Below are positions 1 through 64,000 of a stretch of 64,000 nucleotides of DNA, piece by piece. The translations under genes and the position numbers were made by a program. This DNA comes from Candidatus Latescibacterota bacterium (lineage in GTDB: Bacteria; Latescibacterota; UBA2968; UBA8231), in NCBI GenBank assembly GCA_965197905.1, contig CBDAOB010000003.1, forward strand, positions 32,001-96,000. The letters run 5' to 3'. The notes under the pieces were generated by a model. The model was not told the DNA's origin and searched no databases. It worked only from the letters and a program-made list of their open reading frames with translations. Within the stretch, counting starts at the first letter, position 1, and every line of letters starts with the position of its first letter.

Positions 1-1
1 T

Positions 2-544
2 GGCGGGCGCGCTAGCCTCGACGGAGACGACGCTGTGCAAGCCCACGGCCAGAACACCGAAAACGCCCCGATCGAGGAGATCGAGATCAACTACCCGCTG
101 CGCATCACCCGCTATGAGTTGGTCGACGAATCCGAGGGTGCCGGAAAACAACGGGGCGGCCTTGGTCTGCGCCGGGACTACCTGTTCCCCAACGATGCCT
201 CCTTTACGATCCTGGCCGATCGCGATCGCTGGGGACCCTGGGGATTGTTCGGCGGAGAGGCAGGTCTCAAGGCCCGGTTCGTGCTGAACCCGGATGGCGA
301 CGCACTGGAGCTGGGCTCGAAGACGACCGTGGCCCTCAACCCCGGTGATGTGATCAGCTACCGCACTTGTGGAGGTGGGGGTTATGGTCCGCCCAAACAA
401 CGCGATCCGCAAGCGGTGCTGATCGATGTCCGTGACGGCAAGGTCGGCCTGGAGCGGGCCAGCGATGTCTACGGCGTGGTGATAGACCCAGTAGCCTGGG
501 CAGTGAACGAAGCGGAAACCGCCCGTCTGCGCGGTGGCTCGTAA
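2..544 (+). CDS. Hydantoinase B/oxoprolinase family protein, C-terminal part (5' end outside window)
   Basis: Open frame from base 2 (GGRASLDGDDAVQAHGQNTENAPIEEIE...); motifs GAGKQRGGLG, GLFGG, GGGGYGPP; adjacent to hydantoinase A. Confidence 0.93.
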   Translation, partial: GGRASLDGDDAVQAHGQNTENAPIEEIEINYPLRITRYELVDESEGAGKQRGGLGLRRDYLFPNDASFTILADRDRWGPWGLFGGEAGLKARFVLNPDGDALELGSKTTVALNPGDVISYRTCGGGGYGPPKQRDPQAVLIDVRDGKVGLERASDVYGVVIDPVAWAVNEAETARLRGGS

Positions 545-552
545 ACGCCGAG

Positions 553-2655
553 ATGGCGTATAGACTCGGAATCGACATCGGCGGCACCTTCACCGACGCT
601 ACCCTGCTCGACGAAGAGACCGGTGAGCTGCGCATCGGCAAAGTCCCGTCCACGCCCAAGGATCCGTCAATCGGTTTCATCGAGGCCACCGACAACATCT
701 TGAAAGAAAGGACTGTGAGTGTCGGTGATGTGACCTACATCGTTCACGGCACCACCGTCGCCACCAACGCCATTATCGAAGGCACCGTGGCCCGAACCGG
801 TTTCGTTACGACCGACGGATATCGGGACATGCTGGAGATCGCTCGCCAGATCCGGCCTTCGCTCTACGATCTGCAGTTTCAGAAGCCGAAACCGCTGGTG
901 CCGCGTTACCTGTGCTTCGGCGTGCCCGAACGCCTAGACGCGCAAGGCCAGGTGTTGACGCCATTCGACGAAGACGCGGCGCGCGATATCGCGATCCAGC
1001 TGAAGGAAGAACAGGTCGAGTCGATCGCCGTCTGCCTGCTGCACGCCTACATCAATCCGGCGCACGAACAACAATTGGGTGCCATCATACGAGAGGTCTT
1101 CCCCGAGGCCGTGCTGTCGCTGTCCTCGGAGGTGGCGCCGGAATTTCGCGAGTTCTACCGCGCCAGCACTACGGTCATCAACGCCAGTATCCGGCCGGTG
1201 GTGGCGCGCTATCTCGAACGCATCCAGGACAGACTGCAGAGCGAAGGTTTCGATGCCGAGCTCCTGTTGATGCAAAGCGGTGGCGGCGTTTTCACCTTTG
1301 CCGAAGCGCGTCGCAAACCGGTCTTCATGGTCGAGTCCGGTCCCGCCGCCGGAGTCATCTCGGCCGCCTATCTCGGGGCCGCACTCGGATACAAGGATAT
1401 CATCTCCTTCGATATGGGAGGCACCACCGCCAAGGTTGGCCTCATACAGGACGGGGCGCCCACGGTTACCAAGGAGTACGAGGTGGGAGCAGCCGCCCGC
1501 GCCGGCGTCGGCTCCCAACGCGCAGGTGGCTATCCGATCCGCACACCGGTGATCGACCTGGTTGAGATCGGGGCTGGCGGCGGTTCCATCGCCTGGGTCG
1601 ATTCGGGCGGTATCCTGCGGGTAGGACCTCGGAGCGCCGGCGCCGACCCCGGGCCGGTTTGTTATGGACAAAGCGGCACCGAGCCGACTATTACCGATGC
1701 CAATCTCGTGTTGGGGCGGTTGCAACCGGATCTGTTCCTCGGCGGCAGGATGCAGCTGGATGTGAACGCGGCGCGGCAGGCGATCGAAGGGAAATGCGCG
1801 AAGCCTCTGGGAATGGATCTCGTTGAAGCGGCCCACGGTATCGTCGAGATCGCCAACGCTGCCATGGTCAACGCCCTGCGCCTGGTTTCGGTGCAACGTG
1901 GGTACGATCCAAGAGAGTTTGTGCTGGCGGCCTTTGGTGGCGCCGGCCCGGTGCACGCCAACCGGCTCGCGGCCGAAACCGAGATGCCGACACTAATCGT
2001 GCCCATGAGTCCCGGCACCTTCTCCTCCCTGGGACTGCTGGTAACCGATCTCAGGCACGATTTCTCGACCACCTGGATCCAGCGTCTCGACGAGCTCGAT
2101 GCGGTAGGTTTGGAAACCGCCTATGCCGCGCTCGAGGAGCAAGGTCGCGCGGCGCTGGAGCGTGAAGGAGTGTCGATGCAGGACTGCGAGTTCGCGCGCC
2201 AGCTCGATATGCGCTTCGTGGGACAGAGCCACGAACTCTCAATTCATGCGCCTAATCGGCGGCTGTCTCCGTCTGACGTCGAGCAGCTTTCGGATCACTT
2301 CCTAAAGGAGCACGATCGAGCGTATGGCTTCAGCGCTCCGGACGAACCGGTCGAACTGGTGAATCTGAGATTGACGGCGATAGGCAAGATCACCAAACCT
2401 AAGTCGCGGGAGCTCGGATCGGTCGGGGGCGATCTCGATGATGCACAGAAGGGAATGCGATCGGTCTACTTCGCGGAAACCGAGGGCTACATCGATTGTC
2501 CGGTGTACGATCGGTATCAACTGAGGGCGGGGCAGCTGCTGGTGGGGCCGGCGATCGTCGTGGAGCTGGACGCGACGGCGGTTATCCACCCCGGATATGA
2601 AGCGCGGGTGGATCGATTCGGTAACCTGGTATTCACCGCCACGCCGGGCACTTAG
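553..2655 (+). CDS. Hydantoinase A/oxoprolinase family ATP-dependent subunit
   Basis: GIDIGGTFTD, HGTTVATNA, ESGPAAG, DMGGTT, GAGGGSI, SAGADPGP, FGGAGP motifs; 700 aa. Confidence 0.95.
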   Translation: MAYRLGIDIGGTFTDATLLDEETGELRIGKVPSTPKDPSIGFIEATDNILKERTVSVGDVTYIVHGTTVATNAIIEGTVARTGFVTTDGYRDMLEIARQIRPSLYDLQFQKPKPLVPRYLCFGVPERLDAQGQVLTPFDEDAARDIAIQLKEEQVESIAVCLLHAYINPAHEQQLGAIIREVFPEAVLSLSSEVAPEFREFYRASTTVINASIRPVVARYLERIQDRLQSEGFDAELLLMQSGGGVFTFAEARRKPVFMVESGPAAGVISAAYLGAALGYKDIISFDMGGTTAKVGLIQDGAPTVTKEYEVGAAARAGVGSQRAGGYPIRTPVIDLVEIGAGGGSIAWVDSGGILRVGPRSAGADPGPVCYGQSGTEPTITDANLVLGRLQPDLFLGGRMQLDVNAARQAIEGKCAKPLGMDLVEAAHGIVEIANAAMVNALRLVSVQRGYDPREFVLAAFGGAGPVHANRLAAETEMPTLIVPMSPGTFSSLGLLVTDLRHDFSTTWIQRLDELDAVGLETAYAALEEQGRAALEREGVSMQDCEFARQLDMRFVGQSHELSIHAPNRRLSPSDVEQLSDHFLKEHDRAYGFSAPDEPVELVNLRLTAIGKITKPKSRELGSVGGDLDDAQKGMRSVYFAETEGYIDCPVYDRYQLRAGQLLVGPAIVVELDATAVIHPGYEARVDRFGNLVFTATPGT

Positions 2656-2774
2656 TTGCACGATAATGGTCCAAAAATCGGGTTGGACCTATTTGAAGCC
2701 TCACCCGCGCCTTTCTGGGGGCCTCACTGTTCAATCAATTCAGCCATCGCCAGGCTGCATTCCCCGGCTACGTT

Positions 2775-2905
2775 TCTCAATATCGCCGCGTGGCGCTGAC
2801 GCGATAAAAATCGTGGGACCCCGCTCGAATACCGTGCGCCCGTCCCGTGAGCGCAACAGAACGCCGCCATCGGCCTTGCCCAGGGCATAGTACCAGCCGT
2901 CGCTC
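2775..2905 (-). pseudogene. Possible short relic of a beta-propeller/glycoside-hydrolase-like gene
   Basis: Reads DGWYYALGKADGGVLLRSRDGRTVFERGPTIF, then in a second frame SRQRHAAIL; resembles a propeller blade (RSxDG Asp-box-like); no proper start. Confidence 0.35.
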
Positions 2906-2936
2906 TTTCGTCGCCGCGCTTTGTTCCATGAACCAA

Positions 2937-3770
2937 CTACACGGCTGCGAACTTGTCGCATTCGGCGTTCAGGCGGTCGGGGTCGCCGGGGCCGCCATGG
3001 ACGAAGATGCGGTACTTCAACGCGAGCCGATCTTCTTTTGCCAGCTCGATGGGACCGGTGAAGTAGTTGTAGTTGGGAGATAGAGGGCCGTAGTCGCGGG
3101 CGAACCAGTGTGCCGGCACCGGGTTGGATGGGTGATCGAAGATCGCCAGTCCGATCAGCTGGCCGTTGGTCTCGGCGGTTTCGTCGACCCAGCGCGCCGC
3201 TTTGCCGAACATCTCCTTCTCGCCGTGTCGGCCTTCGCTGTCAGTGAGCAGACCTCCGTGAACGGCGACCAGCCAGTCGGCGGGGCGCACCAACGGCATG
3301 CCAGATTCGTTGGTGGGGTGCAGTGTCACCGGGATGGATACCGGGCGCAGATCGATGGTGACGTCGAGATAGAGCTCGCCATCTTCCAGGATTTCCCAAC
3401 GACACGTGCGGGTATCGACCAGCAGCTGGTTCCCGTCGGGCAGGATCCACTCACTGTCGTGCGACAGCATACCCACGTTGCTGTGGGTTTCGATGTAGAC
3501 ATCGCCAACGAGCGCGATCTTGCAGCGGGTGCGCGTTTCGCGATAGGTGTAAAAATCAAGATCTTCGTTGACTACTCCGTGGGAGTAGCAGACGCCGTGG
3601 TGGTGGAGGTGATCCGGTGGCTGGTCTTCGAGGACGTTGCGTTTGCCCGGACCCAGCAGGCAGGTGACGTGGGGATATTGATCCGCGTGCCAGACGTAGC
3701 GCGAGAGGGTTGTTTTGCCGGCGGTCAGGTTTATCACCGTAGGTGTTTCTCTAACAAACGATAGTGCCAT
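2937..3770 (-). CDS. DUF6807/PmoA-like family protein (not methane monooxygenase)
   Basis: Motifs PPDHLHHHG, DSEGRHGE, ARWVD, AIFDHPSN, WFARDYG, LKYRIFVH; ATG at 3770 after a GAGG RBS. Confidence 0.8.
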   Translation of the reverse strand: MALSFVRETPTVINLTAGKTTLSRYVWHADQYPHVTCLLGPGKRNVLEDQPPDHLHHHGVCYSHGVVNEDLDFYTYRETRTRCKIALVGDVYIETHSNVGMLSHDSEWILPDGNQLLVDTRTCRWEILEDGELYLDVTIDLRPVSIPVTLHPTNESGMPLVRPADWLVAVHGGLLTDSEGRHGEKEMFGKAARWVDETAETNGQLIGLAIFDHPSNPVPAHWFARDYGPLSPNYNYFTGPIELAKEDRLALKYRIFVHGGPGDPDRLNAECDKFAAV

Positions 3771-3908
3771 GGTAAACCTCAAGTAGTGAAAACGGACGGC
3801 CCCAGGCGATAAGGTAGGGAAATCGCTTGTGGAATTCATCTGACCGACCGTTCCGAGACGGAGAACAGAGTACACTTTTCGCCACGGCCGACAGCTACGT
3901 AGACTTGC

Positions 3909-6900
3909 CTAGCGGTTGTCGGTCGCACCCACTTCCGCTCGTCCGGCTCGTGGGCGCGAAACGCCGGAGCGCACGAGCCGCCTTACTGCGATACGTAGAT
4001 CCTCGAACAGCGTGTAGCAAAGCGGTACGATCACCAGGGTCAGAAACATGGAGGCCAGCAGGCCGCCCATGATGGTGCGACCGAGAGGGGCGTACCCGGT
4101 ACCGGCCACTTTGGTGTTGCCAACCGCCATCGGAATCAACCCGCACACGGTGGTGAAGGTGGTCATAAGGATGGGGCGGAAACGCTGCCGGCCCGCTTCC
4201 ACGAGCGCTTCGCGGATCTCAGTCCCTTGAGCGCGCAGACGGTTGGCCAGGTCGATGAAAACAATAGCGTTGTTCACCACCACGCCAATGAGGATCACCG
4301 TGCCCAACTGAGATAGAAAGTCCATGGGGGTGCCGGTAAGGTAGAGCACCCAGTACACTCCCAGAAACGCGAACGGCACGGATACAATCACCGACAGCGG
4401 CATTACGAACGACTCGAAGAGTACCCCCATGAGCAAAAACACGCACACCACGGCCATGATGATGGCGAACTCCTGTGAACGATCGGCTTCAACAAGCCGT
4501 TCGTAGCGGGCGCCCTTGTCCCAACGGTATCCGCGTGGCATCGCCAATCCTTCCATCGCTTTGTCGACCTGGGCAAAAAGCTCCTTGGCCTCATCCTTGG
4601 TGGCCAGCGCTGTCACTTTGATCAGGGTTTTGTGATCCTGTCGACGGATCTTGCCCAGCGCCCGTTTCGCGTGAAAGGTGGCGATGGCGTCAAGTGGGAT
4701 CAGGCGTTCCTCGTCGCTGGCAAACGTGACGTTGCGCAGCTCGCGTAGGCCGTAGTGATCTGCCTCCTCCAGCTGTAGACGCATCTGCAGCTGGCTGCCG
4801 TTGCCGACAGAGAATCTGCCCGGCTCGAAACCGGAGAGCCGGCCCAGCAGACTCTCGGAAATCTCGCGGGGTGAGATCCCGTAGCGCCGCAGCTTCTCGA
4901 GATCGACACGCACTTGCATTTCCGGCGTGCCGCGATCCATATCGGTGTAGACGGACAGAAGCCCCGGAATGCGGTCCAATCTCCGCTCGACCTCCTCGCT
5001 CAGCCTGGTCAACACATCAAGATCGTGGCCGTAGAGGTGGACGGTGATGGAAGCGTCCTGGTCGGCGGCCTCGAGCGCGTCGCCCCAACGGTAGTTGGCG
5101 ATCAGGTGGGTGCCGGCCGGCAGCGATATACGCTCCTTGATGTCGGCGACGATTGCGTCCGCTTCCATGTAGGGAGACTCCATCAGATCAAGCCACTCCA
5201 GCACGTGATCGAATGCCACCCGGTACCAGGTCAGGTCTTTCTCCGTCGGGAAGACCAGGTTGACATTGCCTTCCCAGTTCTGGCACCACATGTGCATATG
5301 CTCGTAACCGTACTCGAACTGGTGATTGGCTATCGTGTCCTCGACGGCGCGCATGAAACGGTCGGTCTGTTCCAGGGTGTTCCCCGTGGGAAAATTGAAC
5401 ATCATCCGGATATTGCTTCGCCCGCCTTCCTGGGCATCGGTGCGGGCAACACGAGTTTGCGGATAGGTAATTGTGGCCATCACTGCGAGAACCAGAATCG
5501 ACGCGTCCAGTCGGTGGTCGAGCACCCAGCGCAACCAATGCAGATACCGCGAACGCAACTTGACGATCCCGCCGCCTTCGGTCCGCCGGCCGCGAATACC
5601 CAGGCGCTCCACCGCCAGGGGAATCAATACGAGGGCGATGATCAGCGAAGCCAGCAGACCGAACACAACCGGCAAGCCGATGCGAAGCATTGAGAACACA
5701 AAATCCTGGTCATCGCTCATCAGGATCAACGGCAGAAAGACGACCACAGTTGTGAGCGTGGCCATGGTGACCGCGAGTCCGACCTCGCCGGCTCCCTGGA
5801 TGGAAGCTTCACGTGCAGGGACGCCTGATTGCCGCTTGTGGAATATGTTCTCGACGATGACTATGGCGTTGTCCATCACCAAGCCCAAGCTCAGCATCAA
5901 GCCCAACATGTTGGCCGAGTTCAACGTCCAGCCGATCAGGTAGATGGCGATAACGGTGGCCAGGAGGGAAAGCGGCACGGCGGCGGAAATGACCAGGGTC
6001 ATGCGCAGGGTGCGCACAAAGAGGAAGAGCACGATGCCGGCAAAGAGCCCGCCCCACATGAGCGAGCTCTTGAGGTTGTTGATGGATTGCAACACGTGCT
6101 CCGACTGATCCCACACGATTTCCACATCGAAGTCCGCGAACTCGGGCCGTTCACTGGCTTCCCTAAGTACTTCGCGTGCTGCCTGGGAGATCGCTACAAG
6201 ATTTCCGTTGGAGGTTCGGCGCACCGCAATCCAAAGAAGCTGTTGGCCGTCTACGCGATTGATGGAACGGCGTTTCTCCGGTTTGAGCTGAACCGATGCA
6301 ACGTCCCCCAGTCGCAGATTCTCCCGGTCATGCAGGGTGAGCTTGCGGATCTCCTCCAGCGAGCTGAATCGGCCTTGAGACCGCACTTGTAGCTGACGTC
6401 CGCCTTCGACGAGCCGGCCACCGGACAATCTGAAATTCTGGTCCCGAAGCAACCGGAGGTACTCGGCCACGTCGACTCCGTGTCCCCTGACTTTATCCTC
6501 ATCAAGCTCGATCACAACCTCGTCACGACCCGGTCCGTAGATCTCCACGTTGGCGACGCCCTGAATGCGCTCCAGCCGCGGCCTTACCTGCGTTTCCAGC
6601 AGATAGTTAGCGTAGCGGATGTCGCCGTCGTATCTGGCCGAAACCCACATAACTCCGGCATTGCTGCCTTGGAAGTGCACGACGTTGGCATCGACGTTCT
6701 CAGGCCACCGAGACCGCAACTGGTCGACGACCTCCCACAACTCTCTCCGGGCACGATCGGTGTCGGTGTTGGGGCGACATTGCAGCTTGGCGTGGAACTG
6801 GGCGTGGGCGCAGACGGTCTCGAGGTACTTCACCCAGTTGAGGGCGCCCAGCGCGTCTTCCGAATACGGCATGAAAGCACGTTGCACATCGGCGGGGCTG

Positions 6901-7121
6901 GCGTGTTTCCAATAGACATTGATGAATAGCCAGTCGTGTTCCCAGCCCTCCGGGTGCATGCTCAGCGGAATGCGACTGTACGCGATGTACCCGACCACGA
7001 GCAGTGCCAACAGCACCATCACTACGGTGACTGGACGCCCTACAGACATCCGCGCCAGGCTGTACCTGCGATTCTTCTCCCCGACGACGAGGTGTTCTGT
7101 TTCAGTCGATGGAGCCGTCAT
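3909..7121 (-). CDS. RND-family efflux transporter permease (AcrB/SwrC-like)
   Basis: About 1070 aa; RPVTVVM N-terminal TM, GLVMDNAIVIVEN (TM4), TLTTVVVFLP, GVVVNNAIV (TM10), RFRPILMTT (TM11). Confidence 0.92.
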   Translation of the reverse strand: MTAPSTETEHLVVGEKNRRYSLARMSVGRPVTVVMVLLALLVVGYIAYSRIPLSMHPEGWEHDWLFINVYWKHASPADVQRAFMPYSEDALGALNWVKYLETVCAHAQFHAKLQCRPNTDTDRARRELWEVVDQLRSRWPENVDANVVHFQGSNAGVMWVSARYDGDIRYANYLLETQVRPRLERIQGVANVEIYGPGRDEVVIELDEDKVRGHGVDVAEYLRLLRDQNFRLSGGRLVEGGRQLQVRSQGRFSSLEEIRKLTLHDRENLRLGDVASVQLKPEKRRSINRVDGQQLLWIAVRRTSNGNLVAISQAAREVLREASERPEFADFDVEIVWDQSEHVLQSINNLKSSLMWGGLFAGIVLFLFVRTLRMTLVISAAVPLSLLATVIAIYLIGWTLNSANMLGLMLSLGLVMDNAIVIVENIFHKRQSGVPAREASIQGAGEVGLAVTMATLTTVVVFLPLILMSDDQDFVFSMLRIGLPVVFGLLASLIIALVLIPLAVERLGIRGRRTEGGGIVKLRSRYLHWLRWVLDHRLDASILVLAVMATITYPQTRVARTDAQEGGRSNIRMMFNFPTGNTLEQTDRFMRAVEDTIANHQFEYGYEHMHMWCQNWEGNVNLVFPTEKDLTWYRVAFDHVLEWLDLMESPYMEADAIVADIKERISLPAGTHLIANYRWGDALEAADQDASITVHLYGHDLDVLTRLSEEVERRLDRIPGLLSVYTDMDRGTPEMQVRVDLEKLRRYGISPREISESLLGRLSGFEPGRFSVGNGSQLQMRLQLEEADHYGLRELRNVTFASDEERLIPLDAIATFHAKRALGKIRRQDHKTLIKVTALATKDEAKELFAQVDKAMEGLAMPRGYRWDKGARYERLVEADRSQEFAIIMAVVCVFLLMGVLFESFVMPLSVIVSVPFAFLGVYWVLYLTGTPMDFLSQLGTVILIGVVVNNAIVFIDLANRLRAQGTEIREALVEAGRQRFRPILMTTFTTVCGLIPMAVGNTKVAGTGYAPLGRTIMGGLLASMFLTLVIVPLCYTLFEDLRIAVRRLVRSGVSRPRAGRAEVGATDNR

Positions 7122-7224
7122 ATGCCTTCTTTTGCGTGGACGGTAAGGGCATCCTAAGCTTAACATGCCCTGGAACAACCGGCACACCCGTCTTGGGTGA
7201 GCCGACCCCTGATAGCTCTGCCAA

Positions 7225-8763
7225 ATGCACAACGTCGACGACGTCCGACAGTTCGACAGTGCGCTCAAGAAGCGCATCAGCGGTTTCCGCGAGAAGCTCG
7301 CCGATTGGCTGGCGCCAAACCGCCTGACTCTCGCGGAAGCGCGTGTACAGAAGGTGCTGATCCCGATGGTGGGCGTCTACACGCCGGGATGGCAGGCACT
7401 GCCGGCGTTCTCCTGGGAATTCGTCGAGCTGATCACCAACGAAGGCTTGGTCGGTACCGGCGAATGGGCGGTGGCGCTGGACGACCGCGCAAAATCCTGC
7501 TTGGAGCGACTGCGCCAGAAGCCAGGCGCCAACCTGCTGGACCTCGACCTGGAAGAACCGCTCTACATGGCCTGGTGGGATCTGGCGGGTCAGGTTCTGA
7601 ACAAACCGTTGCAAGATCTTTGGGCCGAGCTCTTCGAGCGCGATTTCGAACCTCCAACCGCGGTGCCGATGGCGGCCTATACCTGGCAACGCTTTCCCGA
7701 TGCCGACGGTAACAACGCTGTCACCTTCGACAGCTGGCCCGGGCACGCGGCCGAGCGGGCGCGCCAGGGTTTTCCCGCCATCAAGGTTTCCATGACCGCC
7801 TACCAGCCGGAAGAGCACGTGGAGCTGGTGCACGCGATCCGTCAGTCAGTCGGGCTGGACACGGCGATCCGCATCGACGCCCACGGCACCTGGAATTACC
7901 AGGAGGCACGCCGGATCCTGCCGCAGCTCGAAGACTGCAATCTGGAATACATCGAACAACCTATGAACTCCTTGCTGCCGCACGCCTTCTATCCTAAAGA
8001 TGAGGCGGCCGTTGGACAATCACCAGAAAAAGGTGGATTCCAGTCCGAATACTACTTTCGCAAGATGACCGACCTGCGGCAGCTGCTGCGAACTCCGCTT
8101 TCTTGTCACTGGTGGACACCGCCCATCGTACATCCGAAAGGTGCCAGCGTCATGTCGAACCGGTGGGAGCCGCATTGGTACATGATGGAGCGCTACGAAG
8201 CCGCCGACGTTTCGGTGCCCGATATCCTGCTGGGACCCTGGGGTCTGTGGCGGGTGACACAGCTGGCGAAGTTCATGGGCATGCACGTCACCGTGCACAG
8301 CAACTTCGAGCTCTGCCTGCAGCTCTCCTTTCGTGCCGCGATGGTGGCGGCGTTGGTTTACGAATCCGAGAGCGCCGGACTCTACATGGGAACGACGCCG
8401 CGACCGTGCCACCCGATCGACAACGAAACGATCCAGGTGAGCGACGACGTCATTGAAGGAGGTCAGTTCGATTGGACCGGCGGGCACCTGCAGCTGACGG
8501 ACAAACCCGGGCACGGTCAGCGGCTGGATCCGGAACGGGTGCAGAAATATCGGTATTCGCCAGAAGCAGTGGCCCCACACCAGGAGTATGCGCGGCAGCT
8601 GTATCGCACATACCTGCTGGATCGTCCGCGCAGGACGAGCCAGTCCGGCTGGCCCAAACCGCCCGGGCCGGAGACCTTCGCGCGCCATGTCTTCCCATAC
8701 TCGGTGAGAGAGATCCTGGGATCCGAGGACGGGCAAGAAGTCGACATGGAGTTGAATCGTTAA
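7225..8763 (+). CDS. Mandelate racemase/muconate lactonizing (enolase superfamily) protein, glucarate-dehydratase-related and divergent
   Basis: ELITNEGLVGTGE, WDLAGQVLNKPL, GFPAIKV, RIDAHGTW, YIEQP, HSNFE, KPGHG motifs. Confidence 0.85.
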   Translation: MHNVDDVRQFDSALKKRISGFREKLADWLAPNRLTLAEARVQKVLIPMVGVYTPGWQALPAFSWEFVELITNEGLVGTGEWAVALDDRAKSCLERLRQKPGANLLDLDLEEPLYMAWWDLAGQVLNKPLQDLWAELFERDFEPPTAVPMAAYTWQRFPDADGNNAVTFDSWPGHAAERARQGFPAIKVSMTAYQPEEHVELVHAIRQSVGLDTAIRIDAHGTWNYQEARRILPQLEDCNLEYIEQPMNSLLPHAFYPKDEAAVGQSPEKGGFQSEYYFRKMTDLRQLLRTPLSCHWWTPPIVHPKGASVMSNRWEPHWYMMERYEAADVSVPDILLGPWGLWRVTQLAKFMGMHVTVHSNFELCLQLSFRAAMVAALVYESESAGLYMGTTPRPCHPIDNETIQVSDDVIEGGQFDWTGGHLQLTDKPGHGQRLDPERVQKYRYSPEAVAPHQEYARQLYRTYLLDRPRRTSQSGWPKPPGPETFARHVFPYSVREILGSEDGQEVDMELNR

Positions 8764-8777
8764 CGGAGAATTGAGCT

Positions 8778-9707
8778 TTGCCAGATCTCAACGGCGTCGT
8801 TCCGATCATACCGACGCCCTTCAAAGCCACCGACGAATCGGTTGATTTCGAAGCACTGTCACGGCTCGTGCGTTTTGCGGCAGCCATCGAGGTGCCGGCC
8901 GTATGCCTCCCGGCCTACGCCAGCGAGTTCTACAAGCTAAGCGAAGTCGAGCGCTTCGAGATCGTGGGTGCCGCCGTCGAAGCTGCCAACGGCGACGTCG
9001 CGGTTGTGGCCCAGTCCAACCATCCATCAGCGCTACAAGCGGCCGAAATAGCACGACGCAACGCCGATCTGGGCGCCGACTTCATTTCCTTCGCCATGCC
9101 CCGCATCTTCTCTGTGACCCCGGACGATCTTCTGGGGTATTGCAAAACGATTTGCGACGCTGTAGATCTGCCGGTGTTGATCCAGGACTTCAACCCGGGC
9201 GGCCCGACGGTGGGGGGCGCATTTTGTGCCGATCTGCGCCAGGCTTGCACCAACTTCCGCTACATCAAGCTGGAAGAACCGCTCATGGGTGAGAAGGTTA
9301 CGCAGATCCGTGAGGCCACTGAGGATCGGATCGGGGTGTTGGAAGGATGGGGAGGGATCTACGTGTTGGAACTCTTGCCGTACGGCATCTGCGGCTTGAT
9401 GCCTGGTCTTGCCGCCGCCGATCTGCTCGCGAGCATCTGGCAGTCAGGTAAGGTGGGTGAGGAAGAGGCGGCTCTGGATCTCTTTCAGATGTTGCTCCCG
9501 CAGCTGGTCTTCAGTCTGCAGAACATGGAGCTGTTCCTGCACATCGAAAAACGCCTGCTGGTGGACAGGGGTCTGTTGACCGAACCCATGGTTCGCAGCC
9601 CCACCTTTACGCCAAGTGAACAGTTGCTGGCTTACGGGGACACCTTGAACAGGCGGGTATTGAAGGCGCTCGACACCTGTGGATTGTCGCGGGCTTCCGC
9701 GAAATAG
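8778..9707 (+). CDS. Dihydrodipicolinate synthase/N-acetylneuraminate lyase family aldolase or dehydratase
   Basis: GVVPIIPTPF, ASEFYKLS, LIQDF, YIKLE (Schiff-base Lys); 14 bp after the enolase gene. Confidence 0.88.
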   Translation: MPDLNGVVPIIPTPFKATDESVDFEALSRLVRFAAAIEVPAVCLPAYASEFYKLSEVERFEIVGAAVEAANGDVAVVAQSNHPSALQAAEIARRNADLGADFISFAMPRIFSVTPDDLLGYCKTICDAVDLPVLIQDFNPGGPTVGGAFCADLRQACTNFRYIKLEEPLMGEKVTQIREATEDRIGVLEGWGGIYVLELLPYGICGLMPGLAAADLLASIWQSGKVGEEEAALDLFQMLLPQLVFSLQNMELFLHIEKRLLVDRGLLTEPMVRSPTFTPSEQLLAYGDTLNRRVLKALDTCGLSRASAK

Positions 9708-9923
9708 GTATTCGTTGCCTACAGGCTGGACGAGTGCGGCGACGACAGACAGGCTACACCCGCTGTCCAGGGTCGGCTCTCCGATTCACTGGCGCAAAAT
9801 CGAGCCTCGCTTTCGGCTCGGCAGAGACCGCCTTTGGTGGTGTCGTCGATGATGGTCCTTCCTCGATGTAGAAAGAGCTAACCGCGCCAGAATTTCCTCG
9901 TTCCCAGGACTGCTCAAGCGGCA

Positions 9924-10860
9924 CTACAGCGAGCGGTCCACAATATCCAACACTTGCCGCTTGTACTGCTGCGCGCGTGTTGCATCGTTTCCGCGCCCCT
10001 GCCGAATGATGATATACTTCTGCAGCTCATAGAGCAGGTAGAATACCTGCCGAATCCGCGCTCCGGAGGAAGTGTCGCGCCGCCGGCCATAGCCTTCCCA
10101 GAACGCGGGCTCCGAGATGCCGCAGTAGTCGAGCACGGCGTACTCGATCTCCGGATCGCCCCACAAGGCGCGGTCCCAATCGACGAGGCCGGTGACCGTG
10201 CTGGTTTCGTCGTGAGAATGTTCTGCGCCCACACGTCCATGTGGAGAAGTGAAGCCGGAACCTCTCGATCGAACAGCCGAATATGCCGATCGAGCAAGCC
10301 GCGCATTTCCATGCTTTCGTTTTCGTCGTAGTGACCGACGGCGACGATCCCGTCGATCAGCCGATTCCACATTATATGGAAAGCGTCGACCCAGCAGGCC
10401 TGTGCCGGCATGGGGTGGTGTTCACCAATGTAGCCGTAGCTGTCCGCGGTCTGGGCATGACCCTCCGCAAGGTACGCCCCGACTTGTCTCAAAACCTTGT
10501 CGTGGTCGCACGCCACGTCGGAGATCGGGTTTCCTGGCAAGCGCTCCATTATGATAAAATCGCGGTCGATCACGTCCCTGGTGTCGTCGTAGACGACGAT
10601 GGGTGCCACCGGAATCGAGGTTTTTCGATGAGGAGCGTATGGATTCCCGGCTCCTGGTGCATCATATCCTTTTCGTAAAATATGAAGACGGCGTCGCGAG
10701 GCGGCGCGATGCGGACAACCCAGTCGACATTGGCGGCGGCGACGAAGAACGAGGTGTTGAACTTTCCGGTTGGAATGGGCGCGATCTGGATCGGCGAGTC
10801 TATGTCGAGATGCTGCGACACGATATGCTCGACTGTTTTATGCTCGATCTGTTCAGTCAT
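9924..10860 (-). pseudogene. Aminoglycoside phosphotransferase (APH)/fructosamine-kinase-like protein, split by two frameshifts (likely sequencing errors)
   Basis: Three consecutive frames give TGKFNTSF...VVRIAPP, then IMERLPG...LLHMDVWAQNIL, then LVDWDRALWGDPEIE; shifts near 10622 (A5 run) and 10212. Confidence 0.85.
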
Positions 10861-10946
10861 GTACTGTTAAAGCGACATCAATCTGAGCTCGCCCCTTTAG
10901 GGTGACGGTCAGTCGTCGCGGGGCTTCGATGTGAACAAATCGTTGA

Positions 10947-11106
10947 TTAAAACTGGTGGGTGATGCCGGCGCAGATTATGGTAACGTCTTCCGTCTGTTG
11001 ACGATGCCTCCGATGACCTGGCAGCGGCCACCTCGCCCATGTCTTTACAAAAGGCCAAAACTTGGGGAATGTTACGCTGGCCATACATGATACCGCCGGC
11101 GCCGGC
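10947..11106 (-). pseudogene. Relic fragments of a family-4 glycoside hydrolase (MelA-like alpha-galactosidase)
   Basis: 11023-11100 reads AGGIMYGQRNIPQVLAFCKDMGEVAA; 10953-10991 reads EDVTIICAGITHQ in another frame; both resemble GH4 segments (GGxxYGQRNIP; AGxNH). Confidence 0.6.
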
Positions 11107-11213
11107 GATCCCGCCTTTATTGCCATGATCGACCTCGCAGGTTTAGCGGTTATTCGAGCAGTGACAGCAATGAAAATACAGGTTCGATTCAAGGCAAGTA
11201 ATTCGCCGCACGG

Positions 11214-13097
11214 ATGTCGCCGTCGCCGATCGGTCTTCCCACAAACCAAGAGAACTCAACTGTGAAACTGACCATGGCGCAGGCACTGGTGCGTTATCTG
11301 GTGAACCAGCGAGTTCTAATCGATGGAAACGAGGCGCCATTGTTTCCGGGGGTCTTTGCGATCTTCGGACACGGCAACGTTACGTGCCTTGGTGAAGCGC
11401 TGGCGGCCGTGCGCGAGCAGATGCCCACCTGGCGCGGCCAGAACGAACAATCGATGGCGCTGGCCGCCGTCGGTTTCGCCAAAGCCAGGCGGAGACGTCA
11501 GATCATGGTCGCCGCCACCTCCATCGGACCGGGATGCACCAACCTGCTAACGGCGGCGGCCACCGCTCATGCCAACAGGCTGCCCATACTGCTGTTGTCC
11601 GGAGACACCTTCGCCAACCGTCTTCCAGATCCGGTGCTACAGCAGGTGGAGAATTTTCACGACCCGACGATGACGGTGACCGATGCCTTTCACGTGGTCA
11701 CCCGCTACTGGGACCGCATCAACCGCCCGGAGCAGTTGATCTCCTCGCTGCCGCAGGCGGTGGCGACGATGCTCGATCCGGCCGATTGCGGACCGGCGTT
11801 TTTCGCGCTGCCTCAGGATATCCAGGCGGAGGCGTTCGATTACCCGGAAGCTTTCTTCGAGGAAACGGTACACCAGATCCCCCGTCCGCGGCCGGACCGC
11901 GTTTGCATCGCGGAGGCGGCACAGGTTCTGCGCGGAGCGAAGAAACCGCTGATCATTTCCGGCGGAGGGGTGTTCTACTCCGGTGCCGTCGCCAAGCTGA
12001 CGGCCTTTGCTGAGTGTCTCAATGTGCCCGTGGTCGAAACCATCGCCGGTCGCTCGATGATGCTTCACGAACATCCCTTGAATGCAGGTCCGTTAGGAGT
12101 GATCGGTTCGAGCTCGGCTAACGCACTGGCCCAGGAGGCGGACGTGGTGTTGGCGGTGGGCACCCGGTTACAGGATTTCACCACCTCGTCCTGGTCGGGG
12201 TTTGGCAACGAGGAGATGCGTTTGATTGCGCTCAATGCGGCGCGCCACGACGCCCACAAACACCGGGCCGTGTCGGTGGTGGGCGACGCGCTGGCTTGCA
12301 TCGAAGACCTAGAACCGGCGCTGGAAGGATGGCAGGCCCCCGACGCCTGGACTTCTCAAGCCAAATCTCTCTACGCCGAATGGAACGGCACTATCGATGA
12401 GCACTCCGGCCCGACGGCGACAACGCCGCCCAGTTATGCCCAGGTGATCGGGGCGGTCAATCGGAACTGCGACGACACCGATCTCGCTCTTACGGCCGCC
12501 GGTGGGTTCCCGGGCGAGCTCTGCATGAACTGGAAAACGAAATCCCCGGGCACCTTCGACTGCGAGTTCGGCTTTTCTTGCATGGGGTACGAGATCGCCG
12601 GCGGTTGGGGCGCCCGCATGGCGGATCCATCGCGGGATGTGATCGTCTTCGTCGGGGACGGTTCCTACCTGATGATGAACAGTGACATCTACAGCTCTGT
12701 CCTGACCGGGCACAAACTGATCGTGATCCTCTGCGACAACGGCGGTTTTGCCATTATCAACCGCCTGCAGAACTTCAAAGGCAGCGTCTCCTTCAACAAT
12801 CAGATCGCCGATTCGAAGGTGGAACGGGTCGAGTATGTCGATTTCGTTCAGCATGCCAAGAGCATGGGTGCGCTGGGCGAGCAGGTGGAATCGACCGCGG
12901 AGCTGGAGGCGGCCTTCAAACGGGCCAAAGCTGCCGACCGGACCTACCTGATCGCAATCCGGACCCAGGAGCAACAGTGGACTCCCGCTGACGCCTGGTG
13001 GGACTTGGGTGTGCCGGAGGTAAGCGAGCGCGAAGAGGTGAGACAAGCCCGTGCCGACCATTTGGAAAGCCGGAAGAAACAGCGGGTTGGTATCTAA
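11214..13097 (+). CDS. iolD: 3D-(3,5/4)-trihydroxycyclohexane-1,2-dione acylhydrolase (ThDP-dependent)
   Basis: LTMAQALVRYL, FAIFGHGNV, NEQSMA, TSIGPG, PDPVLQQ, RYWDRI, EFGFSCMGYEI, GDGSYLM motifs. Confidence 0.95.
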   Translation: MSPSPIGLPTNQENSTVKLTMAQALVRYLVNQRVLIDGNEAPLFPGVFAIFGHGNVTCLGEALAAVREQMPTWRGQNEQSMALAAVGFAKARRRRQIMVAATSIGPGCTNLLTAAATAHANRLPILLLSGDTFANRLPDPVLQQVENFHDPTMTVTDAFHVVTRYWDRINRPEQLISSLPQAVATMLDPADCGPAFFALPQDIQAEAFDYPEAFFEETVHQIPRPRPDRVCIAEAAQVLRGAKKPLIISGGGVFYSGAVAKLTAFAECLNVPVVETIAGRSMMLHEHPLNAGPLGVIGSSSANALAQEADVVLAVGTRLQDFTTSSWSGFGNEEMRLIALNAARHDAHKHRAVSVVGDALACIEDLEPALEGWQAPDAWTSQAKSLYAEWNGTIDEHSGPTATTPPSYAQVIGAVNRNCDDTDLALTAAGGFPGELCMNWKTKSPGTFDCEFGFSCMGYEIAGGWGARMADPSRDVIVFVGDGSYLMMNSDIYSSVLTGHKLIVILCDNGGFAIINRLQNFKGSVSFNNQIADSKVERVEYVDFVQHAKSMGALGEQVESTAELEAAFKRAKAADRTYLIAIRTQEQQWTPADAWWDLGVPEVSEREEVRQARADHLESRKKQRVGI

Positions 13098-13100
13098 GCC

Positions 13101-13230
13101 ATGCCCGTACGACTGGCCGTCGTCGCCTCGTCGAATAGCGACCTGATGGAGGAGGATCCGGCCAAAGCGAATCCGCTGCAATAGGCTTGGATCGGCTATA
13201 GACACCTCGCGGATGTGCTGCGGCGCGGCC
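13101..13230 (+). pseudogene. iolE: Collapsed relic of myo-inosose-2 dehydratase (N- and C-termini joined)
   Basis: ATG 4 bp after the iolD stop; reads MPVRLAVVASSNSDL|MEEDPAKANPLQ*AWIGYRHLADVL, matching the IolE start (MxVRLAxxPIAWSNxDL) and end (EQDPAKANPLxYAxxGY). Confidence 0.72.
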
Positions 13231-13259
13231 GCCATCGAAATCATGGATTGAGAGAACAT

Positions 13260-14126
13260 ATGTCGGAAGATCTGGACCATCAGATGGACGGAAAGATCGC
13301 GGTGATCACTGGCAGCACTCAAGGCCTCGGCGAAGCCGTGGCGTGGTTGTTTGCCAAGCGAGGCGCCGCCGGCCTGGTTACCTGCGGTCGCAACGTCGCC
13401 AACGGACAACGGGTCGCGGAGTCGATCAGCAAGGATGGCTGCGCTACCCATTTTGTGGAAGCCGACCTCGGACGGGTAGAAGACTGCGCTCACGTCGTCG
13501 CCGCGGCCGACAGCCACTTCGGTCGCATCGACACCCTGGTCAACTGCGCCGCCATCACCGATCGCGGCACCATTCTCGATACTTCACCGGAGCTGTTCGA
13601 CCAGATCTTCGCGGTCAACGTGCGAGCGCCCTTCTTTCTAACGCAGGGTGCGCTCAAGATCATGATTCGCGAAGGCATCAAAGGAACGGTGGTCAATATT
13701 CTCAGCATGTCGGGGCACGGAGGACAGTCGTTCCTGTCGCCGTACTGCACTTCCAAGGGTGCGCTTGCAGTGCTGACAAAAAACACCGCTTTCAGCGTCA
13801 TGCGCCACAACATCCGCGTCAACGGCCTCAACATCGGTTGGATGGACAGCCCCGGAGAGGACCGCATGCAACGCAAATACCACGAACAAGCAGAGGGCTG
13901 GCAGCGGGAAGCCGAAGAAGGTCTGCCGTTCGGACGCATGTTGAAGACCGACGAGGTGGCTCGCGCAGTGGCGTTTCTTTGCTCCGACGAATCCGGCATG
14001 ATGACCGGATCTATCGTCGATTTCGCCCAGGTGGTTCTGGGGTGTTTTGAAGAGCGAGTGATGCCGCCGGACCAGCTAGCGGACGATGGGCGGCAAACCC
14101 AACCCGTTAAAACCTACGGCCAGTAA
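13260..14126 (+). CDS. Short-chain dehydrogenase/reductase
   Basis: TGSTQGLG, NCAA, YCTSK catalytic motif, GLNIGW. Confidence 0.93.
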   Translation: MSEDLDHQMDGKIAVITGSTQGLGEAVAWLFAKRGAAGLVTCGRNVANGQRVAESISKDGCATHFVEADLGRVEDCAHVVAAADSHFGRIDTLVNCAAITDRGTILDTSPELFDQIFAVNVRAPFFLTQGALKIMIREGIKGTVVNILSMSGHGGQSFLSPYCTSKGALAVLTKNTAFSVMRHNIRVNGLNIGWMDSPGEDRMQRKYHEQAEGWQREAEEGLPFGRMLKTDEVARAVAFLCSDESGMMTGSIVDFAQVVLGCFEERVMPPDQLADDGRQTQPVKTYGQ

Positions 14127-14450
14127 GCGTTCAGAATCTCCAGCGCTTCCCCGGCACGGACGCCCCTGCCGACGAGATCCCGCAGGTCGTCGACGGCACC
14201 GATGCGATGGGGTTCCTGCGTACCATGCGCGGCGATCACAGAGCCGTAGGCCGCCGAAGCTTCTTCAGTTCTACCTTGAACGAGATAGACAAGGGCCAGG
14301 TTGCACAGGGCGATGCTATTTTGTGGTTCGGATTCAAGTGCGGTCAAATAAAGATTCGCGCACTGTCCACCTGACCCCGGCTGTAGTGGATGTGTCCTCG
14401 CGTACACACATAATGTCGCGGCTCATGATGTCTTCGGCTTGTAGGCTCAT
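14114..14450 (-). pseudogene. Chimeric relic: CBS-domain gene start joined to a TPR-protein end
   Basis: From ATG 14450 (GAGGAG RBS): MSLQAEDIMSRDIMCVREDTS (CBS-like); the sequence then reads GHIHYSRGQVDSA/ANLYLTALESEPQNSIALCNLALVYLVQGRTEEA (TPR-like) in other frames. Confidence 0.55.
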
Positions 14451-14571
14451 GGGATCGCTATCTCCTCAATGTCGACAGCATACGGCGCACATCCTATACT
14501 CCAGTAAATTCTCAATGCAAAAATCGCGCCGCAACCTTCGACAGTAGGATGCGGCTCGGCTGGAGCGGTGG

Positions 14572-16110
14572 ATGAGCGTTCGGTTTTTGAATGCGGAAGA
14601 AGCAGTGGCTACGGTACGAGACGGAGCGACAATTGGGCTGATTGGTGGTGGCGGGGGTCTCGTGGAAGCCTCGTTGCTGCACGAGCAGATGGAGAAGCGG
14701 TTCCTCAGTACCGGGAAGCCGGGGAAGCTCACCTGTATTCATGCCTTGGGTATCGGCGACCGGGAAGCGCGGGGCATGAACCGTTTCGCCCACGAGGGCA
14801 TGGTGCGGCGGGTGATCGGCGGCCATTGGGTATGGTCCCCACGGATGCAGCAACTGGCGCGGGAAAACAAGATCGAGGCCTATGTACTGCCCGGCGGCGT
14901 GCTGATGCAGCTCATGCGCGAGGTTGCGGCGAAGAGACCGGGCTTGATTACGCACGTCGGGTTGGGAACTTTCGTAGATCCGCGGCTCGACGGCGGAAAA
15001 ATGAACGAAGCGGCCACTGAGCCGCTGGTCGAGCACATCACCATCGACAAAAAGGTTTATCTGCGTTACCTGCCGATCCCTGTCGATGTGGCGCTGCTCA
15101 AGGGTTCCGCCGCCGACGAAGAGGGCAACATCAGCCTGGACGAAGAGCCGGCCAATCTGGAGATCTACGCCATGGCCGCGGCGGCTCACAATTCGGGTGG
15201 AACCGTGATCTTCCAGGTTAAACGAATGGTGCCGTCGGGCTCGCTGCCGGCCAGGGAGGTGCGGATTCCATCAGCTATCGTCGATATGGTGGTGGTAGAT
15301 CCCGACCAACGGCAGGGGTACGACTTGGTCTACGATCCGGCCATTTCCGGTGAGCGCCGGGATGATTCACACCAACCCGCTCACCTGGATTTTTCAGTGC
15401 GTGTCGCGATTGCCCGTAGAGCTTCCCAAGAGCTAGTTGAGGGCGCCGTCATAAACTTTGGGTTCGGCATTCCCGATCACGTAGCTTCGATCATCGAGTC
15501 CAAAGGACAACATGATCGCTACTACCAGACGATCGAGCACGGTACCTACGGTGGCAGCCTGTTAACCGGGACCTTGTTCGGATATGCCCGAAATCCGACC
15601 TGCATGATCGACGGACCGTCGCAATTCGATTTCTATTCGGGAGGCGGTTTAGACATTGCCTTTCTCGGCTTTGGCCAGATCGATCGTGCCGGCAACGTCA
15701 ATGCTTCCAAACTGGCGGGGACCACGGTTGGTCCCGGCGGATTTATCGACATCGCACAGAGTGCCCGCAAGACGATTTTCTGCGGTACCTTCGATGCCAA
15801 GGGAACAAAGATCACCACTGGCGATGGGCGCCTGGAAATCGCGGCGCCGGGAAGAGTGCGAAAGTTCGTCGATGATGTGGACCAGATCACGTTCTCCGGC
15901 GAACAAGCGCTATTGCAAGGCCAGGAAGTACTTTATGTCACCGAGCGTGCCGTTTTTCAACTCACTAGAGCGGGGCTGCTGCTGACTGAAATAGCGCCGG
16001 GAGTCGACTTGGGGCGAGACGTCGTCGAGCAAATGGATTTTGAGCCACTTATTACTCAGCCTCCCGCCCTCATGGACGCTCACATCTTTACCGACATTGG
16101 TCATGGCTAA
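14572..16110 (+). CDS. Acyl-CoA:acetate/3-ketoacid CoA transferase (YdiF/Pct-like, fused subunits)
   Basis: VIGGHW, THVGLGTFVDPR, ADEEGN, NFGFGIP, EHG catalytic Glu, QFDFYSGGGLD, GPGGFIDI, YVTERAVF. Confidence 0.93.
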   Translation: MSVRFLNAEEAVATVRDGATIGLIGGGGGLVEASLLHEQMEKRFLSTGKPGKLTCIHALGIGDREARGMNRFAHEGMVRRVIGGHWVWSPRMQQLARENKIEAYVLPGGVLMQLMREVAAKRPGLITHVGLGTFVDPRLDGGKMNEAATEPLVEHITIDKKVYLRYLPIPVDVALLKGSAADEEGNISLDEEPANLEIYAMAAAAHNSGGTVIFQVKRMVPSGSLPAREVRIPSAIVDMVVVDPDQRQGYDLVYDPAISGERRDDSHQPAHLDFSVRVAIARRASQELVEGAVINFGFGIPDHVASIIESKGQHDRYYQTIEHGTYGGSLLTGTLFGYARNPTCMIDGPSQFDFYSGGGLDIAFLGFGQIDRAGNVNASKLAGTTVGPGGFIDIAQSARKTIFCGTFDAKGTKITTGDGRLEIAAPGRVRKFVDDVDQITFSGEQALLQGQEVLYVTERAVFQLTRAGLLLTEIAPGVDLGRDVVEQMDFEPLITQPPALMDAHIFTDIGHG

Positions 16111-16879
16111 GTGGAACCACATCCAAACAGAACGCGATGGTTCGGTGCTGCGGGTGACCATAAACCGCCCCGAGGTCCGCAACGCGTTGAGTCCAACGTC
16201 CCATGCGGAATTGGCGCAGGTGTTCGACGACTTCGCGAACGATGACACGCTGCAGATCGCAACGATCTCGGGAGCCGGCGATCGCGCTTTTTGCGCGGGG
16301 ACCGATCTGAAAGCGAGGTCACAGACCGGCCGGGACGATCACCCGGCAACAGGTTTTGCGGGATTGACGGAGCGTTACAATCTTGCCAAACCGGTGGTCG
16401 CCATTGTCAACGGAGACGCCATCGGCGGCGGTTTGGAATTGGTTCTCGCCTGCGATCTGGCGATTGCAGCTAACACGGCGCGGTTCGGTCTGCCGGAACC
16501 GCAGGTCGGCCTTGCCGCCAGTGGCGGCATACATCGATTGGCGCGTCAGATTCCTTTGAAGCACGCCATGGAAATAACTCTTCTGGGCAAGCTGTTCGAT
16601 GCCGAAACTGCTCTCAGATACGGATTGATCAATGAGGCGGTGGATCCGCGGGCGCTACGCGCAGAGGCCGACCGTCTGGTCGACGAACTCTTGGAAAACG
16701 CCCCGCTCTCTCTGCGCGCGACGAAACAGATGATCTATCGCGGTTTGGATGCTGCATCCCTGGAAGCAGCGTACAATGCTGAGTACCCGGATTTCGAGCA
16801 GATGCTGAACAGCGACGACGCTCGCGAGGGCAGCGCCGCTTTTGTGGAAAAACGAAGGCCTGTTTGGCGGGGCAAATAG
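16103..16879 (+). CDS. Enoyl-CoA hydratase/isomerase family protein
   Basis: INRPEVRNAL, AFCAGTDLK, GGGLELVLACD, FGLPE, AFVEKR. Confidence 0.93.
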   Translation: MAKWNHIQTERDGSVLRVTINRPEVRNALSPTSHAELAQVFDDFANDDTLQIATISGAGDRAFCAGTDLKARSQTGRDDHPATGFAGLTERYNLAKPVVAIVNGDAIGGGLELVLACDLAIAANTARFGLPEPQVGLAASGGIHRLARQIPLKHAMEITLLGKLFDAETALRYGLINEAVDPRALRAEADRLVDELLENAPLSLRATKQMIYRGLDAASLEAAYNAEYPDFEQMLNSDDAREGSAAFVEKRRPVWRGK

Positions 16880-16951
16880 CGGATCGCACGTTGGGTACCT
16901 GGCGCCTTGGCGTCAGGATTCCGGGCGAGGACACCAGCGGAGCGATAGAAA

Positions 16952-17386
16952 TTGCCAGACTTCCACGTAGAAACAGGTCATTCCGCGAGCTTCACCAAGA
17001 CCGTGTCGGAAAGCGATGTCTACATGTTCGCGGGGATTACCGGGGATTTTTCCCCCAACCATGTGAACAAGGCATACATGGAGAAGTCATCCTACGGAAA
17101 GTTGATGGTACACGGTGCACTGCTCGTTGGGTTCATGTCCACCGTCTCAACCATGGCCATCGCCCACACCCGCGACGCTGGGGAGACCCCAGTGTCGGCT
17201 GGTTACGACAAGATCCGATTCCTGAAACCGGTTTTTCTCGGAGACACGGTAACCACCCGCTACACCATCGCAGAGATCGACTCACAACGAAAACAGTCCT
17301 TCGCCGACTTGGAGATCACCAATCAAGATGGCGAGCTGGTTGCCGTCGGCCGACACATCCTGCAATGGATTCCGAACGTACCGTGA
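16952..17386 (+). CDS. MaoC-family (R)-specific enoyl-CoA hydratase/dehydratase
   Basis: FAGITGDFSPNH, VHGAL, FLKPVFLGDT. Confidence 0.92.
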   Translation: MPDFHVETGHSASFTKTVSESDVYMFAGITGDFSPNHVNKAYMEKSSYGKLMVHGALLVGFMSTVSTMAIAHTRDAGETPVSAGYDKIRFLKPVFLGDTVTTRYTIAEIDSQRKQSFADLEITNQDGELVAVGRHILQWIPNVP

Positions 17387-18119
17387 CTGACAGTTTCGAT
17401 CTCCAGAATCAGAAGTTCATTGTCACCGGTGCTGCCAAAGGGATCGGGTTGGCGATTAGCCGCAGGCTTGCCGAGCTAGGTGCGAGGGTTTCAGCGTGGG
17501 ATCTGGAGACCGCTGATATTCGCGAGGACAAGGCGTTCACCCACGTGGCGGAAGTGGACGTAACCGATGTGGACGGTGTTCGGGAAGCCACAAAGGAATC
17601 CATCAGCGCGTTGGATGGGCTGCACGGCATGATTGCCAATGCTGGAATCAGTGGACCGACAAGACCGGTCTGGGAGTACACCCTGGCCGAATGGGATCGC
17701 GTGATTCGCGTCGATCTCACCGGCGTTTTCGTCTCCACCCAGGCGGTGCTCGGCCATCTACGACAGGAGGGGTACGGCAGGATCGTGGTCATCGCTTCGG
17801 TGACTGGCAAGGAAGGAAATGCAGGAGCGTGCGCCTACGGCGCCGCCAAAGCTGGCGCTATAGGTTACGCGAAGGACTCGCCCGCGAGCTCCAACCGTCG
17901 AACATCACAGTCAACTGCGTCGCCCCGGCCATCGCTGAAACCGATCTGATGGTGGAGATGACCGACGAGTACATAAAAGAAAAGAAGTCGCTCATACCGA
18001 TGGGACGGTTCTGTGCCACAGGTGAAATCGCCGACATGACGGCGTGGGTAGTTAGTCCGCGCTGTTCGTTTACCACCGGCCAGATCTTTGACCTGTCCGG
18101 TGGCAGAGCGACCTACTAG
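17383..18119 (+). CDS. SDR family oxidoreductase (one frameshift near 17876, likely sequencing error)
   Basis: GTGA overlap with the MaoC stop; TGAAKGIG, NAG, YGAAK; after a shift GLARELQPSNITVNCVAP...FTTGQIFDLSGGRATY. Confidence 0.88.
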
Positions 18120-18126
18120 GCGCCAG

Positions 18127-18957
18127 ATGAGGGAGCTGACGCGGGACGATCTCTGCATCCATCAAGTGTGTATCTGGAAGCAGTGTGGGTTTGCGGACGC
18201 GTTGGCGTGCTTCGCCAGACATGGCATCACGAAGACAGCTATCTGGCACGCCATGCTCCAGAATGCCGGTTTGCCCGACGCCAAAAAAGCGCTGAAGGAT
18301 TCGGGGGTATCGGCGATCGCGGTCTGTCCCATGGTTCTCCACGACGCCGAAAGTCAACTGGACGCCGAAGCCCAACATCAATCCAACCTGATACTTCTAG
18401 ATCAGGCAGCGGAACTAGGCGCCGATTCGGTGATCGCCATTACCGGTGGATTAACTCGTCTTGGCACCGATCTGTCGGCACAAAAGCAGACAGCTTTGCG
18501 CGCGTTGGAGCGGTTGATTCCGGCTGCACGCGAACGAGGACTGCGGCTGAATCTGGAGCCGTTGCATCCGATGGTCTGCGGTTTTCGTTCGGTTATCTCT
18601 ACGCTCGACGAGGCGTGCGAGATGGTGGATAAACTCGACTGTCCAGAGGTGCTGGGTGTGGCCGTCGATTCCTATGCCCTGTGGTGGGATGCAAAACTTG
18701 AAACGCAGATTCTCAACGCCGGCGTACGCATCCACAGTTTCCACGTATCAGACTGGCTCGCGGATACCGCGGACGTCCGCTTGGATCGGGGGATGCCGGG
18801 GGACGGACAGATCAACAACCGGTCGATCAGGTCGTGGGTAGAGCAGGCGGGCTACCGCGGTCCCGTGGAGGTGGAGATTTTCTCGGAACGCAACTGGTGG
18901 CAGCAGTCGCCGGACACGGTCGTCGAGACGATCTGCGAACGGATGAACTTCCTGTAA
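18127..18957 (+). CDS. Sugar phosphate isomerase/epimerase (xylose-isomerase-like TIM barrel)
   Basis: LEPLHP, VDSYALWWD, FHVSDW, DRGMPGDG, EVEIFS. Confidence 0.9.
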   Translation: MRELTRDDLCIHQVCIWKQCGFADALACFARHGITKTAIWHAMLQNAGLPDAKKALKDSGVSAIAVCPMVLHDAESQLDAEAQHQSNLILLDQAAELGADSVIAITGGLTRLGTDLSAQKQTALRALERLIPAARERGLRLNLEPLHPMVCGFRSVISTLDEACEMVDKLDCPEVLGVAVDSYALWWDAKLETQILNAGVRIHSFHVSDWLADTADVRLDRGMPGDGQINNRSIRSWVEQAGYRGPVEVEIFSERNWWQQSPDTVVETICERMNFL

Positions 18958-19010
18958 GGGTGGCAGCGCAGGATCGAGCGGCGCGCAGCGCCCTAAGGAA
19001 AGGGTGGTCA

Positions 19011-19778
19011 ATGAGATCGGCGAACTCCGCCGCCGGTGAACGCGTGAGCAAGCAGAATATGGAACGCGCCATAGAAGCTTTTGTTCGCAGCTACTGTTTC
19101 CAACGAAACTTCACCCAGCCTCATTTCGCAGACCGAGTGGACGGTATCTGGCGGCTGTTCGACGAGCCGGGCCCGAAGGCGCGGCGTGAGGAATTTGTCG
19201 CTTATAGACTGAAGCCGAACAAGGTTCAACAGTTGGCGTCCAAGTTGGCACAGGGTCACTACTGCCTTACCGCCATCCACGGCCAAGGTGAGTCCGGAGA
19301 GGCGCTCCGGGACGAATACAAGGCACTTGGCTACCGGCTCAACGGCCACACCGCGATCATGAGGCACCCGTTGAAACGAATTCCTCGAGTACCGTCACCG
19401 GTTCCGATTCAGCGGGTGTCGACCACGACGATGGCCGACAAACTAGCGAGGGCCGCAAGACGACGACAGATCCTTCCGGAGCACCTGGTGCCGAATCCGC
19501 CGAAACGGAGCTATGTGGCTCTGGTCGATGACCAGGTTATAGGTTGGGTGAGTAGCGTAGTGGACCGGGACGCGACCTACTGTGCCGATATGTACGTGGC
19601 GGCTGCCCATCGCCGTCAGGGTATTGCACGCTCGCTGATGGCGAAGATGCTTCGAGACGATCGTGCCGGTGGTTCGAAGCAGGCAGTGTTGCTGGCAAGC
19701 CAGGCCGGGTCCAAGCTGTATCCGGTGGTTGGGTACGAACGAATAGGAACGGCGATGGTGTTTACGCCAAGGCGGTAG
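19011..19778 (+). CDS. GNAT family N-acetyltransferase
   Basis: C-terminal MYVAAAHRRQGIARSL acetyl-CoA motif and GSKLYPVVGY; start could also be 19059. Confidence 0.85.
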   Translation: MRSANSAAGERVSKQNMERAIEAFVRSYCFQRNFTQPHFADRVDGIWRLFDEPGPKARREEFVAYRLKPNKVQQLASKLAQGHYCLTAIHGQGESGEALRDEYKALGYRLNGHTAIMRHPLKRIPRVPSPVPIQRVSTTTMADKLARAARRRQILPEHLVPNPPKRSYVALVDDQVIGWVSSVVDRDATYCADMYVAAAHRRQGIARSLMAKMLRDDRAGGSKQAVLLASQAGSKLYPVVGYERIGTAMVFTPRR

Positions 19779-19808
19779 CACCTGATGTCGATGTTGTGCC
19801 GCCCATGC

Positions 19809-22562
19809 TCAAGTCGGCATGACGACGATCAGACGCAGTCCGTCGAGACGCACCCTTGCGCGGGCAAAACCTTCATCGAGTTCCGACAGGGCGTCGCCGG
19901 CGGCTTCGATCTCACTGTCGTCGATCGACGGATTGACCTTCGCCAGCTCCTTGAGGCGCGCGACGGTAGGCTCTAGCTCACTACGCATCTGTTCGCGTGC
20001 GGTCGCAGCGATCACCGAGCTTCGTTCAGTCGCAATCTCTCTAGTTCGTACCAGCAGTTTGGGCAGGAGCGCACCCACGTGTGAAAGATCCAGTGAATCA
20101 CTGTCTAGCGGCTCGAGCTGACGGACCCCGTCGCGTAGATCGAGCTCTACCTCCTTTCCCCCAGAATCGATCACGACCCGAATCGGGGTTGGCGGCAGAA
20201 AGCGATCGGCGCGTAGAGCCAGAGCCAGTGTGGGTTCGGCGACGTAAAGCGCTTCGAGCAGCAAGCCCGGTACGCTGCCACCGGTCCTGGCAAAGCTGGC
20301 GTTGCCGATCTCGTGCGCCAGCAGCAGGTCGACGCTGTCGCGCACCATCGGATGGTCCCACGTCAGCAGCGCGCGGTCTGGATGCTCCAGAGCGATGTCG
20401 CGATCAAAGGTCACGCCCATCTCCTGGCCGACGAATCCCGGAAAAGGACGGTGATAGTCTATACCCGCGCGCAAGGCATAGCTGCATTGGCCGATATCCT
20501 CGACGTCGAGTCCGCTGCGCTCGAAAGCATCAACCATGAAGGATTCCAGATCGGTGTTCGATTCCAGACTGGCGATGGCTCGTTGCAGTTTGCGGACGGC
20601 ATCTCGGTCGAACGAAGTCAGCTCGAGCAGGCGATCGCGCCCGATTTCGAGCTCGGCGATGATCTCTGCATTGCGCCTTTTGGCCCGGTCGATCAAGTCA
20701 TCGATCTTCTCTTCGCCTGAGATGAGCAGCGCCTGAATCAGCTCAGTACCGAATTCGCGCTCGATCGCCGGCGATCCGTGCCAGGGACGATCGAACACCT
20801 CCAAGGCCTCGGCATACCAGCGGCGCAAACGAGCCTGCGGCGAGCCTTCAACCGCGAGTGGATAAATATGCACCTCCTCCCCCTGCCCAATGCGGTCAAT
20901 GCGTCCAATCGATTGCTCCAGTCGGTCGGCGCTCAGTGGCAGATCGAGGAGCACGAGATGCCGAGCAACCTGAAAGTTGCGCCCTTCGGCGCCAATGAGT
21001 GAGCTGATCACCATCTGAGGTCCCGCAGCGTCGAGGAACCATGCCGCCTGACGGTCCCGCTCGATTGCACCCATTTTCTCATGGAAGCGTACCACCTTGC
21101 GCCTCGGTGTCGCCAACGCTGAAGAGAAGGCTTCGACCTTGGCCGCATCGGAGCACAGCACGAGCACCTTTTCCATAGCATGATTGTCGAGAAACGCGCC
21201 TAACCATTTCGTTCGTGGATCGGCAGCGACGTCGGGCAGCTGAGAGGCGCCATCCTGTTCGATATCGGCGAGAAACTCTTGTCTCAGGCCTTCGGAATCG
21301 CCCCCAGTCAACTCGATGATCTGCGGCAAACGGCGGGGGAACCCGGGAATTCGCGCCCGGACATTGCGGAACATAACGCGGCCGATACCATGCAGGTCGA
21401 GTAAGCGCCGCAAGAGTCGTTGACTATCTTGGGCCGTCAATAGCGCTTCGAGGTCGGTGTCCGCCAGTCGCTCTCGCAGCAGGTCGAGATCTGGTGTCGT
21501 CAACGGTTCATTGCGTGCCAGCCGTTCCGCTACAGTTGCCAGCTCACGGTAGTGATCCGACTCGCGCCGGTAGGCAGCGATGTCGTGGAATCGCGCTGGG
21601 TCGAGTAGCGCGAGCCGATGGAAATGTGCCTCCTCCCCGTCGCGGTCGGGGGTCGCGCTCAGGAAAATGACATGGTTTGTCTGGACGGCGAGCCGGTCGA
21701 CCAGCGCAAATTCAGCACTCCCTGGTCGAAGGTGATGGGCTTCGTCGACGATGACGATATCCCACTGGATCTGCGCAAAGGATTCACCTACATCGACACC
21801 GAGTGGGCAGACGAAGAGCTGGGCAGAGAGCAACTGCTCGGGTAGATCCTCGCTTTCGAGATCTATGGTGCCGCCGCCGTGTGTATCGTCACCCATGACC
21901 CTGAGGATCAGGTTGAAACGCAGGTAAGCTTCCGCCAGCCATTGGTGGACCAGGGCCGGCGGCACCAGGATCAACGCGTGCTCCACCCGTCCGGTCAGCA
22001 GCATACGGTGTAGAATCAGCAGAGCCTCGATGGTCTTTCCCAGGCCAACCTCATCCGCCAGCAGAACCCGCACGCGGTGGCGTTCGCAGACGTCGCGCGC
22101 GATGGATAGCTGGTGGTCGAACAGGCGGATGCGACCCCCGAGAAATCCCCGGGCCGGCGATGTCAGCATGCGATGGCGGATTTCAAGCGCGTGGCGCCGC
22201 AGGTCGAAGAGACGTGGGTCGTCGACCTGTCCGTTCTGCAGGCGGTTTTCGGGCGTGATGACATCCAGCTCGGCTTCGAGCTCGGCTTCGCTCAATTCCT
22301 GGTTTTCACTGCGATAGCGCAGCAGGGCACCATCCTCGATGACCTCCTGGATCTGAAAGGCGACTCCGCCGGCGCTGTGCGCCTGCTGCCCGACATTCAG
22401 GCGCGCCCGTACAAGAGGGGGATCGGCGACGGCATACCGCCGCATCACCTCTCGGGCAGGAAAAGCGATGACGACCTGGCGACCTTCGACCGCTTCGACC
22501 AGGCCGAGGCCAAGTTCGGGCTCGGTCACGCTGTACCAGCGTTGACCGGGTGTGAATTCCAA
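19809..22562 (-). CDS. rapA: RNA polymerase-associated SNF2 ATPase RapA
   Basis: GQRWYSVTEPELGLG N-terminus, LLADEVGLGKTIEA, DEAHHL, LSATP, GRVMFRN, EGRNFQ, QSIGRIDRIGQ, TFDRDIAL, LTWDHPMV, RFLPPTPIR. Confidence 0.92.
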   Translation of the reverse strand: MEFTPGQRWYSVTEPELGLGLVEAVEGRQVVIAFPAREVMRRYAVADPPLVRARLNVGQQAHSAGGVAFQIQEVIEDGALLRYRSENQELSEAELEAELDVITPENRLQNGQVDDPRLFDLRRHALEIRHRMLTSPARGFLGGRIRLFDHQLSIARDVCERHRVRVLLADEVGLGKTIEALLILHRMLLTGRVEHALILVPPALVHQWLAEAYLRFNLILRVMGDDTHGGGTIDLESEDLPEQLLSAQLFVCPLGVDVGESFAQIQWDIVIVDEAHHLRPGSAEFALVDRLAVQTNHVIFLSATPDRDGEEAHFHRLALLDPARFHDIAAYRRESDHYRELATVAERLARNEPLTTPDLDLLRERLADTDLEALLTAQDSQRLLRRLLDLHGIGRVMFRNVRARIPGFPRRLPQIIELTGGDSEGLRQEFLADIEQDGASQLPDVAADPRTKWLGAFLDNHAMEKVLVLCSDAAKVEAFSSALATPRRKVVRFHEKMGAIERDRQAAWFLDAAGPQMVISSLIGAEGRNFQVARHLVLLDLPLSADRLEQSIGRIDRIGQGEEVHIYPLAVEGSPQARLRRWYAEALEVFDRPWHGSPAIEREFGTELIQALLISGEEKIDDLIDRAKRRNAEIIAELEIGRDRLLELTSFDRDAVRKLQRAIASLESNTDLESFMVDAFERSGLDVEDIGQCSYALRAGIDYHRPFPGFVGQEMGVTFDRDIALEHPDRALLTWDHPMVRDSVDLLLAHEIGNASFARTGGSVPGLLLEALYVAEPTLALALRADRFLPPTPIRVVIDSGGKEVELDLRDGVRQLEPLDSDSLDLSHVGALLPKLLVRTREIATERSSVIAATAREQMRSELEPTVARLKELAKVNPSIDDSEIEAAGDALSELDEGFARARVRLDGLRLIVVMPT

Positions 22563-22697
22563 TGTTGGCTCGAGAGTCCGAATAATTCCGGTGAGGTTGC
22601 AAGTATATGCTTGTAGTATCCAACGACATTTATATACTGGGTCAAGCGTAGAACCATATATGCACGTCGACACACAGAGCAGTGAGGAGGGATTGAG

Positions 22698-23681
22698 ATG
22701 GCAGATAGTGTGAGGTGGGGTGTGCTGGGGCCGGGCGGCATCGCCCGTCAATTCGCCACCGGTCTGCAGGCAGTGGAAGAGGCGAAACTGGTCGCGGTCG
22801 GTTCACGGGCAAAAGAAACGGCGGACGCTTTTGGCGATGAATTCGAAATACCGCGGCGACATGTCGGGTACGACAAGCTGGCAAACGATAGTGAAGTAGA
22901 TGTCGTCTATGTCGCCACGCCCCATGCATTCCACATGGAAAACACGCTGCTCTGCTTGGAAGCCGGCAAAGCGGTACTTTGCGAGAAGCCGATGGCCATG
23001 AATGCGGGACAATCGCAAATCATGATCGACACAGCGCGAGAGACCGACCTCTTCCTTATGGAGGCGATGTGGACACACTTCTTTCCGGCCATGGCCAAGG
23101 TGCGCGAGCTGGTCGGGAACGGGGCCATCGGCGAGGTCCGGCAGGTCAAAGCGGATTTCTGTTTTCGCGGCGGCTGGAATCCGGAAGCACGGCATTTTAA
23201 CCCGGCGCTCGGCGGCGGAGGATTGTTGGATGTGGGAGTCTACTGCATCGCCTTCGCGCAGATGGTGTTTGGGAGGGAGCCGAGGGAGGTGACCGGGTTT
23301 GCGGATCTGGTAGAGACGGGTACTGATGGGCAGGCGGCTATGGTTCTGTCCTACGACGACGGGGCATTTGCGGTTTTGACCTGTGCGGTGCGCACCAGTT
23401 CGCCCCACGAAGCTTACGTTTTGGGTACGGAAGGGTATATCAGGATCCCGCATAGCTTTTGGAAATCGGATCGCCTTGTGCTTGTAAAAGGCGACGATGA
23501 AGAGGAGTTTGTCTACGATCTACTGGGGAACGGTTTCGGCTATGAGGCCCTGGAAGTTGGGCGTTGTCTGCGCGAAGGTGAACGCGAGAGTTCGATCATG
23601 CCTCTGGAGAAAACCATGGCGATCCAACGGACCATGGATCGCTTGCGAGGCCAGTGGGGACTTAAGTATCCGATGGAGTAG
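22698..23681 (+). CDS. Gfo/Idh/MocA family oxidoreductase
   Basis: WGVLGPGGIA, YVATPH, CEKP, MEAMW, GGGLLDVGVY. Confidence 0.95.
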   Translation: MADSVRWGVLGPGGIARQFATGLQAVEEAKLVAVGSRAKETADAFGDEFEIPRRHVGYDKLANDSEVDVVYVATPHAFHMENTLLCLEAGKAVLCEKPMAMNAGQSQIMIDTARETDLFLMEAMWTHFFPAMAKVRELVGNGAIGEVRQVKADFCFRGGWNPEARHFNPALGGGGLLDVGVYCIAFAQMVFGREPREVTGFADLVETGTDGQAAMVLSYDDGAFAVLTCAVRTSSPHEAYVLGTEGYIRIPHSFWKSDRLVLVKGDDEEEFVYDLLGNGFGYEALEVGRCLREGERESSIMPLEKTMAIQRTMDRLRGQWGLKYPME

Positions 23682-23722
23682 GTTGAAGAGAACCTAGCGA
23701 GTATCCAGAGTAAAGGACGCAC

Positions 23723-25999
23723 GTGGCCTGGGTAAAACACAGAGGCTCGTTCAGTTGGCTTATCCTTGGCCTGGCTTTTGTTCTACGCTGGCCGTTTGCT
23801 GAACCACAGTGGTTCCACGGGGACGAATGGGCCTTTACCGTTCATCCCCTAGGCTTCTGGAGTGGGGACCTTAACCCGCACTTCTTCAACTATCCCACGC
23901 TGCAGTTCTATCTAAATTCCGTTGTCTACTACCTCTATTTCCTCCTCTTCATCACGGAGACCCTCGAAGGTTTCGTAGCATACCGATACTTCGTTCAGGA
24001 TGCCGACTTGATCGCCATCGCCCGCGGCATTAGCACACTGACGGCGGTAGGCACCGTAGCTGCGACCATCTGCCTGGGCACCTCCCTCTACGGCCGCAGG
24101 GGCGGACTCATTGCCGGGTTGTTCCTGGCCGTAATGCCCCTGCACGTTCGGTTCTCCCACCTCGCTATTGTAGACATGCCGGCAGCGTTGTGGACCACTT
24201 TGGCGGTCCTGTTCGCCGTGCGTGTCGCCGAGAGGGGACACTCCACCGCCTACCTAATGGCCGGTGTCTGCACGGGATTGGCGGCCGCCACAAAGTATCC
24301 CGGGGGTCTGGTCGTCCTACCCGTGATAGTAGCCGCTTTGTTGGACAAGTGGACGCTCAAGAACGGAGACCTGTGGATCGCCATAGGCACAGCGTTGGCG
24401 TGCTTCAGCCTGGCAACCCCCTTCGTCTGGCTGGACTTTGGCAAGTTCTGGGCCGACTTCTCGAGCATGGCCCAGGTGCATCTTTTGGGACCCCAAGGCG
24501 AGACTGCGGCATCGTCCTGGTCCAACCTTCTGAGAATAAACCTGCGCTACGGATTGGGAATCGCCGGACTAGCGGCATTCGGACTTTCGCTAATATGGCG
24601 ACCCCGGACCTGGCGTCGCCCTGAGCTTGTTCTGCTGACCGCCACAGTCAGCTTTCTATGGCTCTTGGCCTTTTCGGAGTCGACCTTCATGCGTTACGCG
24701 CTACCCCTGGCGCCACTATTGGCAGTACAGGTTACGCGCCCTCTTCTCGCCACCCGCAGCAGAGCGGTCGTTCTCGCTGCATCGGTCGTATTGCTGGCTG
24801 AACCAGTGTATTCCTCTCTGCACACGCATGCATTACTCTCTGGCACGGACACCCGCACCCGCGCCGCCACCTGGCTGGCTGCGCAATCACCGGCGCCGCG
24901 TCGCATCTTCGCCATGCCGCCGTGCGGCGCAGATGTGCCTCTATGGGACACGAAGCATGTGGCCAAACGCCAGAGCCGATTCGCGTTCAGTTTTGGTCTC
25001 GAGCGTCTGCGCCGGACGTACCAGCTGCTCAGCCAGCGTGATGACCTGCCGGTCTTCTATTCTACAGTTGGCCTTGAATACCTTAAAGCTTTTTCGAATC
25101 AGTCAGCGGCAGCCGAATCAGACTCAGTGCTGGTGCTGTGGTATCGCCACCCACTATGTGATTCGGGCGCAGATTCTATTGCGGTGCGGCAGTTGTTGGG
25201 GCGAGTCAACTGGCAGGCTGAGTTTGCTCCAGGAGAAACCGCTGCGGCGGTCTTCGATCGGATGGACGCTTTCTTCCTTCCTATCGGTCGATGGAGTGGG
25301 GTGCAAGCAACAGGACCTGCCATCCACGCCGGAGTGCTGCCTTTGCTAACACCATCGAGAATGCCTGGTGGCAGAGAGTATTTCTCGGTCCTGAACCTCT
25401 ACTTCACGGGCTATCTGGCGTTACAAGAAAAAGATTGGCCGACCGTTCTCGATGCATACGAAGCAATTCTCGACACCCCTATCTATCTGAACGAGTTCCT
25501 ATCACTTTCACGGATCTACAAACTACTGGTGGGTCTCGGGGTTGCTCACTATAACCTGGAACACGTGGACGAAGCGATCGATCGCTGGAATCGGGCAACT
25601 TTCGTTTTTCCGGAACAGGCCGACGCGTACGTAAATCTAGGTAAAGCGTATCGCGAGCGGGGAGAAGCTGAACAAGCTATACTTCATCTGAAGCGCGCCA
25701 TCGAACGAGGGCCGCGCAATGATCAGTTATTCTTCCTGTTTCACAGCCTGGGTTTGAGTTTCATGGACCTGGGGCGATTCGAGGAGGCGGTACCGGTTCT
25801 CGAGAATGCGGTGGCTTTGAGATCTGACGCCGACGCCTACCTTCACTTCGGCATCGTGTGCATGCGCACTGGTCGAAAGGCGATGGCAATTGACGCCGTC
25901 AGCAGATCTCTCGAGTTGGCTCCGGATCGGCCCGCAGCACTGGAACTGCTACGCAGACTGCGGACGCGGTTGCCGCGTCCTGAGCATCCTGATCCATGA
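23723..25999 (+). CDS. GT-C (family 39/ArnT/PMT-like) membrane glycosyltransferase with C-terminal TPR repeats
   Basis: HGDE loop, LNPHFFNYP, many TM segments, ATKY, RYALPL; C-terminal TPR-like repeats (ADAYVNLGKAY...). Confidence 0.85.
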   Translation: MAWVKHRGSFSWLILGLAFVLRWPFAEPQWFHGDEWAFTVHPLGFWSGDLNPHFFNYPTLQFYLNSVVYYLYFLLFITETLEGFVAYRYFVQDADLIAIARGISTLTAVGTVAATICLGTSLYGRRGGLIAGLFLAVMPLHVRFSHLAIVDMPAALWTTLAVLFAVRVAERGHSTAYLMAGVCTGLAAATKYPGGLVVLPVIVAALLDKWTLKNGDLWIAIGTALACFSLATPFVWLDFGKFWADFSSMAQVHLLGPQGETAASSWSNLLRINLRYGLGIAGLAAFGLSLIWRPRTWRRPELVLLTATVSFLWLLAFSESTFMRYALPLAPLLAVQVTRPLLATRSRAVVLAASVVLLAEPVYSSLHTHALLSGTDTRTRAATWLAAQSPAPRRIFAMPPCGADVPLWDTKHVAKRQSRFAFSFGLERLRRTYQLLSQRDDLPVFYSTVGLEYLKAFSNQSAAAESDSVLVLWYRHPLCDSGADSIAVRQLLGRVNWQAEFAPGETAAAVFDRMDAFFLPIGRWSGVQATGPAIHAGVLPLLTPSRMPGGREYFSVLNLYFTGYLALQEKDWPTVLDAYEAILDTPIYLNEFLSLSRIYKLLVGLGVAHYNLEHVDEAIDRWNRATFVFPEQADAYVNLGKAYRERGEAEQAILHLKRAIERGPRNDQLFFLFHSLGLSFMDLGRFEEAVPVLENAVALRSDADAYLHFGIVCMRTGRKAMAIDAVSRSLELAPDRPAALELLRRLRTRLPRPEHPDP

Positions 26000-26727
26000 T
26001 TCGTTTCACACTCGCGCTAGTCTCATGTCTCAATCTTGGTCTTGAGGTTCTGAGCGCCGACGATCTCCCACGAACGGCAGTTGTAGAGTTGTTCACATCC
26101 GAAGGCTGCAGCAGCTGCCCGCCAGCAGACATTCTTCTGGGCGAGCTTTCCACACGCAAGTGGGAGTCGGGTGAGTTTATTGGTCTCGCATTTCACGTCG
26201 ACTACTGGGATCGACTGGGTTGGAACGATCGATTCAGCAACAAGGCTTATTCCCGGCGCCAGCGTAACTACGCCCTGTTTTTTGCCGAGAACAGTGTGTA
26301 CACGCCCCAAATGGTTGTGGAGGGGAAAGTTGGTTTTGTAGGGAGCGACCGCGGCAGGGCGATGAGGGAGATCGGATCGGCACTGGCGCATGCTGACGAC
26401 GTCGGGGTTTGCATCGCTGTCGATACGCTAACGGAAGCGACGGCAACGTTGAGCTACTCGATCGACGGGACGGTGGATGGGATGGATATCAACGTCGTCC
26501 TCGCACAAAGGGAAGCAATCACCGACGTGAAACAAGGCGAAAACGCGGGACGGTTACTCCGGCACACCCACGTGGTTCGAGCGTTTAGACGTCTTGCGGC
26601 TGAAACTACGGGACGAACCGAACTGGAAGTACCGCAGGATGTGTCGGCTAAGGATCTGGACGCCATCATCTATCTGCAGGACCGAACCAACATGGCCATA
26701 CTGGGGGCCACGCGAATACCGCTTTAG
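25996..26727 (+). CDS. DUF1223 thioredoxin-like secreted protein
   Basis: VVELFTSEGCSSCPPAD, FHVDYWD, YTPQMVV, GENAGR; signal peptide. Confidence 0.92.
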   Translation: MIRFTLALVSCLNLGLEVLSADDLPRTAVVELFTSEGCSSCPPADILLGELSTRKWESGEFIGLAFHVDYWDRLGWNDRFSNKAYSRRQRNYALFFAENSVYTPQMVVEGKVGFVGSDRGRAMREIGSALAHADDVGVCIAVDTLTEATATLSYSIDGTVDGMDINVVLAQREAITDVKQGENAGRLLRHTHVVRAFRRLAAETTGRTELEVPQDVSAKDLDAIIYLQDRTNMAILGATRIPL

Positions 26728-27923
26728 ACCGCACCCCGGTCGAGACGAACGCACAGCCTCCAAATGCAAGCTGCACCGATCGATCCATTTACGGTGCCGA
26801 CGACGAACGGCAGTTGAGAGCCCAACTCGATGAGGAGGCCGCCAACCAGGCTGCCGGTGACCATTGCACCACACCAGACCATATGCCCCAGACCGACCAG
26901 CCGATTCTTCTCTTCGGCGCCGGAGATCTCATCAATGAGGGCGGGGACCAGGGTCGATACCGCCCAGGCGGCCGCGGTCAGGGCGGTACCGAAGACAAAG
27001 AGACCGCCGACTGACTCGGTGCTGAGCGCCAAACATGCCGAGGCAGCAACGATGCCAAGAGAGGAAACGAGCAGCGGCGCGGTGCGTCCGCAGCGATCGC
27101 GGATCACTCCGATGAGTAGCTGACAGGCTGCGGCTGCCGCCAGTGACACGGCGCCGTAATAAGCCGCGGTTGCCGCCGAGCCGCTGACGCGGAATACGAG
27201 CAGCGGTAATACCAGAGTAGCCATGCCCCAGAAGCTGGTGATGGCAAAGCGCATGCCCACGAGCAGATGAACGTTGCGACGTGTGAGCAGAGGGCGGTAT
27301 GAAACCCACAGTGCCAGACGTCGCCGCGGTGCGTTGGCGACCCTAGCCACTCGCGTTGGCGGCAGTAACACGGCGCCGGCGACCAACACGGCGGCCATGA
27401 TCATCAACATGGCGGTGCCCAACTCTGGAAAGCTCCAGGTCTCCTTGACGATACCAGTGCACAAACTGCCCAGGGAGTTGCCCGCGGTGCCGCTGAGAAA
27501 ATAGAGGGCGCCTCCCAGGCCTAAGCGGGATGGTCCTGCGGAAGCAATGAGATAGCCCTGTCCGGCGGTGCTCCAGGGGCCGGTGGCGGCGCCGATGACA
27601 AGGACCAAGGCGAAAAGCACCGCCACTTGGCTGGAGTGGAACACCAAGCCGGTAAGGACACCGCCCGCCAAGCCGAGAAGGGCCGTGGTCTTGAGCCCAA
27701 GAACGTCGGCTAGACGTCCGCCGACGATGGCGAGGACTCCGCTCAGCACCAGGGCAAGGGAACGCAAATAGGCGGTAAACAGGGGTTGGCGAGCGAGGTC
27801 GGACTCGACGTAGACCGGTAGTAACGATAGGTACGGCGCGGTGGCGAAGCCGCTGCAGAAACCTAGAAGGCAGAGGACGACGAAGGTCCGACTCCCCAGC
27901 CCAGCAGGAGTCGGAACGTTCAC
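26724..27923 (-). CDS. MFS transporter
   Basis: About 12 hydrophobic segments; GRLADVLG motif A and second-half IRDRCGR. Confidence 0.88.
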   Translation of the reverse strand: MNVPTPAGLGSRTFVVLCLLGFCSGFATAPYLSLLPVYVESDLARQPLFTAYLRSLALVLSGVLAIVGGRLADVLGLKTTALLGLAGGVLTGLVFHSSQVAVLFALVLVIGAATGPWSTAGQGYLIASAGPSRLGLGGALYFLSGTAGNSLGSLCTGIVKETWSFPELGTAMLMIMAAVLVAGAVLLPPTRVARVANAPRRRLALWVSYRPLLTRRNVHLLVGMRFAITSFWGMATLVLPLLVFRVSGSAATAAYYGAVSLAAAAACQLLIGVIRDRCGRTAPLLVSSLGIVAASACLALSTESVGGLFVFGTALTAAAWAVSTLVPALIDEISGAEEKNRLVGLGHMVWCGAMVTGSLVGGLLIELGSQLPFVVGTVNGSIGAACIWRLCVRLDRGAV

Positions 27924-28028
27924 AGCGGCACCTCAGCCGGCAGCTTCAGCCGGGGCCAGACCAGCGAAAGAAATATTGACGATTTCGTGCTCGCCCGAAT
28001 CGAACGGATGATCGTGCCAGACACCATA

Positions 28029-29330
28029 CTACCGGCGCAGGGTCACGTAGGCGTCTACCGTAGAGGGTGCGCCATCTGCGGCAGATTTCGCCTGGACTTT
28101 GACAAAGTTCCACGGCTCCGTCACTACGGTTCGCGTCGCCTTGCCCGCATCGAGAACGGCGGCATCGGATCCGATGATCTGCCAGTCCCTGGTATCATGG
28201 GAACCAAGAATCCGCCAGCTCAATGCCGCCGCCGCATGCCGGTTGAACACTTGAATCATCATGTCCCGGTACCCCCTCGATTCCATGATACCGCTGTCGC
28301 TGAACTGATCGGTAGTCTCGTCATCCCTGAACAGATACCCGTCCTTCTCCATACGCGGAGGAATGCGGAACGGATCGATTTCGTAGATCATGTTCAGGCC
28401 CCAGTCGGTTACCAATAGGGTGCCCCTTGTAGTCGGCGATATGTAGGTCGGCAGCACGGCATAGGGGGTCGCTGGAGCGAGATGATCTCCGCTCCCGCCA
28501 CCCAGCTCCCAGACCAGCTCCTTGTCGCGATTGACGCAGAGAATCCTCGAACGCTCACTGCAGATGATGGTGAACCCACCGAACTTCTCGTGGATGCCGA
28601 AGCGCAAAGCGCAAGCCGCTCTGGGAACCATGTCGTAGAGATCGCCATGTCCCGGTCCCTTGCGGTCACCATACGACCACACCTTCTCACCGGTACTGGT
28701 GTCAATCTCCCAAACCCCGGTAGGGTTCCCTGAGACAAACGGGATCAACAGATCGCCGCCATATGACACCCCGTACTTCTTCGGCAGCAGCTTCTGCAGG
28801 TAGAACGGACGCCAGGCGGGATAATTCCAGACCACGGTCTTATCCTTAACCATAATCTTGATGATTTCCTCGCCGTCCGACACCATGATGTGGTCGTCGT
28901 CCCAGTAAATCGCCTCGAAAGGACGCTGACATTCAGTGTAACACCACATAACGCCGCCGCTGTCGCGATCGACGATCATCACCCGGTGCTCGCCGTCGAA
29001 TTCGGTGATGAGAAGGTGGCCCTCGTAGGGTCCGGAAGGCATGAAGTGAGCGGAAGTCGCCAGGTTGATACGCTCGCCGTCCCCCGGAACGCCCCGTTCG
29101 CCGAAGAGGGTCCGCAGCTTGCCGGTCTTGCGGTTGATCACCACAACGTCGGAGCCCCACTGTTCCGCCACGACGATTTCGTCCGGATCGAACGGATTCT
29201 CTTCGGCCATGTGGGGTCCGAACAACTGCCCATCCCCGCTACCCGGATTACCGGTTCCGAACGACCACAACGCATGCCGGCTGAATTCGCTGCTCACGCT
29301 AGCCTCCGTCTGTGAGTTCCCCGATCTCAA
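28029..29330 (-). CDS. NHL/PQQ-like beta-propeller protein with a C-terminal beta-sandwich domain
   Basis: GSGDGQLFGP NHL-like start; repeated 'IxxxGxxVWxY' blades; start may be GTG 29297. Confidence 0.65.
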   Translation of the reverse strand: MRSGNSQTEASVSSEFSRHALWSFGTGNPGSGDGQLFGPHMAEENPFDPDEIVVAEQWGSDVVVINRKTGKLRTLFGERGVPGDGERINLATSAHFMPSGPYEGHLLITEFDGEHRVMIVDRDSGGVMWCYTECQRPFEAIYWDDDHIMVSDGEEIIKIMVKDKTVVWNYPAWRPFYLQKLLPKKYGVSYGGDLLIPFVSGNPTGVWEIDTSTGEKVWSYGDRKGPGHGDLYDMVPRAACALRFGIHEKFGGFTIICSERSRILCVNRDKELVWELGGGSGDHLAPATPYAVLPTYISPTTRGTLLVTDWGLNMIYEIDPFRIPPRMEKDGYLFRDDETTDQFSDSGIMESRGYRDMMIQVFNRHAAAALSWRILGSHDTRDWQIIGSDAAVLDAGKATRTVVTEPWNFVKVQAKSAADGAPSTVDAYVTLRR

Positions 29331-29522
29331 CGATTGTGGTGCCTATACTACCTATTATCACACGCCAGTGCGATCCCATTTTCGTCCAATTAGGCGTTGC
29401 TATTCGATTCGCCACTTGGTACACTCACATCAAGAGCCTGAAGGGGGACTTGATGCGCGACAGCTTAATCCGGGCGTGGCAGGCAACGACGAAGTCATCC
29501 GCACCGATGTTCATGGAATCGC

Positions 29523-31439
29523 ATGCGAATTCTAGTAGCTGAAGACCGTGCAGGAATGCGCACCCTCGTCGCCGAGATGTTGAAAGCGCTGGGTCACGGA
29601 GATGCGGCGATCGTGGAGGATGGGGCATCGGCATGGGAGCACCTCGAGGCCGGCGACTTCGATCTCCTGCTCACCGACCGTCGCATGCCCAACATGGATG
29701 GCGTCGAGCTAGTGAAAAAGCTGCGGCAGTCTCCGAAACTCGAGCAACTACCGGTCATCATGATGAGCGCGTTCAACGAACCGCAGGAAGTGCGTGAGGC
29801 CATCGAAGCGGGCGTCGACATCTATCTGGTCAAACCGTTCTCGCCGACTCAATTGAGAGACAAGATATCAGAGCTCGATGGGCGCCGGGTCGAATGGGAT
29901 GTAGATCTGATTCTGCAGGGTACGGCCTCGACGGACGGGGCTTCCGGCAAGGAGCCGCTCGTGCTGTTTGCAGAAGAGGCGCGGACCCGAGAGCAGTTGC
30001 TCCAGCAGCGCTACACCGCTGTGCGACAGTTCCTGGGACAGGCCGTGAGCGCCATTCGCCAGATCAACTCCGCTGATTCCCAGATCGACATTGGCTACAT
30101 TATTGAGTCGGAAAGCGGGGTGATCACACGGCATCTGCGCAACCTGCGCGAACGAATCATGATGTTAGTCGTATCGCCGAGCCTAGGCGGGGGCATCACG
30201 CTTGTGCGTCTGGCAAGCATCAACGGGCAGGACGTAACGGTGATCCTCGTTTGTGACGACGTCGAAGCGCTACCGTCAGAGGTGCAGCTCGGACTCCAGG
30301 ATCTGGGTGTGTTTGTCGTTGAGCGGGACGAATTGCCGGCAGCGAGTTTCGAGCGATTGCTACGGGAGTTCGTTGTTGCCAGAGTGTACACACCGGACCG
30401 CGAGGAGCTGGCAGAAGGTGACGATCCACTGCAGAAGATCGAAATCGACATTCGGAACATGGTGAGCCTTCCGGTATTACCCGATCTGTTCCGCCGGATT
30501 CAAACCCTCGACAACGATCCGGAAAGCGACATCCGCCAGTGGGGAGAAGCGGTCGCCATGGATCCTTCCAGCAGCGCCATGATAATCAGGCGCGCCCACT
30601 CTCCGATATACGGCTTCAATGAAGAAGTGAACGATGTCAGTCGAGCCGTAACTCTACTGGGGAAGAAGACTGTCAAAGAGCTGGTGGCGTGCCGGGCGGT
30701 CAAGCAAGCTTTCACGCGCGTGCGCGAGAAAGGTTTCGACGTCGATGACTTCTGGAGTCATAGCCTCGCCGTTGCCACTGCGGGACGAATATTGAATCTG
30801 CCGTTGTCCAAGGCAAAGCGCTCACGCGAGCAGGAACGGGAGTTCAAGACGCTGAATCTCGACGGGGAAGTGATCAAAACACTACAAAGCTTGAAGCTAT
30901 ACGATCGTTTCGATCTGGCCAACGACGAACCGTTTGTCGCCGGCATGATGCACGATATCGGCAAGGTGGCGATGGCGGTGAGCTATCCGGGTATCTTTGA
31001 GCAGGTCGTGCAGGAAATGCGCTCCAGCAGCTGGAAGCTTCCGATGCTGGAAGCGGAAGTTCGGGTTAGCGGAGAGGTAGTGCACACCGAGGTCGGTAGG
31101 ATTCTGGCTAAGGCATGGGGTCTGGGGGATCTGCTTGAGCGCTCGGTGGGTCACCACCATCAATTCTCCGACGGTGACCCGATGTCAGCTCTAATAGGGA
31201 TCGCAGATTTCGTCGCCACCGCGGCCCATCCCTTTCCGAAGGAAGCTGCCAATCCCCTCGTCCAACTATCGAGCGGCGACGTCGACGAGAGTCAGTTGTC
31301 TGCCGCCACTGCGTTTCTTCCAGGGGGACTGGTCGATGCGCTCGGGACGGAGGTGGCCCAGCTGGTAAACTTGAGCAGGGTTCTCGTTCCCGTTTTGCGC
31401 CAATCGGTGCAAGAATTGCGTCAAAGCATGAGAGACTAG
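29523..31439 (+). CDS. Response regulator with HDOD (HD-related output) domain
   Basis: REC: ILVAED, LTDRRMP (phospho-Asp), YLVKPF; HDOD: LPVLP, DPSSSA, FWSHSLAVA, MHDIGK, HTEVG...WGL, HH. Confidence 0.9.
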   Translation: MRILVAEDRAGMRTLVAEMLKALGHGDAAIVEDGASAWEHLEAGDFDLLLTDRRMPNMDGVELVKKLRQSPKLEQLPVIMMSAFNEPQEVREAIEAGVDIYLVKPFSPTQLRDKISELDGRRVEWDVDLILQGTASTDGASGKEPLVLFAEEARTREQLLQQRYTAVRQFLGQAVSAIRQINSADSQIDIGYIIESESGVITRHLRNLRERIMMLVVSPSLGGGITLVRLASINGQDVTVILVCDDVEALPSEVQLGLQDLGVFVVERDELPAASFERLLREFVVARVYTPDREELAEGDDPLQKIEIDIRNMVSLPVLPDLFRRIQTLDNDPESDIRQWGEAVAMDPSSSAMIIRRAHSPIYGFNEEVNDVSRAVTLLGKKTVKELVACRAVKQAFTRVREKGFDVDDFWSHSLAVATAGRILNLPLSKAKRSREQEREFKTLNLDGEVIKTLQSLKLYDRFDLANDEPFVAGMMHDIGKVAMAVSYPGIFEQVVQEMRSSSWKLPMLEAEVRVSGEVVHTEVGRILAKAWGLGDLLERSVGHHHQFSDGDPMSALIGIADFVATAAHPFPKEAANPLVQLSSGDVDESQLSAATAFLPGGLVDALGTEVAQLVNLSRVLVPVLRQSVQELRQSMRD

Positions 31440-31475
31440 TCTGCGCTCTAGCGGTCCACCGACCGAAGGTTGCCT

Positions 31476-32619
31476 CTAATCGTCCCAGCTAGCGATAAAA
31501 TCGTCCACGCCAAAGTTCGCCGGCATCTCGTAGAAGTGATACATCATCGCAGCGTTCTGAAACAGCGACTCGTACTGCTCCGTATCCGCCTTTAACACGT
31601 CATCGAGAGTTTCGAACCGATCCCACAGTTGATCCAACTCATCCGCGGTGAAGCGAGCGCCAAGCTCCTTGACTGTGTCGGTGAGTTGCCAATCGTGCCG
31701 AATCGTCCGAATCCGAATCCTTGTACTTGCGAATCGTGTGGGCGATCTTCGCTAGCACGATCAAGGACGTCATCCGTGCGTGATTACTCGGATGCAACGC
31801 CGCTAACGCCTGCACGAACCCCCCATGGTCTTTTTGTATAATGGCGTGGTAGGTCGCAACGATCTTGTCGTGTCTTCGCGCATGCAGTTTAGCGAACTGT
31901 TTGCATTGCTCGGCGCCCCGCGGCGAAAGATGCTCGACGAAATCAACGCCCATGGGATCCGCAAAGTAGTGGGTGAATCCTTTGTTACCGAATGCATCGT
32001 ATCCCATGATCAACGTGCGCCGCTTGGTCTCATCGTTTGGCATTGAACTGTGAATACAGTTGTTGAGGTAGACTATCGCATCACCCGCCTTCAGCTCAAC
32101 CGCCATCGCCCCGGGCAACGGCACGACCCCCATGCGGCGCTCGATTTTGCGCTCCTCGGCATTGTTCCGCCGCCGGTGGCTTCCAGGAATGAAATGTAGA
32201 AAGCTGTCGTCGTAGAGAGGGACGTTCCACTGCAGATAACAAGGACCGTTAAGTCTGAGATCCTCCTGCAATCCATCGAGGGGCGCCATGTCGATCGGGT
32301 GGACGTCGCGATGCCAGCCCGTGCCTGAGGCACACAACACGAACATTCCCAGCGGGGTCACGGCTGGCACATCCATCAACTGCTGACTGAAGCCCAGGGT
32401 GCGTGCTTCGAAACAGAATTCAACCGCGTCGGCCGTCGATCCATCAACCCAGTCGGTCATGGTGAAACGGCTCTTCAGACATGACTCGGGAGCCCGTTCG
32501 GCCATGCGATCGACGCTCTTGCGCAGCGGCTGGAGCTCGTCGGGTTGAATCAGGTCACGGACAATGACATAACCCAACTCCATAAGCTGCGTTCTCTGTT
32601 CGTCTATGGTCGCCTTCAT
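31476..32619 (-). CDS. Phytanoyl-CoA dioxygenase (PhyH) family 2OG-Fe(II) protein, frameshifted near 31697
   Basis: GYVIVRD, WHRD, IPGSH, distal His; a second frame continues DWQLTDTVKELGARF...FGVDDFIASWDD* to 31476. Confidence 0.85.
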
Positions 32620-33560
32620 AGTTCCTGCGAGGCTGAGGCAGCCGCCGCCAACTCGGCTAACTCCAGCGCCTTTCCGTAGTTGAGCCTCACTCCGTCCGCA
32701 GGGGTGCCGCCCGGCGGGGCGTAGTGAGAGGCAACCGCGATGACGACATCTGCCTGATCGCGGGCGAAGGATCGGAACAAGGCGGCGTAGTCCGGATCCC
32801 CGGTGCCGAGCTCGCACCACTCGAACTTGCACGATGGGCCATCTATGGTGCGCGTGTCCTTGAGGTGCAGGCTCGTCAGGTATGGCTTGAGGTTTTCATA
32901 ACCGGCCGTCACCGTATCGAACTCGCTTGCAAGCATGGCATCTCCGGGACACCACTTGGCCTTGAAGCGCGGCGAATCGATCTGCTCTACAATCTCCACG
33001 TAGTGGCGGCTGGTGTTGACGTACTCCCAGGGGTGGACGCTGAGGCAGATGTCGATGTCGTACTCATCCGCGAGATCGGCGACGATGCGAAACGCCGCGA
33101 CGATCTTTTCCAGTTCCGCCGGCGGGATATGGCCGCCACCCGTGGCGTAGCGTTTGGACCAGGTCGGGCTCGGTCGCGTAAACTTGTGGAACTCGCCTGG
33201 CCAGGCGAACGTGGAGCACTGCGCGTTTGGCGATCCCACAATCTTTGCAAACGCCATGGTGCGGCGGAGATTCTCTATATCGCGCTCGAACTCCTCGTAG
33301 GTGCGAAGACCGGCGAGGTCGACCTCGTCGATGTGAAGCGTCTTGAACGGGAAGGGAGTGGCCCCTACCCCGTGGGTCTGCAGGCCGGCATCCTCCAGAA
33401 CAGCCCTGCAGTGCTTGGCGTGCTCGTCGGTCAACATGTCCTCGGAGACGAAGTACTCTACATAACGCGCCCCCAGCTCCCGTGCCACCCCCGCGGCCTC
33501 CTCGAAAGGCAGCGCGGTTTCGGCCAAGAGGACGCCCATTTTGAACTCGTAGTCGTTCAT
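32616..33560 (-). CDS. Sugar phosphate isomerase/epimerase (AP-endonuclease-2 TIM barrel), divergent
   Basis: LHLKD, LGTGDPDY; ATGA coupling to the downstream PhyH gene. Confidence 0.8.
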   Translation of the reverse strand: MNDYEFKMGVLLAETALPFEEAAGVARELGARYVEYFVSEDMLTDEHAKHCRAVLEDAGLQTHGVGATPFPFKTLHIDEVDLAGLRTYEEFERDIENLRRTMAFAKIVGSPNAQCSTFAWPGEFHKFTRPSPTWSKRYATGGGHIPPAELEKIVAAFRIVADLADEYDIDICLSVHPWEYVNTSRHYVEIVEQIDSPRFKAKWCPGDAMLASEFDTVTAGYENLKPYLTSLHLKDTRTIDGPSCKFEWCELGTGDPDYAALFRSFARDQADVVIAVASHYAPPGGTPADGVRLNYGKALELAELAAAASASQEL

Positions 33561-33799
33561 TCCTTATTCTCTCCCATGAGCATCCATCGTGCCCGATGTG
33601 ATTGATAGGCTCAACCTATGATCGTGACTGGGCAGAAGCAAACGACGCACCTTCACGACGTGCGTTTGACTCGACTAGTGACGACGTTGTTTGTTCTACG
33701 GCTCGCTGAGGACGGCACCGACATGGAAGGACATCACCGAAGCATGTCAGAGGTTTCAGAAGTTCTGCACACGAAGAAGGTCTTGAGAGGGAGCCGGCG

Positions 33800-34198
33800 G
33801 TGACCTCCAACCGGATCCTGAAGTTGCTTCTTCGACTTTCGGGCAGTTCATCACTTCTGGCACTGATTTTTGTAGGAGCGCCGTATACATGGATGGACTC
33901 GATACATTCGGCACTGGGAATGGGTCAGCTTCCCGACACGCCTGTGGTTGGCTACCTTGCCAGATCTACGTCCTACTTCTACGCCTTGCTCGGTGGGCTC
34001 TTCTGGGTAGTTTCTTTCGATCTCGGCCGCCATCGTCGAGTATTAATCTACCTGGGTGCCGCCATTACAACGTTTGGTGTGGTGCTTCTTATTGTAGATT
34101 GGTCGGAAGGGATGCCGTTTTTCTGGACACTTTGGGAAGGTCCTTTCGTAACCGTGTTTGGACTTGCCATATTGTTCCTGGTTCGCGGCGTCGAATGA
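33800..34198 (+). CDS. Hypothetical membrane protein (about 4 TM)
   Basis: 132 aa hydrophobic ORF (PVVGYLARSTS...WEGP); GGGAG RBS. Confidence 0.7.
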   Translation: MTSNRILKLLLRLSGSSSLLALIFVGAPYTWMDSIHSALGMGQLPDTPVVGYLARSTSYFYALLGGLFWVVSFDLGRHRRVLIYLGAAITTFGVVLLIVDWSEGMPFFWTLWEGPFVTVFGLAILFLVRGVE

Positions 34199-34210
34199 GG
34201 TGATTCGCGG

Positions 34211-34696
34211 GTGCCATCACTTAACCAGCTTTCCTTCCCCATGGCGCTTGTGGCCGCGCTCGGTTGCGGGCTCATCGCAGGAGTCTTTTTCGCCTTTTCT
34301 ACGTTCGTAATGAAGGCTCTCTCTCGGCTATCACCCCATGAGGGGCTTGCGGCAATGCAGGCCATCAATGTGGCTGTCTTGAATCCATGGTTTCTGGGAA
34401 CATTTATTGGTACCGCCCTAGTTAGCCTTGTCGCTTCGGTTCTCTCACTGGTGCAGTGGGGGACACCGGATGCTCCTTACCTGCTGTTCGGTGGCACCGT
34501 CTATCTGCTCGGCTGCTTCCTGGTCACGATTGTATTCAACGTTCCCCGAAACGAGGCCCTAGCAACGGTCGTTCCCGGTGATCCAGAAGCAGAATCCCGA
34601 TGGACTGGGTACGTCTCCACGTGGACCACTTGGAATCATGTTCGCACGGGGGCGGCGTTTGCCGCTGCAGTCTCGTTTTGCTTTGCGCTCGGCTGA
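34211..34696 (+). CDS. DUF1772/anthrone oxygenase family membrane protein
   Basis: GLIAGVFFAFSTFVM, AMQAIN, NVPRNEAL, WTTWNHVR. Confidence 0.92.
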   Translation: MPSLNQLSFPMALVAALGCGLIAGVFFAFSTFVMKALSRLSPHEGLAAMQAINVAVLNPWFLGTFIGTALVSLVASVLSLVQWGTPDAPYLLFGGTVYLLGCFLVTIVFNVPRNEALATVVPGDPEAESRWTGYVSTWTTWNHVRTGAAFAAAVSFCFALG

Positions 34697-34805
34697 TGCA
34701 TGAGCCGAGCCCCGTTTGACCCGACTATGCCCCCGTCGCCCAGGTTGTGTCTGGCGCGGCACCTATTGAGATCGCATACAACCAATTCCCTGAGGAGCAG
34801 CGAGC

Positions 34806-36265
34806 ATGGAAGTTACTCGCGACGGTCTGGATCCTTCGGCGAAAGCATTGGCACTCAACCTCGATCAATCGATCTACGGCACCATCGCCGAGATCGGTGC
34901 CGGGCAGGAGGTGGCGCGGCGTTTTTTTGCGGTGGGTGCAAGCTCGGGGACCATCGCCAAGACGATGTCGGCCTACGACATGGCTTTCAGTGACCAGATT
35001 TACGGACCCGCCAAACGGTACGTGTCCAGAGAGCGCCTAGTGGGCATGCTCGACCACGAATTCTCCCTGCTGCTCGAGCGTCTCGGCAAATCACGGGGCG
35101 AACACACGCGTTTCTTCTCGTTTGCGAACACCGTGGCGGCTCGAAACTTCAAAGGCACCAACGAATGTCATGGGTGGATGGGTGTGCGTTTCCAATCGTC
35201 ACCGCGGCAGGCGCCGAGCGAAATAATCCTCCACGTGCGCATGCTCGATACGGCCAATATCCTCCAGCAGGAAGCGTTGGGTCTATTCGGCTTAAATATG
35301 ATCTACGGAGCCTACCACCTCTTCAACGAGCCGAGCATTTGATCGGTTCCCTCGCCGACGAACTCGGCACTGAACGCATCGAGGTGGATGTAATCGAGTT
35401 CAACGGCCCGGTTTTTACCCATGTGGACCAAAGAAAACTAAACTTGGCGCTGTTGGAACGCAGATTCACCGATGCGTTGCTCATCGGTCCCGACGCGGAA
35501 ATGAAGCTGGCTTCGGAGAAGCTACGCCGCAAACCCGTGTTGCTTCTGAGGGGAAGCTTCCGTCCGGTAACCATGGCAAACGTGGCCATGCTCGAAGCGG
35601 GCGCTCGTCAATTCGCGGAAGATGCCAGCCTTGCAGGAAACGCGCCAACGATCGTTCTGGAAATGACCATCAAGAACCTGCTCGCGCACGACCTGGCTGA
35701 GCGCAGTACGATCCTCGGTATCGCCGATTCCCTCGCCGCCCTGGGCCACTACGTGTTGATAACCGACTATCCGGAGTATTTTCGGCTGAGCAAGTACCTG
35801 CGCCGTCATACCGACGAACCGATCGCGATTCTGCTGGGCGCCAACAACCTGTTCCATCTGTTCGACGAGAATTTCTACGTCGCGCTGGAAGGCGGCATCC
35901 TCGAAGCGTTCGGACGATTGTTCAGCCACCGCGTAAATATGTACGTGTATCCCATGGCGCGGGAGCCATTCGAGAGCCACTTCGAAGCGCGCGGGATCGA
36001 TCTCGGCGAGTTGGGCATCCAGGCGGAAGCTCTGGTCACTGCTGAGAATCTACAGGTGTACCCGGATCAGCAGGAGCTCTACCACTACATGCTGCAATCC
36101 GGACTGATTCGCCCCATTACAGAGTACGACACGGCCCGCACCAAGTTGTACTCGACGACAGTTCGGGCGCAGCTGCGAGACGGGAACCCCGCCTGGAAGA
36201 CCGCTGTGCCCGCGGCGGCGGCGGCTATCATCGAGGAACAGGAACTCTTCAAACGCGACGATTGA
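34806..36265 (+). CDS. Nucleotidyltransferase-like protein (family often labelled nicotinate-nucleotide adenylyltransferase or 'TonB-dependent receptor'), frameshifted near 35333
   Basis: KALALNLD..YGTIAEIGAGQEVAR, AKTMSAYDM, CHGWMGVRFQ, QQEALG; second frame RIEVD, RGSFRPVT, GGILEAFG. Confidence 0.85.
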
Positions 36266-36287
36266 TGTGGTGCCCTGCCACTCTCAA

Positions 36288-36456
36288 CTACGGTATCGGT
36301 ACCAGATCGTACTTCTCACATTCTTCTTCGCCGCACCGCAGACAGTTTTTCGGATCCTCGCCACAATATTCTTCTCTCTTCTTCGTCGCTCTTGATGCCA
36401 ACGATCACCAAGAACGCCGCCAAGATAGTTAGAAGCAGCGGTAGTATATCGGCCAT
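36288..36456 (-). CDS. Small single-TM protein, probably with a Cys-rich tail (FeoB-associated Cys-rich-like architecture); apparent frameshift
   Basis: MADILPLLLTILAAFLVIVGIKSDEEE (in-frame stop at 36316); a shift in the GA repeat at about 36375 gives EEYCGEDPKNCLRCGEEECEKYDLVPIP*. Confidence 0.55.
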
Positions 36457-36480
36457 GGCAGCTCTTTTCGTCCGATATTC

Positions 36481-36611
36481 AGATAAAAAGATAAATTTAT
36501 CGAATTTGAATAAAAGCAGACATCCTCACTCGTCAAGTACATGACTGTAAGGAATAACAGTTGACATTCGACCAGAAATATCGCTTATTGTGATAAAAAT
36601 CTCTTTTTATC
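36481..36611. promoter_or_regulatory. AT-rich divergent promoter region with palindromic operator candidates
   Basis: GATAAATTTATC (36490-36501); TTGACA at 36561; perfect GATAAAAA-N4-TTTTTATC (36592-36611) just upstream of the Rrf2 start. Confidence 0.6.
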
Positions 36612-36637
36612 TTGTTATTTCAACCGCGGAGTAGCTC

Positions 36638-37081
36638 TTGATACTGTCCCAGACATGCCAATACGGATTGCAGGCAACGATATTTCTCGCGGTTCAGGGG
36701 GAGGCGCCGGTCCTGAGCAAGGAAATCGCCACTCAGCTGGGTATTCCGCCCCACTTTCTTGCCAAGATTCTCCAGGGCCTCTCCAAACGCGGCCTGTTGG
36801 TCTCTTTCAAGGGCCGAGGAGGCGGTTTCAAACTTTCTCGAGACCCCAACGCCATAACCCTGATGGACGTAGTGCTGGCGATAGAGGGCGAGGGGTTTGG
36901 CACTCGGTGTCTGCTGGGGCTGGCAGAATGCTCCGAAGAGGTGCCCTGTCCAATTCACTCCCAATGGAAGGTGGTCAAGGCCGCGACTCTTCGCATACTC
37001 GGCGAGCAGAGCGTCAAAGATCTGGTTGACGGCGCCTCTCGAGCCAGCCGATGGCTCCTGCCAGGGATTCCCTTGCCTTAG
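36638..37081 (+). CDS. Rrf2 family transcriptional regulator with three Cys (likely Fe-S)
   Basis: FLAKILQGL, SFKGRGGGF, ITLMDVVLAIEG, CLLGLAECSEEVPCPIH. Confidence 0.93.
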   Translation: MILSQTCQYGLQATIFLAVQGEAPVLSKEIATQLGIPPHFLAKILQGLSKRGLLVSFKGRGGGFKLSRDPNAITLMDVVLAIEGEGFGTRCLLGLAECSEEVPCPIHSQWKVVKAATLRILGEQSVKDLVDGASRASRWLLPGIPLP

Positions 37082-37228
37082 AATCACTGATCACCGGTGC
37101 CGCCATGACCGAACTCTTGCGTGGCAGAATGGCGGCGAGCCCGTGAATTTCTACTCAACGGGCTACCCTGGATCTACCGCTCGGCAATAAGGGAATCAGG
37201 GCTGGATCCTGCGGTAGCCGTGCCTGTC

Positions 37229-38068
37229 CTAATCGCCTCCGGCCGCCAGCTCCACAATGCGCTCGGGCGCCTGCCCGGCATACTCCACAGAGTTTGAATG
37301 GGAAGGCTCACCTCTAGGCTCGAAGTTCAACACACCCGCGTATCCGATCTCTCGCAGCTTGGCGAAAAGCTCGACCCACTGAATCTCGTCCCCCTCCACG
37401 AGAGGAGGATGGTGATCCTGACCTTTCTTGAAACCGTGCATATGAATATGGCGTAGGCGGTGCCCACACTGCTCGAGAATCTGCGTGGGGCCTCCGGGCA
37501 GGGTCATCGGATTCTGGTCGTCAGCGTTGCGCACGTGTCCGATATCCAGAATCATGCCCACCTGCGGGTGGCCCATGGCATCGAGGAATTCGACGCGGTC
37601 CTCTATCTGAGGTCCGCGAGTCGTATTTTCCACCGTGATGACCGCCTCCGTGCCTTCGATGTGCCGGGCCAACTCTTCGTAGGATTTTACCATGACATCG
37701 TCGGCATCCTTGGCGTGCGAACCCCAAAGTTTGCCGCCCTGCTCCAACATGGTGTCGATCTGGCGCCGGCAACGATCCACTCGCTCTTGGCGCTGGACCT
37801 CACCGTCAATATCGGAAAAGTTCGTCTTGAAACAGTGATAGGCTACGACTTCGACGCCGCATGCACGGCAGGATTCTCCCACCCATTTCATCGAACGCTT
37901 GTCGGACATATCGTACTGCTCGGGACTTTCGAGTAGCTCGATCCTGACGATTCCGTGGCGGACCAGCTCTTCCAGTGCACGCTCCCCGAAGGGCCGGTGT
38001 CCCCAAAACACGTAGGTCGATATGGACAGACGGTCTTTGATCTGTTGAACCGTATAGAAATCTTTCAT
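37229..38068 (-). CDS. Sugar phosphate isomerase/epimerase (AP-endonuclease-2 TIM barrel)
   Basis: VEN, LDIGH, HIHMH, DH, GYAGVLNFE; AAGGAG RBS. Confidence 0.85.
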   Translation of the reverse strand: MKDFYTVQQIKDRLSISTYVFWGHRPFGERALEELVRHGIVRIELLESPEQYDMSDKRSMKWVGESCRACGVEVVAYHCFKTNFSDIDGEVQRQERVDRCRRQIDTMLEQGGKLWGSHAKDADDVMVKSYEELARHIEGTEAVITVENTTRGPQIEDRVEFLDAMGHPQVGMILDIGHVRNADDQNPMTLPGGPTQILEQCGHRLRHIHMHGFKKGQDHHPPLVEGDEIQWVELFAKLREIGYAGVLNFEPRGEPSHSNSVEYAGQAPERIVELAAGGD

Positions 38069-38333
38069 CGTGTCGAACTCCTTTCGGATTAGTCGCCAAA
38101 TGGCGCTGGGCGTCTTCACTATCTGCGTGCGCAATCGCGCTGATTAAGTTGCTTCCAGTGCTCTTCGATGGTTGGTTCCATGTCGAACTATGCGCGTGGT
38201 TCCGGAGCGCATCGACATGAATCGGGCTCATGGGTCACCTACCACTCATCGCGATCCGAGGAAACGATAATACCACGTCCGCAACGCACGAACAACAAGG
38301 ATTAACTGTCAAATATGCATACAGGAGGAAAAC

Positions 38334-38753
38334 GTGATATCGCGTGAGACGAGCCTAAAGAGGATAATTCTGGTGCGCGTGGCACCGGGGGAAGACATTC
38401 TGTTGGGACTGCGAAAGGCCGTAGTCGCTCACGGCATCGTGAACGGTCTCATTTTGACCGGTTTTGGTTCGGTGAGCCATTCTCACTTTCACGTGGTGAT
38501 GAGTAACGAGTTGCCGCCCAAGGAGAGCTACCCAAAGAGCATTCAGCCCCTCGATGTTTGTTCCTTCAACGGTTTCGTACTGGACGGGAGTGTGCATTGC
38601 CACATCGATTTTTCCGACGAGCGCAACGGATTCGGGGGCCATATCGAGGAGGGTACGCTGGCGCTAACCTTCGCGAACATCGCCATCGGCGAGATCGAGG
38701 ATAGCGTCAGCATTGTCGGATGGGACACGATCGCAGAGGAGGAGACTCTGTAG
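38334..38753 (+). CDS. PPC domain (DUF296) protein
   Basis: RVAPGEDIL, GFGS, HCHI, GGH; AGGAGG RBS. Confidence 0.85.
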   Translation: MISRETSLKRIILVRVAPGEDILLGLRKAVVAHGIVNGLILTGFGSVSHSHFHVVMSNELPPKESYPKSIQPLDVCSFNGFVLDGSVHCHIDFSDERNGFGGHIEEGTLALTFANIAIGEIEDSVSIVGWDTIAEEETL

Positions 38754-38772
38754 TGGGAGGGATCGGTTCGCT

Positions 38773-39926
38773 ATGCTGAGTTCGTCCCTCCGTAACCCGA
38801 TCACATTGTTTCGCGTACCCGGTTCGTCGACCCTTCGGATTCTGGGGATCGTGCTGAGTATTCGGCTTCTGGTGGCGATCTGGACCGCCCACACCTCGGG
38901 GACCGCCCCTTTTGACGACGAGTTTGTCAACAGTTGGACTCGATGGGATGCGGAACACTACGTGTTGATTGCGGAAGACGGGTACCGTTCTCCTGACGAG
39001 TCGCCGAGCCGCCTCGAATTCGTCAGCCGATTCCCACCGCTTTTCCCTCTTGCAACCGCCGCCACCCGCGCGATCACGCCTTTATCAACGGCCGCTTCGG
39101 GAATACTGCTCTCGATCACGTTCCTGTTTCTTGGCTCCGTACTGGTCTTTCGCATCAGCTGTACTCTTTTCAAGTCGAGGGAAACAAGCTACTGGAGCGT
39201 ACTGTTTCTCAACCTTTTCCCCACCTCCTACTTTGCCAGCGCTCCATATTCTGAGGCGATGTTCCTGTTTCTCATGGCTCTCTATTATTTCCTATTAGTG
39301 GAAAGAAGACAATTCTTGGGTCCTGCCATTGTGTTCACCGCGATGATTCTAACCCGCTCAGTAGGACCTGTCCTTTATCCTGTTCACATATATTTGTTTT
39401 GGCGCGAAAGTACCAAAGGTCCGAAGGAATGGCTTGGGCTGCTCCTACCCGGAATGACGTTCTTTATGCATCTTGCCGTCGTGCATCTCGTACTCGGTAT
39501 GCCGGGTTATCTGGAATCGACCGAACGATTCAGCATACGTGTGTTCTCCAGGCTTCCTTTCAGCGAGAAACAATAGATGCGATTGATTACTTCATCGACC
39601 ATCCTGGTCACATTCAGAACGCCGATTTCATGTACGGTGTTGGCTACAACGCTCTTTTCATGATGTTGGGCGACAGGCTCTGGTGATCTACGGCCTGCGG
39701 AAACTCGACCGCCTTGTTTAATATTTTCTCGGTGACGCACCTTCTATTTCTCTCTACGATCGGTGTGATGATCAGTGGTCCAAGATTTTTCTTCGTTCAT
39801 CTTCCGGTCTTTTTTATCCTTGCTCGGATCCCATCCCGGTTGGCGAAGGTCGGCATCGCCCTATGCTCGTTGGTGGCGCTACTAGTGTTCTCTGGTCGAT
39901 TTGTGACTGGGCTGTGGACATTCTGA
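38773..39926 (+). pseudogene. GT-C mannosyltransferase-like (PIG-V/GT76-like) membrane protein, disrupted near 39570 and 39670-39715
   Basis: RWDAEHY..IAEDGY, FPPLFP, PTSYF, YSEAMF, LTRSVG, SGPRF; three ORF pieces. Confidence 0.8.
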
Positions 39927-40097
39927 TAGCGGGATCGCGGAGCATCGGTCAGCGTCTCTCCTGCCCGCCGATCCGTCCACAGTTGAGATTTGCGGTTAGC
40001 TTCACTTGATTAGGGGCGCTCCGCCCCCCTTCTTTGAGTGGCCACGCCGTGGTCAACGCGGATCAACAGCAATGCAACCGATGGAGGCAGCGCTTCG

Positions 40098-41354
40098 ATG
40101 GCACACGACATAGCACAGCTGAATGGTGTGAAATACCGGATTCCGGAATCCCCGGTTGCCGTCGTGTGTGTTGACGGCGGCGACCCGGAATATTTCACGG
40201 CTGCGAAGAAAGCAGATGTCATCCCCAACATCGCTCTTTTCATGGAAGAAGGGTTCAGCAGCATCGCTCACTGCGCCATTCCGAGCTTCACATGCCCCAA
40301 CAATATTTCCATCGCGACGGGCGGACCTCCCGAGGTCCATGGGATTTCGGGTAATTTCTATCTGGATCGGCAGACCGGTGAGGCGGTGGTTATGACCGGG
40401 CCCGAGCTGATGCGGTCGCGTACCGTATTCGATGTAGTTTCGAAAGCCGGCGTGAAAACCGTCGTCATCACTGCAAAGGATAAACTGCGTCAGCAGCTCG
40501 GAAAGGACCTGGATGTGAGCGCCGGCAATGCCTGCTTTTCGTCCCAACACGCAGACCGTTGCACGATGGATGAAAACGGCATCGAGCGGGCACTCGACTT
40601 CGTGGGCCAGCCGCTACCTGACATGTACTCGGAGGAATTGTCGCTGTTTGTGCTCGATGCGGGTATCAAGTTTCTCGAGCAAGATGCCCGTCCGGGTCTG
40701 CTGTATTTGTCTCTGACTGATTATGTGCAGCACAAGTATGCTCCGGATCACCCAAAAGCGATCGACTTCTATAAATCGCTGGATGATCGCTTCGCACGCC
40801 TGGTGCAGCTTGGCGCCATCATCGGCTTCGTCGCCGATCACGGGATGAAAGACAAGTGCGCCGCCGACGGCACCTACAACATCGTCTATCTCCAGGATCT
40901 TCTGGACGAGCGTTTTGGAGCGGGCAATACCAAGGTCATCTGCCCGATTACCGATGCATTTGTTGGCCATCACGGATCACTCGGCGGTTTCGTTCGCGTC
41001 CATTGTTTCGATGGCGCTCCTGTGCAGGATGTGGTCGACTTCATTCGACCAATCGAGGGCATCGATGAAGTGCTGGAGCGCGGGGCGGCGGCGACCCGGT
41101 TCGAGCTTCCGTTCGATCTCGAGGCCGATGTCGTCGTGATTTCCAGTGAGAGTTACTGTGTCGGCATGGGACGCGACGATCACGATCTCGCCGATCTGAA
41201 CGGGGAGCGCCTGCGGTCACACGGCGGCATTTCCGAGCGTGACGTGCCTTTCGTGATCAGTCGGCCTCTCAACGCGGAATACCTTGCCCGAGCGCAGTCG
41301 GAGCAGCTGAAAAACTACCACATTTTCGACTTTGCGATAAACGGCACGGCTTGA
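40098..41354 (+). CDS. phnA: Phosphonoacetate hydrolase
   Basis: VVCVDG, PSFTCPNNISIATG (Thr nucleophile), HGISGNFY, TAKDKLR, YSEELS, DYVQHK, ADHGM, VICPITD, HHGSLG, RSHGG. Confidence 0.93.
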   Translation: MAHDIAQLNGVKYRIPESPVAVVCVDGGDPEYFTAAKKADVIPNIALFMEEGFSSIAHCAIPSFTCPNNISIATGGPPEVHGISGNFYLDRQTGEAVVMTGPELMRSRTVFDVVSKAGVKTVVITAKDKLRQQLGKDLDVSAGNACFSSQHADRCTMDENGIERALDFVGQPLPDMYSEELSLFVLDAGIKFLEQDARPGLLYLSLTDYVQHKYAPDHPKAIDFYKSLDDRFARLVQLGAIIGFVADHGMKDKCAADGTYNIVYLQDLLDERFGAGNTKVICPITDAFVGHHGSLGGFVRVHCFDGAPVQDVVDFIRPIEGIDEVLERGAAATRFELPFDLEADVVVISSESYCVGMGRDDHDLADLNGERLRSHGGISERDVPFVISRPLNAEYLARAQSEQLKNYHIFDFAINGTA

Positions 41355-41373
41355 TCAGCAAGGAGTCGGACTC

Positions 41374-42471
41374 ATGTCACAACGCACCGCGCGTGCAGCC
41401 GTTTACGATGCCCCGAACACGCCATTCGCGATCAGGAACTATCCTCTGAGAGACGTGCATCCTGATGAGGTTTTGGTCCGGGTCGTGATGTCGACGATTT
41501 GCCGGTCCGACATCCATTCGTACCACGGCCATCGGCCGAACCCGTGCCCCGGGATTCTCGGGCACGAGATCATCGGGGTCATCGACCAGCTCGGGGCGGA
41601 CATCGAACGCGACATGCGGGGCGATCCGCTCGCCGTCGGAGACCGGATCACCTGGACGGAATATTTCCATCATGGCGAGTCCTACTATCGCGATGTCCAT
41701 GACATGCCGCAGAAATCGCATGGGGTCAGAAAATATGGGCACGACCTGGTGGAAGAGGATCCACATTTTCTCGGCGGGTTTGCGGAGTATTGTTACGTCG
41801 TGCCGGGAACCGGCATCTTGAAACTCCCTGAAGAACTGAGCGACGAAGAGGCGACACCGATCAATTGCGGTGTCGCGACCATGGTTTGCGTCACCGAGGC
41901 AACGCAGATTCAGATGGGAGATGTCGTCGCGATCCAGGGACTCGGACTCTTGGGGCTCTACGGATGCGCGATGGCCAAGTCCCGTGGGGCACGTCTGGTG
42001 ATCGGGCTCGATGCGGTCGCGGATCGCCTCGCGGCGGCCAAAAAATTCGGTGCAGACGTCGTCATCGACATATCGGGCCGCGAAGAGGATGACATCGTTG
42101 CTCAGGTGCGCGAGTTGGCGCCGCCCGATGGCGTCGATGCCGTGATCGAGGTTTGTGGTGCTCCAGCCGCAGTCCCGGCAGGAATGAAGATGTTGCGCAT
42201 CGGCGGGCGTTACACGCTTGCCGGTCTGGTCAACCCCGATGCCCACGTCACGGTCGATGCCAATGTGTTTGTGAAGAAGTGGATCACGCTGCGGGGCATC
42301 CACAACTACCACCCGCGGCACCTGATCCAGGCGCTGGACTTCGTCGTGGCCAACCGGGAGCGATTCCCGTTCAAGGACATCGTCGATTCAAAATTCAAGC
42401 TCGATGATCTCGACGAGGCCTTCAAGCGGGCGTCCGCACGCTCGGTGCTGCGCGCCGCGATAGTACCGTAA
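41374..42471 (+). CDS. Zinc-binding alcohol dehydrogenase, phosphonate-catabolism-associated type
   Basis: ICRSDIH, GHE, KYGH, GGFAEY, NCGVAT, GLGLLG, GIHNYHP. Confidence 0.9.
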   Translation: MSQRTARAAVYDAPNTPFAIRNYPLRDVHPDEVLVRVVMSTICRSDIHSYHGHRPNPCPGILGHEIIGVIDQLGADIERDMRGDPLAVGDRITWTEYFHHGESYYRDVHDMPQKSHGVRKYGHDLVEEDPHFLGGFAEYCYVVPGTGILKLPEELSDEEATPINCGVATMVCVTEATQIQMGDVVAIQGLGLLGLYGCAMAKSRGARLVIGLDAVADRLAAAKKFGADVVIDISGREEDDIVAQVRELAPPDGVDAVIEVCGAPAAVPAGMKMLRIGGRYTLAGLVNPDAHVTVDANVFVKKWITLRGIHNYHPRHLIQALDFVVANRERFPFKDIVDSKFKLDDLDEAFKRASARSVLRAAIVP

Positions 42472-42485
42472 GAGGATCGCTATTC

Positions 42486-43943
42486 ATGCCAGCAGAAACG
42501 CCTGATCTCGACTTCAAGCCAAAGGGACTGTTCATCGGTGGAGAATGGATAAAGGCCGGCTCCGGCCAGACCATTACTACGATCAACCCCTCAAACGGTG
42601 ACGTGCTCGGCGAAGTGCCGCTTGCCAATGAGGTCGATGTTGACAAGGCTGTCACAAGCGCCAAGGAGGCGTTTCCGGCATGGTCGGCTTTGCCCGTCGC
42701 GAAACGTCCCGAATATCTCCTGCGTCTTGCTCAAGCGATCGACGAAAATGCCGAACTTCTGGCGCTGATGGATGCCGTGGACAGTGGCAACGCGGTCTCC
42801 GGGATGCGCGCCGACATGAAATGGACGGCCGACACTTTCCGATACTTCGCCGGCCTGGTCACCGAGATGAAGGGCGAGACCCTGTCACGCGAGCCCGGCC
42901 ATCTCAACCTGACCTTGCGCCAACCCTACGGCGTGGTTGCCAAGATCAATCCCTTCAATCACCCCTTCCGTTTCTGCGCCGAAAAGGCGGCGTCGGCGCT
43001 GGCCGCCGGAAATACCGTTGTCATCAAAGGACCGGAACAAGCCCCGCTCTCCAGTCTGAAGCTAGGCGAGCTCTGCCAAGAGATTTTCCCGCCTGGCGTC
43101 GTCAATATCGTCACGGGGGACGGTCTGACAGGTTCGGCAATGGTGCGACACAAGGACGTACCTCGCATCGGGTTTGTGGGTTCAGTCGAGACGGGGCGAA
43201 TTATCGCTCGCGAAGCGGCCGAGGGACTCAAGGAGGTCACGCTGGAGCTGGGTGGAAAGAACCCTATCATCATTTTTCCTGACGCCGACCCAAACGAGGC
43301 GGCCGCCACGGTCGTAAAGGCGATGAACATGAATCGTCAGGGACAGTCGTGCTCGTCGACATCACGGGTGCTCGTGCATGAATCGCTGCACGACAAGGTG
43401 AGGGCCGAGCTCGTCAAAGTGGCGTCGGCGATTCCGATCGGTCTTCCATGGCTTGAAGGTGCTGAAATGGGACCGCTCGTTTCCCAGCAACAGTACAACA
43501 GGGTGCTGCGATATATCGAATATGGGCATGCGGATGGCGCCACGCTGCTGACTGGCGGCGGTTCGCCCGATGATCCGGACCTCAAGAGGGGATTCTTCGT
43601 AGCGCCTACGGTGTTCGACGGCGTGACACCGCAGATGCGCATCGCCAGCGAGGAGATCTTCGGTCCGGTCATGTCGATCATGGGCTGGACCGATTTCGAC
43701 GAGATGATCGAAGTCGCAAACGGTGTCATGTACGGGCTGACTGCGTCTATCGTAACCAACGACTTCGGTGCGGCGATGCGAGCGGCCGAACGGGTGGAAG
43801 CGGGCTACGTCTGGATCAATTCATCCGGCCGCTATCTGGGCGCTCCCTATGGGGGCTGGAAACAGAGTGGTATCGGTAAAGAAGAATCCTTCGAGGAGCT
43901 CCTGAGCTACACACGCCTGAAGAATGTGAACATGCGCTGGTAA
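42486..43943 (+). CDS. NAD(P)-dependent aldehyde dehydrogenase
   Basis: PFNHP, FVGS, LELGGK (Glu), GQSC (Cys), EEIFGP, YGGWKQSG. Confidence 0.95.
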   Translation: MPAETPDLDFKPKGLFIGGEWIKAGSGQTITTINPSNGDVLGEVPLANEVDVDKAVTSAKEAFPAWSALPVAKRPEYLLRLAQAIDENAELLALMDAVDSGNAVSGMRADMKWTADTFRYFAGLVTEMKGETLSREPGHLNLTLRQPYGVVAKINPFNHPFRFCAEKAASALAAGNTVVIKGPEQAPLSSLKLGELCQEIFPPGVVNIVTGDGLTGSAMVRHKDVPRIGFVGSVETGRIIAREAAEGLKEVTLELGGKNPIIIFPDADPNEAAATVVKAMNMNRQGQSCSSTSRVLVHESLHDKVRAELVKVASAIPIGLPWLEGAEMGPLVSQQQYNRVLRYIEYGHADGATLLTGGGSPDDPDLKRGFFVAPTVFDGVTPQMRIASEEIFGPVMSIMGWTDFDEMIEVANGVMYGLTASIVTNDFGAAMRAAERVEAGYVWINSSGRYLGAPYGGWKQSGIGKEESFEELLSYTRLKNVNMRW

Positions 43944-43994
43944 CAAGCTGGCGCGGAGATGAACTCCAGCCAATCGAGAGGAGCCCGAAACAAG

Positions 43995-44966
43995 ATGGCC
44001 GAATCCATTCACTATCGCGGCAGGCTTGAAGCGTACTGCCTGGCCCAGCAGGAGTTCACGCTCGAGCTCGTCGACGCGACGTTGCGGGCTTACCCGCCGG
44101 CCCTGCCAGAACCGCCGCCGCGACGGCTGGCATTACAGCTGCTGGATCATGTGCTGCACGAGGAACCCGCCGCGAGCAAGCCGTGGCTCCAAGCCTTCCA
44201 CCACCGCCGCATAGCCGCCGCCGCCGACGACATCGAAGCGACGCTCGTCCGTTCGGGTGGTGCGGTGTGGAAGCTCTACGACCATGGCTTCGTCGTGCGC
44301 ACCCCGGAAGTGACGCTGGAGTTCGACCTCACGCGGGGTCACTCTGCCGGCGTCCCTGCTTTCGCCGTGGCGGATGAGGTGCTCGACCGGATCGCCGACG
44401 CCTGCGACGTGCTGTTCATCAGCCACCTCCACGAGGATCACGCCGACCCTCACGTCGCAGCCCGTTTCCTCGTCCAGAACAAGCCGGTGGTCGCGCCGCC
44501 ACAGGTGCTGGAAGAGGAACCGTTCCACGAGCGCATCACTCACCTTCCGCGCGAGCCCCACGTGCTGCACGAGCTGTCGGTGCACGGTGGAGAGGTGCTC
44601 CTGCGGGTCGCCGCCAATCCGGGTCACCAGGGCATCAAAACCGAGAACAACCACCATGTGGTGGTCGCGCCCTGTGGATTCACCGTGGTCCACACCGGCG
44701 ACCAGGGCTATACAGACGAACTCGACTGGTTGGACAGCGCCCACGAGCACTACCGGGTCGACCTGTTGCTGCCTAACTCCTGGGTGCCCGACTTGCTGGG
44801 GGTGGTGGCCGCATACGATCCGCGCTTCATCGTCCCAGGCCACGAGAACGAGCTGGGCCACGACGTCTCCCACCGCGAGCCCTACTGGCTTTCCTACGTG
44901 CGCATGACGACGAACGCCGAGAAGCTTCTGGTGATGACCTGGGGCGAACGCTTTGACGTGCCATAG
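43995..44966 (+). CDS. Metallo-beta-lactamase-fold hydrolase (UlaG-like)
   Basis: ISHLHEDH (HxHxDH), HTGD, VPGHENE. Confidence 0.85.
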   Translation: MAESIHYRGRLEAYCLAQQEFTLELVDATLRAYPPALPEPPPRRLALQLLDHVLHEEPAASKPWLQAFHHRRIAAAADDIEATLVRSGGAVWKLYDHGFVVRTPEVTLEFDLTRGHSAGVPAFAVADEVLDRIADACDVLFISHLHEDHADPHVAARFLVQNKPVVAPPQVLEEEPFHERITHLPREPHVLHELSVHGGEVLLRVAANPGHQGIKTENNHHVVVAPCGFTVVHTGDQGYTDELDWLDSAHEHYRVDLLLPNSWVPDLLGVVAAYDPRFIVPGHENELGHDVSHREPYWLSYVRMTTNAEKLLVMTWGERFDVP

Positions 44967-44975
44967 AGGACAACC

Positions 44976-46271
44976 ATGACTACCGAGCTTGCTGCGCATA
45001 TCCTACAGACCCCTCTTTGCGACACCCACGAACATCTGCGCAAAGAGCACACCTGGATCGATGAGGGACCCGACATCCTCCAGGATCTCTTCGGCAACTA
45101 CGTTGCGGCCGACTTGAAAACGGCAGGTGCCAACACCGCGGCTATCGAGCGTCTGCTACACAAGCCAGAGGCACCGGTGGGCGACCGCTTTCGCGATATC
45201 CAGAGTGCGTGGCATGCCACCCAGTTTACCGGCTACGGCGAAGCGGTCCGGCTGATTGCAAGCAAGATATACGGACTGGAGGAACTGACAGCCGGTGGTC
45301 TGGACCAGGCGCAGACGCGATTGACCGACCTGCGCAGACCGGGAGGGCGTTACGATCTGCTCAAGAACGTGGCGAATCTGGACCACATCCAGACGGATGA
45401 CGGCTGCTGGCCTTGTCTGCCCGATCGCTCGGGCTTGGACTTTTTCTTCTACGATATCTCCTGGGCGGGATTCTGCAACGGCCACATCGACCCTGAGGCT
45501 ATCGAAGCGGAAACGTCGGTTGCCGTCAACGATCTGAATTCGCTCGACAAATCCATGGCCGCCATTTTTGCGAAGTACGCGTCGGTCGCCATCGCCGTCA
45601 AAGCCCAGCACGCCTACAATAGAACCCTCCTTTGGGAGGAGCGAACGCGAGAAGATGCATCTCAGGCACTAGACGCCGTCCTGAGCGAAGGCCCCGAAAA
45701 CGTACCCGAAGCAACACGTCTTTGCCTGGGTGACTGGTGCTGGGCAAGAGGAATCGAGCTGGCAGTCGAGCACGACCTCCCGTTCAAGATCCACACCGGA
45801 TATTACGCCGGCAACGATCGCATGCCGGTGGACCGGATCCGCGCCGGCAACATGTGTCCTCTGCTGGCGAAATATCTGGACGCCCGTTTTGTGCTCATGC
45901 ATATCGCCTACCCGTACAACAACGAGCTGATCGCCATCGCCAAACATTACCCCAACGTCTGGGTAGACCTATGCTGGGCGTGGTCCATCGATCCTTTCAG
46001 TTCCGCGGATTTTGTCCGGCGATTCATCCACACGGTTCCAGCGAACAAGCTTTTCGGTTTCGGCGGCGACACGGGATGGCCCACGAGTTCGGCCGCGTAT
46101 GCAATCCAGATGAGACACTGGTTCACGCGGGCGATGGAGAGTGAGGTTGCAGAAGGCTTATTGACCGAGCAACAGGCAAAGCGGGTTGCATCTCGAATCA
46201 TGCACGACAATCAGTACGACTGCTTCGATCTGGAGGGGACACGCCGCAACATCGCCGAAGCCGCAGCCTGA
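44976..46271 (+). CDS. Amidohydrolase-2/uronate-isomerase-like metal-dependent hydrolase
   Basis: DTHEH, KAQHAY, KIHTG, VLMH, PNVWVD, FGGD. Confidence 0.88.
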   Translation: MTTELAAHILQTPLCDTHEHLRKEHTWIDEGPDILQDLFGNYVAADLKTAGANTAAIERLLHKPEAPVGDRFRDIQSAWHATQFTGYGEAVRLIASKIYGLEELTAGGLDQAQTRLTDLRRPGGRYDLLKNVANLDHIQTDDGCWPCLPDRSGLDFFFYDISWAGFCNGHIDPEAIEAETSVAVNDLNSLDKSMAAIFAKYASVAIAVKAQHAYNRTLLWEERTREDASQALDAVLSEGPENVPEATRLCLGDWCWARGIELAVEHDLPFKIHTGYYAGNDRMPVDRIRAGNMCPLLAKYLDARFVLMHIAYPYNNELIAIAKHYPNVWVDLCWAWSIDPFSSADFVRRFIHTVPANKLFGFGGDTGWPTSSAAYAIQMRHWFTRAMESEVAEGLLTEQQAKRVASRIMHDNQYDCFDLEGTRRNIAEAAA

Positions 46272-46298
46272 CCCGCGCCCAGGGAGCCCAACAGGTCT

Positions 46299-47429
46299 CT
46301 ACGGTCGCACGCGTGCCCAGCAGGCGTTTTTGATCGTTTCGTCGCCGGCGTAGAACACGGTGAAGAGATCCCCGTTGGGCAGGAGCGCAATGCGGGGATG
46401 TCCGAAACGCCACCGTTCCATGTCCTTCCAAAGCTCGGCCCCCGAACGCGATCCCTCGGCGCCCGATTCGGTTCCGCGGGAGCTGTCGTACACCCTCAAA
46501 TCGCGCGATCGATCCCAGGTCCGGCCAAAATCCGGGCTGAAAGAGAGGTTGATTCCTGGAGGATCCCGGCGATGGGGGTAGGCCGCCACCAGCCGATCGC
46601 CGCCGATGGCCAGGGGTTGGCAATGTTGACCAGGTAGGCCAGTGGGTTCGGGAGCGGACCAGTGACGCGCATCGGCGCTGCCCCACGATATATGAGCGTC
46701 GATGTCGTGACCTTTGAGAAAATCGTGCGTCCAGAACATCGCCACCAAGCCACCTGAAGAGGGATGTCTGTCGATTCGTTGATCCCAGTAGGCCACCTCG
46801 TGTTCGGGGTGTTGGGCAACTGTCACAAACTCGGACCAGGAGACTCCGCCGTCGCCGGAAATGCGCAGGCGGGCACCGGGTTGGCCCGGAGACGGATCGT
46901 CGTACTCCTTCCAGTGCTCGTACGGCTGGCAGAGGAAACCATCGGGAAGCTTGAAAACGGCGCAGGTACAGGGCGAAGCAGCTACGTGAGGAGTCGTCTC
47001 CATAACGCGAGGCTGGCTCCAGCTACGGCCGTCGTCGCCGGAGGTTGCGTGCAGGATCTGCATCGGAAGCAGCCCCTGAGTCCGGGGATTGATAAACGGC
47101 AGCTCCGGGCGCGAGCGATTGACCCAAAGGAATGAGGCTGTAAGCTCTCCGGGTTCCAGCTCAGTGAGGCTCATCGTTTTGATTTCGCCGGTTATGCCCG
47201 AAAACTCGGTCTGGCCATACCCGTCGTAACGGAGTTCCCACGACTCGCCCATATTCTCGCTGGCGAAGATACAGGCGTGACCGTCGGCGGAGTGCCTGGC
47301 AGTGCCCCAGCGCCCGGTAACCAAAACGGTTCCACGCCGAGTCACAAAAACATCCGTGAACGCACTCGAGCGCCGATATTGTGGACCGCTGGCTCCGTCG
47401 AACACCAGCCCAGAGGAGATCAGTTGCAC
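46299..47429 (-). CDS. Sialidase/BNR (Asp-box) repeat protein
   Basis: Asp-boxes SENMGESW, SGDDGRSW, SGDGGVSW, SADARHW, SPDFGRTW; C-terminal FGHP. Confidence 0.85.
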   Translation of the reverse strand: MQLISSGLVFDGASGPQYRRSSAFTDVFVTRRGTVLVTGRWGTARHSADGHACIFASENMGESWELRYDGYGQTEFSGITGEIKTMSLTELEPGELTASFLWVNRSRPELPFINPRTQGLLPMQILHATSGDDGRSWSQPRVMETTPHVAASPCTCAVFKLPDGFLCQPYEHWKEYDDPSPGQPGARLRISGDGGVSWSEFVTVAQHPEHEVAYWDQRIDRHPSSGGLVAMFWTHDFLKGHDIDAHISWGSADARHWSAPEPTGLPGQHCQPLAIGGDRLVAAYPHRRDPPGINLSFSPDFGRTWDRSRDLRVYDSSRGTESGAEGSRSGAELWKDMERWRFGHPRIALLPNGDLFTVFYAGDETIKNACWARVRP

Positions 47430-47438
47430 GGGTTACAA

Positions 47439-48695
47439 CCCCTATTCCCCATATTGAACCTGAAAACCGCTTTTCAAAGGTGCCATAAGATGTTATAGGC
47501 AATATAATAACGATTGTTTCTGGCGATGAATATGGGTCATCCCGAGGGTGAAAGGATGAGAATGGGTTTTGATGGTGGAATCAAGCTTGAATTTCATGGT
47601 GCAAAAGTGACCTCTGACGGGGGTCTTTTAGCGTATCGTGAACTTGATGATGCGCTGGGATTATTCGATGCCGTTTCTACGGCTTTATCGGACCAACGTA
47701 CTGGCCGTAATATCCAACATGCGATGGCTACCTTATTACGCCAATCCATTTATAGCCGTCTTGCGGGGTATGAAGATGTCAATGACGCCGAGCGTCTCTC
47801 GGTTGATCCTGTCATGAGAGCGCTCACCGGGGAAAAGGGCGCCCCACAAACAGGCCGCCAGCGTCAACACGATGGGGCGTTTTGAAACTAAGATACTGAC
47901 TCCGCACGAGAATCTCGGAAACTTGTCAGATATTAATGGCAAGTGGGTTCAAAAAGCGATGGGTAAGACCCCTCATCAGCGAATCATTCTGGACCTGGAC
48001 AGTTCAGAGAGCCCGGTACATGGCGAGCAGGAGGGATCAGCTTACAACGGCCATTTCGGGTGTACCTGTTTCCATCCGCTGTTCTGCTTCAATCAGTTCG
48101 GGGATTGTGAAGGCGTCCTGCTGCGCTCTGGTAATGTTCACAGCGCTGATCGTTGGAAGGAAGTTCTGCAACCGATCGTCAAGAGATACGAGAACAAAAA
48201 GAATAGGAAATACTTTCGTGGCGATGCGGCCTTCGCCAAACCAGAAATCTATGAATACCTGGAGGGAAACGGCCTCTTGTATGCCATCCGGATGCCTGCC
48301 AACCAACTCCTCCACGAGAAAATACGACCCCTGCTGACTCGACCGGTGGGCCGACCACCCGAAAAGCCGATAATCTGCTGGTCCGAGTTCAGCTATCAGG
48401 CCGGCAGTTGGGATCGACCGCGGTGGCGATAGACCAGACGTTATTTGCCGAGATCTTGGCCCGAATCAAGCGTTTACGCAATTATTCTGTCTAGAACATC
48501 ACTTTCCAAAGTGAAGCAATGGATACCTGTCTCTAATCGGTGAATGTGAACATGGAGATCATGATAATTCGGAAAAACAAGGCCGTTCTTAATGCAGAAA
48601 TTTGTCCGTGGAGCAAAGTGGACGGCCATTCCTTATTATCAAACAGAGTCGAGTTCAATCTAAACCCCAACTGATTTTGATATGGGGAATACCAG
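47439..48695 (+). mobile_element. IS1380-family insertion sequence, internally deleted
   Basis: Terminal inverted repeat core TATTCCCCATAT (47443-47454) / ATATGGGGAATA (48680-48691); lower GC than flanks; contains IS1380 transposase fragments; no target duplication seen. Confidence 0.85.
47526..48494 (+). pseudogene. IS1380 family DDE transposase, frameshifted and internally deleted
   Basis: VTSDGGLLAYRELDDALG, RQSIYSRLAGYEDVNDA, LDLDSSESP.HGEQEG, RGDAAFA; jumps from WDRPR straight to the C-terminal VAIDQTLFAEILARIKRLR. Confidence 0.9.
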
Positions 48696-48826
48696 CTAAG
48701 TCAGGCGGCAGACAAGAAACTCTAATGAACGGACTGTCGAAAACTGGTTGGTTGATTTAAACTGGCCTGCAAACAGAAATCGTTTGTGGAACTGCAATCC
48801 AATGCATACCGAAGGACAGAGACCCA

Positions 48827-49957
48827 ATGATTAACGAGCTAGCAACTCTGAGAAACGGTCGATCCGGGCGGTTCTCATCCTGGGACAAGACCGGCAGGAA
48901 CAAAGACCATTGGCTCCTCGAACCGGGTGAATCCAGAGTGCTTGCAGACATCGAGGGACCGGGCGCTATCACCCATATCTGGATGACCCAGTTGAACCAC
49001 TATCGGGAGTGCTTACTGAAGATTACCTGGGACAACGCGAAGAAACCCAGCGTCCTCGCGCCCTTGGGAGACTTCTTCTGCCTTGGGCACGGCATCGCCA
49101 ATAGCTTCCAATCGTTGTTGTTCACGGCGTCGACGAACAGAAATAACGAGTTCAATCAGGGCTGTGCGCTCAATTGTTACGCGCCCATGCCATTCAACGA
49201 GCGCGCCGTAGTTGAGTTGATCAACCAGAGTGGCGAGACACACATGCAATTCTTCTATGTCGACTACGAGAGTTATGCCCAACCCCGACCCGAGGCTGGC
49301 TACTTTCACGCAGAATTCCACCGATCCAATCCGTTCGGTGGCTGGGGTCACGAGATACGGGTCGGTGCCGCTGAGGCCGATATTGCCAACAAGGGCAAGC
49401 TAGCCTGGGACAACAATTACCTTATCCTAGAAACCAAAGGCAGGGGTCATTACGTCGGCTGCAACCTTTCTGTCACCAACTTCAAGGGAAACTGGTGGGG
49501 CGAAGGTGACGACATGATTTGGGTCGATGGCTACAAGTGGCCTCCGGATCTTCACGGAACCGGGAGCGAAGACTATCTCAATCAAGCATGGGGTATGCAG
49601 CCCAACGCATTTCTGCGCAACGGCTCGTCCATCTATGAGAAAAACACCAACGGCTACCAGACCAGCTACGTGCTACACATTGAAAACCCCGTCCGTTTCG
49701 AAAAGGAGATCAGGGTCACCATTGAGCACGGTCACGGTAACCATCTGGCCAACGAGATGTCGTCGGTAGCCTATTGGTACGCGGAACGACCAGCGAGCGT
49801 AGTTTCGCCACCGCCGGTGGGCAAACGCCTCCCGGTCCTCAGGGATAACCAGGGAGGTTGGTTATCCGACAAGAAGAGTAAGTGCCCGGGAAAGCATATC
49901 ACTCCGAACACCGAGATGAAGAAGATGAAGGCGAGGTGGGCGAAAAAGAACGGGTGA
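48827..49957 (+). CDS. DUF2961/glycoside hydrolase family 172 protein
   Basis: SSWDKTG.N.D, GPGAITHIW, PLGDFF, MPF, WWGEGDD, GTGSEDY, IEHGH. Confidence 0.92.
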   Translation: MINELATLRNGRSGRFSSWDKTGRNKDHWLLEPGESRVLADIEGPGAITHIWMTQLNHYRECLLKITWDNAKKPSVLAPLGDFFCLGHGIANSFQSLLFTASTNRNNEFNQGCALNCYAPMPFNERAVVELINQSGETHMQFFYVDYESYAQPRPEAGYFHAEFHRSNPFGGWGHEIRVGAAEADIANKGKLAWDNNYLILETKGRGHYVGCNLSVTNFKGNWWGEGDDMIWVDGYKWPPDLHGTGSEDYLNQAWGMQPNAFLRNGSSIYEKNTNGYQTSYVLHIENPVRFEKEIRVTIEHGHGNHLANEMSSVAYWYAERPASVVSPPPVGKRLPVLRDNQGGWLSDKKSKCPGKHITPNTEMKKMKARWAKKNG

Positions 49958-50231
49958 ACAGCCGTACAACTCCTTAACCAAAGCGTTTCACCGGGAATTA
50001 TTGTCAAGAGGACAGTACCATTTCGAGAATCGGCAATCCAATCAAGTCGAAACCGGAATCGATCGCAACCAGACCCCGGCCCCTTTCAGGTACGCCGAGA
50101 ACTGGGCGCGGGCGTCGTTCGCGGGCTACGAATGTTTGGGCAGAACCGCCTTCTCCACGAAAACCCTTCAATATAGTACTGGCGTGGTTACGATTGTAGC
50201 CGACCGTCTGCGCAGAACCAGAGGAGAACCG

Positions 50232-51860
50232 ATGCCCGCAACACATCGACCTGCGATTCAAGGGGAACGCCACATGGTTTCCTCCACGCATTATCTCGCC
50301 TCCATGGGCGGGATGCGGATTCTTGAGCAAGGAGGCAATGCCGCGGATGCGGGGGTGGCTACCGGTATGTGTATCAACATGGTGGAGACCCACCTGACGC
50401 AGTTTGGCGGGGTCGCACCGATTCTATTCTGTCCGGCATCGGGGCCGCCGCAGACGATCAGCGGGTTGGGGCGGTGGCCCAGAGCGGCAAGTATCGATTA
50501 TTTCCGCGACCATGAGGGCGGCGATTTGCCTCCGGGCATTTTGCGCTCGGTCACGCCCGCTGCTCCAGACGCCTGGATCACCGCCCTGGATCGTTTCGGC
50601 ACCATGACCTTCGCAGAGGTTGTTCAGCCTGCCCTCGAACTCGTGGAGAATTGGCCCGCCCGCTATGCGGGACAGAAGGATATGGCTACCACGTTTCGAC
50701 GGCTGGTGGAGGCCGAAGCCCAAAGCGGAGGAGATCGTCACGCCGGATTGAAAGCTGCCCGGGACCTGATTTACAGGGGGGAGATCGCCCGGGAGATCGC
50801 AGCGTTCAGTGAGCAGGAAGGCGGGCTTCTGCGGGCGGAGGATCTGGCGGCCTTCGAGGTTAGGGTGGAACCCCCGGAACGTATCGATTACAAGGGGTAC
50901 GGGGTCTATTCCTGCGGAGCCTGGTGTCAGGGACCCTCCTTGTTGATGGCACTGAATATCCTGGAAGAATTCGATCTGCAGGCGATGGGGCACAACGGTG
51001 CGGACTATTTGCATCTGATTCTGGAAACCATGAAGCTGGTTTTCTCAGACCGCCACCATTACTTCGGCGACCCTGATTTTGTGCAGGTTCCCATGGCAGG
51101 TCTTTTGTGCAAAGCGTATGCGAGGGGCCGGGCAAAGTCCGTTGATCTGACACAGGCCGCACCCGATATGCCGATGCCGGGCGATCCCTGGCCTCACCAT
51201 CCCGAATCGCGATCGGAAACCGGTCCGGTGCCCGCCGCTAAAGCAACGAGCGGGAAATATCCCGTCACATGGGAACGAGACACGGCTTATGTCTGTGTGG
51301 TGGACGGTGACGGCAACGCCTTTTCGGCCACTCCGAGCGATCCGGTCGACTGGACCCCGGTGATACCGGGGTTGGGATTCGGCATGTCCGGAAGAGGATC
51401 GCAGACCTGGTTGGATCCGGACCATCCGAGCGGTTTGGAACCGGGCAAGCGGCCCCGGCTCACCCCCAATCCGGCAATGGTACTGAGGGACGGGAAGCCG
51501 TTTATGCCTTTCGGATGTCCGGGAGGAGACGCTCAGGTGCAGGGCATGTTGCAGGTATTTCTGAACGTGGTGCTATTCGGGATGGACCCCCAGGAAGCAA
51601 TTGAGGCTCCGCGGGCGGTGTCGCACTCGTTTCCAAATTCGTTCTGGCCCCATGGTTCGCGACCGGGCGAAGCCGTGGTGGAGTCGCGGGTAGACGAGGG
51701 GGTGCGGCGAAATTTGTCGGAACGGGGGCACAAGATTCAGGACGATGAGGCATGGTCGCGTGGGGTGAGTCGGGTGTGCGCGATTTTGGTCGATCCGGTG
51801 ACCGGGATGCGGGTTGGAGGCGCTGACCCGAGAGGTCCGAGCTATGCGATTGGCTGGTAA
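50232..51860 (+). CDS. Gamma-glutamyltransferase family (Ntn hydrolase)
   Basis: GGNAADA, WCQGP, GDPDF, DT autocleavage Thr, PGKRPRLT, GGDAQVQ, GADPR; GAGGAG RBS before ATG 50232. Confidence 0.92.
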   Translation: MPATHRPAIQGERHMVSSTHYLASMGGMRILEQGGNAADAGVATGMCINMVETHLTQFGGVAPILFCPASGPPQTISGLGRWPRAASIDYFRDHEGGDLPPGILRSVTPAAPDAWITALDRFGTMTFAEVVQPALELVENWPARYAGQKDMATTFRRLVEAEAQSGGDRHAGLKAARDLIYRGEIAREIAAFSEQEGGLLRAEDLAAFEVRVEPPERIDYKGYGVYSCGAWCQGPSLLMALNILEEFDLQAMGHNGADYLHLILETMKLVFSDRHHYFGDPDFVQVPMAGLLCKAYARGRAKSVDLTQAAPDMPMPGDPWPHHPESRSETGPVPAAKATSGKYPVTWERDTAYVCVVDGDGNAFSATPSDPVDWTPVIPGLGFGMSGRGSQTWLDPDHPSGLEPGKRPRLTPNPAMVLRDGKPFMPFGCPGGDAQVQGMLQVFLNVVLFGMDPQEAIEAPRAVSHSFPNSFWPHGSRPGEAVVESRVDEGVRRNLSERGHKIQDDEAWSRGVSRVCAILVDPVTGMRVGGADPRGPSYAIGW

Positions 51861-51875
51861 ATCTCAGGGCAACGA

Positions 51876-54803
51876 ATGCGCATGAGATTTGTGCGCGGAC
51901 ACAGCCACTGGAGCTTCTCCCTGCTGCTCGTCCTGGGGGTGGGAACGGCAGCAGGGCAACGGGGGCAAACTCAACTGCAGGTTGCCGAGGTGGAACCCCC
52001 ATCGCCTTTTCTACAGCGCACCTTCCCGCGCTATCGCAACTACGCCTTTCAGCAATTCACCAATCCCCAGGACCACGCCTCCCCTTACGCCGATCGGCCG
52101 AGAGCCTACTTCGGCTCGTTGGGTACCGAGCTCATCACCGGGTACGAACTGTATACATGGAGTGAAACTCGCTTTCCAGGACAGCAGTACGGGAGCAGGA
52201 TGTTCAAGGATATGAACATCTTTCGCCCGGTCTTCGACCACGTGATGGTCGGGCGGGACGGTTACGGCAACTGGGGCTACAGCGCCATTGCCGGGGACGG
52301 TCTGATGGCACGATTGAGCCCCCTGACCTTGTCCAAAACGGATTTCAACGGGCTGCGATTGGATGGATCTACGCCTTACCTGAGATTTACAGCCCTGGCC
52401 TCGCGTCAGGAGCGCCAGCCCGCCAACCCAACCAGTGTAAGCGCCAACTGGAACATCGACGGCACCTTCGTATCCGAGAGCAATACCCTATTTCTGGGTG
52501 GCCGGCTTGAGACCCAGATAGGTTCTCTGCGCCTGGGACTGAACGGAGCCAACGTACACCTCTACCAGAGCACCCAACCAGGCAACAGCCTCAAAGGGAG
52601 AGTGCGTCCCGACCATCCGCTCGTAGACTACATCCTGGTGCGTATCGCCGATGATTCGCCTGCCGACGGCAGCGGAGCTGTCGTCCAGGAGATCCGGCTC
52701 ATTCTCAATGGCGAAACTCGACCCGACATCCTGCCCCAGGTAGTCCGACACCGCGAAGGTGTGCCGACTCAGGTCGGCTCCGTCTCTCGAGCCACTGGCG
52801 AGTTCAGCCCGATAATTTACAACAATCCGAAGCCGGTCTTCGGATTTGAAGGTGGTCCCTACCGGGAAAGAGAAGTGCCTGCCTATGCGGACTACCTTTA
52901 CCGCTTTGCCCATGAAGCAGGCGAGGACGTGAGCGGAGATACCAACCTTGAGGGATTGCTGGCCAGCTACGCGATCGAATCGCCGGAGAACGTCCTTCAC
53001 GCCGACGGCGACGAAGTGCTCATCTGCCTGTTCGATGTGTCGCAAGAGCCGTTTGTGGAGTCCGTGGAGGTGGAGGCATTGATGGGAAACGACTACCGCA
53101 TCGATGTGGCTATCCAGTGGGTAAACAATCCTCGCGGTCGCAATCTAGCATCGAAATTCCAGAGCAGTTACTACCGCACCGTGCGGCGCGCCCGGGGCAA
53201 CGTGCAGGACCTGTCCAATCTGCGGCGCGTGCGTTTCGGCATTGGTGACAACACCGCGCTCTTTGTCTACAGCGCGGACGCCAACTTCAGTCTGGCCGGT
53301 CTGGAGATCAACGGCGAGTACTCACGCTCGGCCCTCTACTCCCGCTACCCGGCACAGCTGGAGGGAGAGCGAGTTTTTGGACAAGCGCCCCGATTCGCCG
53401 AGCGCGACGACGCCTATTATCTGCAGGCCCTGCGGTGGTTCGGGCGGGGAAACCTGGGCGCGGAGTACTTTGCCATGAATCCCCAGTACACTACCGAGCT
53501 GCGCACCTTCCTGAAAGGAGAGATCGTCTACGACTACGGCGACCTGGCGGGCTTAACCAACTCGACCCTTTACTGGCGGCTGATCCAGGACAATGATGAT
53601 GGCGACCGCTACCCCGACCGGCCATTGGGACACATCCTTGGCGCCGGCAGGTTCGCTGCCCCCGTCGATCCCGATGGAGTTTTTCCTGGCCAGGATGAGG
53701 ACAACGACGGTTGGCCCGATACCAATCGGAACTTCAATGACGTGCCCGATTACGAAGAACCCTTCCTCATCTACCATGTCGAACCGAACGATTACACCTA
53801 CGGCCTGGACCGCAACAACAATGACGAGCCCGACGCGCGGGAGGACGATCACGACGTGGACTATCCGTACGATCTAGACCAGCGCGGTCTGCACCTCTTT
53901 GGCCACCTCGATCTGACGCGGCGCTGGTCGGTGGGATTGGGACACCACGACGTCGACCAGATAGCCGGCGCCGGGCGCAACAGATCCACCTATGCCCTGC
54001 TGAACTATCGTCTGGAGGGAGCGAAGCGGTTGCGGCGCATCTTCTTCGAAAACCATTTGCGCCGGGTAAAGGACGACATTCCGGATGAGTATCTGCAGCT
54101 GGTGGAAAAACCGTCGCGCGGTTCCGTGAAGGCCGGAGATGGTGGGCTGGAGATAAACGTGTTCGGATTTTTCAACAAAGATAAGCGAGAGGACCTGCTG
54201 TTCTACAGGGATAGCTTTGTCAACGAGACCTATATGGAAAGCGCGCTCAACCCATGGTCCACTCTTCACCTGGTGCAGAAACTGCGGTTGCGTCTCAACT
54301 GGCAGCAGGGGGGAGAGGCAAGCACCGGCACCTTTCAGCGCCAACGCCGCCTGGACTATTGGACCCTGGTCAGCCGGGCGGAGTACACCTGGCACCTCGG
54401 CAAGCTAAGCCTGACGCCGCAATACAAATTCCTGCTCCTGCGCCTCATCGATCGGGAAGCCGACGTCGCTCTGCGCTCGGAGTTCAGTTCGATCCCCATA
54501 GTTGGCCTGGAGTACCCGCTCCTCAAGAAAACTACGTTGCGGGCAGGACTGCAGGGCCTTGGACCCTTGCCGTACCGACTGGAAGACCGGGAACAGACGC
54601 GCCGCTCCTTCGAGCAACGCACTACCTTCATCAGCCTGACCAACCGCACGGGTTACTTCGGCTACGACCTCTACACCATCATCGGCTTCGCGCGGAACAA
54701 GAAGGACTTCAAAGATCCGTTCCGTCGAGCCGATGGTTTTAATACCTGGTCGGTGTTTGTGCGCTCGTTGATCGGCTTCACCGAATATGGACGCCTGCTC
54801 TAG
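51876..54803 (+). CDS. Large secreted/outer-membrane hypothetical protein with Asp-rich Ca-binding-like repeats
   Basis: 975 aa; N-terminal signal peptide; DNDDGDRYPD, DEDNDGWPD, DRNNNDEPD; amphipathic beta-strand-rich C-terminal third. Confidence 0.75.
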   Translation: MRMRFVRGHSHWSFSLLLVLGVGTAAGQRGQTQLQVAEVEPPSPFLQRTFPRYRNYAFQQFTNPQDHASPYADRPRAYFGSLGTELITGYELYTWSETRFPGQQYGSRMFKDMNIFRPVFDHVMVGRDGYGNWGYSAIAGDGLMARLSPLTLSKTDFNGLRLDGSTPYLRFTALASRQERQPANPTSVSANWNIDGTFVSESNTLFLGGRLETQIGSLRLGLNGANVHLYQSTQPGNSLKGRVRPDHPLVDYILVRIADDSPADGSGAVVQEIRLILNGETRPDILPQVVRHREGVPTQVGSVSRATGEFSPIIYNNPKPVFGFEGGPYREREVPAYADYLYRFAHEAGEDVSGDTNLEGLLASYAIESPENVLHADGDEVLICLFDVSQEPFVESVEVEALMGNDYRIDVAIQWVNNPRGRNLASKFQSSYYRTVRRARGNVQDLSNLRRVRFGIGDNTALFVYSADANFSLAGLEINGEYSRSALYSRYPAQLEGERVFGQAPRFAERDDAYYLQALRWFGRGNLGAEYFAMNPQYTTELRTFLKGEIVYDYGDLAGLTNSTLYWRLIQDNDDGDRYPDRPLGHILGAGRFAAPVDPDGVFPGQDEDNDGWPDTNRNFNDVPDYEEPFLIYHVEPNDYTYGLDRNNNDEPDAREDDHDVDYPYDLDQRGLHLFGHLDLTRRWSVGLGHHDVDQIAGAGRNRSTYALLNYRLEGAKRLRRIFFENHLRRVKDDIPDEYLQLVEKPSRGSVKAGDGGLEINVFGFFNKDKREDLLFYRDSFVNETYMESALNPWSTLHLVQKLRLRLNWQQGGEASTGTFQRQRRLDYWTLVSRAEYTWHLGKLSLTPQYKFLLLRLIDREADVALRSEFSSIPIVGLEYPLLKKTTLRAGLQGLGPLPYRLEDREQTRRSFEQRTTFISLTNRTGYFGYDLYTIIGFARNKKDFKDPFRRADGFNTWSVFVRSLIGFTEYGRLL

Positions 54804-54828
54804 CCGCCCGTGGCAAAAAGCTCATGAA

Positions 54829-54849
54829 GCCGAATTCTTGAAATTCGGC
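54829..54849. terminator. Hairpin between convergent genes (possible bidirectional terminator)
   Basis: GCCGAATT-CTTGA-AATTCGGC, with an A5 run about 10 bp to the left. Confidence 0.35.
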
Positions 54850-54929
54850 CCACGTCCCTGCACGGGCTGCTACCCGTCTCCCAGAGCGTCGCGGTGGTCG
54901 AGCGCGCGTTGGAACTCGGCGCCAATCAT

Positions 54930-55964
54930 CTATTTGTACAGAGTCTTCAGGGCAGTACCCTTCTTCGCGCTCTGCCGGGCAAGGTCCAGTATGTGGATCG
55001 GCCTCCGCGCCCACTCAGGACTAATCACCAGCTTGGTCCCTTTTACCAGATGATTCGCAACGTTCTTGTAGAATTTCGGCCACTGGCTCGCCGCGTTGGT
55101 GCCCCTCGTAATGACCTTCTGATCTCCCCTCTGCTGGATCATCTCATAGGTTCTATTGTCGAACAGGTAGCTCCCCCTGGTACCGGAGATCTCGAGCATT
55201 CCTTCTCTTGGATTCGCCTCGACGCTCGACATGGTTAGTGTCAGCCATTTGCCGCTTTTAAAACGTACAACGGCCGAGGCGACGTCTTCATTGGTATCCT
55301 TTTTCCACGCCGTCTTGGACGCCCAAAATCCCGACCGTGTGTATCCCGCCACTTCGGTCATATCATCACCCATGATCTGGAGCGCGTATTCGAGAAGGTG
55401 GACACCCCAATCGTACATGATCCCGCCTGAGATAGACCTGCTGGATCGCCACCAGTCTCCCGGCAGACCGTGTCCCCCCATATGCGCCTCGATCCGGTAA
55501 ACATCCCCGATCGCCTTCTCTCGGCGGATATGCTTCAATGCCTCGAGCACACATCCGTCCCAGTGCCGATTGTGATACGCCGTTAACAGAAGTCGGCGCT
55601 TCTTGGCCTCGCGGATCATGGTGTCGCACTCTGCTGTCGTGATCGCGAGCGGTTTTTCGCTGACAACGCTGCGGCCGGCGCGCAGACATTGCAGCGCGAG
55701 CTTGGCGTGGGTGTTGTGCGGCGTGATCAATACAACAAGATTGACATCTGATTTCTTCAGCATCTGTGAGGCGGATGCATAAGTCCCGATCCCCGGTAAG
55801 TCTTCCTCGGCCACCTTGCGTCTCTCTGGGTCGAGCTCGGCCACGCAAACGGGAGTCATTCCAGCCGATTGCATGTCGGTCAGGTGCCGCTGCCCCATTC
55901 CGAACGCACCGCTGTATCCGATCACGCCAACCTTGATTTCTTTCGCTCGCTTGAATTTGCCCAA
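54930..55964 (-). CDS. Gfo/Idh/MocA family oxidoreductase
   Basis: VGVIGY, TPHNTH, SEKP, HNRHWD, SGGIMYDWGVH; TTG start with AAGGAG RBS. Confidence 0.92.
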   Translation of the reverse strand: MGKFKRAKEIKVGVIGYSGAFGMGQRHLTDMQSAGMTPVCVAELDPERRKVAEEDLPGIGTYASASQMLKKSDVNLVVLITPHNTHAKLALQCLRAGRSVVSEKPLAITTAECDTMIREAKKRRLLLTAYHNRHWDGCVLEALKHIRREKAIGDVYRIEAHMGGHGLPGDWWRSSRSISGGIMYDWGVHLLEYALQIMGDDMTEVAGYTRSGFWASKTAWKKDTNEDVASAVVRFKSGKWLTLTMSSVEANPREGMLEISGTRGSYLFDNRTYEMIQQRGDQKVITRGTNAASQWPKFYKNVANHLVKGTKLVISPEWARRPIHILDLARQSAKKGTALKTLYK

Positions 55965-56030
55965 CTCGATCTCCTTTCGCCGAGCTTCAACCGGGACTGC
56001 AGTGGTCGGTCCCCTCACTCGCACCGTGCA

Positions 56031-56756
56031 TCACATCGCCTCTTTGCCGATGCGAACGAATCCTTCCGCATGCGTGCACTCCTTCATGCCGGCGATAATC
56101 TGCGCCTCAAGCCCTCGATACTTGGCGAGGATGGAGTACTGCTCCACCAGCGACGGCTGTGCCGCGAGCTTGCTCATGGCCAGAACCTTGCGCTCCATCG
56201 TGGTGTCGATGTTGACGTAAAAGTCCGGGAGAAACTTGGTCACCGGCGACGTCGCCAGCTGCGCTTCGTAACAGACGTACTTGGGCACTGCACAGGGCGC
56301 ATGCTCCGTCTGAAGGCCGGGCACATCGCAATAGGTCCGTGCCCACAACACGGCCTGAGCGGTTTCCACGTGATCCGGATGCAGGATATCGTCGATCCAG
56401 TGACAGAGAATCAGGTCCGGCTTAAAGGCCCGCACCGCATCGATAATCTGCAGGCGGCGCTCCGGTCCGAGCAACAACGGGCAATCGCCGAAATCGAAGC
56501 AGTCTATAGTGGCCCCGAGAACCCCCGCCGCTCCTTCGATCTCCTCTCTGCGAACGGTTTTGATCTCGTCCAGCGAGGGCGTCGGATCAAGCGCATACAG
56601 GGCCGGCGCCTCGCAGCGTTCCCCGTAGGACAGGTCGTGAATATGCACGGTAGCTCCCGCGTCGATAAAACGCGCGATGGTACCACCGGCGCGCGAGCAG
56701 AAGTCGGCGGCGTGGGCGCTGAAAACGAGCACTCGCTCGTGCTGCATGAATGACAT
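56031..56756 (-). CDS. PIG-L family protein, GalB (4-oxalomesaconate hydratase)-like
   Basis: SAHAADFCSRAGG (HxAD rather than HPDD), SYGERCE, RREE, HPDH. Confidence 0.8.
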   Translation of the reverse strand: MSFMQHERVLVFSAHAADFCSRAGGTIARFIDAGATVHIHDLSYGERCEAPALYALDPTPSLDEIKTVRREEIEGAAGVLGATIDCFDFGDCPLLLGPERRLQIIDAVRAFKPDLILCHWIDDILHPDHVETAQAVLWARTYCDVPGLQTEHAPCAVPKYVCYEAQLATSPVTKFLPDFYVNIDTTMERKVLAMSKLAAQPSLVEQYSILAKYRGLEAQIIAGMKECTHAEGFVRIGKEAM

Positions 56757-56766
56757 GGCAATCCCC

Positions 56767-56958
56767 CTAGCCAGAGTTGGCATTGGTGATAGTGCGTTCG
56801 ACCGAGCGCGCGAGCAGTTGCCGCAGACGTGCGGGAAACTGCGCGTAGAGTTTTTTCGGCACCAAAGGCCCGGCGGGTCCCTGGAGATCTTCAAGAACAC
56901 AGTATCCGTGTTCTTCGATGTCGGCTATGGCTTCCGCAACCGCGGTTTTGGACGTCAC
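56767..56958 (-). pseudogene. Collapsed PhyH-family mini-gene (in-frame internal deletion)
   Basis: 63 codons: MTSKTAVAEAIADIEEHGYCVLEDL|QGPAGPLVPKKLYAQFPARLRQLL; AAGGTGG RBS; 10 bp spacing to both neighbours. Confidence 0.6.
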
Positions 56959-56968
56959 TGTAACCACC

Positions 56969-57799
56969 TTAGCTGAACCGAATGGCCTTGAATTTCTCCA
57001 TCTGCTCGGTGATGGCAATCTCCGACGGCAGCCGCTCGACGCTCGACGCACCGTAGAATCCATCGACCCCTTGCGTATTGTGCAGTACGTATTCCGCATC
57101 CTCCGGCATGGAGATCGGACCTCCGTGACAGAGCACGATAACGTCGGGATTCGTCGCTTTCGCCTCGTCGCAGATCTCCTGCACCTTGGCCGGACATTCC
57201 TCCAAGGTAAACGCCGTGGACGCACCAATCGCACCTTTAGTCGTAAGCCCCATGTGAGCGACCACGACGTCGGCGCCGGCCTCCGCCATCGCTTTGGCCT
57301 CCTTCACATTGAACGCGTAAGGCGTCGAAAACAGATCCAGTTCGTGGGCTTGCCGAACCATCTCTACCTCTAAAGCGTAACCCATGCCGGTCTCCTCCAG
57401 GTTGGCGCGAAACATGCCGTCGCAAAGACCGACCGTGGGGAAGTTCTGTACTCCGGAAAAACCGGCATCCCGCACCTGTTTGAGGAAGCGGTCCATCAGT
57501 CGGGTGGGATCCGTGCCGCAGACTCCCGCTAGCACCGGGGTGTCATCGACGATGGTCAACACCTCGCCGGCCATCTCCATGACGATTCCGTTGGCGTCCC
57601 CATACGGCATGCATCCGGCCAGCGATCCGCGACCGTTCATTCGAAAACGGCCGGAGTTGTAGATGATCAAGATGTCGACTCCGCCGGTTTCCTGACACTT
57701 GGCACTGATCCCGTTTCCGGCGCCTCCGCCGACGATCGGCACCCCTTCGTCAATCCGTTTTCGCAGCCGATCCAAAACCTGTTGTCGTGTAAAAGCCAT
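56969..57799 (-). CDS. Phosphoenolpyruvate-hydrolase-like TIM-barrel protein (homolog of the Tm-1 C-terminal domain)
   Basis: GGGAGNGISAK, YNSGRFRM.GRGSLAG, GVQNFPTVG, LEETGMGY, AHMGLT, LCHGGP, GASSVERLP. Confidence 0.93.
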   Translation of the reverse strand: MAFTRQQVLDRLRKRIDEGVPIVGGGAGNGISAKCQETGGVDILIIYNSGRFRMNGRGSLAGCMPYGDANGIVMEMAGEVLTIVDDTPVLAGVCGTDPTRLMDRFLKQVRDAGFSGVQNFPTVGLCDGMFRANLEETGMGYALEVEMVRQAHELDLFSTPYAFNVKEAKAMAEAGADVVVAHMGLTTKGAIGASTAFTLEECPAKVQEICDEAKATNPDVIVLCHGGPISMPEDAEYVLHNTQGVDGFYGASSVERLPSEIAITEQMEKFKAIRFS

Positions 57800-57813
57800 A
57801 ATTCGCTCCGTTC

Positions 57814-59037
57814 CTATTTCTTCTGACTGATCAGGTCCAGCATCATCTCAACGGCCCTGGCCGCGAACTCGGGGTCGTTGATGTTGTGATCCACCTCTTC
57901 GACTGCGATTCCATCCTTCAGGTTGGCTTTGATCGTATCGAAGATCACCTGGTCCACATCGCGGTCGCAGAACCGCTCCCCCTCCCCATCGAGAATCGAC
58001 ACTCCCTTGAGGGGAAAGAGGAAAGCCACCGGTCCCTTGGCCGCGTTCGCTTTCCCCGCGAACGCCTTTCCCATCTTCTCGTTCTCCTCTGTATTCGTCC
58101 GCATCAGTGTGACCGACGGATTCCACTCGTAGAAGTTTCTCTTCGCATCGACGTACTCCCTGGGAACCGTCTCCATCCCGCCGAAGTTGGCCATGTCGAC
58201 GCAGCCCGGCACTATCAAATGTGGCAATCCCATCTGTCCGGCAGCGTCCAATCGTTCGGGGCCGGCGTCGAACACTCCGCCGCAGACAGTGTCGGCCCAT
58301 TCAGTGGTGGTTATGTCCAACACCGCGTCTACCAGTCCCTCCCGCACCAGGCTCTCCATGGCTTTGCCGCCGGTCCCGGTTGCGTGAAAAACCAACACCT
58401 CGTATCCCTTCGTCGAAAGCTGCTCCATACAGTCGTTCACACAGTCGGTGGTATTGCCGAACATGGAGGCGGTGATGACTGGCTTGTCATCCGTGCTTTC
58501 CGGAACCTCTGCGTCCACCATGCCGCATACGGCACCGGCTGCGCGCGCAAAAATAATTCGCGAGACACGGTTGATGCCGGCCACGTCGACGATGGAGGGA
58601 ATCATGGTGATGTCCTTGGTACCCACGTAGACCGCCACGTCCCCGGAAGCTGCCGTGGAAACACAGACCTTCGGCATACCGACGGGGAGTGTGCGCATTG
58701 CTGAACTGACCACGGTTGTGCCTCCCGTCCCCCCCATGCCGAGGATGCCGTTGATTTTTCCTTCCTCTTGCAATGATTTGACAATGACCGGGGCACCGTC
58801 GCACATGATCTTCATCGCCTCGCCGCGATCCTTGTTTTCGCGCAGCTGATCGAGCTTGCCGCCGCCCGCCTCAGCCAGCTGGTCGGCTTCCACATCCACC
58901 GGGAAGAGAGTGGTCGAACCCAAAACGCCGGTGTTCACCGTAAGTACCTCTTTCCCTCGGGCGAGTATCTGCTGCCGCACGAAAGCGTATTCCGGTCCTT
59001 TGGTATCGAAGGCTCCAATCAAACAGATCTTCTTCAT
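57814..59037 (-). CDS. Tm-1-like ATP-binding domain protein (UPF0261)
   Basis: GAFDTKGPE, DRGEAM, GGTGGT, LPVGMPK, DVAGIN, SMFGNTT, FHATGTGG, DMANFG, TLMRT, INDPEFA. Confidence 0.94.
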   Translation of the reverse strand: MKKICLIGAFDTKGPEYAFVRQQILARGKEVLTVNTGVLGSTTLFPVDVEADQLAEAGGGKLDQLRENKDRGEAMKIMCDGAPVIVKSLQEEGKINGILGMGGTGGTTVVSSAMRTLPVGMPKVCVSTAASGDVAVYVGTKDITMIPSIVDVAGINRVSRIIFARAAGAVCGMVDAEVPESTDDKPVITASMFGNTTDCVNDCMEQLSTKGYEVLVFHATGTGGKAMESLVREGLVDAVLDITTTEWADTVCGGVFDAGPERLDAAGQMGLPHLIVPGCVDMANFGGMETVPREYVDAKRNFYEWNPSVTLMRTNTEENEKMGKAFAGKANAAKGPVAFLFPLKGVSILDGEGERFCDRDVDQVIFDTIKANLKDGIAVEEVDHNINDPEFAARAVEMMLDLISQKK

Positions 59038-59161
59038 TATCTAACCTTCCTCTACCTTTCTGATTCTAGATGACGCAAGTTAGCGTCCGGTTTTACCTTC
59101 GCCAACCCCCCAACTCCAGATTCCTGGCGGACGGCGCCCACGCCACTCGAGACGGGACGTT

Positions 59162-61018
59162 TCAACCGGTGGCCTCATCCTCTGTTTTCCTCGTCCTGTT
59201 CCGCATATCGAGATAACCTTCGAGCATGGTCAGAGCGATCGACTCGGCATAGGAATAGATGCGGCGCAGGTAGTCTACGAGGTCGAGATGAATCTCGCTG
59301 CTTTCTAGCGATTCCTGCCGTTCGGCGCTCAGTCGTTGGTAATGGGTTATGCGATAGGTTCGGTGCTGAATAACCAGTTCCGGTTTTGCGCGCACAACTT
59401 CCCGTGCACGATTTCCGTCGTTTTCTTCGAACGCTGTCATGGCCGTGTCGTAAGCGGACAGCACGTTCTGGTGAAGTGTTAGGAGCTCGTCCCTGCCCTC
59501 TTCCGAAAAACCGATATTGCCTTGGGCCTTCTTCTGCAACAGAGGGCTCAGGTCCTTCTTGATCAGATCGCCGATATGCTTCAGATCGGTCGAGACATCC
59601 ATTAGCTGAGTAGCGAACTCCGACTGTTGCTGGTTGAGATTTCTGCGGGAGATCTGAATGAGGTAGTCGTTTATCTGGGCGCTGATGTGAACGACCTCAG
59701 CTTCCCGTTCAGACACCCTGGCATGCAACGAGAGGTCGTTCTGTACGAAGCAGGTCATGATATTTTCGATCATTTCGCGCACCAATCGCCCCACGCGGAG
59801 GATTTCTCCCCGGGTCTGTTCGAGAGCGATCGAGGGCACCGTCAGGAGATCGGGATCCAGGTGAACAGCGGTCCACTCCAGTGGGGCGCCCGATTCCACA
59901 ATCCGTGGTGCGACTTGATCGGGAACCAGCTTTTCGACCAGACGTGCGAATTGTGCGCCGAACGGCAACAGCAGCAAGGTGTTGGCGATGTTGAATATGG
60001 TGTGGGCGTTGGCGATCTGACGGGGCGTCTCGGCTGCGAGTTTCTCAGTCCCGGAAAGCCCGGCAGTCTCTGGCGACACGTTCAAAACGAGGGCCGCTAG
60101 ATGGTCGATAAACCAGACCCATATCAGGACTCCCGCAACATTGAAGAGGACGTGGATAAGGCTGGCTCGCAGTGCCTCCCGCGGCTTGCCTATGGATGCG
60201 AGCATAGCGGTAACGCAGGTACCGATGTTGGCCCCGAAAATAAGAGCGATTCCCGCCTCCAGAGAAATCAGCCCTTGGCCAGCCATGGCAATCACCACGC
60301 CGGTGGTGGCCGAGGACGACTGAACGAGGCCGGTAAATGCCGCGGCCACTAGAATACCTAAGGCCGGGGTCTCCATGCGCACCATCAAATCCAGGAACGG
60401 ACCGTAGGTGCGCAGCGGTTTCATGGCACTGCTCATCAGACTCATACCGAAGAACACCAGGCCCAATCCCATAAGCATGGCCCCGTATTGGCGCACGGTG
60501 TCTTTGCGGGAGATGAAGAGCATGGCGAAACCGACGGCGATCATCAGCAGAGCCACCTTGGTCACTTTGAAGGCGATTATTTGCGCTGTCAGGGTCGTGC
60601 CGATATTGGCTCCGAATATGATTCCAACCGCCTGAGAGACCGAGAGGATGCCAGCCGTAATGAATCCGACAGTCAAGACCGTGGTGACCGAGGAAGATTG
60701 AATAATCGCGGTTACTATAGCACCGGTGATCGCCCCCATAAAGCGGTTGGTAGTGAGGCGGGCTAGGATATCCTTGAGCCGGTCTGCAGCCAGCGCCTTG
60801 AGGGCGTCTGACATCTGCTCCATGCCGAAGAGGAACAGGGCCAGTCCACCCAGAAGTCCCATACCCATGGTCCAAAGATCGAGATCGGTGGACCCACCCA
60901 ACGAGGAATTCGTGGAACCGCTCGCCGCAAAGACCTTGGCTACGAGCATCAGCACTGCCACCAACGATAAGGCTAGGGCCATTCTGGCCCCTCCGAAAAA
61001 TCTGGTCATAATCCTCAT
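59162..61018 (-). CDS. Na+/Pi cotransporter family protein with PhoU-like C-terminal domains
   Basis: GGLALFLFGM, two QSSS repeats, GANIGT twice, ANAHTIFN; helical PhoU-like tail. Confidence 0.93.
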   Translation of the reverse strand: MRIMTRFFGGARMALALSLVAVLMLVAKVFAASGSTNSSLGGSTDLDLWTMGMGLLGGLALFLFGMEQMSDALKALAADRLKDILARLTTNRFMGAITGAIVTAIIQSSSVTTVLTVGFITAGILSVSQAVGIIFGANIGTTLTAQIIAFKVTKVALLMIAVGFAMLFISRKDTVRQYGAMLMGLGLVFFGMSLMSSAMKPLRTYGPFLDLMVRMETPALGILVAAAFTGLVQSSSATTGVVIAMAGQGLISLEAGIALIFGANIGTCVTAMLASIGKPREALRASLIHVLFNVAGVLIWVWFIDHLAALVLNVSPETAGLSGTEKLAAETPRQIANAHTIFNIANTLLLLPFGAQFARLVEKLVPDQVAPRIVESGAPLEWTAVHLDPDLLTVPSIALEQTRGEILRVGRLVREMIENIMTCFVQNDLSLHARVSEREAEVVHISAQINDYLIQISRRNLNQQQSEFATQLMDVSTDLKHIGDLIKKDLSPLLQKKAQGNIGFSEEGRDELLTLHQNVLSAYDTAMTAFEENDGNRAREVVRAKPELVIQHRTYRITHYQRLSAERQESLESSEIHLDLVDYLRRIYSYAESIALTMLEGYLDMRNRTRKTEDEATG

Positions 61019-61032
61019 GCGATCATCTCACT

Positions 61033-61476
61033 TCAACGGTTGGTCGAGCTCCGAACTGCGAGCACCGGGCACTGGCAGGCGCGCAGAACCCGATCGGTCA
61101 CGCTCCCGATCATGAGTCGTTTCAGGCCACTGTGCCCCTGGGTTCCGAGCACGATCAAATCAACCTTCTCCTTTTCCGCAACGCGAACAATCTGCTCGGC
61201 AGGCAGGCCGGGCACGATATGGGCATCGAATTTCTCCCACTTCTTCAGGTGTTTTCCAACAAATTCGGACATCATGGAGGAAGCCGCCTCTTCCATATTT
61301 CGCAACACCTTGCGTCCTGCCTTTTTCGAAGCGTAAAATCCCGGAGCATCCGCGGGGTCGTGGAGTACGTGCAGCAAAAGCAGATGTGCATCGAAAGGCA
61401 ATGCCCACTTGAGAGCTTCCCGGAGGGCTTCAATCGATCCCGGCGAAAAATCGATAGCTACAAGCATCTTTTTCAT
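61033..61476 (-). CDS. Universal stress protein
   Basis: LVAIDFS, DLIVLGTQG, GSVTDRVLR, PVLAV. Confidence 0.95.
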   Translation of the reverse strand: MKKMLVAIDFSPGSIEALREALKWALPFDAHLLLLHVLHDPADAPGFYASKKAGRKVLRNMEEAASSMMSEFVGKHLKKWEKFDAHIVPGLPAEQIVRVAEKEKVDLIVLGTQGHSGLKRLMIGSVTDRVLRACQCPVLAVRSSTNR

Positions 61477-61721
61477 GTTGGGTACTCCGTAGAATGGGTT
61501 CCGTCTGATTTTAGTTTGATCTTGGGACGCTGAGGCCGAGGTGTGCCACTGCGGACGTCGACCTGGGCCTCAGAAGATGATCATTCCTTCCAGGTAATGA
61601 TAGCGCGGTATATCTTACCCAACCAAATAATCACCTGTTCTGACCGTGGTTTTTCCGATCACGGACGCCCGCTCTGATTCGCGGTTGGAGCTATGGACAT
61701 TCTAATGACGGAAACGGAACA

Positions 61722-62828
61722 ATGAAAACCTATGAAGATCTTGGAGTTACGACCTTCGTAAACGCAAGCGGTACCATAACGACTCTGGGCGGGAGCTTGA
61801 TGCGGCCGGAAGTGCTGGAGACAATGGCCGAAGCCGCGCGGTCCTACGTTGATCTCTTCGAGTTGAATCAGAAGGCGGGCGATTACCTGGCGCGGCGCAT
61901 CGGCGTAGATGCCGCCCACATCTCGTGTGGCGCTGCGAGCGGCATGCAACTGGTGGCGGCCGCTTGTCTCACCGGTTCCGATCCGGAGAAGGTCCGTCTC
62001 CTGCCTCACACAAGAGGCTGGCGCAACCAGTTCGTGATCAGCATGGTGGATTCTCATTTCTACATCCACCAGGGAATCGAGATGTGCGGGGGCAAGCTGG
62101 TGGGTGTGGGCAGCAGGACGCGCATCACCACCGAAGACATTCTGGGCGGCATTGGATCAAGAACAGCGGCTATTGTGCATTTCTTGGGCAAGCAGAGCCG
62201 GGTACAACTGGAAGAGGTGGTCGCCGGCGCCACCCAACACCAAGTTCCCGTGATCGTGGACGCGGCCGCGCAACTGCCTCCACGCTCGAACCTGGTAGAG
62301 ATATTGGAGATCGGAGTCGACGCCGTGGTCTTCAGCGGCGGCAAGGGGATGCGAGGTCCACAAACCACGGGACTCGTGCTCGGAAAAAAAGCGGTGGTCG
62401 ACGGGGTGCGCTTGAACGCCAGCCCGTACAGCGCCATCGGTCGGGGTATGAAGGTGGGCAAGGAAGAGATCATGGGTTTGGTACAGGCCGTAGACCTGTT
62501 TCTTGCCGGCAGCGATGCCGAAGACTGGGCTCGCTGGAAGCGGCAGGCGGACACTGTAGCTGCCGCGGTGGATGGGATCACAGGTCTAAACGCCCGCATG
62601 GTTGATCGAGGCCAACGCCTGTCCCCGGATGTTCCGCGATTACTCATCCAGAGTGGAGATAACCGCCGATTGGACGGAGCGATTCGCCACCTGCGTGGCG
62701 GTGAACCCTCTATCGTGGTCTATCGCGATGCGAACGGAATTGTGTTGGATTTCATGACCCTTCAGCCGGGCGAAGAAACTCTCCTCGCCGAAAAGCTCGT
62801 GCAGAGCCTCACGACTGAAGGAGCTTGA
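61722..62828 (+). CDS. SelA-like PLP-dependent enzyme (DgaE/D-glucosaminate-6-phosphate ammonia-lyase-like)
   Basis: NASGTITTLGGS, GAASG, VDAAA, FSGGK (PLP Lys), GRGMKVGKEEI. Confidence 0.88.
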   Translation: MKTYEDLGVTTFVNASGTITTLGGSLMRPEVLETMAEAARSYVDLFELNQKAGDYLARRIGVDAAHISCGAASGMQLVAAACLTGSDPEKVRLLPHTRGWRNQFVISMVDSHFYIHQGIEMCGGKLVGVGSRTRITTEDILGGIGSRTAAIVHFLGKQSRVQLEEVVAGATQHQVPVIVDAAAQLPPRSNLVEILEIGVDAVVFSGGKGMRGPQTTGLVLGKKAVVDGVRLNASPYSAIGRGMKVGKEEIMGLVQAVDLFLAGSDAEDWARWKRQADTVAAAVDGITGLNARMVDRGQRLSPDVPRLLIQSGDNRRLDGAIRHLRGGEPSIVVYRDANGIVLDFMTLQPGEETLLAEKLVQSLTTEGA

Positions 62829-62866
62829 TCGCGCTGCCGCAGGAAGACAGAAACCCGTTCCCACCC

Positions 62867-63670
62867 TTAAGACACGGTAACCTCTCCCACAGGTCGTGTT
62901 CCGGATTCATAGGTCGGACGCCAGCGGTCGAAAGCCAGGGATTCCTCCTCGTTCAGCCCGCAGAGCCAGTTCCACGTACGAATCCGCCGACGGGTATCCC
63001 GGTAGGATTCTATGGCACTTGTGTACGGACAAGCAGGGCGATCGACGTATTCGGGTATCTCCTCCGACTCGATCAACCAATCGCGCTCTGGTGGGGATTG
63101 GCGGTGAAAAGAAAACTTGATCATGCTGCGGCGGTTCGAACTGAGCTTCGGACCTGCCCTGTGCCAAATGCCGTAACGGGTTAGAACTACCGTGCCCGCT
63201 TTTACAACAAGCGGTAGCTGGCCGGCGAGATCGCCATAATGGGCGATGGCGTCGCGGTTCACGGCGCGGCAGTGGGAGCCGGGCAGGACTATGGTAGGTC
63301 CATCTTCGAGGTTTACGTCGAGAGGATAGTAATAACATTGAATCTCCCGGAATTCGTAACCGGAGCCGGAGACTCCATCTGAATGCCAGTGCTGTCCCAC
63401 AAACGGTTTTTCGAAGAGATGATGGTGCCCTCCGGTCGGCATCAGAAAATTCTTGCCGAGAAGCGACCGAACCACGCCGCCTACTTCCGATTGCAGCAAT
63501 ACCTCCCGGACAAATGCGAGCGAACCGACCAACTCTTTTGCCGGGCCGGCCTTTGCAGTACTGCACTCTCGATTAAAGGCGTCATCCACAACGGCATCGA
63601 GTACCACGTAGCCGTTCGCGACGAAGTCCATCACCTCATCATCGTTCATCGAGGGTTGTATATCAGCCAT
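62867..63670 (-). CDS. Phytanoyl-CoA dioxygenase (PhyH) family protein
   Basis: FVANGYVVL, SLLG, WHSD, YYP, GPTIVLPGSH, IWHR. Confidence 0.9.
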   Translation of the reverse strand: MADIQPSMNDDEVMDFVANGYVVLDAVVDDAFNRECSTAKAGPAKELVGSLAFVREVLLQSEVGGVVRSLLGKNFLMPTGGHHHLFEKPFVGQHWHSDGVSGSGYEFREIQCYYYPLDVNLEDGPTIVLPGSHCRAVNRDAIAHYGDLAGQLPLVVKAGTVVLTRYGIWHRAGPKLSSNRRSMIKFSFHRQSPPERDWLIESEEIPEYVDRPACPYTSAIESYRDTRRRIRTWNWLCGLNEEESLAFDRWRPTYESGTRPVGEVTVS

Positions 63671-63684
63671 AAGAAAGGGCCTCC

Positions 63685-63999
63685 CTACACCCATTTTTGC
63701 AGAATATAATCGAAGCCGACATAGTCATTACCGAGGTCTTTGTATTCATACATTTTGGAAACGGGAAATTGCACCACCTGCCAGCCGTCAGCCATCGCAT
63801 CGAGCACCGATCTGTAAGGGGGTTCGTCCGACGGTAACGTCGGTTCGTGATCTTTCGTGGGGTCATAGAAAACCCAACCAACGATCCCTGACCGCAGGTT
63901 GGTCGATCCCGCGGTCAAGTACAAAAGCAGTTGTCGGGGCGTCGTTACCAGGTCCTCCAACTGGTCAAGGTCTGACGTTGCCAGTGGTCCAGTCTCCAG
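63685..63999 (-). CDS. Small hypothetical protein (5' end outside window)
   Basis: Frame open to the window edge; RQLLLYL...PPYRSVLDAMADGWQVVQFP...YILQK; 14 bp before PhyH. Confidence 0.75.
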   Translation of the reverse strand: METGPLATSDLDQLEDLVTTPRQLLLYLTAGSTNLRSGIVGWVFYDPTKDHEPTLPSDEPPYRSVLDAMADGWQVVQFPVSKMYEYKDLGNDYVGFDYILQKWV

Positions 64000-64000
64000 C

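Follow-up and report, generated by a model that had tools for sequence, protein, structure and literature searches.

A predicted 2-hydroxyethylphosphonate breakdown cassette with a non-PhnY aldehyde dehydrogenase in a Latescibacterota genome

The locus and its host genome

The stretch of DNA analysed here, referred to as the window, comprises 64,000 nucleotides of contig CBDAOB010000003.1 from a Candidatus Latescibacterota bacterium and carries on its plus strand three intact, co-oriented open reading frames encoding proteins of 418, 365 and 485 amino acids, spaced 19 and 14 bp apart, which confirms the tight arrangement given in the preliminary description. The first gene (40098..41354) is phnA, encoding phosphonoacetate hydrolase, the second (41374..42471) encodes a PbfG-type Zn/NAD alcohol dehydrogenase (ADH), predicted to act on 2-hydroxyethylphosphonate (HEP), and the third (42486..43943) encodes a non-PhnY aldehyde dehydrogenase (ALDH), predicted to act on phosphonoacetaldehyde. 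A purine-rich, Shine-Dalgarno-like stretch lies 5' of each gene; neither a sigma-70-like promoter nor a terminator-like site between the ALDH gene and the next gene was found, and no RNA holder is listed. Two more co-oriented genes lie 3' of the triplet (43959-44966 and 44976-46271) and are not conserved with it. The downstream metallo-hydrolase-like and amidohydrolase genes were rejected as pathway members, the former being present in none and the latter in one of 80 related loci.

The product of the first gene scores 532.6 bits on the PhnA model TIGR02335, over the cut-off of 407.55, and in the PDB it is matched best by the PhnA entries 3szy and 1ei6. Residues D26, T65, D208, H212, D247, H248, H291, H292 and H375, presumably the metal ligands and the nucleophile, were aligned to 3szy and are identical in eight PhnA proteins encoded beside PhnY. 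Directly after the predicted nucleophile Thr65 the window protein has Cys instead of Asn, a Thr-Cys form found in 42 of the 60 cassette-set sequences.

The host genome is 6.69 Mb in size and 91.16% complete, and a profile search across it found nothing over cut-off for PhnY, PhnW, PhnX or PEP mutase and no match to PhnJ. The lack of phnW, phnX and C-P lyase genes (the last judged by PhnJ), previously noted for the window, extends to this 91%-complete genome. In the host genome the cassette lacks the importer and LysR genes that flank related cassettes, and the only strong PF12974 match of this genome lies in an unrelated-looking locus.

The two dehydrogenases

The second gene product contains PF00107 (89.3 bits) and PF08240 (59.8 bits) domains. 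A comparison with the phosphonate-associated model TIGR03366 had been proposed, and this is indeed the best NCBIfam match, the next family scoring 130, although the score of 287.5 stays below the cut-off of 328.1; relatives in the same clade score 277-306, non-phn controls 211-216 and a paper-listed PbfG 359.6. The top plasmid match of the ADH is WP_284687237, a protein given as PbfG in Table S2 of PMC13576164; this one paper-listed PbfG was aligned with the window protein and shares 37% identity with it. Among plasmid records neither dehydrogenase was matched above 60% identity. The catalytic Zn ligands of PbfG are Cys45, His66 and Cys166, and its HEP contacts Ser47, Arg56, His124 and Asn298 (PMC13576164). 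These numbers, which are those of the C. protaetiae enzyme, were transferred to the window ADH by spacing, and C43, S45, R54, H64, H123, C165 and N311 of the window protein are identical in WP_284687237 and in all 26 TIGR03366-type proteins, with R54, H123 and N311 missing in three non-phn control ADHs. In a quick tree that carried long-branch warnings, 18 ADHs of the window's clade and 14 PbfG/TIGR03366 rows were joined at support 95, leaving the three non-phn ADHs outside. The structural-Zn lobe of the window protein has no Cys, and only one of 79 clade members has four. The ADH belongs with the TIGR03366/PbfG group and is a predicted HEP dehydrogenase.

The third gene product is a PF00171 protein that reaches no equivalog cut-off; with 231.8 bits on the PhnY model TIGR03250 (cut-off 635.65) and 28-30% identity to PhnY, it was rejected as a member of that family. 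Its catalytic N158, E254 and C289 are intact. The phosphonate pocket of PhnY is presumably formed by Arg108, His159, Arg290 and Arg447, roles reportedly assigned by Agarwal in 2014. The His159 and Arg447 positions are matched in gene 3 by H159 and R449, the latter lying, as in PhnY, five residues ahead of a conserved Pro, and the Arg108 and Arg290 positions are not, being occupied by W113 and S288. The residues characteristic of the cassette ALDH clade are R162, E166, R284 and R449, of which the three arginines were kept in 58, 57 and 58 of 58 clade members in a residue census, R449 being rare elsewhere (11 of 144 other ALDHs); the invariant, acidic E166 falls at a predicted pocket position. 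A structure model (pLDDT 93.9) has an ordinary ALDH fold, and a Foldseek search with it gave only this generic fold; none of the matches listed, down to rank 48, is a PhnY entry. The residues of gene 3 were placed on the human ALDH2 tunnel indirectly, via the ALDH2-like sequence P0043, in what we take to be ALDH2 numbering. The tunnel residues of human ALDH2 include Phe170, Leu173, Trp177 and Phe459 (PMC10650273).

Conservation, proposed pathway and alternative readings

Of 80 related loci, 62 have the same order phnA-ADH-ALDH, so the arrangement is not due to chance, and the conservation that the preliminary description had called for was found. Record titles place these 62 loci in Alpha-, Beta- and Gammaproteobacteria, Spirochaetia, Methylomirabilota, Nitrospiraceae, Gemmatimonadetes and Latescibacterota. 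Genes often found nearby encode phnCDE-type ABC components (44-47 loci) and a regulator of the LysR type whose best match is TIGR03339 (26 loci). In three of the 80 loci (L052, L069 and L078) the slot of gene 3 is taken by a true PhnY (740-754 bits), and the ADHs of these loci are nested inside the window's ADH clade. A search from the ALDH side recovered the clade in nine of 401 genomes of one family, in all nine with phnA-ADH upstream, an arrangement seen in none of the 21 sister ALDH loci fetched (49-52% identity). Among the 76 genomes of the host family, 33 have a PhnY-type gene, six the new ALDH and none both. In a separate set of four genomes with a lone ADH, phnA-phnY lies elsewhere in three and the new ALDH is found in none. 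Gene 3 takes the place of PhnY in the gene order, and the two are complementary across genomes, except that six of 30 cassette genomes carry a true PhnY elsewhere.

Judged from its genes, the cassette very probably breaks down HEP to acetate and phosphate, and the route originally put forward, from HEP via phosphonoacetaldehyde and phosphonoacetate, stands as the best reading, the ADH grouping with TIGR03366/PbfG. By analogy with its homologue PbfG, the ADH would oxidise HEP to phosphonoacetaldehyde; the ALDH, as predicted from gene context and residues, would convert this to phosphonoacetate; and PhnA, going by its family, would hydrolyse the C-P bond to release acetate and phosphate. From the chemistry, O2 would be needed at no step. 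Aldehyde oxidation by enzymes of the ALDH class is irreversible. Since the equilibrium of the first step favours HEP (PMC13576164), this second step would draw flux forward.

Gene 3 is best read as a second phosphonoacetaldehyde dehydrogenase lineage, a prediction that must be weighed against the same pathway being served by a broad-specificity ALDH kept in the cassette, or by a distant sister of PhnY, that is not separately specialised. Monophyly of the cassette ALDHs with PhnY was not rejected by AU tests on 25 rows each (p=0.078 under LG+G4, p=0.216 under a mixture model), His159 is common to PhnY, the cassette clade and their non-phn sisters, and a generic ALDH may suffice because five host-family genomes hold pbfG-phnA with neither PhnY nor the new ALDH nearby or genome-wide. 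However, in all three best trees, the 60-row one being a quick tree, the clade branches with non-phn ALDHs or is separate from PhnY, whose sequences make up a group with support 100; the closest sequence relatives of gene 3, within the same supported group, are non-phn ALDHs at 48-52% identity, and the near-invariant arginines also argue for specialisation. We consider the unspecialised enzyme unlikely, and an origin of gene 3 independent of PhnY is not proven.

It is quite improbable that the substrate of the cassette is another hydroxyalkylphosphonate, for instance a C2-C3 compound with an additional hydroxyl or an amine group, to which all three proteins would be tuned. An ADH devoid of structural-Zn cysteines, a Thr-Cys PhnA and an ALDH with an invariant E166 do make three variant proteins, and a phosphoglycolate-phosphatase-type gene lies close by in seven loci, but the new ALDH is found with either PhnA subtype, the canonical Thr-Asn form accompanying it in 18 loci, and the same ADH clade and Thr-Cys PhnA accompany true PhnY in L069 and L078. 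Moreover, the predicted HEP contacts are retained in 78-79 of 79 clade ADHs, and the PbfG of Bacteroidota also lacks the structural Zn site, so that it is not obligatory (PMC13576164, Fig. S10 legend). That the core is instead a phnA-ALDH pair scavenging phosphonoacetaldehyde or phosphonoacetate from elsewhere, with the ADH dispensable or a reductive aldehyde sink, seems barely credible. PbfG is faster in the reductive direction in vitro (PMC13576164), one genome of the same genus (G131) has lost only the ADH while keeping phnA and the ALDH, and in the genome G014 a gene for an AEP transporter, pbfA and phnW lie directly upstream of the cassette. Against this, the ADH lies upstream of the clade ALDH in every case of the 401-genome survey and in all eight metagenome loci with enough upstream DNA, and the host has neither PEP mutase nor PhnW over cut-off as an aldehyde supply. 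A biosynthetic role is likewise unlikely, PEP mutase not being over cut-off, and a sulfonate (isethionate) route was rejected, because isethionate is a roughly 10,000-fold poorer substrate for PbfG (PMC13576164) and the partner genes are phosphonate genes.

Comparison with known phosphonate systems

Oxidation of HEP to phosphonoacetaldehyde in vitro by PbfG, a PF00107 enzyme, was described by Piazza et al. (Protein Sci 2026, September 2026; PMC13576164), with a reported kcat/KM for HEP of 8.9e4 per M per s and with release of Pi from HEP when PbfG was coupled to PhnX; NAD-dependent HEP oxidation was shown there only for C. protaetiae PbfG. The same work lists pbfG-phnY-phnA clusters without phnW; the PhnY-PhnA branch was not assayed with HEP and a non-PhnY ALDH is not mentioned. 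The earlier statement that the exact three-gene module lacks a biochemical demonstration thus still holds within the literature reached, although the HEP route itself is already published. For a non-PhnY phosphonoacetaldehyde dehydrogenase nothing was found in the literature searched, subscription journals lying mostly outside its scope, and gene 3 as a replacement of PhnY looks undescribed.

We lean somewhat towards a fuller reading, in which gene 3 represents a second phosphonoacetaldehyde dehydrogenase family that arose from non-phosphonate ALDHs, has built a three-arginine phosphonate pocket of its own and has come to match PhnY at one position by convergence, forming with a PbfG clade that lost structural zinc a cassette that occurs in uncultured marine and soil bacteria of at least six phylum-level groups; as both proteins fall below the PhnY and TIGR03366 cut-offs, cut-off-based surveys would undercount HEP mineralisers. 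Surveys of phnY with a 65% identity screen would overlook gene 3 at its 28-30% identity to PhnY. Should gene 3 be such a second enzyme, phnA genes seemingly without phnY may belong to complete pathways, and each step between HEP and Pi, the PhnA reaction apart, would have two enzyme solutions. The range of PbfG would widen to Pseudomonadota.

Like the published pbfG-phnY-phnA clusters, the window has a Zn dehydrogenase of family PF00107 that shares the predicted catalytic and HEP-binding residues, adjoining phnA and beside an ALDH gene, without phnW or pbfD; it differs in that its ALDH is not PhnY. The structural-Zn cysteines are missing from its ADH, an absence that the paper describes only for Bacteroidota, the carriers of the new cassette are mostly Pseudomonadota, a group absent from Table S2 of PMC13576164, and its order is phnA-ADH-ALDH as opposed to the pbfG-phnA-phnY found in a row in 14 host-family genomes. 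With the PhnW-PhnY-PhnA pathway for 2-aminoethylphosphonate the cassette would share its last two steps, the entry being alcohol oxidation rather than transamination, in keeping with the host genome, in which phnW was not found. PhnY itself (TIGR03250; PDB 4I3T-4I3X) and gene 3 have in common the ALDH fold, the catalytic Asn/Glu/Cys, the genomic slot, a His after the catalytic Asn and an Arg five residues before a C-terminal Pro-aromatic-Gly-Gly, but in place of Arg108 and Arg290 gene 3 has W113 and S288, with R162 and R284 instead. The non-phn ALDHs with N-H-P and GQSC motifs, presumably the PhdK-like group (PhdK being 2-carboxybenzaldehyde dehydrogenase), are closest to gene 3 and have no phn genes around them in four annotated examples; where gene 3 has R162, R284 and R449, they have Leu or Met, Trp and His.

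The cassette and its surroundings

Three co-oriented forward-strand genes with intact ORFs are found in the window, their coordinates bearing out the triplet and the gaps of 19 bp (genes 1/2) and 14 bp (genes 2/3) in the preliminary description: phnA (40098-41354; TIGR02335 score 532.6 against a cut-off of 407.55), a PF00107 dehydrogenase (ADH; 41374-42471) and an aldehyde dehydrogenase (ALDH; 42486-43943), which at 231.8 lies far below the cut-off (635.65) of the model for PhnY, the known phosphonoacetaldehyde dehydrogenase. TIGR03366, the model proposed for comparison with the ADH, is indeed its top family, but the score is below cut-off (287.5 against 328.1). As for phnW, phnX and C-P lyase genes, noted as absent from the window, a profile search of the 91%-complete genome gave no match over cut-off for PhnY, PhnW, PhnX or PEP mutase and zero matches for PhnJ. 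The importer and regulator typical of the cassette are missing from the window, and close matches were not found elsewhere in the genome.

A hydrolase-like ORF (43959-44966, +) with an H-x-H-x-D-H motif starts 15 bp past the ALDH, and Pfam and NCBIfam searches gave no match for it; because its GC is elevated (GC3 0.82), contig C4 carries a 74% paralogue and it is missing from L001, the closest named locus (Candidatus Latescibacterota; ADH 98% identical to gene 2, among the best 80 of 294 relatives), it was probably inserted recently. The co-oriented Amidohydrolase_2 gene that follows (44976-46271, +) occurs 3' of the ALDH in L001 only among these best 80 of 294 loci. A PIG-V-type mannosyltransferase-like ORF (38713-39930, +) has a stop at 39576, past which the sequence resembles an out-of-frame continuation, a possible frameshift; two overlapping ORFs in a low-GC stretch (47514-48432, +) resemble what we take to be a split transposase.

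Conservation of the cassette

Relatives of the ADH in GTDB genomes numbered 294, and synteny was counted in the best 80. The phnA-ADH-ALDH order, whose conservation had been put forward as a check, recurs with the new ALDH (gene 3 and close relatives) in 62 of these 80 loci; some genes in this count are cut off by a contig end, several phnA or ALDH copies are frameshifted, and in one locus an extra gene is inserted ahead of the ADH. The remaining arrangements include the new ALDH without phnA (2/80) or at a contig edge (1/80), ALDH fragments (2/80), true PhnY in the ALDH slot (3/80) and the ADH alone (10/80). Genes of phnCDE type lie near the cassette in 44-47 of the 80 loci, and a LysR gene with TIGR03339 as best match in 26. 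The new ALDH was absent from all four genomes tested for lone ADHs, which cover 5 of the 10 such loci; three of the four carry phnA-phnY at another site.

Seen from the ALDH, 9 of 401 genomes of one family carry the clade (66-68% identity, the next relatives dropping to 52%), all nine with phnA and the ADH upstream, five of them already belonging to the ADH set; neither gene was found within about 1.5 kb in any of 21 sister ALDH loci fetched. Among 60 metagenome loci, 17 have an ALDH at least 80% identical, with the ADH present in 8/8 that have enough upstream DNA (the other 9 are too short); neither phnA nor the ADH occurs at any of the 43 distant ones. In the host's family, a PhnY-type gene occurs in 33 of 76 genomes (10 over cut-off), the new ALDH in 6 and both in none, an exclusion to be read as a pattern rather than as a statistical test, because kin are not independent; pbfG-phnA-phnY is consecutive in 14 genomes.

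Gene 2 and the published HEP pathway

Piazza et al. (Protein Sci 2026; PMC13576164) named a PF00107 enzyme PbfG. In the excerpted text, Cellulosimicrobium PbfG converts 2-hydroxyethylphosphonate (HEP) to phosphonoacetaldehyde with a kcat/KM of 88,500 per M per s, Pi is liberated once PhnX joins the reaction, and pbfG clusters with phnX or phnY-phnA, phnW often being missing. Since PbfG oxidation of HEP and pbfG-phnY-phnA clusters are reported there, the oxidative HEP route of the preliminary description is a published pathway type; it survives as such, but not as an unpublished one.

The top plasmid match of gene 2, WP_284687237 from Chondrinema litorale, adjoins a phosphonatase-like gene, scores over the TIGR03366 cut-off and appears as PbfG in Table S2 of PMC13576164. 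The ligands predicted for PbfG in that paper's excerpted text were placed on gene 2 by residue spacing, at C43, H64, C165, S45, R54, H123 and N311. These are retained in 78-79 of 79 ADH clade proteins (the set minus L006, a locus whose gene does not translate cleanly) and in 26/26 TIGR03366-type proteins; R54, H123 and N311 are lacking in 3/3 control ADHs without phosphonate-gene context. The structural-Zn lobe of gene 2 has no Cys, and four Cys occur there in one of 79 clade members; structural-Zn loss in PbfG is described, within the excerpted text of PMC13576164, for Bacteroidota only. The ADH clade joins PbfG at a support of 95 in a quick tree of 39 rows with long-branch warnings. Judged by sequence, gene 2 is a predicted PbfG-type enzyme. 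On a Streptomyces plasmid (L145:3971-9038), a TIGR03366 dehydrogenase over cut-off has as neighbours a PhoD-family phosphatase gene and a phosphonate ABC transporter, and neither phnX nor phnA lies within 4 kb.

The cassette would oxidise HEP with NAD+ to phosphonoacetaldehyde (ADH; shown for the homologue, probable for gene 2), then phosphonoacetaldehyde with NAD+ to phosphonoacetate (gene 3, as its slot, distribution and residues suggest), which PhnA, by its family, would cleave to acetate and Pi. NAD+ is presumably preferred, as the ADH carries an acidic D213 and the ALDH an acidic E184. Canonical Thr-Asn PhnA is paired with the new ALDH at 18 loci and Thr-Cys PhnA with true PhnY at 2; this cross-pairing of PhnA subtypes with both ALDHs argues for a single product, phosphonoacetate, that the two would share.

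Gene 3, related loci and known systems

Cassette ALDHs nest among ALDHs without phosphonate-gene context, away from PhnY, in two drawn trees, and a third likewise separates them from PhnY; gene 3 is 48-52% identical to the former relatives against 28-30% to PhnY. A tree joining cassette ALDHs with PhnY was not rejected (AU p=0.078 and p=0.216; 25 rows). Recruitment of the gene 3 lineage separately from PhnY appears the favoured reading.

Gene 3 is modelled confidently as an ordinary ALDH (pLDDT 93.9) with catalytic N158, E254 and C289 intact. Three arginines, R162 (58/58 clade sequences), R284 (57/58) and R449 (58/58), may bind the phosphonate. Among 144 other ALDHs, R449 is present in 11, and Arg is outside the six commonest residues at 162 and 284; the four annotated nearest plasmid relatives, with no phn neighbours, carry Leu or Met at 162, Trp at 284 and His at 449. 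R449 sits five residues ahead of a conserved Pro, like Arg447 in PhnY 4I3T (3-residue offset); of PhnY's three phosphonate-binding arginines, the other two, Arg108 and Arg290, are not kept. By indirect alignment, R162 and R449 correspond to Leu173 and Phe459 of ALDH2, tunnel positions in the excerpted text of PMC10650273. E166, invariant in the clade, counts against the main reading. P0005, a divergent ALDH sister to the clade, shares Arg at 162 and 449.

Also against this reading, the window lacks the usual importer and regulator, 6 of 30 cassette genomes tested (of 62) carry true PhnY at another site, with PhnW over cut-off in 13/30 and PhnX in 1/30, and five genomes of the host's family (G133, G193, G198, G200, G201) have pbfG-phnA, with neither PhnY nor the new ALDH found. 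A further point against it is G131, of the same genus, where the ADH has a clean internal deletion (L251:2955-3022), phnA and the ALDH being intact. In G007 and G008 (L180, L181, about 7400-8400), a phnA 5' fragment fused to a 3' fragment of phnY follows phnW, the remnant of a phnA-phnY pair lost by deletion; both genomes retain the new cassette. In G014 (L188:872-14001 with L029), phnDCE-lysR-phnA-ADH-new ALDH stands immediately downstream of a 2-aminoethylphosphonate cluster (phnS2-type transporter, pbfA, phnW, further aminotransferase), and true phnY is isolated about 4 Mb away. At L168 and L169 (G031, G017), an ALDH that reaches about 505-511 bits against the PhnY model adjoins a distant PhnA-like hydrolase (28% identity), possibly a further phosphonate or sulfonate module.

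Elsewhere in the window's own genome (G000), a phosphonate-binding-family ABC transporter (C2:227719-233327), its neighbours resembling what we take to be selenium-metabolite enzymes (SenA/SenB-like), is probably not a phosphonate importer. Two PhnZ-like HD proteins score slightly below the TIGR03276 cut-off (C3:433087-434749, -; C4:1562709-1563239, +), the former encoded 3' of a dioxygenase-like gene, reminiscent of TmpA-TmpB or PhnY*-PhnZ oxidative C-P cleavage.

The cassette is real, well conserved and, going by the excerpted text of PMC13576164 (September 2026), of the pathway type published there. Table S2 of that paper has no Pseudomonadota entry, and a term search of its main text gave no 'aldehyde dehydrogenase'. 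Gene 3 probably represents a hitherto undescribed enzyme lineage, and the PbfG subclade of gene 2 falls beyond the PbfG range given in those parts of PMC13576164.
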